Assembly (NCBI RefSeq): GCF_044704955.1
Contig: NC_091990.1
Span: forward strand, 8,866,001-8,930,000
Reading direction: 5' to 3'
Origin: Pristiophorus japonicus
Lineage: Eukaryota
Length of the DNA stretch: 64,000 bases
The notes under the pieces were generated by a model. That model did not search any database. It was not told the DNA's origin and saw only the letters and a program-made list of their open reading frames with translations. Both the position numbers and the translations under genes were made by a program. Shown piece by piece: positions 1 to 64,000 of the stretch. Position 1 is the stretch's first letter, and each line of letters opens with the position of its first letter.

Positions 1-425
1 GACAGAGAGTTCAGATTTCCAGCATCCGCAGGATTCTGCTTTTGAACTCTGTGAAGCTGCCTTGAAGTCCTTGCAAATCCTGTTAAGTTCAAATATGTGA
101 CCCCCCAGCCGGGAGAAATGATTCTTGGCTTGATAGGGAGAATTGCAGCAAACTTCCAAATGTTGGAAAATGCGTTAAATAAAATTTGGGGGGGGGGGGG
201 CGGGGAAAGAGAAATCCCCCCATCTCTGGGGGTCGGACACTCCAACACACCTCGAGACAGTAACAATGTCTTGCCTTCAGCAATCACACTCCCATCACCA
301 ATTTCTAAATCTGCTAAACTCACGTCCAAGTTGCAGACTCTACAGCCTGCAGGACTGATGCGCAGATCCATTGCAGTTGTTCGATGAGTTAAACTGATTT
401 CCTGTGTGTCCGTTCAGGTGGACAT

Positions 426-935
426 TCATCATCATAGGCAGTCCCTCGGAATCGAGGAAGACTTGCTTCCACTCTTAACATGAGTTCTTAGGTGGCTGTA
501 CAGTCCAATACAAGAGCCACAGTCTCTGTCGCCGGTGGGACAGATAGTCATTGAGGGAAGGGGTGGATGGGGAGTCTGGTTTGCCACACGCTCCTTCCGC
601 TGCCTGCGCTTGATTTCTGCATGCTCTCGGCGATGAGACTCGAGGTGCTCAGCGCCCTCCCGGATGCACTTCCTCCACTCAGGGCGGTCTTTGGCCAGGG
701 ACTCCCAGGTGTCGGTGGGGATGTTGCACTTTTTCAGGGAGGCTTTGAGGGTGTCCCTGTAACGTTTCCTCTGCCCACCTTTGGCTCGTTTGCCATGAAG
801 GAGTTCCGAGTAGAGGGCTTGCTTTGGTAATCTCGTGTCTGGCATGCGGACAATGTGGCCTGCCCAGCGGAGCTGATCGAGTGTGGTCAGTGCTTCAATG
901 CTGGGGATGTTGGCCTGGTCGAGGACGCTAACGAT
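426..935 (-). mobile_element. RTE-clade LINE, 3' fragment
   Basis: MPDTRLPKQALYSEL..GGQRKR..C2H2-like terminus; (ATG)n tail. Confidence 0.9.
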
Positions 936-1437
936 TGCATGGCATGATGGGAAGGAGCGTCGGGAGCTCTCCTGATCTCCTGGCCAACATCACTCCCTCA
1001 ACCAAGACCACAAAATGCTGATTAACTGTTCTTTCATCTCGCTGTTGTTTGTGGAACGACTGCGCACAAAATAGCTCCTGTGTTTGCCTACAATATATCA
1101 GTGGTGACAGGAGTGAAAAGGTGCAAAATAAAAGCAAGACTTTCATTCCACTGTTGCAACTGCACTTTAGCTGTTTTGCTGTCTATACAAATGGTGGACA
1201 GTTGCGAAGAGTTGCTGCTTAAGTTATGATAAGGTGGTGTCCCGTTGCACTTTCGATGTATCGGTTTTCCTATGTTTTCTGCGAACGCATTATTGAGAAA
1301 ATTGCAAACAGTTGGAAAACTGGGAGACTCGGTCGTTGGCCTAATTTTCACCGAAAGTTTTCTGGCTGAGCTGTGCTGCCTGCTAAAACGGCTCTTGCCA
1401 TTTGCCAGCGATTCTTCAATCCCTATTGTAATACGAA

Positions 1438-1760
1438 AGAAAGACTTGCATTTCTATAGGGCCGTTCACGACCTCAGGCCGTCCCAAAGCGCTTTCCCAC
1501 CAATGAAATACTTTTTGGAGTGTAGTCACTGTTGTAACATAACAGCCAATTTGCGCACAGCAAGCTCCCACAAACACCAATGTGATAATGGCCAGATAAT
1601 CTGTTTCAGTGACGTTGATCGAGGGATAAATATTGGCTCCAGGACACCGGGGAGAACACCCCTGCTCTTCTTCAAAATAGTGCCGTGGGATCTTTTGTGT
1701 CCCCCTGAGAGAGCAGACGGTTTAGCGTCTTATCCGAAACGTCTCTGGCAGTGCGGCACT
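1438..1760 (-). mobile_element. Deu-domain SINE (SacSINE1-like), partial
   Basis: Matches body and tail of the full copy at 51545-54700. Confidence 0.8.
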
Positions 1761-2056
1761 CAAAGGGGCACATTCCCCACTGAGCTCCATTTCCCGATGG
1801 CCTCGATAAAAAGAACAAATTGGCGAAGTCAGCCCTTGGTCTCAGAGAGTTGGTATTTTAAGCGTGTTTCCACTGGTCTCTGCTCAGAGTTCCTGTTGTA
1901 GGAATTTGGGGCTTTTAAATTCGTTTTACAGCATTTTACTTGTTGCTTTTTCCCTACTTTCTGGATTAACCACCACTACATTTTTATGTAAATCATTAGA
2001 AACTGGATCAAGACTGCGACGATCAGCTCACAGAGAACGTTGTGGCCAGTAGACTC

Positions 2057-2126
2057 CAGTCTGGGCTGAGATTTGAACCCAGGATCCAGAGATGAAAGGC
2101 CAGTACTTTGCCCACTGCACCACCCA
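2057..2126 (-). mobile_element. tRNA-derived SINE head, LF-SINE-like
   Basis: A-box TGGTGCAGTGG, then GCCTTTCATCTCTGG, B-box GGTTCAAATC, CAGCCCAGAC. Confidence 0.5.
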
Positions 2127-2489
2127 CTTCACCCTTCAATCTCATTTTAAACACCTTACAACCTACGGGCGGGCATCCCTCCAGGGATCCCTCTCACCCA
2201 CAAAGGTTTGATGGACCAAGCGGTGTATCTGAGGAGAGTTCAGCTTCAGGCCCGCTGCCCATTGGCAGTCTGTCCGCACCCGCTGTGCCCGGGGTGTGTA
2301 GACCGAGGCACAAGTATTGAGGATGTCGGAGGAATCTGCCATTGCCATTGCCTCCTGTGTGTGTCACCAGGGAGGCAGTCAGGGAACTATACATACCGTT
2401 TCCTCCAGGCTGATCTTCAGACTAAATCAAGGCCAGGGATGACTCAATCTGCAACTGTGAAAGTCATTTTGAATATATCAGCCGAGGCA

Positions 2490-2815
2490 TAGAACACAAG
2501 AGCAGGGTGAATATGTTTGAACTGTATAAAACACTAGTTAGGTCACAGCTAGAGTACTGCGTGCAGTTCTGGTCACCACATTACGGAAAGATGTGATTTC
2601 AGTAGAGAGGGTACAGAGGAGATCTATGAGGATGTTGCCAGTACTGAAGAATTGTAAATATGAGGAAAGATTGGATAGGCTGGGGTTGTTTTCAATGGAA
2701 CAGAGGAGGCTGAGGGGAGATTTAATTGAGGCGTATACAATTATGAGGGGCCTGGATAGAGTGGATAGAAAGGGCCTATTTCCCTTAGCAGAGGGGTCAA
2801 CAACTAGGGGGCATC
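2490..2815 (+). mobile_element. CR1 LINE ORF2 C-terminal fragment
   Basis: LEYCVQFWSP..ERVQRR..YEERLDRLGLFSMEQRRLRGDLI. Confidence 0.85.
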
Positions 2816-3384
2816 TCAGAAATCAACCTAGTGAACCTTCTCTGATGGCTGTGGAGAAACTTGGGGCCCAAACTCTCCGCCCTTGCAGCCGAACGACAAA
2901 GTAGTGAGTAACACAGCGAAGGCGAATGGGTTATCTGGCTCAGCGCAGTCTGATGCGCTCAAATTACCAAAGTATGGGCAGAAGAACAACTAAATATTTT
3001 TTTAACCTTTGAGACGTGGCTCCTGTGACTAACAATTCAATGGGTCATATATAATGCCTGGTACATGTTCAGACAGTAGCTCAAAGAAACGCAGTCTGCC
3101 ATGCAGTTACTTGACAGGACATGCCCAGTCGATTTGTGTTATGTCTGTCAAATCAACATTCGTGTATTCCACTGCCAGCCTGCTTAATCAGATTAGACAA
3201 GTTTTTTAAAAATAAAATCTTCTTGCTTCTTTTGGAGCACAATCTTTCCGACATCTTATGTTGGAACTAGTTCAATGTTTGTGCGCATTTTGCACTGAAC
3301 AAGGTAAGCAAGGTCAGTACAGGCCAATGGAACACTTTCCATCTTGAGCACCCAGAGAGAGAAGCATTTCCCCAGGATCCTGGG

Positions 3385-3589
3385 TGTTATGTATGTTAAC
3401 TGGGTTTTACCTGCCACCAGAGGGCGTGACTGTCGGAGTCCTAATGGTCACTGGCAGACACGTGCAAGCCGTGTATATAATGTTGGCAGCCATGTTGAAT
3501 TGTCACTTTGAGAATAAATAAACTGGAGTAAGGTCATGCCTGAACCAGCTCACCGTACTTAGCCTCGTGGAGTTATTCGACACTTAACA
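3385..3589 (+). mobile_element. Solo LTR (205 bp)
   Basis: TGTTA...TAACA termini; TATATAA 3474-3480; AATAAA 3513-3518; CCACCAGAGGGCG near the 5' end. Confidence 0.65.
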
Positions 3590-4127
3590 CCAGGCAGGAG
3601 ACGGAAGGTGAGGTGGATCTCCAGCGATTGGATTCCAGCATCCAACAATCCTAGGTCAGGTAGAACATTGATTTGGTTCTAGCATTGAACAAACCTGGTT
3701 CAGGAAGAGCATGGTCAGGTGCAGAATACCACAGGAGATCCACTCCGCACTGCATCAGAATGATAGTGTCCTATTTCTCACTCCAGCCGCCCTATGGTCC
3801 CTCGGGGAGAGATTGTTAACTCTTTGCCCATACTGCTCACCCAGGGGCAGCTTTATGCTGTGTACAGTTACCGAGGAACTGGAGTGAGGCTTTTCCAAAC
3901 ATATTTCACATTGAGCCCTTATTGCACCAGAGATTTGGATTTCCAAGGTGGTGCGGATGATCTGTCAGGCGCTAAATCCCGAACTTGCGATCTATACAAG
4001 GGCGGTATGACGGCGTACTCTCAGTTCAAACAGCTTCAAAATATTGTGTCATCATTAGGACTGAAGGCACGGCCACGAATGGTGGGGTGGGTGCACAAGA
4101 GGCCAGAGTTGGGGAAGCACAGGGTTC

Positions 4128-5810
4128 CCAGAGGGTTGTATGGCTGGAGAAGGCCGCAGAGATAGGGAGGGGTTGTAGGGCTGGAGAAGGGCACTGAGAT
4201 AGGGAGGGATGTAGGGCTGGAGGAGGGCGCAGAGATAGGGAGGTGTGTAGGGACTGGAGGAGGTTACAGAGATATGGAGGTTTGTAGGGAGAAGGTTACA
4301 GAGATAGGGAGGGATGTAGGGTGGAAGGAGGTTACAGAGATAGGGAGATGTGTAGGGTGGGAGAGGGTTACAGAGATAAGGAGGTGTGTATCGACTGGAG
4401 GAGGTTACAGAGATAGGGAAGAGTGTAGGGCTAGAGGTTTCAGAGATAATAAGAACATAAGAAATAGGAGCAGGAGTAGGCCATACGGCCCCTTGAGCCT
4501 GCTCCGACATTCAATAAGATCATGGCTGATCTGATCATGGACTCAGGTCCACTTCCCTGCCCACTCCCCATAACTCCTTATCCCCTTATTGTTTAAGAAA
4601 TTGTCTATTTCTGTCTTAAATTTATTCAATGTCCCAGTTTCCACAGCTCTCTGAGGCAGCGAATTCCACAGATTTACAACCCTCTGAGAGAAGAAATTCC
4701 TCATCTCAGTTTTAAATGGGCGGCCCCTTATTCTAAGATTATGCCCTCTAGTTCTAGTCTCCCCCATCAGTGGAAACATCCTCTCTGCACCCACCTTGTC
4801 AAGCCCCCTCATAATCTTATATGTTTCGATAAGATCACCTCTCATTCCTCTGAATTCCAATGAGTACAGGCTCAACCTACTCAACCTTTCCTCATAAGTC
4901 AACCCCCTCATCCCCGGAAACAACCTCGTGAACCTTCTCTGAACTGCCTCCAAAGCAAGTATATCCTTTCATAAATATGGAAACCAAAACTGCATGCAGT
5001 ATTCCAGGTGTGGCCTCACCAATACCTTATATAGCTGTAGCAAGACTTCCTGCTTTTATACTCCATCCCCTTTGCAATAAAGGCCAAGATACCATTGGCC
5101 TTCCTGATCACTTGCTGTACTTGCATACTATCCTTTTGCGTTTCATAGAAAACATAGAAAATAGGTGCAGGAGTAGGCCATTCGGCCCCGAGCCTGCACC
5201 TCATGCACAAGTACCCCCAGGTCCCACTGTGCTGCAACACTTAACAATCTTTCTCCATTTAAATAATAGGAGGGGTGTAGGGGCTGGAGGGGGTTACAGA
5301 GATAGGGAGGGGTGTAGGGGCTGGAGGAGGTTACAAAGATAGGGAGAGGTGTAGGGCTGGAGGAGGTTACAGGAATAGGGAGGGGTGTAGGGCTGGAGGA
5401 GGTTACAGAGATGGGGGGGGTGGTGGAGGAGGTTACAGAGATAGGGAGGGGTGTAGGGGCTGGATGAGGTTACAGAGATAGGGAGGGGTGTAGTGGCTGG
5501 AGGGGGTTACAGAGATAGGGAGGGGTGTAGGGGCTGGATGAGGTTACAGAGATAGGGAGGGGTGTAGGGCTGGAGGAGGTTACAGAGATGGGAGGGGTGT
5601 AGGGCTGGAGGGGGTTACAGAGATAGGGAAGGGTGTAGGGGCTGGATGAGTTTACAGAGATAGGGAGGGGTGTAGGGCTGGAGGAGGTTACAGAGATGGG
5701 AGGGGTGTAGGGCTGGAGGAGGTTACAGGGATAGGGAGGGGTGTAGGGCTGGAGAAGGTTACAGAGATGGGGGGGTGGTGGAGGAGGTTACAGAGATAGG
5801 GACGGGCGAG
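4128..5810. repeat. ~36-bp G-rich minisatellite derived from an L2 3' region, split by a CR1 insertion
   Basis: Unit AGAGATAGGGAGGGGTGTAGGGCTGGAGGAGGTTAC at 4128-4447 and 5266-5810. Confidence 0.85.
4448..5265 (-). mobile_element. CR1 LINE 3' fragment with a nested short CR1 tail (~5146-5200)
   Basis: ORF 4543-4953 is the CR1 ORF2 C-terminus; TTCTTATG-type tail; nested tail flanked by TCAT. Confidence 0.9.
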
Positions 5811-6575
5811 GCTATGGAGGGATTTGAACATTGAGTCCCTATAATATCCTTAAGATATTATACAAAAGCATTGTTATTGCGTGTACATACAAGTAGGACA
5901 TAGCATTCAGGTTCACAGGTTCTGCAGCTCAAACAGGCCATTGGAAAGGAAGGTTGATCTCCAGCCACTGAGAAACCGATGGTGTGATGGATTGGTCTTC
6001 TGGGTGAATGATATCAAATGGTCCAAAAGGACTGTTTAAAACAAAATGTAATCGTATCTGGGACATGATATGTTGTGGTCGCTGAGGTCACAGATGTTGT
6101 ACATTGCAGACATAAAATCACAAGAACATTAAACCCTGAGAGAGAGGCTGAAGACTTTATGAAAGCAAAACTCCTTTTCTATCCCACAAACCCATGCTAT
6201 AAATATCCTGTGAAATGAACATTTATTCCGACAGCTATTAATACCAACCCTTGGTATGGATTTGACTGAGTATGGATGACTGGGCCTTGCTCATTAAGTT
6301 TTACTGTAATACGAAACAGACTTGACGACAATTAACAGTCTCACAGCAATCAATTAATTGTCCGGGGCCAGCACTAACTATTTGCCCTTGTAAATCTGGT
6401 TTCAGTGTACTTATCTTTACCAGGAACTTGCTAATCTCAAAGTCCTATCACATGGTATAAAAGAATACTTGAATCTTCAAAAAATCTCTCCATCAGCGTA
6501 CAGTTCTTCAAACTTATTCACTGGGCTGATATTAATGTAATGAGATGAACATGCTTGTATCTTAGCTTGACAAAC

Positions 6576-7335
6576 ATCATCATAGGCAGTCCCTCGAAAT
6601 CTTTCACTCTAAAAGTGAGTTCTCAGGTGACTGTACAGTCCAATATGGGAATTACAGTCTCTGTCACAGACAGTGGTTGAAGGAAAGGGTGGGTGGGGAG
6701 TCTGGTTTGCTGCACGCTCCTTCCGCTGCCTGCGCTTGTTTTCTGTATGCTCTCGGTGGTGAGACTCGAGGTGCCGGTGTCGGTGGGGATGTTGCATTTT
6801 ATCAAGGCATCCTTGAAACGTTTCCTCTGCCCACCTGGGGCTCGCTTGCCTTGTAGGTGTTCCGAGTAGAGCGCTTGCTTTGGGAGTCTTGTGTCAGGCA
6901 TGCGAACAATGTGGCCCGCCCAACGGAGCTGGTCGAGAGTGGTCAGTGCTTCAGTGCTGGGGATGTTGGCCTGATCGAGGACACTGACGTTGGTGCGTCT
7001 GTCCTCCCAGGGGAGTTACAGGATCTTGCGGAGACATCGTTGGTGGCATTTCTCCAGCGATTTGAGGTGTCTACTGTATATAGTCCACGTCTTGGAGCCA
7101 TACAGGAGGGCGGGTATCACTACAGCCCTGTAGACCATGAGCTTGGTGCCAGATTTGAGGGCCTGATCTTTGAACACTCTCTTCCTCAGGTGGCCGAAGG
7201 CTGCACTGGCGCACTGGAGGCGGTGTTGAATCTTGTCGTCGATGTCTACCCTTGCTGATAATCGGCTCCATGTGGAAAATGGTCCACGTTGTCCAGGGTC
7301 ACACTGCCGATCTTGATGACTGGGGGGCAGTGACA
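6576..7335 (-). mobile_element. RTE LINE 3' fragment
   Basis: Decayed RTE ORF (TKLMVYRAVVIPALLYGS..); (ATG)n tail. Confidence 0.9.
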
Positions 7336-8309
7336 AACATGATTCCATTGTTTGAACTTAAAGGCAAAGCTCAGTGCACACTGAGCGGGCAAATCAAGTC
7401 AATCGTGAAACTTTAAAAGGTAGCTTCTTGTTAAATAGAGTAGAACTAGCCTGAATAATCGTTCATAAAACCTTCCACTGGGGAGTTTGTCCTTAATCTC
7501 CTCCAGTGTCAGGAAAAAGCCTGTGCTTTATAGATCTTACTTCCATTTCACACGTAGATCAATAAATGCTGCTTATTCGGTTCTGAAGCTAAAAGCAAAC
7601 CAGCTCCTCCACACTTCCAGGAAGCATTTTGCTGGGACTTTCATTGAGTCAGTTTAATGGTTCTGTACAATTTGATGTACCTCAAATATGTTATTAATTT
7701 GGTGCTATTTACTCTCTGACAGACTGTTGCCATTTATAATCCTTGCAAAAGTCAGTGATTACACAGCATTAACTAAGCCTTTCTTGGAGATATACTGCTC
7801 CATTACCAGTGGTTTAAGGATATTTTGTTGCATTAACACAATTTATACGCCGCCATTAATGCTCGTTACCTCGGTAACCGCAAAGACCTGGGCCTTCCCA
7901 CGGCTTTTATCCCCCGGGATAGTCGCTGGACGGTATAAACCCCAACCCTCCCACTAACAGGCTGTGGTCAACAACCATCAACCTGGTCACACCATCGTAG
8001 TGAGCAGCCTCCAGCAACAGTGACTCATTCATTTCAAAGCTATTTAATTTCCATGGAAACCCAAACTTTAAAAAACGGTTATGGCCATTATCAGTATCAG
8101 GGAAGCAGACAGGAGATAAAACACAATGTTAGAAAGCTCTTCAGTCTGTGGGGTTTGATGCCCAGCCAGTCTCGCGCTTAAACTCAAGGTGGTCACGGCA
8201 GTCTTTCCAATGACAAGTTATTTAACTGTAGCAGACGAGGTACAATTTAGCGCCTTTGCAGCCGATTGCAACCCATACGATTTAATATCTTGCAACACTC
8301 CAATCCTGA

Positions 8310-8652
8310 AGGAAATGCTGTTGACCAAGGCTTCTTCGGCAGCACCTCTCAAACCCGTGACCTCTACCACCTAGAAGGACAAGGGCAGCAGGTGCGTGGG
8401 AACACCACCACCTCCACGTTCCCCTCCAAATCACACACCATCCTGACTTGGAAATATATCGGCCGTTCCTTCATCGTCGCTGGGTCACAATCCTGGAATT
8501 CCCTCCCTAACAGCACTGTGGGAGCACCTTCACCACACGGACTGCAGCGGTTCAGGAAGGCGACTCACCACCACCTTCTCAAGGGGCAATTAGGGACAGG
8601 CAATAAATGCCGGCCTTGCCAGCGACGCCCACATCTCATGAATACATTTTTT
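8310..8652 (+). mobile_element. CR1/L2-group LINE 3' end
   Basis: ..RSFIVAGSQSWNSLP..LQRFRKATHHHLL; 3' tail shared with SINE at 58310-58700. Confidence 0.65.
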
Positions 8653-8688
8653 AAAAGACCAGCCCCTCAGAAGATAAGGAGTGACCAA

Positions 8689-9860
8689 ATCATCATCAGA
8701 GGCAGTCCCTCGAAATTGAGGAAGACTGGTTTCCACTCTAAAAGTGAGTTCTCAGGTGACTGAACAGTCCAATATGGGAATTACAGTCTATGTCACAGGT
8801 GGGACAGACAGTAGTTGAAGGAAAGGGTGGGTGGGGAGTCTGGTTTGCCGCACGCTCCTTCCGCTGCCTGCGCTTGTTTTCTGCATGCTCTCGGCGACAA
8901 GACTCGAGATGCTCAACGCCCTCCCGGATGCTCTTCCTCCACTTAGGGCGGTCTTGTGCCAGGGACTCCCAGGTGTCGGTGGGGATGTTGCATTTTATCA
9001 AGGAGGCTTTGAAGGTATCCTTGAAACGTTTCCTCTGCCCACCTGGGACTCGCTTGCCGTGTAGGAGTTCCAAGTATAGTGCTTGCTTTGAGAGTCTCGT
9101 GTCGGGCATGTGGACAATGTGGCCCGCCCAATGGAGCTGGTCGAGTGTGGTCAGTGCTTCAATACTGGGGATGTTGGCCTGAGCGAGAACACAGACGTTG
9201 GTGCATCTATCCTCCCAAGGGATTTGCAGGATCGTGCGGAGGCAACGCTGGTGCTATTACTCCAGTGTTTTAAGATGTCTACTGTATATGGTCCACGTCT
9301 CTGAGATATATAGTAGGGCAGGTATCACTATTGCCCTGTAGACCATAAGCTTGGTGCCAGATTTGAGGTCCTGGTCTTCGAACACTCTCTTCCTCTGGCG
9401 ACTGAAGGCTGCGCTGGCGCACTAGAGGCGGTGTTGGATCTCGTCGATGTCTGCCCTTGCTGATAGTAGGCCCCCGAGATGTGGAAAATGGTCCACGTTG
9501 TCCAAGGTCACCCTGTGGATTTTGATGACTGAGGGTCAGTGCTGTGTGGCGGGGTCAGGTTGGTGGAGGACCTTTGTCTTACGGATGTTTAGTGTAAGGC
9601 CCATGCTTTCGTACGCCTCGGTGAAGATGTTGATGATGGCTTGGAGCTCGGCCTCTGAATGTGCGCAGACGCAAGCGTCGTCCGCGAACTGTAGCTCGAC
9701 GGCAGAGGATGGGACGGTCTTGGATCTAGCCTGGAGGCGATGAAGGTTGAACAGGTTCCCATTGGTTCTATAATTTAGTTCCACTCCAGCGGGGGGGCTT
9801 GTTGAGAATAAGATGGAGCATTGCAGCGAGAAAGATCGAGAAGAGGGTTGGCGCGATGCA
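8689..9860 (-). mobile_element. RTE LINE, RT C-terminal half to 3' end
   Basis: ELQFADD RT motif (ORF 9536-9904) and C-terminal CPTC..HLRTH. Confidence 0.9.
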
Positions 9861-11518
9861 GCGATAATATGCAGCACGGCCGATAGTTCAGGTGAGATTA
9901 TCACTTAAATATGAATATAATTGCCCCCTCATAAGCAGCCTTTAGACAGTCTGGGCGTGAAATCACTCACTGAAAATTGGGATGTTTCAAGGCCACACAT
10001 GGTTGTAATTTTATTCGCAGCTCATTAATTGAGAGAAAAACATCCTCCCGTTTTTCATTATGAGGAATGTCACAGGCTTCTTTTCCCCAGCTTGAAGGCC
10101 AAGGCAGATTTTCCCGTCGCTGCTATCGAAGGCACATTGTGACAATATCACATTGTGACAATATCACATTGCCCACTTCCAAAATACAATCCTTTCCTTC
10201 CAGCTAGAGTCCCCTCTAGTGGCCTGCTCCAGAATCAATCCAACTGAGGTTAAAGCTGAGCTTACACGACTGTGAGGCAAATTTTGCGATGCCCAAAGTC
10301 TGTCATTTAAGTGGACAGAAAAACCAGTGGCAGCGCACTCACAATTTGCTGTGTGTGCTGGCTGCCAAAGATGCCTCATATGCTGAGGTCAGTCTGCGAA
10401 ATTCACCCCGATAACGGCAGGGTCACCGCAAAGCAAGCTCCCCGCTGGAGTGGAACTAAACTATAGAACCAATGGGAACCTGTTCAACTTTCGCACCGAT
10501 GCTATAAAGTTGCAGCGCAGATTCAGAGTCAGGGCGCGATCTACCTCTGCAATGATGCACACAATCCGCCATGTTCGGCCTCAACTCCACATGAAGACTG
10601 TAGCTTTAACACTGGGGCAACAATACAATATTAAATGCAATTGTGCAATTTTGCGATTTGGAGTCAAGAAGCTAGTGCTACACCAACTGGCTCATCAATA
10701 AATTAAGCTTCCAGAGGAATTGTATTAGCACCAGTTGTTTCCTGAATTAAATTAATTAACTTAATTTTCAACCAAAACAAGAACAAAGTAATTGATCGTA
10801 AACAGAGAACAATTTGAATTATTTTTGACAGTGCTGGTGCAGCTTGTACATTTGATTCAATTTTCTTTTTCTGAAAACTCACAGTGTACATTCTTGAATC
10901 GTCAGCCTAGACAAAAAGAACTTGCATTTGTATAGCAACGATCGCAAAGGGCTTTACTGAAGCGTAATCAATAAAACAGACAGTGAAATAAACAAGTGAC
11001 CTCACGATGGGCACTGCCACAGCTGAGTCCCCATCCTCTCCTCTCCTCACCTCCCATCATCCAGCGTCCCTTCCACTTCCCGCTACTTTTGACAGAATTT
11101 AAGAGCTGGACCCCTGGCTAAATTTCCCTCTCCCCAGCCAATGCCATTGAAGCCAACTGTACTGAGGCAATGTTGCCCCAGGTGAGATATTGCACACATT
11201 GTACCCAGACCTTCTGGTCGATGTACTGCAGAACAAATACACAGGAAAGAGAAGAAATAATTCTCTAAGAACATGAAACTTCTACTTGTAATAACTTGCC
11301 CACACAAGAGAACATAGATTTAAGCCTATATAATTAACTTAAAATGTGCTTTTGTAGGCGAGGTGTCACATCAAAGAGTCTTTTCAGGCTGAGGGAGTTG
11401 CCAAGTAAGACCAAGAAACGGAGTTCTAACAATTGATGTTTGGAGCGGACACCCAGATAGAGCAGTGGAGGCCTCATTGAAGAACCATGCAATGGAGGAC
11501 TGTAGGGTGTTCCTGGCT

Positions 11519-11917
11519 CCGCATGCCAGACACAAGACTCCCAAAGCAAGCGCTCTACTCGGAGCTCTTTCGCGGCAAACGAGCCAAAGGTGGGCAGCGG
11601 AAACACTACAAGGACACCCTCAAAGCCTCCCCGATAAAGTACAACATCCCCACTGACACCTGGGAGTCCCTGGCCAAAGACCGCCCTAAGTGGAGGAAGT
11701 GCACCTCGAATCTCAACACCGAGAGCATGCAGAAATCAAGCGCAGGCAGCGGAAAGAGCGTGCGGCAAACCGGTCCCATCCACCCCTTCCCTCAACGACT
11801 ATCTGTCCCACCTGTGACAGAGACTGTGACTCTCATGTTGAACTGTTCAGCCACCAAAGAACTCACTTCAGGAGTGGAAGCAAGTCTTCCTCGATTCCGA
11901 GGGACTGCCTATGATGA
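11519..11917 (+). mobile_element. RTE LINE 3' fragment
   Basis: Same family as 426-935. Confidence 0.88.
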
Positions 11918-13552
11918 TATAGAAATGGTCTTGCTCATCCATAAAGATCTTGCAAACACAAACCTAGCATTGGGCGGGGGGGAATTAAAAATGTCAAAAG
12001 TTCAATCACACACTTAATCTGAGAATTTTGGCCAGTAACACTGTAGTGACAGGCAGTGTTCCTCCTTCCTGCAGTATGTTCTTGGAGCTCAATGTCACAA
12101 TGGCTAGCTTTGCAGCCCATTCCTTGCAACAAAACATTAGCTCGTGATTGTTTTATTCTAATGAGAGGCCAACCATCTCTCACGGTGCCTTCCGACTCTG
12201 ACAATTGTTTTATCAGTCCACGATTCACTCTTACCTCAGAATTTTCTTCACAAAATGTGGTTTACTTCCTGCCTGAGGGGATATAATTGTCATTGATCGC
12301 CTACTGTTGCACTTACAAACACCAATTTTCACTTTTGTGGAGATTTTGGTATTTTTCCCCCAAGAAAATATAATTTTAGCATGATCATCCTTTTTTCACA
12401 GAACGCCCCTTGAAGCATGTCTTCTCAATCACTGGAACAAGATGGTTAAGGAACATAGGAGCAGAAGTAGGCCATTCAGCCCTGTTCTACCATTCAGTTA
12501 GATATTCTGACTGATCTGTATCTTAACTCCATTTACCCGCCTTGGTTCCATATCCTCAGCTTAAACTCATTTATTCTATTTGGGAAAACTGGCAGTGTTG
12601 ACAGAAACTATTTACTACTCCAGATCACAAGATAGATGATTATTATGGATGGTGTATCCTTATTCATGGTTTGATAAATAAATATGAACAAATGCTCATA
12701 AATAAAACAAAAAAAATTGAGGATTTACCTTCTTCCTTACTACAGTTTCATCAATCAATGCTTATTCTGTGCCATTGAGTGAATTCACTTTTAACAAGAT
12801 GTGAAAAGGAAATTAGCCCTTTGTGCTTTCATTTCCCTTTTTTCTGATGTCTGTTCACCTTTGTTTAACCTCCCTTTGCCTGGGAGGGCTAGGCTGCCAC
12901 GGTCAGAGATTTTGTGTGAACCAGTACAGCTTAAATGTCCAGTCAATGGGAGGTGGCAGTCAGAACAGCCGAACTCAACTTCGCTTCCTTCCAAAACAGA
13001 CCATCACATAGCTAATTAAAGTCGTCACATTGGAAGAGGCACTCTCAGGACCGGTTACCCGACATTGCAAAGCACGCACCATTGCCATAACACACTCCCT
13101 GATGTGAGAAGAATTTAAAGATGTGAGATCTTTGCCAGAGGAAGTGGAATCAAAAATGCCTGGGTTAAAAGTTAATTCATGAACAATTGCAATATTTGTA
13201 CTGTGTGAAATGCAAGTGCTTGTGAAACAATGTGTAGAATAAATATATCTTATTTCCCCAGTTAGTTGCTTTAGACGGAACAGGTTTACTCAGCAATTGG
13301 AAGCACAATTAGCTGCCTGCTGACTGTCTGAATCCGAGCATCAGTTAGAAATGATTACATATTGCGTGTCCTGCAACTGGGTGTTGGTTGCTGTAATGAA
13401 GCTAAGGAATGCTGGAAAGTGCGACACCTGGATCCAAATTACTCCAGCAACTGATCCGCGGTGAATAGGGGAATGTTTGAATCTTCAGGAAGGTCTATTT
13501 CTAACCTGTGGAGGAAGAAACATTATTAAGTTCTTAATATGTGAATAGACTT

Positions 13553-14870
13553 TAAGAAATAGGAGCAGGAATAGGCCATACGGCCCCTCGAGCCTGCTCC
13601 ACCATTCAATAAGATCATGGCTGATCTGATCATGGACTCAGCTCCACTTCCCCGCCCGCTCCCCATAACCTCTTACCTCTTATCGTTTAAGAAACTGTCT
13701 ATTTCTGTCTTAAATTTATTCAATGTCCCAGTTTCCACAGCTCTCTGAGGCAGCGAATTCCACAGATTTGCAACGCTCAGAGAAGAAATTTCTCATCTCT
13801 GATTTAAATGGGCAACCCCTTATTCTAAGATCATGCCCCCTAGTTCTAGTCTCCCCCATCAGTGGAAACATCCTCTCTGCATCCACCTTGTCAAGCCCCC
13901 TTATAATCTTATAGGTTTCGATAAGATCCCCTCTCATTCTTCTGAATTTCAATAAGTAGAGGCCCTGGCGGCTAAAGGGATCAAGGGGTATGGTGAGAAA
14001 GCAGGAATGGGGTACTGAAGTTGCATGTTCAGCCATGAACTCATTGAATGGCGGTGCAGGCTAGAAAGGCCAAATGGCCTGCTCCTGCACCTATTTTCTA
14101 TGTTTCTAAGTGGTATGGAGAGAAAGCAGGAAAGAGGTACTGAGGTGAATGATCAGCCATGATTTTATTGAATGGTGGTGCAGGCTCAAAAGGCCGAATG
14201 GCCTACTCCTGCACCTATTTTCTATGTTTCTATGTAGCCTACTCAACCTTTCCTCATAAGTCAACTGCCTCATCCCCAGAATCAACCTAGTGAACCTTCT
14301 CTGAGCTGCCTCCAAAGCAAGTTTATCCCTTCGTAAATATGGAAATCAAAACTGCACGCAGTGTTCCAGATGTGGCCTCACCAATACCTTATATAACTGT
14401 AGCAAGACTTCCCTGCTTTTATACTCCATCCCCTTTGCAATAAAGGCCAAGATTCCATTGACCTTCCTGGTCACTTGCTGCACCTGTATACTATCCTTTT
14501 GCATTTCATGCACAAGTAACCCCAGGTCCCACTGTACTGCGGCACTTTGCAATCTTTCTCCATTTAAATAATAACTTGCTCTTTGATTTTTTTCTGCCAA
14601 AGTGCATGACCTCACACTTTCCAACATTATACTCCATCTGCCAAATTTTTGCCCACTCATTTAGCCTGTCTATGTCCTTTTGCAGATTTTGTGTGTCCTC
14701 CTCACACATTTGCTTTTCCTCCCATCTTTGTATCATCAGCAAACTTGGCTACATTACACTCAGTCCCTTCTTCCAAGTCGTTAATATAGATTGTAAATAG
14801 TTGGGGGTCCCAGCACTGATCCCTGTGGCACCCCACTAGTTACTGGTTGCCAACCAGAGAATGAACCATA
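13553..14870 (-). mobile_element. CR1 LINE with two nested plus-strand CR1 tails (~13966-14235)
   Basis: GVPQGSVLGP and KFADDTK RT motifs; nested TTTCTATG-ending tails. Confidence 0.9.
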
Positions 14871-14949
14871 TTGCAGCATGATTGATTCAAAGCTACATTG
14901 CAGTACTAGCAGCAGGATGCTTGCTTGACTTTTTTTAATAACGTGCAAT

Positions 14950-16350
14950 AACTTGCATTTATATAGCACCTTTACCTGGAAAAATATCGCAAGGCATTTC
15001 ACAGAGGTGTGTGTAATCAGTCAAAAATAGAATGCTGAGGGGTGACCAAGAGGCAAGAAGTGGGAAGGGTCTTAAAGAGGAAGGTGAAGAGGTCCACGGG
15101 AGCAAACTAGATGTAGAGGCTAAATGACTGAAGGTACACCCACCAACGGTGGGGCAAAGGGGAATGCACAATCGGTCAGAGCTGGAGGAACAATATGCTC
15201 TCAGGGAGGTGCAGTTGTAGGGTTAGAGGGGGTTCTAGATAGGATGGGAGGTTCCCAGATAGGGAGGGGGAGGGGGAGGGGTGGGGGGGTGGGAGGGGGA
15301 ACGGTTCCCACATATGCTCCTCCCTATGAGAAAATTTAAACACACGGCTGAAAATGTTCAATTTGAGGTGTTGGGGGACCTGGAGCCAATGTAAGTTAGC
15401 AAGGACAAGGTTAATGGGAGAGTGGGACTTGGTGCATGATAGGATGCAGACAGCAGAGCTTTACATCAGCTGAAGTGCATGCAGGGAGTGGATAGAAGGT
15501 CGGCCAGGAGAATATTGCAATAGTCAAGTCTGGAGGTGAGTGTTTTTGCAGCAGATGGACTGAGATCAGGGCGAAGATGGGCAACGTTATGGAGGTGGAG
15601 GTAGGCAGTCTTACTGATAATGTAAGAAATAGGAGGAGTAGGCCATATGGCCCCTCGAGCCTGCTCCGCCATTTAATATGATCATGGGTGATCTGATCAT
15701 GGACTCGGGTCCACTTCTCCGCCCGCTCACCATAATCCCTTAATCCCTTATCGGTTAAGAAATGATTGCAGTTCCTCTGAGATTGGATGTCGGACAGCAG
15801 TGGGTGAGGTTAAGAGTGGTGGAAAGGGGCCATCACCATACATGTGGAAGCTGACCTATGTCTTCAGATAATGTCGCCTAGAGACAGCGTGTAGATGAAG
15901 AGGGAACCAAGGATAGATCCAGAGGTAATGGTACAAGGATGGGAATAGAAGCCATTGCTGGAGATGCTATGAATATGATTAGGTAGGCAAGAGCCAAACC
16001 AGGTGAGGGTAGTCGCACTGAGCTGGACAATGGAGATGGGTTGGAGGAGTTTGGTGTGGTTGAGCATGTCAAAGGCAGCAAAGAGATGGAGCAGGACAAG
16101 GAGGGATAGTGCAGGATGGTGACAGACTTTGATTATGGCTCGTTTACTGTTATAACAGGGGCAGAAACGGGAGAGATTTAAAGATGGGCATGAATTTGGG
16201 AGGTGAAAAACATATTTAAGCATTTGAGATAAAAAGGTTAGAACTAGGGCAGAAGTTTGCAAGGACAGAGAGGAACAGGGGTGGGGTATTTGAGGAGGGG
16301 CTGATCACAGAGGTTTTGAAAGGGTGAGTAATAGTACCAGAAGAGAGAAC
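14950..16350 (-). mobile_element. Old L2 LINE fragment with a nested CR1 tail (~15620-15760)
   Basis: LLHLFAAFDM and TSRLDYCN motifs; L2-type tail. Confidence 0.75.
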
Positions 16351-17764
16351 CGTAGTACTTGGATGAGCACTTGAAGTGCCGTAACCTACAAGGCTACGGA
16401 TCAAGAGCTGGAAAGTGGGATTAGGCTGGGTAGATCTTTGTCGGCCGGCACCAACACGATGGGCCAAAATGGCCTCCTTCTGGCTGTTAATTTCTGTGAA
16501 GATGTTCATTGAATCTGTGCATTTGGCATCAGGGCAAGACCTCGGAGATAAATTTAGTAATGTATATCAGTATCCAGTTTCTGCTGCTTCACGTGTAGTG
16601 TAACTCAGTGATGGAAATCGAATTCAATGATCGAAACAATTCTCAGTTTTTCCAACTTCCCTTTTTTCAAGTTTATCACTTTTATTTCCACCCTCACCCA
16701 GATGATGCCATCTCTGCTGCACCTCACCCAGTTCGCCAGTGACTATGGGCAAGCTTTTCATTTGGAAAGTACAAGCCTGGTCCTGTCCCAACCCAACATC
16801 GTCCCACACATTTCCCAGCATCTGTCACTGTGCAGTGGGATAATATGTTGAGGAACCCAGGTCTATTCTTGCCTTTCCCCACCAGCCCAGGTGCTCGGGG
16901 GCCAACAGTGTGGAGCCGAGACTGAACCTGGACTGTGCTGGTTCGAATGCCATAGCAAATCAGGCAGATCTAGCAAGTCACTCGGAACAAGAGGACCCTG
17001 GAAAATACAAGCAACTTCCTATTTAGGTGCCTCAATACCATGCCATTAAACCATCACAGCTCAATAACTCATACATTCAACTTTTTATTTAAAATATATT
17101 TGCGACCTTGCACAAGTTAGACTGAGCACATCGATGACAAAAAGTGCAAAATCTTCTAGAGTTTGGCAAACAAGGTGTCATTTTTTACACTCTGCATGCC
17201 AAAATATAAATCTGGCGAGCCAAAAATAAAAGTTACACTGCTTTCCCATTGTTTAAAATGTGTACAAAATGATCAGTCAATTGGCATTTCATGCACCACT
17301 GTGGAGCGGCATAATCCCAATGGAAGCAGTCAGTTCAGTGCACTTTAGTTCCTTCTAATTTAATCAATCCACATCATTTCTACAACCAATAAAAACCTTA
17401 TCATTTGCTTTGACTGTAGACACTAGGGTCGACAACGTTCAATGTCAATAATTCACAGTAAAAATCTTGTTTCATCATGGCACACTATGTGACAGGAAAG
17501 CTTTGGTCCAGTGGTTAATGTGAAAGCTTTTGCTCCCAGCAGTGGCTGCCACGCTGGCGAACTACACAGACCTTCAGCTGACTCACCAAACGAGTCACAA
17601 TGTACCACCTCTGGAAGTAAAAAGATGCATTTCTATAGCACCTTTCACAACCTCAGGTCGAACAATGCGCTTTACAGCCAATGAAGTACTGTTGGAAGTA
17701 TAGTCTCTGTGGTAATGTAGGAAACGCAATAGCTGGACATACATCACTTAGACCATCTCAGTAA

Positions 17765-19620
17765 ACAATAACTTGTATTTATAGAGTGCCTTTAATGTAG
17801 TGAAACGTCCCAAGGTGTTTCACAGGTGTATTATGAGACAAACACTTTTGACACCGAGCCACATAATGTGAAATTAGGGCAGGTGACTAAAAGCTTGAAG
17901 AGAGAGGTAGGTTTTAAGGAGCGTCTTGAAGGAGAAAAGGTAGAGAGGCGGAGTGGTTTAGGGAAGGAGTTCCAGAGCTTGGGGCCCAGGCAACAGAAGG
18001 TACAGCCAGCAATGGTTGAGTGATTATAGTCAGGGATGCTCAAGAGGGCAGAATAAGAGGAGCGCAGACATATCTCCGGGGGGGGGGTGGGGGGAGAAAG
18101 AGAAAGAGTTGTGGGGCTGGAGGAGATTACAGAAATAGGGAGGGACAAGATCACAGGAGAGATTTGAAAACAAGGGTGAGAATTTTGAAATCGAGGCGTT
18201 GTTTAACCGGGAGCCAATGTAGGTCAGCGAGCATAGGGATAATGGGTGAGCGGGGCTTGGTGCAAGTTAGGACACGGGCAGCCAAGTTTTGGATCACCTC
18301 TAGTTTAAGTCGGGTAGAATGCGGGAGGTCAGCCAGGAGTGCATTGGAATAGTCAAGTCTAGAGCTAACAAGGGCATGGATGAGGGCTTCAGTAGCCGAT
18401 GAGCCGAGGCAAGGGTGGAGACGGGTGATGTTATGGAGATGGAAATTGGTGGTCTTAGTTATGCTGCGGCTACGTGGTCAAAAGCTAATTTCAGGGTCAA
18501 ATATGACACCAAGGTTGCGAACAGTCTGGTTCAGCCTCAGACAGGAGTTGGGGAGAGGGATGGAGTCAGTGGCTAGGGAACGGAGTTTGTGTCGGGGACC
18601 AAAAATGGCTTCAGTCTTCCCAATATTTAATTGGAGAAAATTTCTGTTCATCCAGAATTGGATGTCGGACAAGCAGTCTGACAATTTGAGAGACCATGGA
18701 GGGGTCGAGAGAAGTGGTGCTGAGGTCGATCTGGGCGTCATCAGTGTACATGTGGAAACTGACGCTGTGTTTTCAGATGATGTTGCCAAGTGGAAACATG
18801 CAACGATGGGGGACACCAGAGGCAACGATGCGGGAGCAGGAAGAGAGGCTGTTGCAGGTAATTCTCTGGCTACAATTAGATAAATAAGAATGGAACCAGG
18901 CGAGTGCAGTCCCACCCAGCGGGACAATGGTGGAGAGGCATTGATGAAGAATAGAGTGGCCAACTGTGTCAAAGGCTGTAGGGCAAGTCAAGGACGAGGA
19001 GGGATATTTTGCCTTCATTATTGTCGCAAAGGATGTCATTTGTGACTTTGATGAGAGCCGTTTTGGTACTGAGGCAGGCGCGGGAACCGGATGGGAGGGA
19101 TTCAAACATGGTGTTGCGGGAAAGATGGGCATGGATTTTGGAGCCAACACGTTCAAGGACTTGAAAAGAAAAGGAGGTTGGAGATGGGGTCGGTCATTTG
19201 CAAGGATGGAGGGGTCAAGGGTTGGCTTTTTGAGAGGGGCAATGACGGCAGATTTGAGTGAGAGGGGGACAGTACCCGAGGAGAACCGTTAACAATTCAG
19301 CTAACATGGGAGCCAGAAAAGGAAGTTGGGTGGTCAGTCTGGTGGGAATAGGGTCGAGGGAGCAAGAAGTGGGTCTCGCGGACAGGATGAACTCGGAAAG
19401 GTCATGAGATCGGAGAGAAACCGGAGAAAGATGTGAGGTCAAGGCTAGGGCAGGGAGGATCCTTAGAGGAAGTTTGGCCCAGTGGGCTAGGGGGAGGAAG
19501 GGAAGAGACTGAGGCAGCTGAATGGATGGTCTCAATCTTGGAGACAAAGAAGTCCATGAGCTTCTCACACTTATTGTCAGAAACTGGGGAGAGGGATTTA
19601 AGACGACGTTTAAAGAATCT
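17765..19620 (-). mobile_element. L2 LINE, RT region to 3' end
   Basis: PTSCSLDPIPT, AFDTVGHSIL, LSDIQFWMNRNFLQLNIGKTE motifs. Confidence 0.9.
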
Positions 19621-21134
19621 AAACACAAGCTCTGGGGAGAATGGGGTTGCAGGGAAATTGGAGGAACAAATCTTAAAAATCTATAAGGATACAGCATAAT
19701 GAACTTGGTGTTTTGAGCAGTTGGCAAATCAATGATCCTCAAAATGGATTGATCAGCAAAGGTCATTCTTACTGTGTGCAGTACTGCTGACTCGTGCTTT
19801 AAACAGCTGCTCCATCTCTCCTCCCAGGGCACTCATCATGATTTTAGCACTCTTAATATTGGTACTCTTTCTACTTAATTCATTTTCAGAATGCTTACCT
19901 GCATACTAAACACCTGAAAAGCTTAGCTATTTAAAGTACCGTCAATGCTGTAGTGGACAAGCAACTCAGAGGCCGAGTTCAAATCCCACCAGAGCAATAA
20001 ATCTGAACCGAAAAGACTCGGGTCGGCTCAGGCAGCCTCAGACCTGCTGAGTATCCCCAGCATTTTCTGCTTACATTTCAGCTTCCAGCATCTGCAGTAT
20101 TTTGCATTTGTATTCAAACAATAAATCTAGTACTTTCGACAAAGAAAGGTGTGCTGGATTGTTACAAGAACCCAACTGGTTCACTCATGTCCCTTTTCCC
20201 AAAGTGGCCTGGCTTACGCATGATTCTAGTCCACATGATGTGGCTGGTTCCAACTGAAGTGGCCTAGTAACTAACTCAAACCAAACCAATCTTTAGGAGA
20301 CCCATCACCCTCCATGGGGCAATAAGTGTGGCTTTGCTGGCGCCAACATTAAGAGCACCAAGATCACGAACAGTGCATCAGTAGACGGAGGCTGAGCAGC
20401 TAATTAACCAACTGCTCTGATCAGCGCTATTTATTCATCAGCCAGCATTCCACCACTAACTTGATCAAAACAGCCAATGGAAAATCCAGAGAGCTCCTGT
20501 AAATGGGTTTGGCAAGTTCTATTTGAGCGCTGTATCCACAGGTAGATCACTAGAAATGGATTTCACTGCAAGTTGTGTGAGCAACTATTTGCTGGTATAA
20601 AACAGGGTGCGGGATGGGGGTTGCACTGTAGAGTTGAAGTGGGGAAGGAAATATATATCCCCAGTCCTTGACTTTAAAGAGCAAAAATTAAATCAAACGA
20701 CAATACGAGTTTGAAACCTAACCTCATGTCCAGCGAGCCAGTTGGAGCGCGGCTCCCCTTCCCTGCAGCATGACTGAAGGGAACAGATTCACGTCATTTA
20801 TACCACATTTTTTGGTAGCATTTTAGAAAAAAGCAAGAACAGTATTTGTGACACAAACATAGAACATTTGACAATTTAAATAGTTCTGAGTGAAAAGTAA
20901 CCAGAGTAAATTAAGGGACGCGGTATAAACTGAAATTCATTATAGCAAGTAATGATCCAAAAAACTCCCCTCATAAACCTAGATCATGCAGTGTAAAGAT
21001 TGTAGAAATGATACAATAAGAACAAATGTCAATGTGAAGTCCCTTTGTTCCGTTCATAACCCTAGTGTTTACAGTAACCACATTCAAACAAATGACAATT
21101 CGATGAAAAATTTTGACTATCACATCAAAAAGGT

Positions 21135-21140
21135 TTTATT
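21135..21140 (-). terminator. Putative KDM1A polyadenylation signal (AATAAA)
   Basis: First clear minus-strand AATAAA ~410 nt past the stop, followed by U/GU-rich sequence. Confidence 0.6.
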
Positions 21141-21550
21141 TATGTAAATTCACACAATATCCTAAAGCACATACTAGTATGGCTGGGAAAAACACCGTCA
21201 ATTAGACAATCACTCACACTCTTGCTCTCAGAAACAAAATGTCTGATGCATTTACACAGGCGTTAATGCTACAGAATACCCAAGGCATTAGAATGGGCCG
21301 TCGTATCATTTGGTCAGAAGTGCCGCCCACCTCTACCCCCCCGCCCCCAGAGTAGGCTGCTCCATTTGGCTCAGTCTCATGGTCATGTTGGCCCCAACAC
21401 TTGGCAGTAATGGGGAGAAAGAAAAGGTTTGAAACCAGTGCATCAAGTCCACAGTAAGTCTACTGTAGGGCCGCAGTAGCTTTTTGTAAATCTCCAGATG
21501 AAATCTAATTAGGATGATTTCAGTCAGATGAATCTTTCCCTTTTAAAAAA

Positions 21551-21781
<231 letters not shown>

Positions 21782-22659
21782 TTAATCAACTGCCATTAAT
21801 GTTCTCCATTCTATGTTTAACAGACTTGTAACAAGCCATGAATTTAAGATTACACCGGATATACGGCACAGAAATAGACCATTCAGCCTATCCAGTCCAT
21901 GCCGGTGTTTATGCTCCACTCGAGCCTCCTCCTGTCTTTCCTCATCTAAATCTTAAATAAAATGAACCTCAATTATGCTGCACTTTATCTCGCCCTTCTT
22001 TTGAAGGCACGGAGGCATGTTAGGATGCAGTTCCACATGCAGTGGCATTATATCTCTCATCTTTTATATATTCTCGACTCTAACCAGAAAACCCAGTATT
22101 TGGTCAGGTTTTTGTTTCAAAAACTGTACCCAATAGTGGTGCTATTTTTAATGTCTTGTGAACCTGAACACCCAAATCCTTCTGCTCTTTCATTGTTTTC
22201 TATCCTTCTGTCAATATCCGCGCCTCCCCCCCCACAACTTTTAGCTTAATCGCCTTTAGGTGAAACGTTACCACATTCCTGATCTCGGTACAACACGTTG
22301 CCAGGTTTACCACAACCCACTCAGGGGGTTACTTTTTCAAAGAAGTCAAGGAGGTTGGCCAGGCAGAATCTTTCTTTCTCAATCCAGGTTGATTGCTTTT
22401 TACTAGGTCATTATTGTACAGATAATCAAGTTGCTGAGGTTTGATTTGCCAACCTTTTGAACATAGGCAGCATGTTTGCCTATTTTTAATCTACTGGCAC
22501 CTCCCCATTGTCCAATGGCTCTCTAATTAATACTGTCAATGCCTCATAAATCTTCTTCCTAATCTCCGTAGTCACTGAATACCAATCAGGAAATGCTTAA
22601 TATTTCCCCTTGCTAGCCTGGGGCACTGGCGTGATTGTTGGAGTTAGTAGAAACTGCTG

Positions 22660-22825
22660 GCTGGTGTGCAACGGCCACCCCACGTTGAAAGAATCCACGC
22701 ACAGGCATCTTCCACCCTTCAGTATGTAGTTCGGGACCGAGATTGTCAGGTTCCTCATTGAAACACCTGTGAACTCATCCCTTTTTGGTGCAAGGTCATC
22801 CTCGATACGAGGGACTGCCTAATAC
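22660..22825 (+). mobile_element. Bipartite non-autonomous RTE element, 5'-truncated
   Basis: 12-bp TSD TAGAAACTGCTG at 22648-22659 and 22826-22837; RTE-type 3' end. Confidence 0.8.
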
Positions 22826-24039
22826 TAGAAACTGCTGACTTGACCAACTGAGCATCAAACCTGGTATTTTCTGCTACTTACAGCTAAGTGCGTTATTGAG
22901 CAGTATCTCCACCACACGAGGTACTGACCTTCAGTTAATTTAAAATCCAGTGAACCCATTAGCAAGATTAGGAGCCAGTTCCTTGTACTTCTGCTCCTAT
23001 CTGCACTATAGCACCTTCTATCCTGAGCCAAGGGCCTGTCTCAGGAAAGGAATGAGCATGCAATTTAATCTTATGCTGTCCAATTCTCTATCATTCCAGA
23101 AGGCTTTCCCAGGTAAAAGTATCTGACAGAATCGGTATGGCTGGTTGGCTGGCTCATGGATTCTTGTATAACCGTCACTCCTAAGCCAGCCTCTAGGGCA
23201 GGTTCGTTCAATCAGTATTTCCTGCCAGGCGGTAAAGTTTATAGCTAATCAGTCTTTGCATCGGTCAATGTGTCCTTCCAAGCATGTCCTGCCTGCCACT
23301 TGTTCCATTGACAATTTCCATCTTTTCCAATGGATTTCTTCGGTAGCCAGTGAGCTCCCCAGTTCCTGCGGTCTCCTCACACAGCTGAGCAACTGCTACA
23401 GGCAAAAGGGGAAAATGTGTTGGAGAGAAACAAGAGAAAGGAATAAAGACAAGAGACTAAGAAAGAGGAGGGAAATAAGTCAAAGTAATGGAGGAGACAA
23501 TGGAAATAAAGAAAGGAAGAAAAATAACTTGTATTTATATATAAGAGAAGTGGAAAGGGAGTAGGGAAAGGCGAGCGGGGGAGTGAGCGCGCACGGGGGA
23601 AAACCACACACAAAATAGGCCGAAAGAGTGAATGATCATAATATAGGCTTCGCAAACTTGTGTGTTATCACCACAAGATCTGGGGAGATGTCACAAACTT
23701 TCATGGATGGGGACAGGTACTGGGGCAAATGTTGACAACGTGTGACGAGATATAGACACACCCCTAACAGAAGACCTGCTGAATTTAACAACATTTTTAT
23801 TTCTATGCTGCTTAACCCAGCTGTACAATCAGGATGTGACAGTGTCAACAAAAATCATCCATAGATAGTGGATTCCGACAACAAACTCTGTTTGTGAATA
23901 AACTATGGCTTGTCATTTGCAATATTTACATGCCGATTTCAATTAATTCCTCCCCATCTATAAAAAAAAAAGACTTTTACCAAGAAATTGATCCACATTT
24001 AAATTAAAATGAAACAGAAAAAGGAGCTTTACGATAAAC

Positions 24040-26110
24040 AGCAGCTTTACAACAAGCAGAGAATCAAACAAATTACAGGAAGTGCAGAGAGGAACTGAGG
24101 AAGGTAAGAAGACGGAACAAAGAGTATGAGAGAAAAGATTAATGCGCAATATAAAAGGGAACTCTAATGTTTTTTCTAAACATATAAATAGTAATTGGAT
24201 AGTTAAAGGGAAGGGCGATTAGGGACCAAAAAGCAGATCTTCTTCTGGAAACAGAGGGCATGGCTGAGGTACTAATCGAGTACTTTGCGCATCAGAGGGT
24301 GTTGCCAATGTCACAGTAAAGGAGGAGGTATTAGAGAAATTGGATAGGATTAAAAAGAGAGAGAGAAAGGACTTTAAATGGTTGGCAGTGCTCAAAGTAG
24401 AAAAGTCTTCGGGTCAGGATGGGATGCACCCTAGGTTGTTGAGGGAAATAAGGGTGGAAATATCGGAGGCTCTATCCCCAATCTTTCAATCCTCCTTGGA
24501 TATGGGAGTGGTGCCAGAGGACTGGAGAGTTGCAAATGTTACACCCCTGTTCAAAAAAGGAAGGGGGGGGGGGGGGATAAACTTGCTAACTACAGGCCAG
24601 TCAGCTCAGTCTACTCACTCTATTCTGCCTGATTTTCAACGGTATTCTGCACTCCAAACTTCATCACAAACCTCCCTTTTCTATTTTATTTTAACCTCTA
24701 TTTCCTTTATCATCCATGGAGCTCCTGCTTTGGATTTTGTTAGCAAACATGAAGCCCGCAGGATTAAAGGGACAGTGGCAGTGTGCATACAAGATTGGCT
24801 ACAGAAAGCAGAGAGTCGTGGTGAATGGCTTTGTTTTCAGACTGGAGGGAAGTATAATGTGGTGTCCCCCAGGGGTCGCTATGAGGATCACCGCTCTTTG
24901 ATATACAGGGCATAACCTCAGTGTGCAGCGGAGACGAAACTCGGAAATGTAGTAAACAATGAGGACAATCGCAGCAGACTTCAGGAAGACAAGGACAGAC
25001 CGGTGAAACAGGCAGACACATGGCAGATGAAATTTAATGCAGAAGTGTGAAGTGATGCATTTTGGAAGGAAGAATGAGGAGAGGCGATCTAAACCAAATG
25101 GTATAATTTTAAAGGGGGTTAACAGAATTTTAACAGATCTGGGGGATGGGGGGGGGGGGGGGGGTTTACGTACATAATTCTTTGATGGTGACAGCACAAG
25201 TTGACAAGGCTGTTTAAAAAAAAAAAGCATATGGGACCCGTGGCTTTATAAATAGATGTATACAGTTCAAAAGTAAGGAAGTGATGCTAACCTTTATAAA
25301 TCACTAGTTAGGCCTCAGCTGGAGTACTGTGTCCAATTGTGGTCACCACACTTTAGGAAAGATGTCATGGCATTAGAGAATGTGCAGAGATTTAACTAGA
25401 ATGGTACCACAGACTAGGGACTTCAGTTATTTGAGAATCTGGGGCTGTTCTCTTTAGAACAGAGAAGGTTAAAGGGAGATTTAATAGAGGCATTCAGAAT
25501 TGGGAGGCGTTTTGATAAGAGTACATAGGCAGAAAGTGTTTCCACTGGCAGAAGGGTCAGTAATCTAAGGATAAGGGGTAAGCCATTTAGGACCGAGATG
25601 CGGAGGAACTTCTTCACCCAGAGAGTGGTGAACCTGTGGAATTCTCTACCACAGAAAGTTGTTGAGGCCAATTCACTAAATATATTCAAAAAGGAGTTAG
25701 ATGAGGTCCTTACTGCTAGGGGGATCAAGGGGTATGGCGAGAAAGCAGGAATGGGGTACTGAAGTTGAATGTTCAGCCATGAACTCATTGAATGGCGGTG
25801 CAGGCTAGAAGGGCCGAATGGCCTACTCCTGCACCTATTTTCTATGTTTCTATGACACAGATTTAAGGTAATTGGCAAAAACCAGAGGGGAGATGAGAAT
25901 TTTTTTTAACGCAGAAGACTGCCTGAAAGGCCGATGGGAAGCAGATTTAATACCAACATTCAAAAGGAAATTCGATAAATACTTGAAAACGAAAAATTTG
26001 AAGGACTATGGGGAAAGAGCAGGGGGAGCGGGACTACTGGATAGCTCTTTCAAAGAGGCGGCATGAGCACGATGGGCCAAATGGCCTCCTTCTGTGCTGT
26101 ATGATTCTAT
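24040..26110 (+). mobile_element. Older CR1 LINE with a nested young CR1 3' end (~25564-25853)
   Basis: KSSGQDGMHPRLL..VPEDWRVANVTPLFKKG; ATTCTAT tail. Confidence 0.88.
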
Positions 26111-27039
26111 AATTTAAATTAAGCACACACAACTTATTGCCTGAATATTCCTGACGAAATGACTGCAGAGTTCAAGGTTAGTGCTGTCCACAAGCCTGGG
26201 CACCTGGAGAGCATGTACAGAATATTTATATCAATTCAGCTGCAAATTCATGACAAAATGTATTTCCATCTCTTCGTTGTTTTCTTTCCAACATACTTCA
26301 TTCCTTTCATAACCACTCGGTTCCACATTATCCTCCCACTTGTCAAAGTGACACAAGTAGGTCACACACTGCTCCCGACAGAAACTGCGCTCACCCTTCG
26401 ATGAGGCAAGCTGCCTGTGTTTTTCCACAGTGCACGATGCAAGCGCTGAACACAAGTTGGATCCAATCATAAATTGAACAGCACTATTGCAATTAATTAA
26501 AATCACACACTTAGTAGAAGCTGTCTGCTCAACAGAAATAAACAGCATTTCCTGACACATTTCCATTTGTGGTGATGAATTGCATTTACTGCCTAAAAGC
26601 AGGTTCTGCTTTTCATAGACAAGTTCCTAAAGAAGCCAATTTCTGAGCTTGGCCACTAAATCCTACTTGTCGTGTCATATTATGGTCAGGATAGCGGTAA
26701 CATTGTGTGACATGTCCCGTGTTGCTAACAGACTTATGCTGCAACAAAAACTGTACTTTAATGTCGAGTATACGCTCCTATGCAATAGTCCGAATTCACA
26801 GTCAATATTGTGCTCCACCATCACCAGTGACAGACCTGGTACTTCTCCAGTTAGGAATCAATTGTGGACGGACAACATTTATAATTGTATCACTGGGTGC
26901 TTTCAGTTCAACTGGGGAAAAAAATAAAATGTCACCCCCCTCATTACGCTTCACTGAAATTCTACCGACAATATTGGGAAAGTGATGGAGGCAAGTTTGT
27001 GGCTGCGACGGATGTGTGATTTTGCAAATCAATAACTCA

Positions 27040-27387
<348 letters not shown>

Positions 27388-28559
27388 TCAGTGACTATTT
27401 GCCTTCTGACCATTCCTCAAGTAACTGAACCATTCTTCAGAAATGTAAGTCTTTGCAAACCCTGGCCAACCATGCACACAATGAAAGGGGTGGGGGATGA
27501 GAGAGAGAAGTTCTATAGGTGAAGTACTGGTTGCAAATATAATAAATATATACCGGGAAAAAAAAGCTTTATTCCTTTGGGACTTCATTTTCCTGTATGT
27601 TTTGAATATAATTTTTTTTCCTTTATGTCAGATCAGAGTCAACAGAATAGCAGCTTCATATGTTGAAGGCTCAGCCTTGCCTTCGAGTATTGCTAACAGC
27701 CCCCACCTTCGAGGAAGGCAGGAGGTGGAGAAAATCCTTCCCCCATGCTTGTTCGCAAATGTAATCCGCTTTATAGTTAAACAAAGTGTGGCACTGCAAA
27801 CTGTACATCTCCGATATTGAGGTTGCTAATGCACAGGGCAGTTCAAGGGTTACACATTAATAAACCAAGACACTAGGTTGATCTGGTTACAGGTATCCAA
27901 GGATAATGACAACGCATGCTAGGGAAAACAACCATGGATAAATTCCATTTGTGGTATTTGGTAGAGGGTAAATATCACTGAAAATTCTGCGTTTTTTGTC
28001 ATGTAGAAAGTACAAGAATCAAAATCAGCAGGGTGTCTCATACATTGGTTTCATTGAAAGCTTTAAATAGTAACACTAATGAACGTTACTGATAATGGTG
28101 GCATGCTGTCATTATCTTGCATTAGGTAGCAAAAGATTTTTAAATAGTATTTATAATTTATGACATGTTTTACACACACGATTTCAAAGTCCTGTTGAAG
28201 AACCTTTCATACACATCATTACAATGTCAAGAGGTTTCATTTATTGCTTCAACACACAGCTGCACGTCGGAAAATATTAGCGTGGGAACAAAATGCTCTG
28301 CTTGCACTATTCTAGAGATGGCAGTACTGCGGAGATAGAACCGGAGTTGCACTAACACTGGGGTGGAATGTGGGGTTGATTGACTAGACAACAATTCCTG
28401 GGATCTGTCGGGGAAGAGTAGTTCCAGTGTTTGACAGCACCTTTGGGGGCGGAGGTGCTGTAAGCGGGGAGCACTGGGGAAGATATCTGTACGCAGTGGA
28501 TGTAGAAGGTCCATGGATGGGATAACACTGGTATTGAGGGTGGTCTCAGAGGAACATTG

Positions 28560-28810
28560 TCCCGCTCAGAGGGTGGTGAATCTTTGGAATTCTCTCCTCC
28601 TCCTCCGCCCCCCCCCCACGAGCCGTGGATGTTTAGTCGTTGCGTATATTCAAGACAGAGGTCGATAAATTTTTGGGAACAAAGGGAAATAAAGGATATG
28701 GGGATAGTGTGGGAAGGTGGAGTTGAAGTAGATGATCAGTCATGATCTTGTTGAATGACGGAGCAGACTCGAAGGGCCAACTCCTGCTCCTATTTCATAA
28801 GTTCTTATAT
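28560..28810 (+). mobile_element. CR1 LINE 3' tail
   Basis: QRVVNLWNSL-coding segment and CR1 3' UTR. Confidence 0.8.
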
Positions 28811-29574
28811 GCTATGGTTGCAGAGTCAGCCGTGGTTCAGTTAGTACTCTCGCCTCCGAATCAAACAGTTGTGGATTCGAGCCTCACTCCAGAGACCCGA
28901 GCACAAAATCTAGGCTGACACTCGCAGTGCAGTACTGAGACGGAGTTCAGTATTTAGAAAACATGAAGTGTGTCAGAAATTCACAACAGGAAAAGGGAGT
29001 GAATACGACACTTGCAGGAAGTGTGCACTATATGCAACACTTTTAATACACTATTAGACATATGTGTGTACATATATATATATATATATAACAGAATTGT
29101 ATTTGTGGATGTGACACACATTATTTTGCACTGTGAAGTGAGCCTGCAATCCAAGTCCATGCTACATGTATGGCTGTACATTTTGCAGTATGTCTCTGAA
29201 CCTTAATGAAGTTGAGGGGACCTAATCAATGCTCTACAGTCCACATACAACACTTTTATGAAATAATTGGTCATCCTGACTTTATGGACTTTCTGGAACG
29301 CTGCAGAAAATAAATACACTCCTCGAAAAAGGTACAGCCCTTGTTACATGCAGTAACTTCTGAGAAGGGCATGAGCCAATACGCCAAATACTACACAATG
29401 ACACCCCAAATGGAAAAATGCTTTATATTGGTTGATTTAAAACTCTTTAAAAGACAGGAGTACTAGATATCGTTTCAGAACCTGGGCATGCATGCTAATG
29501 CCCAATAAGGATGACAGTAATTGGAGCACCCACATTTCACTGGATAGACAATGAATGACTGGAATGAATGAATG

Positions 29575-29868
29575 AGGGGCAGCACGGACCAGCCCACATT
29601 GCGATATGTGCGCGCACTGGGTCCGTGCAGCAGAGCAGGTCTCCAGTCATCCTGGTTAACCCTTGCCACTGGATAAAGGCCTAGCTCGGTCAAGCCCGTG
29701 TGGTGGCTGATGTGCAACAGTTACCACACATTAAAAAAAAATCCACGCACAGGCATCTTCCACCCCCTCAATTGGAGTTCAGGATTGGAATATCGGGTCC
29801 TTCATTGAAACATCTGTGAACTCATGTGGAAGCAAGTCATCCTCGTTCGAGGGACCGCCTATGATGAT
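29575..29868 (+). mobile_element. Bipartite non-autonomous RTE element
   Basis: Matches copies at 30230-31095 and 61970-62296; (ATG)n tail. Confidence 0.8.
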
Positions 29869-30229
29869 GGGGTTGAAAAATGCTGACAGACATCGATAAT
29901 GACGAGTCACATTCTTCTCAGGGGTTTCAAAGGGCAGTTCAATCATACAAGGATTAACAATTAAGCTAATTACTAGGGCATGGAACAACTTAAAGTTTAA
30001 CGAGGTAGTGATTACCATCTCACGAGGCTGAATTTCTCAGTCAAAGTTTGAACTTAATGTTGGTCAGAGCAATGACAATCAATTTGTTTTATCATGCAGA
30101 ACCACAGCAATGGAAACAGCAAAACCTGCTGTACCGATGCCATAGGGAGCAGACGTGCATCAGTACAGAGCACGGCACACAAGTTTCAAATGTATGCTGT
30201 GCATTGCCCCCCTCCATTACATTAATGGG

Positions 30230-31095
30230 AGCGGCCCCCGGCCAGCGAGCACCATCGGAGCAGGCCGGGGAGCAGAAGGAGCAGTGTGATGGCCTAGCCC
30301 AGCAGTCTGTGCGGCCCCCGGCCTACGAGCACCATCGGAACCGGCCAGGGAACGGAAGCAGCAGCGTGACGGCACACCACTCCAGGGAGCAGCACGTGCT
30401 GGAGCAGGAGAGCAACGGCAGCAAAAAGGGACATCACCAAGATCCAGGTCAGTGATTGGAGCGTGGGCAGGTACAGCAAGAGCGGCGAGGTCGGGGCGAA
30501 GGAGCGGCGAGTGATTGTAGAGAGACGTGATCGGGGCCCAGGAGAGGCGTGAGTTTGGGGCAGCACAGGCCAGCCCACACTACAATCAACATTTAGAACT
30601 GAGATGAGGAAAAATTTCTTCTCTGAGGATTGTAAATTTGTGGAATTCGCTGCCTCAGAGAGCTGTGGAAGCTGGGGCATTAAATAAATTTAAGACAGAA
30701 AGAGAGAGTTTCTTAAACGATAAGGGGATAAAGGGTTATAGGGAGCGGGCAGGGAAGTGGAGCTGAGTCTATGGTCAGATCAGCCATGATCTTATTGAAT
30801 GGCGGAGCAGACTCGAGGGGCCTTATGGCCTACTCCTGCTCCTATTTCTTATGTTCTTATCTATGTGCGCCTTGGTTAACCCTTGCTACTGGACCAAGAC
30901 CTAGCTCTGTCAAGCCTGTGTGGTGGCTGGTGTGCAACAGTCACCGCATGTTAAAACATCCACAAACAGGCATCTTCCACCCTTCAAGATTTAGTTCGGG
31001 ACCTGGAATTTTAGGTCCTTCATTGAAACACCTGTGAACTTTTTGACATGGAAGCAAGTCATCCTCGATTCGAGGGACTGCCTATGATGATGATG
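30230..31095 (+). mobile_element. Longest bipartite RTE element copy, GC-rich 5' region, nested CR1 tail (~30588-30860)
   Basis: Duplicated GC-rich head unit; FGTWNFRSF remnant at ~30995-31025; RTE tail. Confidence 0.8.
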
Positions 31096-32085
31096 ACATT
31101 TTGAAAGATGCACAAGTACAACACATACAGCGACAATATTAGTGTGAATATACTTGTACTTTTTGCAACTAGAATCAGACAGGGCACCTAAATAATATAA
31201 TGTTGCTGGGCCGGAGGGAATAAAACAGAGCGCTGGATCAGACTCAACATTCTAGCAATGATTGCAGTTCCGTCCAGTAGGGCAAGTAGCACCAAGGTGA
31301 AGGGTCCAATCGATACAGGAATATTGCTTCAAGCACTTGTGTGGAGTAGAAAAAGACAACATTGCAGACATAGAGAAATAAATGTCTCTTCCTGGGACTT
31401 GGAAACAATGACAAAAATATGGTCAGTGCAGCAAACACACATCATTAGTTTTATCCCACAATCTAGGGCAGTTTGACATCACAATGCAGCAAATGTACAA
31501 ACACTGAAATGTACTTCAGTGCTATCATGTTTGTGCAAGTAAAGCAATGCTAATCAGAGTAATAACCCTGCGTTAATGTAAAGGATGCACATTCTTGAGG
31601 GCATGAGAGACACTTCTTTTCAGATTTAAAAATGTCTGGCTACCAGGGCTTGGGAGGACCCATCTATTGAGGGCTGCTCCAATGGGTACTACCCAGAGTG
31701 GGACCAGAAGAGCAAGGAGCCAATCCAGAGACAGATTTTGGCCCTGTACACTCTGCAGAAAAGTTGTCAGTTGTTTCAAAGGGGCTCTGAATAGTAAATC
31801 CCCAGAGATATTTGGAAAAGAGCTTCTGGTTTCCCATCATAGCGGTAAGCAGATCGGACTAGTCACTTTATCCCAGTCATGTCTGGGAAATTGTCATGGT
31901 ATCACAGTATCAGCCTATTGCTGGATAGCACATTGGCATAGCCTTCATCACCAAGGCTCTGGGATGCAAGAGGACTGGAGCCCATATCCTGTTTCCCTGT
32001 GTTTGTTGAGTGGCAATCTCGGGAGGGACAGGTGACTTTGGACCTATGGTTCCCAAAGCTTTGCTCACCTTCTATGAGTCTGTTG

Positions 32086-32548
32086 ACCCCAGCATCGAAG
32101 CACTGACCACATTCGACCAGCTCCGTTGGGCGGGCCACGTTGTTCGCTGGCCTGACGAGACTCCCAAAGCGAGTGCTCTACTCGGAACTCCTACATGGCA
32201 AGTGAGCCCCCAGTTGGGCAGAGGAAACGTTACAAGGACACCCTCAAAGCCTCCCTGATAAAATGCAACACCCCCACTGACACCTGCGAGTCCCTGGCCA
32301 AAGACCACCCTAAGTGGAGGAAGTGCATCCAGGAAAGCGCTGAGCACCCTGAATCTCAACGCTGAGAGCATGCAGAAATCAAGCGCAAGCAGCGGAAGAA
32401 GCGTGCGACAAAGCAGTCCCACACACCCTTCCCTTCAACCACTGTCTGTCCCACCTGTGACAGAGACTGTAATTCCCATATTGGACTGTTCAGTCACCTG
32501 AGAACTCACTTTTAGAATTCCTCGATTTCGAGGGACTGCCTATGATGA
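32086..32548 (+). mobile_element. RTE LINE 3' fragment with TSD
   Basis: TSD ATGAGTCTGTTG at 32074-32085 and 32545-32556. Confidence 0.9.
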
Positions 32549-33820
32549 GTCTGTTGTAGACTCAGTGATAGAAATCGATTGCTGTGACTAGTCAACAACA
32601 CCATTATCGTTTTATCACGCCACCAGCAGGATGGGAGATAGTGAAGTAGATGGATCTCAGTCTTTCTTTGTCTAACAATTCCTATATTGGTGAAGACTGA
32701 ATCACTGCACGTTCTGAGGTTCCCCTGCACAGACACTGGAGTATCCAACAATAGGCGATGGATCGTCATGCCACTTTCCGGCAGACTTTGAACTCTCCTT
32801 CCTGGACAGTATTTTTCCATGGGGAAAGACAACTTTTCCTCACTAGGGAATTCCTAGCCGCTTGGTATGTTTTCAATCCTGTCCGAAATGGTAATGACTT
32901 CCAGTGTGGATGGAGTAGAATTGGAAGACAGCAACTGACCTGTTGACAGAAAAGAAATATACAAACTGTGGAAATGGATATAGATGCCATTTTGAAAGAT
33001 TTACAAAAGCAGATGCAACAGTGGACTACTGTACGTAGAATTATTTATAAGTGTATTTAGTCAGCGACTCACCAGTGATGTGGGGCCCAGGGGTAGCTGC
33101 TCAAACTTCAGGAATATTTTCCAAGCTGTTCCTCCAGCCAGAGTCGATTCCTCCTCAGTGGAATGGTACCAAGATGGCATGTGTTTGCTCAGAGCATTTT
33201 GCTTTATTTTGTCTTGCCCTATAACTTTGTGTAGTTTGATTAAAGCTTGGACACTTTATTCGTGCATCATAAATTATCCATGCCTTTGTCCGTCCTTCTG
33301 GTCTTGGCAGTGATGTACTTATTGTCAGCAAAGAACCTTGATGCTGGTCTAAATGGTTGACACGAATGAAGAGCTTAAACCAGAAGTAACATGCTCATGA
33401 TGGCTTCCTTTGGTATTCCACTTTGTGGTGTTAGTGCAGCAATATGGGACTTTGTGGTGATTCTGTATTAGAATATGCAACGGTCCTTGTTGGGGGTGAT
33501 GAGTATCTAAACGCTGTCATCTCTCAGGAAACAGGCTATAGACAAAGGGCTTTTAACACTGGAATTATCACCCCAACCAATTTTACTTAATCCTTCCACA
33601 AAAATCAGCTTTGATGCATCTTCTCAAACTACCACCAGAATTCATAAACGAAACGATCTATACTGTAGTATAAATATTAATCCCTAAATACTGTTAAAAC
33701 CATGTTTTTTTAAAAAAGTTTCTCTAACCATCTCTCTCTCCTTTCCATTTTCTCTCCCTCCCCCAGAGACAGATAGACACACACTACAAAAAAACACAGC
33801 AAGCAATCTAAGCAACCTCA

Positions 33821-34003
<183 letters not shown>

Positions 34004-34291
34004 TTACTCATAGCAGGCTCCATATTTGTGCAACTACAGAGCAACCGCAATATTCATGGATTAAAAAGATGTCCAAATATTTAAAAACTTTAGTCTTACG
34101 AATATACATTTCCAGGAAAAGGGAATCAATGAGGGCTTATTAGAGCCAGAATGCATAAGCTGGCCATCGACAGATCTAAATGTGTCCAAAAATGGACAAC
34201 ATTAAAAAAATTTACATTTTATTCCAAACAGGATTCGTTCAGAATATAAATAAGCATCGATAACGTGTCACATTGGGGAACAAAGCTCTTG

Positions 34292-34560
34292 TTTTTTTAA
34301 AATTAATTATTCGTAGCCAATCTTTCCAATTCTTTGTCAAATCACAAACGCCAGAGGTCACCTTGCACACATCAAGGATCACTCTGCGCCAATGCTCTTA
34401 GCCAAAAGGCCTAGGGCCACTGCACCGTTCCTGGAAGTACTGCAATACCAGGTTCGTGCCATGGAGGTGGATGGGTCAGGCCCCCCACACACCTCCGTGG
34501 AGGTGGATGGGTCAAGCCACCCCACCCACCTCCTATTTCCAAAAAGCATAGGAGAACCAC
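34292..34560 (-). mobile_element. U2 snRNA-derived retroposed element (candidate SINEU-like)
   Basis: Minus strand: Sm-site-like CTTTTTGG, two stem-loop-III-like hairpins, near-exact U2 stem-loop IV (34421-34459), U2 5' segment GGCCTTTTGGCTAAGA (34396-34411), unique ~100-nt tail, A-tract. Confidence 0.7.
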
Positions 34561-35324
34561 CTTGCAGCTGTTAATGAAAAAGAAAACTTGCAAATTTTAA
34601 GTGAAGCTGTGTGCCACAGCGCAGTATGCAAACATGGATCACCAACACATTCACAAGATGCAGCCTCTATACTGGTTAGATATTTAGAGTTCTTGAAACA
34701 CGATCATTGAAACAGCATTGCACTGAAACTCAGGACTGGAATTATCATCACTGCACAGCATCAAAGTAGAAACTCAAGGTTGCCGCTGCTAGAGAATTGC
34801 CACAGCGTAAATTAAAGCTCAGATCAAGCAAAATTAGGTACTATGGCAAACAAATCACGGAGTAATTAGTGGGGAGGGTTTGGAGGAAGAAGAATGTGTA
34901 ACTACAAAGTGCAGGCATGTCTTATCTTGATCTACAGAGCACAAACTTTGTAAGCAAATTTGAGCATGGATTCTCTGTGGGGCCATGTTTAACCTGGAGT
35001 TTAAAATATTTAATTGTTCCCGGCCCCACCAAAACATCAGGAATTATGACGGATCATAACTTCATAATAAGCTACTTGTGATCAAAGAAAAAAAAGTTGT
35101 TTTATAATTGACCAGTATAAACTGGGATTGTTATAGAATTAAAATTACTGCATCAGACTACTCAAAAATTAAGGATCATTACAGTCAAGAAAAGGACTAA
35201 AGAATCAAGCACATTATTAATACCTACAATTATTTCAAAATTAATTACCAAAGGAATTAGTTTCTGGTGTCCAAGAAGAAATGACTAAAATTTGCTAAAA
35301 TTTACTGCGCATACTGTACTGGTG

Positions 35325-35787
35325 AAGGGGTGACAGGACTGACATATGAAGAAAGACTGGATCGACTAGGCTTATATTCAATGGAATTTAGAAGAATGAG
35401 AGGGGATCTCATAGAAACATATAAAGTTCTGACAGGACTGGACAGGTTAGATGCAGGAAGTATGTTCCTAATGTTGGTGAAGTCCAGAACCAGGAGTCAC
35501 AGTCTAAGGATAAGGGGTAAGCTATTTAGGAGTGAGATGAGGAGAAACTTCTTCATTCAGAGAGTTGTGAGCATGTGGAATTCTCTACCACAGAAAATTG
35601 TTGAGGCCAGTTCGTTAGATATATTCAAAAGGGAGTTAGATGTGGCCCTTACGGCTAAAAGGATCAAGGGGTATGGAGAGAAAGCAGGAATGGGGTACTG
35701 AAGTTGCATGATCAGCCATGCTCTTACTGAATGGTGGTGCAGGCTCGAATGGCCTACTCCTGCACCTATTTTCTATGTTTCTATGTT
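35325..35787 (+). mobile_element. CR1 LINE 3' fragment
   Basis: ORF 35330-35701 is the CR1 C-terminus; TTTCTATG tail. Confidence 0.9.
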
Positions 35788-37437
35788 AACATATTAAACG
35801 CAAGAACCACCATAGGTACATGTTATTCACCAAAAGATCACTCCTTTCTACGTTTAACACATCTCATCAGACCATACAGAAACATTTTTTGTTTTATGTC
35901 TCAGAAAAAACAAAGAACAGCTTCTACAGAGCTTAACCAGACATTTGGCAGATTTGTTGAGATTCAGATCATTTTGCAGATTTTCCTAATGAAAATGAAA
36001 CCACAAATGAAATGAGCAAATGTTGGATGATGTTCTGCAGTAGGTAAAGCTGAATGCATGTGAAATGTTCCCTTCGGAGAGCATTTAAGAATAAAAGATG
36101 TTTATCAAAAAATAAGATTCTGGGACTTGCCTAGGTGACTTAAAGGAGCTACATTCCATACAGTGGCACTTCAATCATCCAACTTGATGCAGGGGGCATC
36201 CCTGTAGTCAATGGAAATCAGCCAAAAATCTGCAACCTCAAGCTCTGGCTTGACATGTGTACTAGAGCAAACCCTAGATGCAGGAATGAAGCCGAGAGCA
36301 ATACAAATATTACCAATTCAAATGTAATCTTCCTTTAACTGTGAGGTTGATTTAATTCAAACAGAAGGGAGGGGAGGTTAGTCTCAGGATTAGGGGTCAG
36401 CCATTTAGGACAGAGATGAGGAGGAATTTCTTTACTCAGAGGGTAAAGACTTCCCTGCTTTTATCCTTCATCCCCTTTGCAATAAAGGCCAAGATTCCAT
36501 TGGCCTTCCTGATCACTTGCTGTACCTGCATACTATCCTTTTGTGTTTCATGCACAAGGACCCCCAAGTCCCGCTGTACTGCAGCACTTTGCAATCTTTC
36601 TCCATTTAAATAATAACTTGCTCTTTGATATTTTTTCTGCCAAAGTGCATGACCTCACACTTTCCAACATTATACTCCATCTGTCAAATTTTTGCCCATC
36701 ACTTAGCCTGTCTATGTCCTCTCTGAAGTTTTATAGACGTTAGGTTAACTCAAAAACGTGTACATAACATTTATCACTCAGGTTACATTTTTGTCCCCTC
36801 TGAACAATTTTATTTTTAAATTCTTGCAGTAGTTGAGAACGGTTTAGTTGGCTCAGCTAATGCCCAACATTGGCAGAAGCACCATTTTGGATCACGACAC
36901 CAAGCAACATGCATTTGACACGAGGCTGCATGCAATGGATGCTCTTTTAAAAGTATACATTCCTAACGATGCTTAAAATGCATCGGGATGAACATTCCAG
37001 TAATTTCTTTAAATAAGCTGCAGGCCTGTTGGTCATGAAAACGGGCTGAAAAGGAGCCGTAAATGTCAGATTTTGCCGTGCTTAATTTAGACAGCGAAGT
37101 TTTATAGAGACGTTAGGTTAACTCAAAAACATGTGCATAACAACATTTATCACTCAAATTACATTTTTGACAGTTCCAGTAAGTGCCCAAGGTATACTGA
37201 TCGCAGTTTATGACTGGAATAGTTATATAAATGGTAATGAGACTATAAAGATTAAAATTATTCATCCAAATTAGTTTTATGGTTAGGCGGAGTTGAATTT
37301 AAACTGTTCTTGCCGGTTAAGGAATCTATCTTCATTCATAATCAAAAAGTACATTAGCACTGCAATTTAAAGTTAGATCACATCTCATTATTCTTTCTTC
37401 CTGGTCAAAGAAAGTGTGATTTCTCTCGTAGATACTA

Positions 37438-37608
<171 letters not shown>

Positions 37609-37819
37609 CTAAAATAATTAGTCTTGCCATGTTGCAATCAATAATGATACATCAGCAGTTACCCCAGCTACTACACTCCAAGGTTGGCTTCACTGCAATT
37701 GTACATGGATATCGCCAGTGAGCCAAAATTAATCACAAAACAGATAACCTCGCAGTAACACTCGCTCAATATACAGACACTACTAAATCTTTCCTACTTG
37801 TATCTTCCATTGAGATTCA

Positions 37820-38161
<342 letters not shown>

Positions 38162-38596
38162 TCAGGTTATTCATGAACATGGTCAGAAGTGGAATAAATC
38201 TTCTAAAAGCAATATTAGAATTTTCTTTTGGCATAGTAAACTATAAAACATCACACCCCATGCTCTAGGCACACAAGGCGTAACGTTAGCTGTTCCTGTC
38301 ACATCGGTGTATTTTACTACAGTCCACAGCACAATTTCCATTGGCTTTTAATGAATAATCTGCTTTTATTTTGGAACCCTAGCCCAAGAGCTGAGTTATA
38401 GGAAAGTAAATCACACACGTACAAGTAAAATAATAGCATTTTTTTTAAATGACATGTTTAACAAGAAACAAGGGACTAAGAAGTTAACAATGTTACGGGA
38501 TTATAGCTTTCGATTCGGAGACTGGAATTTCAATCTCAGTCTCAGTGACTTCTCTTCCTGATGCAACTCAGATTCACTTTCTGAACCAACTAACAA

Positions 38597-40560
38597 CATA
38601 GAAACATAGAAACATAGAAAATAGGTGCAGGAGTAGGCCATTCAGCCCTTCTAGCCTGCACCGCCATTCAATGAGTTCATGGCTGAACATGAAACTTCAG
38701 TACCCACTTCCTGCTTTCACGCCATACCCCTTGATCCCCCGAGTAGTAAGGACTTCATCTAACTCCCTTTTGAATATATTTAGTGAATTGGCCCCAACTA
38801 CTTCCTGTGGTAGAGAATTCCACAGGTTCACCACCCTCTGGGTGAAGAAGTTTCTCCTTATCTCGGTCCTAAATGGCTTACCTCTTATCCTTAGACTGTG
38901 ACCCCTGGTTCTGGACTTCCCCAACATTGGGAACATTCTTCCTGCATCCAACCTGTCCAAACCCGTCAGAATTTTAAACGTTTCTATGAGGTCCCCTCTC
39001 ACTCTTCTGAACTCCAGTGAATACAAGCCCAGTTGATCCAGTCTTTCTTGATAGGTCAGTCCCACCATCCCGGGAATCAGTCTGGTGAATCTTCGCTGCA
39101 CTCCCTCAATAGCAAGAATGTCCTTCCTCAAGTTAGGAGACCAAAACTGTACACAATACTCCAGGTGTGGCCTCACCAAGGCCCTGTACAACTGTAGCAA
39201 CACCTCCCTGCCCCTATACTCAAATCCCCTCGCTATGAAGGCCAACATGCAATTTGCTTTCTTAACTGCCTGCTGTACCTGCATGCCAACCTTCAATGAC
39301 TGATGTACCATGACACCCAGGTCTCGGTTGCACCTTCCCTTTTCCTAATCTGTCACCATTCAGATAATAGTCTGTCTCTCTGTTTTTACCACCAAAGTGG
39401 ATAACCTCACATTTATCCACATTATACTTCATCTGCCACGCATTTGCCCACTCACCTAACCTATCCAAGTCACTCTGTAGCCTCATAGCATCCTCCTCGC
39501 AGCTCACACTGCCACCCAACTTAGTGTCATCCGCAAATTTGGAGATACTACATTTAATCCCCTCGTCTAAATCATTAATGTACAATGTAAACAGCTGGGG
39601 CCCCAGCACAGAACCCTGCGGTACCCCACTAGTCACGGCCTGCCATTCCGAAAAGTACCCATTTACTCCTACTCTTTGCTTCCTGTCTGACAACCAGTTC
39701 TCAATCCACGTCAGCACACTACCCCCAATCCCATGTGCTTTAACTTTGCACATTAATCTCCTGTGTGGGACCTTGTCAAAAGCCTTCTGAAAGTCCAAAT
39801 ATACCACATCAACTGGTACTCCTTTGTCCACTTTATTGGAAACATCCTCAAAAAATTCCAGAAGATTTGTCAAGCATGATCTCCCTTTCACAAATCCATG
39901 CTGACTTGGACCTATCATGTCACCATTTTCCAAATGCGCTGCTATGACATCCTTAATAATTGATTCCATCATTTTACCCACTACTGAGGTCAGGCTGACC
40001 GGTCTATAATTCCCTGCTTTCTCTCTCCCTCCTTTTTTAAAAAGTGGGGTTACATTGGCTACCCTCCACTCCATAGGAACTGATCCAGAGTCAATGGAAT
40101 GTTGGAAAATGACTGTCAATGCATCCGCTATTTCCAAGGCCACCTCCTTAAGTACTCTGGGATGCAGTCCATCAGGCCCTGGAGATTTATCGGCCTTCAA
40201 TCCCATCAATTTCCCCAACACAATTTCCCGACTAATAAAGATTTCCCTCAGTTCCTCCTCCTTAATAGACCCTCTGACCACTTTTATATCCGGAAGGTTG
40301 TTTGTGTCCTCCTTAGTGAATACTGAACCAAAGTACTTGTTCAATTGGTCTGCCATTTCTTTGTTCCCCGTTATGACTTCCCCTGATTCTGACTGCAGGG
40401 GACCTACGTTTGTCTTTACTAACCTTTTTCTCTTTACATACCTATAGAAACTTTTGCAATCCGCCTTAATGTTCCCTGCAAGCTTCTTCTCGTACTCCAT
40501 TTTCCCTGCCCTAATCAAACCCTTTGTCCTCCTCTGCTGAGTTCTAAATTTCTCCCAGTC
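38597..40560 (-). mobile_element. Young 5'-truncated CR1 LINE with near-intact RT domain
   Basis: ORFs 39262-40734 and 38697-39311 carry NYRPVSLTS, YLDFQKAFDKV, GVPQGSVLGP, KFADDTKL; one frameshift; (TTTCTATG)n tail. Confidence 0.95.
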
Positions 40561-42011
40561 TGCAGGCTCTTTGGCACAAAGGTGCTGAAATTGTGGGGGG
40601 ATTACTGTTGTCGAGCACAGCTGTTTGGAGAAGTGTTTCCAGTACCAGACAAAAGTATGGGTGCACAAGTTGAGAATACTTTCTTTTTGTTGGGACCTAT
40701 ACTGGCAGACAGCTGAAAGGGCCGATAGAGCCACAATGAAGTAGAGATCTGCCTTACTTCAAATGACAAAAGACAATGCATTTTCATGATTTACTTAGGA
40801 AATTCTGCTAGCTGGTCAGCTTGGTACTTCAATACTGGTTACTGCTGCTTGCTGAAAGTAGCCACTGCCTCATGCAATGCAAAAAGGTAGTTATCGGTCT
40901 CAGTGATCTTAACAGGTGTCAGCCATAATGAACACCCAGGTAGTAGAATGTTTCATAGGTATAAATGATGTATCAGAAAGACCTGGCAGGAAGATTGTGC
41001 ACCCTTTTGGCACACACTGGTGATTGACACCTTTGATTTTGACAAGATACTCTTAATTCTCCTTTGGCCAAGCTTATATTTCAAAGTAGAACGAGGGGGG
41101 AATAAAACTGGATCTGGAGACCCTGCTTCTTCATTTCAATGGGCTGCTGTATTAGTGGAAGGAACTTGTGATTGATCTTTCTAATGTAAAAGCATTTCAT
41201 CTAGGATGCAAGTTCGTTAAAGTACTGCAGAAATCTGCTAAAGATTCCGAACTTTTATTGTATTGCAACAGATTATGTAATCTAGTCAAACCAACTGTGT
41301 TTGGTCTTGCTCTTGTTTCATTTAGTTTCTTAATAAGCCTGATTCTTAGTTTGTAGCCTGAAATATATGGCCTTGTCAGACAGATGAGGGATTACAGCGG
41401 TAATCCCTACTACTCTAGTGTACACTCATTGGTGAAAGGGTTCATTGTTCACCCTGCAGCACATTATCCAAGACTACTTCATTTACATGGTTACACCCGG
41501 GTTTATAGGAAGCATGAGCTTATCTGTGGAAGGAACACTGTGCGTTGGGCACAGGAAGAAGTATCGCGAGTCTTCCCAAATTATCAGGAGCAGTTAAAAA
41601 GGAGCATGGATGTGTTCGGGAGGGAGTTGGATATGGTCCTTGCGGCTGCGGGGGGTGTGGAGGGGGCGGGCTGCTGGGGTGGGTGATCAGCCACGATCTT
41701 GTTGAATGGCGGTGTAGGCTCGAAGGGGCGAATGGTCTACTCCTGCACCTATTTTCTATGTTTCTATGTAGTATTTGATCGCCAGTGGAGAGAGCATCAA
41801 CATATGTACGGGCTCATTTGGCACTTCATTCAGTGACATACACCAAGTACTCCGTGGGATTACATAGTATTTACAGCACAGAAACAGGTCATTCAGCCCA
41901 ACAGGGCAATGCCGGCGTTTATGCTCCACATGAGCCTCCTCCCACCTTACTTCATCTCACACCATCGAATCAGAATCTAAATATTTCAGGTCTCATATTG
42001 TGCAGCAGCTA

Positions 42012-42248
<237 letters not shown>

Positions 42249-42949
42249 TTACAGCTGCAATATTTCATTTGATTGACTTTGGGTCATCCATAGATGACAG
42301 CAAATTAAACTTGAAAGCTTCCGCTTGGCTTCCATTCATCAACCATTCAAAATTAAAATGTTTACACATGCAACTATAAAATAATAAACCAAGAGGACAG
42401 AAGTATACATATCCCAAGAAAAGCAATAACTTACACTTATACAATGTCTTAAATGTAGAAAAATGTCCCAAGACACTTCACAGAAGCATAATCAGACAAA
42501 ACCCAACACCAAAACAACTTGTCTATATTTTCCAACAAAACACAAGGGATAGAATTAAGAAAGATGAGGAGTGGGCCAGCTGAGGAGAGGTGGAGAGAAA
42601 TTTGCGCACAGCACTGTAGATTATCAACTGCAAAGACTTGAAAAATTGGGAGTGTTTTTGTTTGGAGAGGGACTTCTGGGTGATTTGAAAATTCTGAAGC
42701 GATCAGACAGAGTCGATAGAAACAAACTGTTCTTCGTGGTCGAGGACTCCAGGAAAAGGGAACATTGATGCAAGATAAGAACACAGGAAGAAGGGTAATG
42801 TATTGTTTTTATAAACACAGAAGGCGAGGTTGTAGAATACATGGCTAGAGTTAGTGATTGAAGCAGTGACCAGGTCAACATTTAAGAAAGGGTTTTATAG
42901 ATGGGTGAAAGAAAGGGGAATAATGGGATCTGGGATTAGGACTACTGCT

Positions 42950-43300
42950 CATAGAAACATAGAAATTTACAGCGCACGGAGGCCATCTCGGCCCGTCGTG
43001 TCCACGCCGGCCGACAAAGAGCCGCACGGCCCTCGGTCAGCAGCTCTGAAGGTTACATATAAACCGATGAACAATGAACAATGGTGGACAGGTAAAGAGC
43101 AACCGAGTCTGCCCCACACAACTGCGGCAACCCTTACATTGAAACATTCTACGCTCCACCCCAACCGGAGCCATGTGATCTCCTGGGAGAGGCAAAAAAC
43201 AGATAAAAACCCAGGCCAATTGGGGAAAAAAAAATCTGGGAAAATTCCTCTCCGACCCATGCAGGCGATCGAAAGTAATCCAGGAGATCACCCTGACCGT
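42950..43300 (-). mobile_element. CR1-type long 3' UTR element with internal stem-loop
   Basis: TTTCTATG tail; 12-bp inverted repeat at 43175-43186 and 43280-43291. Confidence 0.6.
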
Positions 43301-43684
43301 AAACTCATGGAACATAAACATCAAGTGGCCGTGTTGCAATTCTGCCTGCTCAGGAGGATATAAAATGTCTCACAGAACAATTCAAAGAGCTCTCCCAGTG
43401 TCCTGACCAATGTTCTTCCCTGAAGCTGTAAACTGTTGAGCGATAACACTCCATTTATAGCACTGGGGGCCCGGTGATTTCAGGCCATCCTTGAAGCCAC
43501 CTGACTCTGGAAAAACACACAAGCGGCTCGATATGCAGCTACTGTGATGGACAGAAAGATCATAGAGCATGTCTACACACCATACACTGGAGCCAACACA
43601 GATTCATACACCAAGCACACCAATCTACGCTGCAATAGTCATTGTTATGACCCAATGTGCACTGTATATTAAGTATCTGTTTAC

Positions 43685-43796
43685 CTGGTCCCAGTGCTTC
43701 AGTGAAAGTGTGGAGAGAGGTGTCGCATTAGCAAATTCCAAGTTGGCAAAATGCCAATCCAGGATCTGTCGGTCCCTTGATGACAGGTAAACGTCA
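43685..43796 (-). CDS. KDM1A: KDM1A exon 13 (112 bp)
   Basis: ttttag|[37 protein letters not shown]|gtaaac. Confidence 0.97.
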
Positions 43797-44088
43797 CTAA
43801 AATATGTAAAAACATTACTTCAAAAACAATTCAAGATTTTCTCTTTACGTTTCTCAAAGTATTACAAGGTATAGAATGTTAGACCACAAGTACTTTACGG
43901 TGTTTAATAGAGAAATTGAATCTGCAATTTCAGACTCTTCCTGTAAAAGAGTATATGTTGCATTGTTCATCGCTATAGAGCACAGTAACAAAAAGCCGGC
44001 AGGTATACTGGTGGTCACACTGAAACAATATGACCAATAACCAGCATTGAATTTTAAACAAGAAAGATTTGTGGCTGAATGGAAATAC

Positions 44089-44162
44089 CTGGGTGGGTTA
44101 GCTTCCAATTCCTGCAGCTTCTCCTCGAGCTTCACCTGGGCCTCTGCTAGCTCATCATACTC
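44089..44162 (-). CDS. KDM1A: KDM1A exon 12 (74 bp)
   Basis: tatcag|EYDELAEAQVKLEEKLQELEANPP-S|gtattt. Confidence 0.96.
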
Positions 44163-45640
44163 CTGATAGGATTCAAATAAAATCAACCCGTCAGATGATA
44201 ATCCCTTCAAAAGAAATTGAATGGTACGGGATGTAGCAAAGCTCTATCCCTTCACTTTGAGAACTGGGTTGGAATCCAGCCCAGACTAATGGGATGAAAG
44301 TCCTTCGATGACCGTTCAGAATCCCAAGCGACAGAAGATTGAATCATTTCAATCCAGATTCTATTGGCACAAGTCTACAATAGCATAACGGTCGGTCCCA
44401 AAAACTTGTCTTAACCCAAACATCCTTTGCTTCACCAATAGTAATTTCTTTGTTTGCCATGCCAGCGCTCCTGTGTTCTCTCCTAATCAGAGCAGAATTA
44501 GGAGCAGTTTTCTTCTGTATACACATGTTTACCAACTGGGTTTGGACTGGCCAGAATCATTTCATATGGGATCCTTGCACCTGGTTAAGAGAAACCTTTT
44601 AAGCAACGCTTCCTCTCAAAGGAGAAGCCCGTAAAAATATTGCTTTTGAAAGTAATTAGAGAGGAGTTGCTGCCTGGAAACAGGCCATTCAGCCCAGCAG
44701 TCCATGTTGGCATTTACCCTCCACACGTATTCCCCCAAACCAGGCAGCGTCCAAGTGAAACTCTGCTGTGCCCGCTCTCGAGTCTCAATTTACCCCCTAT
44801 AGTGTGGATCCCATACTGCAACACGTATTCCGAGGTCTTCTTAAAGTCTTGTATAAGCTCATCTTTATCTCTTGGCTTTTATATTCTATACCTCGTGATA
44901 AAACCTAGTACTGCCAGCTGTACCAACCCGAGGTGCTGCCTTTAATGTCCTGTGAACCTGGAGCTCCATATCTTGTTGCTCATCCACAGCACCAAGCTTA
45001 CTTCTGTTCAGAATAGAATTACTTTTGATCAAATACATTAATGTGGTGTTGCAAGTGGTGGAACGTTAATATTGTAATTCCACCAGTTAGTCAAACAAAA
45101 AGTATCAAGTTTCATGATTCGTGCCACCCATCAGATGTTGCTCCTATAAATTTAACATTCTTGGCTAGTTCATTGAGAGAGCTACTTCAGGCTCAAGAAA
45201 TAGCTTCTCACGTTTCCAAGCTGCACTTTGATAAATAATGTAGTTTTTCTAAATTTCATGCCATATTACTACATTTGTTACCAACACAGCACAGTTAAGA
45301 ATTATTTATAACTACAGCTGCTTTACAAATTCTAATATAACGTATACAAGATGCGACTCCAATAGTTGGGCATATTTTTGTGGGTCCAATCAAGCAAAAA
45401 ATATGTCAACAACAAACAGCAACCATGTGTTACACAGTACAGTACTTTATCTCTGCCATCAGAAGCAGTTAGTAACCTTATATGGCTTTCGAAACAGCAT
45501 GTAGTAATTAAACTGAGCCGTAATATTCAACTCAGATCATCACATCTCCTCTCCACACCCACACCAAATTCCAGAAGTTACTGCCTTCAAGAGAAGGGGG
45601 GGGAAATAAAAAGGGGAGAATAAACCAAAAATAACTCTTA

Positions 45641-45844
<204 letters not shown>

Positions 45845-46049
45845 TCAAAACCAAACATTAAAATAAACCAAATCAGCAGAAAATAACCTTTGGTAAAATC
45901 CTGTGAAATGTCATTGTGAATTTGCTCGGATTATGGAAACTGCATTTCCCAATAACGTGCTCCTCCCCAGACAATACAGAATGGTGTGTTCATGGTGTTG
46001 CAAAAACCAAAATGAACATATTAACTTGCTTTTCACACAGCCATTCACA

Positions 46050-46377
46050 CACCCTCAGGGCCTCCCTGATAAAGTGCAACAACCCCACGGACACCTGGGT
46101 GTCCCTGGCCCAAGACCGCCCCAAGTGGAGGAAGTGCATCCGGGAGGGCGCTGAGCACCTCGAGTCTCAACGCCGAGAGCATGCAGAAATCAAGTGCAGA
46201 CAGCGGAAAGAGCGTGCGTCAAACTAGTCCCACCCTCCCTTACCCTCAACGACTATCTATCCCATCTGTGACAGGGACTGTAGCTCTCGTATTGGACTGT
46301 TCAGCCACCAAAGAACTCATTTCAGGAGTGGAAGCAAGTCTTCCTCGATTCCGAGGGACTGCCTATGATGATGATGG
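46050..46377 (+). mobile_element. RTE LINE 3' fragment
   Basis: Same family as the other RTE copies; (ATG)n tail. Confidence 0.88.
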
Positions 46378-46674
46378 TGTGTTAATTAGTATCTGGAGTG
46401 GAGCAGCAGTTTTACCCAGGACCTTACAATCCTAGACAGCAGCGGAAAAACAGGGAATTCCAGAAATCCAAAATAGCACAAAATGTATCGGCACCTGAAG
46501 AGAGAAAGCCAGATTAACATATCCAGCGCAGATCCTTAATCAGAACAACCAATTCTGACAAAGGGACTGCATTTGGAAGGTTAACTTTTTCTCTTTACAG
46601 ATGCTGATGGACTTGCTATGTATCCCCATGTATTTTAATGTGTATTTTATATATGCCCGAAAACAGGGTTTACA

Positions 46675-49600
46675 ACAAGTTGCATTTATATAGCGCCTTT
46701 AACATAGTAAAACGTTAAGGCGCTTCATCGAGCCATAAAAGAAGAAATTACGGCAGATGACCACAAGCTTGGTCAAAGAGGTAGGTTTTAAGGAGCGTCT
46801 TAAAGGAGGAAAGAGAGGTAGAGAGGTGGTGGTTTAGGGAGGGAGTTCCAGAGCATGGCCACCAATGGTGGAGCGATTATAATCAAGGATGCTCAAGAGG
46901 GCAGAATTTGAGGAGCGCAGACATCTCAGGGGGGGGTTTGTGAGGTTGAAAGAGATTGCAAAGATAGGGAGGGGCAAGGCCATGGAGGGAGTTGTATACA
47001 AGGATGAGAATTTGGAAATCGAGGCGTTGCTTAACCGGGAGCCAATGTAGGTCAGCGAGCACAGGGGTGATGGGTGAGCGGGACGGTGAGAGTTAGGACA
47101 CGGGCCGCCAAGGTTTGGATGACCTCAAGTTTACGTGGGGTCGAATATGGAGGCCAGCCAGGAGTGCGTTGCAGTAGTCAAGTCTAGAGGTAACAAAGGC
47201 ATGGATGAGGGCTTCAGCAGCAGATGAGCTGAGGCAAGGGCTGAGAGGGGTAATGTTAGAGGTGGAAACAGGCATTTTTAGTTATGCCCCGAATGTGTGG
47301 CCGGAAGCTTATTTCAGAATCAAATATGACACCTAGGTTGCGAACTGTCTCGTTCAGCCTCAGATAGATGCGAGGGAGAGGGATGGTGTCAGTGGCTAGG
47401 GAACCAAAGACAATGGCTTCGGTCTTCCCAATATTTAATTGGAGAAAATTTCTGCTCATCCAGAACTGGATGTCGGACAAGCAGACAATGTAGAGACCAT
47501 GGAGGGGTCGATAGAAATTATGCTGAGGTAGCGTACATGATGTCGCCAAGGGGCAGTACATAAATGAGAAATAGGAGGGGGACCAAGGCTAGATCCTTGG
47601 GAGACCCCAGGAGGTAACGACGCGGGAGTGGGAAGAGAAGCCATTGCGGGTGATTTTCCGGCTACGATTAGATAGATAAGAATGGAACCAGGCGAGTGCA
47701 GTCCCACCCAGCTGGACGGTGGTGGAGAGGTATGGAGGAGGATGGAGTGGTCAACCATGCCAAAGGCTGCAGACAGGTCGAGAAGGATGAGGAGGGTTAA
47801 CTTACCTTTGTCATAGTCACAAAGGATGTCATTTGTGACTTTGATGAGAGCAGTTTCGGTATTGCAGCAGGGGCAGAAACCAGATTGAAGGGATTCAAAC
47901 ATAGAATTCCCGGGAAAGATGGGCACGGATTTGGGAGGCGACAACACATTCAAGGACTTTGGAGAGGGGGCAGTAGCTTGCAAGCACAGTGGGGTCAAGG
48001 GTTGGTTTTTTGAAGTGATGACGGCAAATTTGAAGGAGATGGGAACAGTACCCGAGGAGAGACAACCGTTAACATTGTCAGCTAACATGGAAGCCAGAAA
48101 AGGAAGTAGGGTGGTCAGCAGTTTGGTGGGAATAGGGTCGAAGGAGCAGGAAGTGGGTCTCATGGACAGGATGAGGGTGGCAAGGTCAAGATCAGAGAGA
48201 AACTGGAGAGAGATGAGAGTTCAGGGCTAGGGCAGGGGGTGGAGGAACCTCAGAGGAAGTTTGTCCTGACGGGCTCGGAGGAAGGAAGGGAACTGGCAGA
48301 GGCAGCTGATTGGATGGTCTCAATCTTTGAGACAAAGTCGTCCATGAGCTCCTCACATTTGTTGTTGGAGGAGAGTGTGGTGGAGACAGCAGAGAGGGGT
48401 TTAAAAAGATGGTTAGCAGTACAGAATAGCAGCCGGGGGTAATCTTTGCATTCCAGAATGATCCTGGAATGGTGAGCAGTTTTGGCAGGCAACAGTAGGA
48501 TCCGATAATTCTTTATGTGGCCCGGCCAGATCTGGCCGTGAATGGCTAAACCCGACATCGGTACTGGGGAAAATGTTGGAATCAATTATTAAAGATGCAA
48601 AAGCAGTGCATTTGGAAAACAGTGACAGGATCAGTCCAAGTCAGAATGGATTTATGAAAGGGAAATCATGTTTGACAAATGTAGAATTTTTTTGAGGATG
48701 TAACTAGCAGAGTGGACAAAAAAGAGCCAGTGGATGTGGTGTATTTGGACTTTCAAAAAGCTTTTGACAAGGTCCCACACAAGAGATTGGTGTGCAAAAT
48801 TAAAGCACATGGTATTGGAGGTAATGTATTGACGTGGATAGAGAACTGGTTGGCAGACAGTCGGGATAAACGGGTCCTTTTCAGAATGGCAGGCAATGAC
48901 TAGTGGAGTGCCGCAGGGCTCAGTGCTGGGACCCCAGCTCTTTACAATATACATCAGTGATTTAGAAGAAGGAATTGAGTGTAATATCTCCAAGTTTACA
49001 GATGACACTAAACTGGGTGGCGGTGTGAGCTGTGAGGAGGATGTTAAGAGGCTGCAGGGTGACTTGGACAGGTTAGGTGAGTGGGCAAATGCAAGGCAGA
49101 TGCAGTATAATCTGGATAAATGTGAGGTTATCCACTTTGGTGGCAAAAACATGAAACATAGAAAATAGGTGCAGTAGGCGGCCATTCGGCCCTTCGAGCC
49201 TGCACCACCATTCAATAAGATCATGGCTGATCATTCACCTCAGTACCCCTTTCCTGCTTTCTCTCCATACCCTTTGGTCCCTTTAGCCATAAGGGCCATA
49301 TCTAACTCCCCCTTCAATATATCCAATGAACTAGCATCAACAACTCTCTGCGGTAGGGAATTCCACAGGTTAACAACTCTCTGAGTGAAGAAGTTTCTCC
49401 TCATCTCAGTCCTAAATGGAGGCAGATTATCTGAATGGCGGCAGATTAGGAAAAGGGGAGGTGCAACGAGACCTGGGTGTCATGGTTCATCGGTCATTGA
49501 AAGTTGGCATGCAGGTACAGCAGGCGGTGAAGGCGGCAAATGGCATGTTGGCCTTCATAGCTAGGGGATTTGAGTATAGAAGCAGGGAGGTCTTACTGCA

Positions 49601-50760
49601 GTTGTAATGGCCTTAGTGAGGCCTCAAACTGGAATATTGTGTTCAGTTTTGGTCTCCAAATCAGAGGAAGGACGTTCTTGCTATTGAGGGAGTGCAGTGA
49701 AGGTTCACCAGACTGGTTCCCGGGATGGCAGGACTGACATATGAGGAGAGACTGGATTGATTGGGCCTGTATTCACTGGAGTTTAGAAGAATGAGAGGGG
49801 ATCTCATAGAAACATATAAAATTCTGACAGGACTGGACAGGTGATATGCAGGAAGAATGTTCCCGATGTTGGGGCAGTCCAGAACCAGGGGTCACAGTCT
49901 AAGGATAAGGGGTAAGCCATTTAGGACCGAGATGAGGAGAAACTTCTTCACTCAGAGAGTGGTGAACCTGTGAAATTCTCTACCACAGAGAGTTGTTGAT
50001 GCCAGTTCGTTAGATATAGCCCTTATGGCTAAAGGGATCAAGGGAGAGAAAGCAGGAAAGGGGTACTGAGGTGAATGATCAGTCATGATCTTATTGAATG
50101 GTGGTGCAGGCTCGAAGGGCCAAATGGCCTACTCCTGCACCCATTTTCTATGTTGTCCGCCAAATCCGTTCAAGTCTGCGCTCCCTGGACTTGAGGGGGA
50201 ACGGCCAAGGTGAGCGAGATTAATGGTTTTAATAGGGTCTAGGGCATCAAAGGTGGTGGTGAGGGGGAGGTTGAGCAGATCGGTGGCTGCAGAAATGTCC
50301 TGGTGAACGGAGGGCCAAAGGTTGGACAGTTTGGAGTTGATGAGTGCAGAGTGGATAAGTGGGAGAGTTTTTTTTCCCAGGGGCAGACACAGGAGGAGAT
50401 AGGGTTGGGGGTGATGGAAGGGGAATGTGGGTGGAGAGCGATATGAGGAAGTGGTCGGAGATGACCTTATCGGCAATTGACACAGTAGGAATAAGGAGGC
50501 CACAGGGGAGAGATGGCAAAGTCAAGGGGGTGGCCGTAAATATGGGTTGCGGAGTTCACGTGGAGGGAGAGATTAGGGAGGATAGGAGGGTAGTGAACTC
50601 AGGAGGAGAGCATGATGAATTGAGATGGAGGTTGAAATCACCGTGGATGAGAAGTCGCACGGCACAGAGGCTGAGGGAGGAAAGCAGTGACAATGTCGCG
50701 GTGATAAAATTTATGCCACTTGGGTGGGCGGTGGAGAACGAGAACTTTAAATGAGGTGTG
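46675..50760 (-). mobile_element. Long L2 LINE (endonuclease to 3' end) interrupted by a CR1
   Basis: APE-like HGDFNLH and ISDHFL near 50450-50650; RT motifs at 47456-48163; L2 tail at 46675. Confidence 0.88.
48560..50152 (+). mobile_element. CR1 LINE nested in L2, with an inverted nested CR1 tail (~49155-49418)
   Basis: YLDFQKAFDKV and GVPQGSVLGP motifs; CR1 tail at 50152. Confidence 0.9.
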
Positions 50761-51544
50761 AAAGGGATTGGAATAAGGCGAGATGCTCAAAGGAGGTTGA
50801 TACAAAGTCAATCAATTTTAACAAGGATGTATTGCTCTTCAAATATTCACGAGTCAAACTCTGCAGGTGATTGCGCTAGTGTTCAGATGTTTTATGGAGT
50901 TTTAAATCAAAGTGTAAGTAAATGCTATGCAAAGTGTCATTGTCCACTGCTGTTGAAAAATAATCGAAGAGCAGTCTCCAGCACTACACAACATGCAGCA
51001 GATCTGCTGAACAATATATTTGCTACTTGTACCTTTTCCCTCCAGACTACATTTCACAAAACAACTTGGCCCAGTCTTTAAAATTTACAGGAACACAAAG
51101 TACCAAACGCATACACTGCGGTAATTTAAATGCGGAACATCAGGACTGCAATACTAATGACCATCAGCAGCGCCATCAAAGGGCAGAAGGTGGCACTGCA
51201 GCCCAATATCACATTTAATAACCACTGATCAAAGGACCGACAAAGAATAGGATTGATCGCCCTATAAATGTGCTGTTTCTAGATTCTTTAATTTTCTACA
51301 TTTAGCATTGTGGCTCTTCTACATTCAAGTACAATGGGAATTCTTAAGCATTACTGAATTTTTGGATTATAATCTTAACTCCACTGAACTTGTGTGAAGG
51401 ACTGTTTTGCGGAGATGCATATTTGAAGAAATACAATTGAATATGGTGTATAGACAAGAATAAGTCGTATTTTCATACTGAGAGATTACATATTGGATGT
51501 GGAGGAGGAATTTTGATCAGCGTGAAGCAATACAGCAGGTGTTC

Positions 51545-54500
51545 GCTGTGGCTCAGTGCGCAGCACTCTCCCGAGGCCAAAGGTCGTGGGTTCACAATCT
51601 CACTCCAGAGACTTGAGCACATAATCTAGGCTGACACTCCAGTGCAGTACTGAGGGAGCGCTGCACTGTCGGAGGGGCAGTACTGGGGGAGCACTGCACT
51701 GTCGGAGGGGCAGTACTGAGTGAGCACTGCACTGTCGGAGGGGCAGTACTGGGGGAGTGCTGCACTGTCGGAGGGTCAGTACTGAGGGAGCGCTGCACTG
51801 TCGGAGGGTCAGTACTGAGGGAGTGCTGCACTGTCGGAGGGGCAGTACTGAGGGAGTGCTGCACTGTCGGAGGGGCAGTACTGAGGGAGCGCTGCACTGT
51901 CGGAGGGTCAGTACTGAGGGAGCGCTGCACTGTCGGAGGGTCAGTACTGAGGGAGCGCTGCACTGTCGGAGGGTCAGTACTGAGGGAGCGCTGCACTGTC
52001 GGAGGGTCAGTACTGAGGGAGCGCTGCACTGTCGGAGGGTCAGTACTGAGGGAGTGCTGCACTGTCGGAGGGTCAGTACTGAGGGAGTGCTGCACTGTCG
52101 GAGGGGCAGTACTGAGGGAGCGCTGCACTGTCGGAGGGGCAGTACTGAGGGAGCGCTGCACTGTCGGAGGGTCAGTACTGAGGGAGCGCTGCACTGTCGG
52201 AGGGCCAGTACTGAGGGAGCGCTGCACTGTCGGAGGGTCAGTACTGAGGGAGTGCTGCACTGTCGGAGGGGCAGTACTGAGGGAGTGCTGCACTGTCGGA
52301 GGGGCAGTACTGAGGGAGTGCTGCACTGTCGGAGGGGCAGTACTGAGGGAGTGCTGCACTGTCGGAGGGGCAGTACTGAGGGAGTGCTGCACTGTCGGAG
52401 GGTCAGTACTGAGGGAGCGCTGCACTGTCGGAGGGTCAGTACTGAGGGAGCGCTGCACTGTCGGAGGGTCAGTACTGAGGGAGTGCTGCACTGTCGGAGG
52501 GGCAGTACTGAGGGAGTGCTGCACTGTCGGAGGGGCAGTACTGAGGGAGTGCTGCACTGTCGGAGGGGCAGTACTGAGGGAGCGCTGCACTGTCGGAGGG
52601 TCAGTACTGAGGGAGCGCTGCACTGTCGGAGGGTCAGTACTGAGGGAGTGCTGCACTGTCGGAGGGGCAGTACTGAGGGAGCCCCGCACTGTCGGAGGGG
52701 CAGTACTGAGGGAGCGCTGCACTGTCGGAGGGGCAGTACTGAGGGAGCGCTGCACTGTCGGAGGGTCAGTACTGAGGGAGCGATGCACTGTCGGAGGGGC
52801 AGTACTGAGGGAGTGCTGCACTGTCGGAGGGTCAGTACTGAGGGAGCGATGCACTGTCGGAGGGTCAGTACTGAGGGAGCGATGCACTGTCGGAGGGGCA
52901 GTACTGAGGGAGTGCTGCACTGTCGGAGGGGCAGTACTGAGGGAGCGATGCACTGTCGGAGGGTCAGTACTGAGGGAGCGCTGCACTGTCGGAGGGGTAG
53001 TACTGAGCGAGTGCTGCACTGTCGGAGGGTCAGTACTGAGGGAGCGATGCACTGTCGGAGGGGCAGTACTGAGGGAGTGCTGCACTGTCGGAGGGGCAGT
53101 ACTGGGGGAGCGCTGCACTGTCGGAGGGGCAGTACTGAGTGAGCACTGCACTGTCGGAGGGGCAGTACTGGGGGAGCGCTGCACTGTCGGAGGGGCAGTA
53201 CTGAGGGAGTGCTGCACTGTCGGAGGGGCAGTACTGAGGGAGCGCTGCACTGTCGGAGGGGCAGTACTGAGGGAGTGCTGCACTGTCGGAGGGTCAGTAC
53301 TGAGGGAGCGCTGCACTGTCGGAGGGTCAGTACTGAGGGAGTGCTGCACTGTCGGAGGGGCAGTACTGAGGGAGTGCCGCACTGTTGGAAAGGCAGTACT
53401 GAGGGAGCGCCGCACTGTCGGAGAGGCAGTACTGAGGGAGTGCTGCACTGTCGGAGGGGCAGTACTGAGGGAGTGCTGCACTGTCGGAGGGGCAGTACTG
53501 AGGGAGCGCTGCACTGTCGGAGGGTCAGTACTGAGGGAGCGCTGCACTGTCGGAGGGTCACTACTGAGGGAGCGCTGCACTGTCGGAGGGGCAGTACTGA
53601 GGGAGCGCTGCACTGTCGGAGGGGCAGTACTGAGGGAGTGCTGCACTGTTGGAAAGGCAGTACTGAGGGAGTGCCGCACTGTCGGAGAGGCAGTACTGAG
53701 GGAGTGCTGCACTGTCGGAGGGGCAGTACTGAGGGAGCGCTGCACTGTCGGAGGGGCAGTACTGAGGGAGTGCTGCACTGTTGGAAAGGCAGTACTGAGG
53801 GAGCGCCTCACTGTCGGAGAGGCAGTACTGAGGGAGTGCTGCACTGTCGGAGGGGCAGTACTGAGGGAGTGCTGCACTGTCGGAGGGGCAGTACTGAGGG
53901 AGCGCTGCACTGTCGGAGGGGCAGTACTGAGGGAGTGCTGCACTGTCGGAGGGTCAGTACTGAGGGAGTACTGCACTGTCGGAGGGGCAGTACTGAGGGA
54001 GCACTGCACTGTCGGAGGGGCAGTACTGAGGGAGTGCTGCACTGTCGGAGGGGCAGTACTGAGGGAGCACTGCACTGTCGGAGTAGCAGTACTGAGGGAG
54101 CGCTGCACTGTCGGAGGGTCAGTACTGAGGGAGCGCTGCACTGTCGGAGGGTCAGTACTGAGGGAGCGCTGCACTGTTGGAGGGTCAGTACTGAGGGAGC
54201 GCTGCACTGTCGGAGGGTCAGTACTGAGGGAGCGCTGCACTGTCGTAGGGGCAATATTGAAGGAGTGCCGCACTGTCGGCTGGGCAGTACTGAGGGAGCG
54301 CTGCATTGTCGGAGGGACAGTACTGAAGGAGTACTGCACTGTTGAAAGGTCAGTACTGAGGGAGCGCCGCATTATCGGAGGTACCGACTTTTGGATGAGA
54401 TGTTAGTCCGAGGTCCCGTCTGCTCTCTGAGGTGGACGTAAGAGATCCCACGGCACTATTCAAAGAGCAGGAGAGTTCTTCCCGGTGTCCTGGCCAATAT

Positions 54501-54700
54501 TTGTCCCTGAACCAACATCACTAGAACAGATTATCTGGTCATTATCACACTGCTGTTTGTGGGAGCTTGCTGTGCACAAACTGGCTGCCGTGCTTCCTAC
54601 ATTACAACAGTGACTACACTTTAAAAGTACTTAATTGGCTGTAAAGCGCTTTGAGACGTCCGGTGGTCGTGAAAGGCGCCATAGAAATGCAACTCACTTC
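51545..54700 (+). mobile_element. Full-length Deu-domain SINE with internal tandem expansion
   Basis: A-box TGGCTCAGTG and B-box-like GGTTCACAATC at 51549-51599; body resumes after the array at ~54380; L2-like tail. Confidence 0.88.
51645..54380. repeat. 33-bp minisatellite, ~83 copies
   Basis: Unit CAGTACTGAGGGAG(C/T)GCTGCACTGTCGGAGGG(G/T). Confidence 0.97.
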
Positions 54701-55388
54701 TTTTTTCTGCAGTTTAAGATTTAAAAGGCAGAAAACTGCTCAAATCTTTAAATTAATTTCACAACATAGTCAATGTGATCAAAGAGGACAGATAGCTTTC
54801 AGGGATTTTCTGTAAGTCATAATGCTAATATTTAAAATCAAATTACCGAACACATATCATCTTCAACCACCTTCCACATACCAGTAAGACATGCCCCAGA
54901 AAGCGAAACTTGGTCCACTATTGAAATGATTTGCCACTAAAAGTTCCTTCCTAGGAGAAACTACTTGCAAACAGATCCTTCTCAAAAGGAACTGCACCCG
55001 GCAGTGGAGTGGCTTCTGGTTATGTGCCGAGTGTTCTCATTTTAAAAACTAATAGGCACATTTTCTTATTCACATCATCCTCCATGCAAGGCTGTTCAAA
55101 ACAGACCTGCTGAAAATCAAACCCCCTTTTGCAGAAAGATACAAAGAGGCGTTTGGGTGAAATGTGAGGATGTGTAAAGTAGTATTGCTCGAAGTGGTGC
55201 TACATTCTAATCTAGCAAAGACATGCAGCAACTTCCAACTTTGGACAAACCGAAACGCAGCCACTCGCTGCTCAACAAGATGCTGTGAACTTTCCGAAAG
55301 GTGGCTTTAATGGTCAATGTCAAAGGAAAAACAATTCCCTTCCTTTGTTCCTGGTTTCTAGATAAAATTCAAAAGAAGTTCAAATTAC

Positions 55389-55479
55389 CTTATTGAGCAA
55401 CTCTTTCAGATCCTCCTGCGTTTTCACTATTTTCTTCCAGTGTTCAATCTGTTCATCCTTCACGTGCTTCTCCTGCAGT
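55389..55479 (-). CDS. KDM1A: KDM1A exon 10 (91 bp), Tower domain
   Basis: tgttag|[30 protein letters not shown]|gtaatt. Confidence 0.96.
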
Positions 55480-55816
55480 CTAACAAGGTTTCAAACTATT
55501 GTTTTAACAGTCAATATTTTGGGTTTATTGCCAGTTACCACCTCATTATGTTGTTAATAATTACATTACAACAGTGACTACGCTTCAAAAGTACTTTGGG
55601 ATGTCATGAGGTTGTGAAAGGCGCTATATGAATGCAAGTCTTTCTTCAATATTCATTACTTTAACCTCACTACATCTTCTGCTGTACAATTGTTGAAGAG
55701 AATCAATACTTGGGGAGAAAGGCAGGTTCTAAAGACACAACATTTTTGAACATCTTTTTCTTGGACCAAAAGCAAGTATGTAAGTGTGTGAAGTCGATGT
55801 AAAGACCCAATACTCA

Positions 55817-55984
<168 letters not shown>

Positions 55985-56904
55985 TTACCCAGAAGAGCAG
56001 AGACAGGATCATTTATTTATGCAAGAATGCACAGCAGCCTTGTCAGTAATACCAAGATATCCATTCAGAGCAGAGTTTAGCAGTACCGTGTGTTTATCGG
56101 GTTACACACCCACCAAAAAAAAAGCTACAAATATAATTTATTTTAGGAGAGCAGAGTTTTCAGAACTAACCCATCCCGACAAAGAGTTGTCTCATTTTGA
56201 AGTTCCTCAACGGAAATCCTCACAGGCCTGAGTGTCGGTGATCAAGAAATGCTGAAAGTGGAAAAATGACAGTCCCCAAAGAGTACAGTGCTCTGGAGGT
56301 CCAGCGCAGGCCGCTCAGCAGCTTTTCAATGGGAAAACCACGCCTGCACGGAAGTGTGAATGGGACACGCAGCCCGTCAAAGGGGTCACGCAGCCCAAAC
56401 AATGAGCGGGAACATTGGTCCCGACCGCTTCTAGTGGCCACATTGGTGTCAATGCGATTTCCCTCGATACACGGTGGGCACTGTATGCGATATTTCCATC
56501 GAGGTCATGGGAGTTTCACTATGAATTTGTCAAAGTCGGGGTCAGAAGTCGGAAGGATCCAGGAATCGGTTCAATTCGCTGTCCAGTCCTGTCATTCTAT
56601 TGTTTCCTGGGGAGGAGAGATGAACCGTTGGTTGTTACTTCGGTTTTGACGTCTATGGCAATGGCAAATGATTAGCACCATTTGCCAGATCGAAGCGGCT
56701 GTCCAAGATAGTGGGAACGGAGTACGTGGTGAGGACTGTACCAGATAGGCATACTTGATGCCAAATCACCCGACAGATGAGGAATCCTCAGTCAATCCCA
56801 GTTTATCCATTTGGAAAAAAACACAAACCCCAGCCCACCAAACATCTAGGGCTGTTGCCTCCACTGTCCTACCCGAGAGCATATGTTTGTTGTAAGATTA
56901 AGGA

Positions 56905-58150
56905 GGACTTGCATTTATATAGCGCTTTCCATGACCACCGGGAGTCTCAAAGTGCTTTCCAGCCAATAAAGTACTTTTGGAGTGTGGTCACTGTTGTAAT
57001 GTGGAAAACGTGGCAGCCAATTTGCTCACAGCAAGCTCCCACAAACAGCAATGTGATAATGGCCAGATAATCTATTTTTTGTTATGCTGATTGAGGGATA
57101 ATTATTGGCCAAGACAGCGGGATAACTCCCCTGCTCTTCTTTGAGTCATCATCATCATAGGCAGTCCCTCGGAATCAAGGAAGACTTGTTTCCACTCTTA
57201 GCATGAGTTCTTCGGTGACTGAACAGTCCAATACGAGAACCACAGTCCCTGTCACAGATGGGACAGATAGTCGTTGAGGGAAAGGGTGGACAGGGAGCCT
57301 GGTTTGCCGCACGCTCCTTCCGCTGCCTGCGCTTGATTTCTGCATGCTCTCGGCGATGATACTCGAGGTGCTCAGTGCCCTCCCGGATGCACTTCCTCCA
57401 CTTAGGGCGGTCTATGGCCAGGGGGACTCCCAGGTGTCAGTGGGGATGTCGCACTTTATCAGGGAGGCTTTGAAGGTGTCCTTGTAATGTTTCCTCTGCC
57501 TGCCTTTGGCTCGTTTACCGTGGACGAGTTTCGAATAGAGCGCTTGCTTTGGGAGTCTTGTGTCTGGCATGCGAACGCCTGCCCAGCGGAGCTGACCAAG
57601 TGCGGTCAATGCTTCAATGCTGGGGATGTTCGCCTGGACAAGGACGCTAATATTTGTGCATCTATCCTCCCAGGGGATTGGCAGGATCTTGCGGAGACAT
57701 CGTTGGTGGTATTTCTCCAGCGACTTGAGGTGTCTACTGTACATGGTCCACGTCTCTGAGCCATACAGGAGGGTAATACTACGGACCTGTAGACCATGAG
57801 TTTGGTGACAGTCTTGAGGGACTGGTCTTCAAACACACTTTTCCTCAGGCAGCCGAAGGCTGCACTGGCGCACTGGAGGCAGTGTTGGATCTCGTCGTCA
57901 ATGCCTGTTCTTGTTGATAGGAGGCTCCCGAGATAGAGGAAGTGGTCCACGTTGTCCAGGGCCACGCCGTGGATCTTGATGACTGGGGGGCAGTGCTGTG
58001 CGCCGAGGACAGGCTGGCGGAGGACCTTTGTCTTATTAATGTTTAGCGTAAGGCCCATGCTTTCATATGCCTCGGTAAATACGTCTTTGAAATAGTGCCA
58101 CAGGATCTCTTACATCCACCTGGGCCTTGGTTTAACGTCTCATCTGAAAG
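56905..58150 (-). mobile_element. DeuSINE interrupted by an RTE LINE (57146-58083)
   Basis: SINE sequence continues on both sides; TCTTTGA duplicated at the RTE ends. Confidence 0.88.
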
Positions 58151-58309
58151 ATGTATATTAGGAAACTAAAACAATATAAAAGCAAAAACAAGTCACACTG
58201 GAAGGTGGTCACCACAAGCTAAGATAAACCAGTGGACCTCAACTTGAAGTTCACGTTCTCTGGGCATTCAGATTGAAAGATTAAGAATGTCAGCACGACT
58301 AATTAATTG

Positions 58310-58705
58310 TTTTTATTATTCGTTCACGGGATGTGGGCGTCGATGACAAGGCCAGCATTTATTGTCCATCCCCAATTGCCCTCGAGTGGCTCGCTGGGCC
58401 ATTTCAGAGGGCAGTGAAGAGTCAACCACATTGCTGTGTGTCTGGAGTCACTTATAGACCAGGCCAGGTAAGGATGGCAGATTTCCTTCCCTAAAGGACT
58501 TTGGTGAACCAGATGGGTTCTTACGACAATCTGGTAGTTTCATGGTCACCATTACGGACGCTGGCTTTTTATTGCAGGTTTGTTTAATTAACTGAACTTA
58601 AATTCCACAGCTGCTGTGGAGGGGTGTGAACTCACGTCTCTGGATCATTAGTTCAGGCCTCTGGATTACTGGTCCGGTAACCTTACCACGATGCTAACGC
58701 TTCCT
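58310..58705 (-). mobile_element. tRNA-derived SINE with a LINE-shared tail
   Basis: tRNA-like head near 58620-58700; tail GGGCAATT..CAATAAATGCTGGCCTTG..GACGCCCACATCCC. Confidence 0.7.
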
Positions 58706-59441
58706 TAAGAATTAAGAAATGTTGCCTTATTTAAGTTATTTAAATATTTATCTGATTTGTTTCTTTAAATTAAAAAAAAACAGAATATTGGGATAAAAGG
58801 CCATGAACATAAAATATAAATTTTCATCAATACAGTAGTTGTTACATCCCAATGAAGTGAATTCTGACCAATGAATCACTTTTGTATAATAAGCACTCTT
58901 GTGCCTGCACACTTCCTATGTCCACACGTGATAGTAACAGCCTTTCTAAACCTGTCAAGCTGCAATGGCATCCTCCCAAGGGTTGTGGCAGCAGTTCGTC
59001 ATTTGCGCATCTCCCAGCTATACTGTCGACAAACACCTGTGCTCCAGCCCATTCTACTTCGGACTCCCAAATTGCCATACGTTTTGCTATTTAAGTAAAT
59101 AATATTAAAGCAAAGTAATAAATAAAAATAAGGACAGAATGCATGACTTTAAAATTGGGACTGAATTACATCAGTGGCCCTAATCAAATTATACCTTGCT
59201 TCACTCGAAGGCTACACCTCCGTGGGAGATTGACCAGTATTAATTATGCAGCTATAACTATCAGATGAGGTTGATGCAGCTCTGAGGGTTGTTATACTGT
59301 AAACCACATCCACACTTTGTAATTATCCAAAATCCTAACACCTTCAAATAAGTGGACAGTGTTTTCTCTCGCTGCAATTACTTCCTGCTTGCTGCAAGAT
59401 TTCATAACATATGCCAGTTAGTAAAAAGTAAAAATACATAC

Positions 59442-59459
59442 GTTTGTGCATCTTTCTCC
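59442..59459 (-). CDS. KDM1A: Candidate KDM1A alternative microexon 8a-like (18 nt, GERCTN)
   Basis: aag|GGAGAAAGATGCACAAAC|gtatgt; phase 0/0, in frame between GQA and VPK; long upstream pyrimidine tract and branch-like CTAAT with no intervening AG. Confidence 0.75.
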
Positions 59460-59574
59460 CTTCATTAGGATCCAATTCCAAACATCAGGAATGACAGAAA
59501 AAAAGGGGAGAAAAAAAAGAGTCATTAGTGCCTTGACCAGTGACCACATTTTTGAAATGTTCAACGTTTAAACA

Positions 59575-59990
59575 AACAAACAAACTTGCATTTCTATAAT
59601 GCCTTGTAGCGTCTCTCAGCTCAAAACACTTCCTGTACAATGAATCACTCAGAAGTGTAACCACTGCTGTTATGTAGGTAGCAAAACAGTAATCAAAATG
59701 AATGAGCAGCTAATCTATTTTTGGTTGTCTTGACTGAGGGACAAATGATCAGCAGCAGCACACTGGGAGAACTCCCTGCTCTTCCTCCAATCATGCTGAG
59801 GTATTACCACTTCAGTTCTTCAAATTTTAGGTCTCATCTGAAAGCTGGCATCTCCAACAAAGCAGCACTCCCTCAGCACTGCATAGAAGTCTCAGCTCTA
59901 GATTACGTGCTCCGGTTCGGGAGCTTGGCTTCAAACCACAACCTTCTGATTCAGAGGCCAGAATGCTATCAAATGAGCCAAGCTCAGAGT
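59575..59990 (-). mobile_element. Degraded DeuSINE
   Basis: Diverged match to the 51545-54700 head and tail. Confidence 0.7.
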
Positions 59991-60697
59991 TCATTTAGAA
60001 TGCAAACAGTTCTCATACTGTCAATGAGCACGTGCAATGTACTGCATGCCAGGAGAAAAAGTTTAGCACAAGATTAACATTTTTTTTTTACTTTGCACTC
60101 AGTACTATCAAGTTCCCCAAGTCAGGTGTTACATGACTCTGAAGCAATTCTGAGCTTTCCTATGCACACTTCAACTGCACTAGCACTATCAACGGAGCAC
60201 TAGCTATACCATCATCTTCACTCACCAAAAGTCTCAATCCCTGTGGCTCATCTGAGCAAATATTCTGGCAATGAGTCAATTAGGAATGTTGTATACTAAA
60301 CAGAGCAGGTATAGGACTCAGTGAATGCTACTGCAATTCCAATAGTTGTTAGTCTTTGCCCAACTCTCTGTCCTGTGTCCTGAACATAAAGGAAGACTTT
60401 TTTTTGCACGACTATCTCGAAGCCTGGATTACTCACTGAAATTCAGAGTAAGCTGAACGCAACATTTCCAGAAATAGTTATTAAGAACGTAATGACAACT
60501 AGCCAGCAAACGTATAATTACTTAATGAAAAAAAAATGTTACAAAGCTTTTTATAAAATGCATGCTAATGACATATACTTGACATTAGGTTTTCTATCCC
60601 GACAACCTCAATATGGCTTCTGGATACAGAGTAAACCGTGTTTAACTATTACAAGCCTGTTGTATTTGTAATCATAACCCATTATTTTGAGACTTAC

Positions 60698-60792
60698 AGC
60701 CTGCCCATTTGCCTCATACAGCGGACACTTTTGCTTTATTTTAGCCAGTTCCATGTTTACTTGCTTGCTGACCACTGCCATTGGGTTTCCAC
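60698..60792 (-). CDS. KDM1A: KDM1A exon 8 (95 bp)
   Basis: ctgcag|[31 protein letters not shown]|gtaagt; ends in phase 0. Confidence 0.97.
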
Positions 60793-60949
60793 CTGCAGAA
60801 CAAAAGAACAAAGCCAACAAATTTTGTATCAATCATTTTTTAATAAGGTGGGCGAACAAGAGCGAGAGAAGAGCAGAATAAAGAAGAAGAAAACTGCATG
60901 TGATTGTCCTTGGACAGACCCCATTAGAGTAATGCATTCAGCTTCGGGC

Positions 60950-61430
60950 AGCATACCTCAGGATTGAGAAACTGGCCATGGACGGCTTACAGTGCAGGTT
61001 CACCATAGCAACAGCGAGGCTCTGGGTACACTGAGGGCAGGTCGCATAAACTTGGCTTTTATTCCTTTAAGTTTAGAATGTTGAAGGGTGATCTAATCAA
61101 GATATTTGAAATGATAAAGATGATTCGATATACAGAGCAACTATTTCCTGTGGTGGGGGAATCCGGAATAGGGGACGTAATAGAATTACAGCTATGACAT
61201 TTAGAAATGAAATCAGGAAACATTTTCTCCAGAAAATGTCATGGAAATCTGGAACTCTCTCTCCAAAAGACTGTGGATGCTGAGTCAGTTGAAATTTTCA
61301 AGATTGATCTAGATTTTTGTTAAGTAAAGGTATCAAGGATACGGAGCAAAGACAGGTAAAAGGCAGTTGATGTACAGATCAGCCATGATCGAAAAGGATG
61401 ATGGAACAGGCTCGAGGGGCTGAATGTTCC
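60950..61430 (+). mobile_element. Older CR1 3' fragment
   Basis: Decayed CR1 C-terminus and 3' UTR. Confidence 0.75.
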
Positions 61431-61500
61431 CATTTAATTTGTAAAGCCACATATTTAGTCTCCTCCCAAATCATATCCCAAAAATGAGAAACAAAAATCA

Positions 61501-61620
<120 letters not shown>

Positions 61621-61969
61621 TTAAAAGATTATGAAGGGGCTAAGTGTGTTTATATCTATATATAACATTGTTGAGTGTAGCTCATATTGGGATTTGGGTT
61701 CGTCGCGACAGTCACACTTGCACATTTCCACCACCAGCTCCTGACCCCTATACCCACACTTGCAGCATCATTAATACACGGAGGGAAAGTAGCTTTGCCC
61801 GGACTTTCCGTGGTCAAAATCACAGGAAATCCACTGGTACATTAAAAAAAATAATTTGATGAAAATCAAAAAAAATCCTTCCGCAATGACCAACACGTTC
61901 ACAAGTTTAAACTTAATTCTGACAGAGGAAGGCAACTTGACCACCATAACCCTTCACTCCCTTATCGTT

Positions 61970-62296
61970 CAGGGGCCCAGAAGAGGCGAGGGCCCAGGGG
62001 CAGCACGGGCCCAGCCCACACTGCGATATGTGTGCACACTAGGTCCGTGCAGCAGAGCTGGTCTCCAGTCGGCTTGGTTAACCCTTGCTACTGGGCCAAG
62101 ACCTAGCTCTGTCGAGCCCGTGTGGTGGCTGGTGTGCAACAGTCACCACACGTTAAAAAAATCCACGCACAGGCATCTTCCACCCTGCAGGATGTAGTTC
62201 GGGATCTGGAATTTTAGGTCCTTCATTGAAACACCTGTGAATTTTTTGACGTGGAAGCAAGTCATTCTCGATTCGAGGGACTGCCTATGATGATGA
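61970..62296 (+). mobile_element. Bipartite non-autonomous RTE element
   Basis: Matches the 29575 and 30230 copies; (ATG)n tail. Confidence 0.82.
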
Positions 62297-63199
62297 GCTT
62301 GCAATGTCTGCTTTATCCAATAACGGCCAATAAGCAATCATATGGGGAAATAAATCTGTATCTGAGGACATGTTCATTTTTAAAACGTGACCATTAATGG
62401 ATAATGGTATTACTGTCAGATCATCAACTCAACTTATACCAACCCAGCAAGCCAATTCTCTCAGGAGATGGTGACAACTGTTCAGCTCTCTCAATGATTG
62501 AAGTATTGATCAAGGTTCAGATGTACCAGGACATCTGAACATGACTGACAGTGGCACATCATATTCTCAAGTAGGGAAAGTTCCACATTTAAAGATTCAG
62601 TTTTACACATTCCCACAGATTATTGTACTAATGGATGTGATAAAACAAGAGCTTATTGTATTAAACATTTTTAAAATTTCTGGTGAACTTGGGCTTTCTA
62701 TATTTTAGGTAGATTAATTCCAGTAGCTCGCTAAGTATACCAAGTATTTCACTTGTTTTATATACAAGTCTGCAGGTAAAACAAAAGTGCTGTGTCCTCC
62801 AATGGCCAGCATTCACACCGGCAGCACACCGAGCGAGCCAGTACTTGCTCTTCCCTCCACCGGTGAAGCTACCAACCACAGTAAAGTCTTTCTTCCATTG
62901 GATTGTCAGGAAATGGGAAAACTTGATTCAAAGAAATAGTTGTCCACTCTCCCCTACAAATAGCTATTTTCAAGAATGCCATCGTGCTCAAGTGCTCCTG
63001 AATGACTATTCTTAGTAAAAGTATGAGGAAACAATTTTTACACGTCTGTGCACTAAACTTCAACTTTGGGGTAAAAAGCTAGGTCGATTATGATTTTCAT
63101 TTTGTTAAATAAAGTGTCTGTTATTTCACCTGGCTCTTTTGCTGTATTATAGAAAGGGAAATTTAGACATCACAAAGTTCTCTTGCAAGGTTTTCTTCA

Positions 63200-63352
<153 letters not shown>

Positions 63353-63484
63353 TTACTGGCCAAAGGAAACACAGATCAACAATATAGTCCAAGATCATCC
63401 AAACTACTAGAGCGTCCTAACTTTATATAGATTTTCTAGTTCATTTGGTGTATCTTTTGGTACTATCTTCCCTCCCTCCACCCT

Positions 63485-64000
63485 GCCATGAACTTTTCTC
63501 TAGCCGCCGATTCCATCCCCTTCCCTGGCCATTGTCTCAGCCTGAACCAGACGGTTTGCAACCTTGGCGTCCTATTTGATCCTGAGCTGAGCTTCTGACC
63601 CTATATCCTCTCCATCACCAAGACTGCCTACTTCCACCTCCGACCCTGCCTCAACCAACCTACTGCTGAAACCCTCATCTGTGCTTTGTTGTCTACTATG
63701 CCAATGCTTCCCCAGCTGTCTTCCCATCTTCCACTCTCCTTAAACTTGAGCTCACCCAAAACTCTGCTGCCTGTATTCTAACTCACATCGAGTCCCGCTC
63801 ACCCATCACCCCTCTGCTCACTGACCTACATTTCTGCCGGTCCACCAACACTTTAAATTTAAAATTCTCATCCTCGTGCTCAAATCCCTCCATGGCCTCG
63901 CCCCTATTCCTGTAACCTCTTCCAGCTCTACAACCCTTCGAGAAGTCGGAGTTCTTCCAATGCTGGCCTCTTGTGCCCCCCACACTTCCTTCTGACCATC
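63485..64000 (+). mobile_element. L2 LINE 3' region (runs off window)
   Basis: LNQTVCNLGVLFDPELSF-like coding remnant. Confidence 0.8.

What the first reader, a model, noticed from the sequence alone, without database searches (positions are those of the whole stretch)
59442..59459. LSD1 exon 8a-like microexon (GERCTN) in a probable cartilaginous fish
Seen: 18 nt GGA GAA AGA TGC ACA AAC between AAG and GTATGT in intron 8; both flanking junctions are phase 0, giving ..ANGQA-GERCTN-VPKEK... Knowledge: mammals insert the neuron-specific 12-nt exon 8a (DTVK, phosphorylatable Thr) at this same junction, altering LSD1 activity. From memory, zebrafish has a broadly expressed 8a-like exon encoding GERCTS, and such exons have been read as patchy or convergent. 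Inference: a near-identical peptide in a shark would date the six-residue microexon to the jawed-vertebrate ancestor, with later loss or replacement in tetrapods. It is too short to appear in the ORF track.
Basis: partly seen in the sequence, partly recalled or inferred. Interest (0 to 1): 0.85.

Follow-up and report, generated by a model that had tools for sequence, protein, structure and literature searches.

The report
Known fish LSD1 microexon in shark
This is a real, spliced 18-base mini-exon that adds six amino acids (GERCTN) to the histone demethylase LSD1 of a shark, but the same exon has already been published for whale shark, elephant shark, lamprey and hagfish, so the finding is ordinary.

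Summary
In detail: 59459-59442 (minus strand) is an 18-nt, frame-keeping exon in intron 8 of KDM1A/LSD1, reading GERCTN between AAG and GTATGT. Spliced contigs of two public runs join its donor to exon 9, and 24 of 24 named elasmobranch LSD1 proteins covering the junction carry GERCTN. It is not new. It likely works as a near-constitutive exon (zebrafish skips it in 2-6% of clones) that lengthens a surface loop near LSD1's DNA-contacting face; it lacks the UGC and palindrome elements of the neuron-specific mammalian exon 8a. One question stays open: the amniote DTVK exon resembles this exon no more than shuffled sequence does, so the two may be independent exons at one junction, not one diverged exon as published. 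Already known; interest low.

The parts
59442..59459 (-). 18-nt KDM1A/LSD1 exon 8a-like microexon, phase 0/0, encodes GERCTN
   Evidence: spliced to exon 9 in X1 and X2; identical to published whale shark and elephant shark exon
59460..59462 (-). 3' splice site AAG of the microexon (the whale shark model ends this stretch in Gln, so probably CAG there)
   Evidence: use inferred from contig ends at 59459
59436..59441 (-). 5' splice site GTATGT of the microexon
   Evidence: joint to 55960 with CT..AC ends
59496..59521 (-). 26-nt pure pyrimidine run set 37-62 nt upstream of the exon, inside a 70-nt AG-free zone
59524..59530 (-). candidate branch point CACTAAT at about -70; likely conserved in whale shark
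   Evidence: the whale shark model P0013 reads through this intron as GQGTNN where one frame of the window reads GQGTND; function inferred
59417..59423 (-). TACTAAC just downstream of the donor; possible QKI/SF1-type element
   Evidence: 4 copies on the whole minus strand, 1 in intron 8; motif ACUAAC per PMC10835012; function untested
60698..60792 (-). KDM1A exon 8 (95 nt), ends ...ANGQA in phase 0
59460..60697 (-). intron between exon 8 and the microexon (1238 nt)
   Evidence: sequence; removal inferred
55961..59441 (-). intron between the microexon and exon 9 (3481 nt)
   Evidence: joint skipping 3481 bases in X1 and X2
55818..55960 (-). KDM1A exon 9 (143 nt), starts VPKEK

Best explanation
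This is the shark copy of the published fish and cyclostome LSD1 exon 8a-like microexon: it is spliced to exon 9, is likely included in nearly all KDM1A transcripts, and adds GERCTN after the residue matching human Ala369. Inclusion likely rests on core signals (a conserved branch-point-like CACTAAT at -70, a 26-nt pyrimidine run in a 70-nt AG-free zone, a GTATGT donor, perhaps helped by a downstream ACUAAC), not on the neuronal SRRM4 switch, whose UGC is missing near the acceptor. The six residues likely lengthen a surface loop of the amine oxidase domain next to LSD1's DNA-contacting face, leaving H3K4 demethylation intact and tuning nucleosome or partner binding. Shown: sequence, splice sites, downstream splice joint, conservation. 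Inferred: upstream joint, near-constitutive inclusion, splicing mechanism, protein effect.
For: Joint to exon 9 at depth 427 (X1) and 326 (X2); in X2 four joints on both sides of the exon share depth 326 and one contig each, matching one 1518-nt contig. X1 record 6 lies on 58641-59459 with 819 of 829 letters; 10 left-over letters are what a 30-letter overlap gives if exon 8 is already joined (inference). No exon 8-to-9 skip joint among the 15 shown. GERCTN in 24 of 24 named elasmobranch proteins of 12 species (23 joined to exon 8, 1 whale shark read-through model), none without; 14 of 15 lamprey proteins. Zebrafish: skipped in 2-6% of 48 clones from each of 4 sources, and LSD1+8al demethylates H3K4 on bulk histones (PMC7244555). 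In the 8 published fish and cyclostome exons 4 of 6 third-codon positions vary silently and only 2 of 12 first or second positions vary (read by eye), which points to selection on the peptide. Nearest UGC is 131 nt upstream and UGCUGC about 300 nt upstream; no perfect complement over 9 nt to the exon region in intron 8. DTVK at the same junction lies near the DNA-recognition surface and lowers nucleosome binding (PMC11864812 passages).
Against: Only two runs from one study, tissue unknown, held as contigs that drop rare variants and give no inclusion rate; 251 joints were not shown. Database proteins are mostly gene models: 2 of 2 elephant shark UniRef models, 1 of 2 coelacanth models and many teleost UniRef models lack the insert, which may be missed annotation or real skipping. 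The elasmobranch set came from clusters whose representatives mostly carry the insert, and P0011 probably comes from this species or a very near one, so it is not independent. The acceptor is AAG with 11 pyrimidines in the 21 nt nearest to it, weak for a constitutive exon. No test of the protein effect was possible.
Confidence: 0.8

Rival explanations
1. The exon is tissue-regulated in sharks, for example neuron-enriched like mammalian exon 8a, and the two runs happen to come from tissues that include it.
For: Tissue of X1 and X2 is unknown. The layout (pyrimidine run set back from a weak AAG acceptor) recalls neural microexons (recalled, not tested). Insert-free models exist for elephant shark, coelacanth and one lamprey.
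Against: No UGC within 130 nt of the acceptor and no palindrome; 0 of 24 elasmobranch proteins skip it; the zebrafish exon is included in all organs tested (PMC7244555).
Confidence: 0.15
2. On history: the GERCTN exon and the amniote DTVK exon are one ancestral exon that diverged and was lost several times (the published reading).
For: Same intron, same phase, both frame-keeping; stated in PMC10721905 section 9. Short exons can diverge past recognition.
Against: The 12-nt amniote exon aligns to the 18-nt exon no better than its shuffles (61% of 20000 reach the global score; 43% of 5000 reach 6 of 12 codon-wise identities). Each form is nearly frozen in its own group, with no intermediate seen: coelacanth keeps GERCNN and frog inserts (FQ, LHFTSQ, a 39-residue one) all end in Gln like upstream acceptors. 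The test has little power at 12 nt.
Confidence: 0.45
3. The 18-mer is a chance AG..GT stretch or a pseudo-exon with no product.
For: 166 stop-free AG..GT candidates exist in this intron; the acceptor is AAG.
Against: Spliced joint in two runs; 18 of 18 identity with published shark and chimaera exons; flank conserved in whale shark (23 of 43 residues, E 6e-12 for the single comparison, exon included).
Confidence: 0.01

Closest known systems
Chondrichthyan LSD1 E8a-like exon (whale shark, elephant shark; PMC10721905 Supplementary Data 5; PMC7244555 Discussion)
   Same: Same gene, intron, length, peptide and all 18 bases; no neuronal splicing regulatory sequences.
   Different: Only the species, the intron length (4737 nt here against 8819 and 2835) and probably an AAG in place of a CAG acceptor. 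The two papers give genomic sequence for sharks; one search adds a spliced joint.
Zebrafish LSD1+8al exon (GERCTS; PMC7244555), with gar and medaka
   Same: 18 nt, same junction, 5 of 6 residues, 15 of 18 bases.
   Different: Asn for Ser at position 6; tissue pattern measured in zebrafish (ubiquitous, 2-6% skipping), not here.
Cyclostome (GERCTN) and coelacanth (GERCNN) E8a-like exons
   Same: Same length and junction; lamprey and hagfish peptide identical.
   Different: Silent base changes; Thr to Asn in coelacanth, which removes the one residue that could mimic the phosphorylated Thr of DTVK.
Amniote neuroLSD1 exon E8a (DTVK, 12 nt; SRRM4/NOVA1-dependent)
   Same: Same intron and phase, insert after the residue matching Ala369, same surface region of the amine oxidase domain.
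   Different: 12 against 18 nt; no sequence likeness above shuffles; neuron-specific against likely near-constitutive; UGCUGC near the acceptor and downstream palindrome absent here.

Membership tests
Fish/cyclostome LSD1 E8a-like microexon | Lies between KDM1A exons 8 and 9 with AG and GT flanks | tested here: met
Fish/cyclostome LSD1 E8a-like microexon | 18 nt encoding GERC[TN][NS] | tested here: met
   18 of 18 identity to whale shark and elephant shark rows
Fish/cyclostome LSD1 E8a-like microexon | Included in mRNA | tested here: met
   donor-to-exon 9 joint in X1 and X2; upstream joint inferred
Fish/cyclostome LSD1 E8a-like microexon | Broad, near-constitutive inclusion as in zebrafish | tested here: inconclusive
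   no skip joint shown and 0 of 24 elasmobranch proteins skip it, but tissues unknown and contigs give no rate
Amniote neuroLSD1 exon E8a | 12 nt encoding DTVK or DTVE | tested here: not met
   exon is 18 nt GERCTN; no minus-strand match with up to 2 mismatches in intron 8; likeness at shuffle level
Amniote neuroLSD1 exon E8a | Insertion at the exon 8/9 junction after Ala369 | tested here: met
   PMC7244555
Amniote neuroLSD1 exon E8a | UGCUGC upstream of the acceptor and a downstream palindrome complementary to the exon | tested here: not met
   UGCUGC only about 300 nt upstream; longest perfect complement 9 nt; features per PMC10721905 and PMC7794663. Imperfect pairing not tested
Amniote neuroLSD1 exon E8a | Neuron-restricted inclusion | not testable with these tools
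   run tissues not on record
Amniote neuroLSD1 exon E8a | Phosphorylatable Thr that loosens CoREST/HDAC binding | not testable with these tools
   a Thr is present but is replaced by Asn in coelacanth
SRRM3/SRRM4-dependent neural microexons | Very short and frame-keeping | tested here: met
   18 nt, phase 0/0
SRRM3/SRRM4-dependent neural microexons | UGC close to the 3' splice site | tested here: not met
   nearest UGC at -131; motif per PMC11864812

The most novel reading that the evidence does not exclude
The fish GERCTN exon and the mammalian neuronal DTVK exon are not homologous. The vertebrate ancestor's main LSD1 carried GERCTN; tetrapods lost it, so their 'canonical' insert-free LSD1 is a reversion to the invertebrate state; amniotes then made a new, neuron-specific exon in the same intron, and frogs lengthen the same loop by upstream acceptors. 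The loop would be a repeated target for tuning LSD1 on nucleosomes.
Probability: 0.5. Interest if true: 0.45.

Novelty: already known. Interest (0 to 1): 0.14.

Why it matters
As found, little: one more shark with a published exon, plus a spliced joint for a group where the two papers cite genomic sequence. It would matter more if the fish and amniote exons proved independent: neuroLSD1 would then be an amniote invention at a junction used before for a housekeeping insert, and fish would be no model for neuroLSD1. The function of the invariant GERC residues, kept from lamprey to teleosts, is still unexplained in the papers I read.

Tried and rejected
The look-up of sequencing runs listed no holder on record as RNA; the two runs it gave proved to hold spliced contigs. 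No raw reads, so no inclusion rate or tissue. Two AlphaFold2 models were too poor to use (mean pLDDT 37.4 and 42.6; both list the insert in segments under 50), so no fold search was run. A second candidate exon, 6 nt QN at 59086-59081 (TAG/GTATGG, 58-nt AG-free), has no joint among those shown and appears in none of 196 proteins counted: not supported. A DTVK-like remnant: 10 matches in the window against 18 expected, none on the minus strand of intron 8. A TIA1-type U-rich enhancer after the donor: 12 T of 24 against 8-13 at the six correctly placed other donors, not special. Amphioxus: PMC7244555's text names it but its Fig. 1B legend lists hagfish; no named amphioxus or tunicate protein was among the best 120 of 170 hits and 0 of 148 new distant representatives contain GERC; weak, so not confirmed. 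The search of earlier findings gave nothing. One search found 0 papers.

Full report
Observation. On the minus strand 59459..59442 is 18 nt and translates GERCTN, with AAG before and GTATGT after. Exon 8 spans 60792..60698 and ends in phase 0; exon 9 spans 55960..55818. The last 31 codons of exon 8 equal human LSD1 339-369. tblastn of shark LSD1 proteins finds 14 exon matches in the window, all on the minus strand, and the upstream exons in neighbouring stretches of G000, which fits the human numbering once two optional exons after exon 2 are set aside. Exon 9 is 100% identical to 8 chondrichthyan proteins and at most 98% to the other 112 of the 120 listed; of 11 chondrichthyan models tested exon by exon, only the sawshark model P0011 holds the last exon exactly (3 of 15 test stretches matched no model, probably because I set their ends or frame wrongly). 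The organism is a shark, and P0011, which already includes GERCTN, is probably this species or a near one and is not independent evidence. The assembly has 5.92 Gb and holds the exon with its splice sites once.

Is it spliced? The look-up of sequencing runs gave two runs of one study with no library record. Laid on 54600-64000, both show GT-AG joints at the known KDM1A introns and a joint that skips 3481 bases from the microexon donor to exon 9, depth 427 in X1 and 326 in X2. In X2 the joints of exons 6/7, 7/8, microexon/9 and 9/10 all have depth 326 and one contig, matching a 1518-nt contig, so exon 8 and the microexon probably lie on one path. In X1 an intron-holding contig ends at 59459 with 10 letters left over, the number expected if exon 8 is already joined. 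The upstream joint itself and an exon 8-to-9 skip joint are both absent from the 15 rows shown; 251 rows were hidden, contigs drop rare forms and the tissues are unknown.

Conservation. Of 196 proteins fetched by then, the junction read: no insert 116, GERCTN 27, GERCTS 15, DTVK 4, GERCNN 1, other 6, unreadable 27 (one unreadable is the whale shark read-through model, which has GERCTN). All 24 named elasmobranch proteins (12 species) have GERCTN and none skips it; both elephant shark UniRef models lack it. 14 of 15 lamprey proteins have it. The whale shark model P0013 reads through the upstream intron, and that translation aligns with the window's flank (23 of 43 residues, exon included); its GQGTNN matches GQGTND in another frame of the window at the CACTAAT 70 nt upstream, so the branch-point region is likely conserved. 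The insert-free state is thus likely ancestral outside vertebrates.

What is in print. PMC7244555 (Tamaoki 2020; I read parts 1-3 of 4 of the text, not the figures; its supplement gave 808 characters and no hit) describes zebrafish GERCTS at the site of mammalian DTVK, included in all stages and organs tested and skipped in 2-6% of clones, active on H3K4, and states that GERCTN was found in the elephant shark genome. PMC10721905 (Olivares-Costa 2023; abstract, sections 9 and 15, passages, Supplementary Data 5) lists the exon for gar, zebrafish, medaka, whale shark, elephant shark, coelacanth, lamprey and hagfish, finds DTVK in mammals, turtles and some birds and nothing in 4 amphibians, crocodilians or lepidosaurs, finds the neuronal regulatory sequences only in mammals and turtles, and concludes that the exon was in the vertebrate ancestor, was lost several times and diverged. 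The window's exon equals the whale shark and elephant shark rows at all 18 bases. PMC11864812 (abstract and passages) places DTVK near LSD1's DNA-recognition surface and shows weaker nucleosome binding. PMC7794663 (passages) describes the palindrome. PMC10835012 (passages) gives the QKI motif. PMC12626424 (one passage) mentions Kdm1a only for mouse.

How it likely works. The acceptor is a weak AAG, but a 26-nt pyrimidine run and a branch-point-like CACTAAT lie 37-70 nt upstream in a 70-nt AG-free zone, and a TACTAAC follows the donor. The nearest UGC is at -131, UGCUGC at about -300, and no perfect complement over 9 nt to the exon region exists in the intron, so the mammalian neuronal switch is not there. 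I infer near-constitutive inclusion driven by core signals, as in zebrafish. In the eight published fish and cyclostome exons most changes are silent (4 of 6 third positions vary, 2 of 12 first or second positions; by eye), so the peptide is under selection; identity at all 18 bases between sharks and chimaera suggests added constraint on the RNA. By position the insert lengthens the loop that takes DTVK in mammals; GERCTN is net neutral, where DTVK with its phosphorylated Thr is proposed to repel DNA, so a milder effect on nucleosome or partner binding is likely. This step is untested: both structure predictions were unusable.

What remains open. The amniote 12-mer aligns to the shark 18-mer no better than its shuffles (61% of 20000 and 43% of 5000 reach the observed scores), and no DTVK-like stretch lies in this intron. 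Frog inserts at the junction (FQ in 3 of 3 Ascaphus models, LHFTSQ in 2 of 4 Engystomops, 39 residues in 2 of 2 Rhinoderma) all end in Gln, and the last six bases of this shark's intron read FQ, so they look like upstream acceptors, not exons. This favours loss in early tetrapods and a new exon in amniotes over divergence of one exon, but 12 nt give little power and no intron alignment across species could be made. Nine searches found no paper that tests this; the library lacks most subscription papers.

Verdict. Interest 0.14.

Noticed in passing
L017:1653-1691 (minus strand; G000:C14, upstream of the window): A 39-nt exon between exons 2 and 3 encodes VHWSNINLAGSVA, at the place of mammalian exon 2a, with the same GTATGTATTTTT donor as the microexon. 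A VHWSNINL-type peptide is in 22 of 24 elasmobranch proteins (2 unreadable); lamprey P0131 has an unrelated 12-residue insert there. PMC7244555 says the zebrafish 2a-like insert comes from exon 2 itself.
   Followed up: partly
L017:2705-2830 (minus strand): A further 42-codon optional exon after exon 2, present in the sawshark and Heptranchias models P0011 and P0012.
   Followed up: no
window 55961-55966 (minus strand): The last six intron bases before exon 9 read FQ, the insert published for axolotl and seen here in Ascaphus models; amphibian 'FQ' may be a tandem acceptor, not a microexon.
   Followed up: partly
window 59081-59086 (minus strand): A second exon-like 6-mer (QN) with TAG acceptor, GTATGG donor and 58-nt AG-free zone, 355 nt downstream of the microexon; no read or protein support seen.
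   Followed up: partly
window 45695-45700 (minus strand): The donor after the exon ending at 45701 is GCAAGC, a probable GC-AG intron.
   Followed up: no
window 51644-54381: 83 copies of a 33-nt tandem repeat (93% matches) inside intron 10; it makes the long open frames at 51592-54406.
   Followed up: no
window 57100-58060: A decayed high-copy repeat, by look a LINE fragment (recalled, not tested), and other high-copy repeats inside intron 8, downstream of the microexon.
   Followed up: no
P0013 (whale shark LSD1 model): This public model replaces exons 7 and 8 with a read-through of intron sequence in front of GERCTN, probably an annotation or assembly error.
   Followed up: partly
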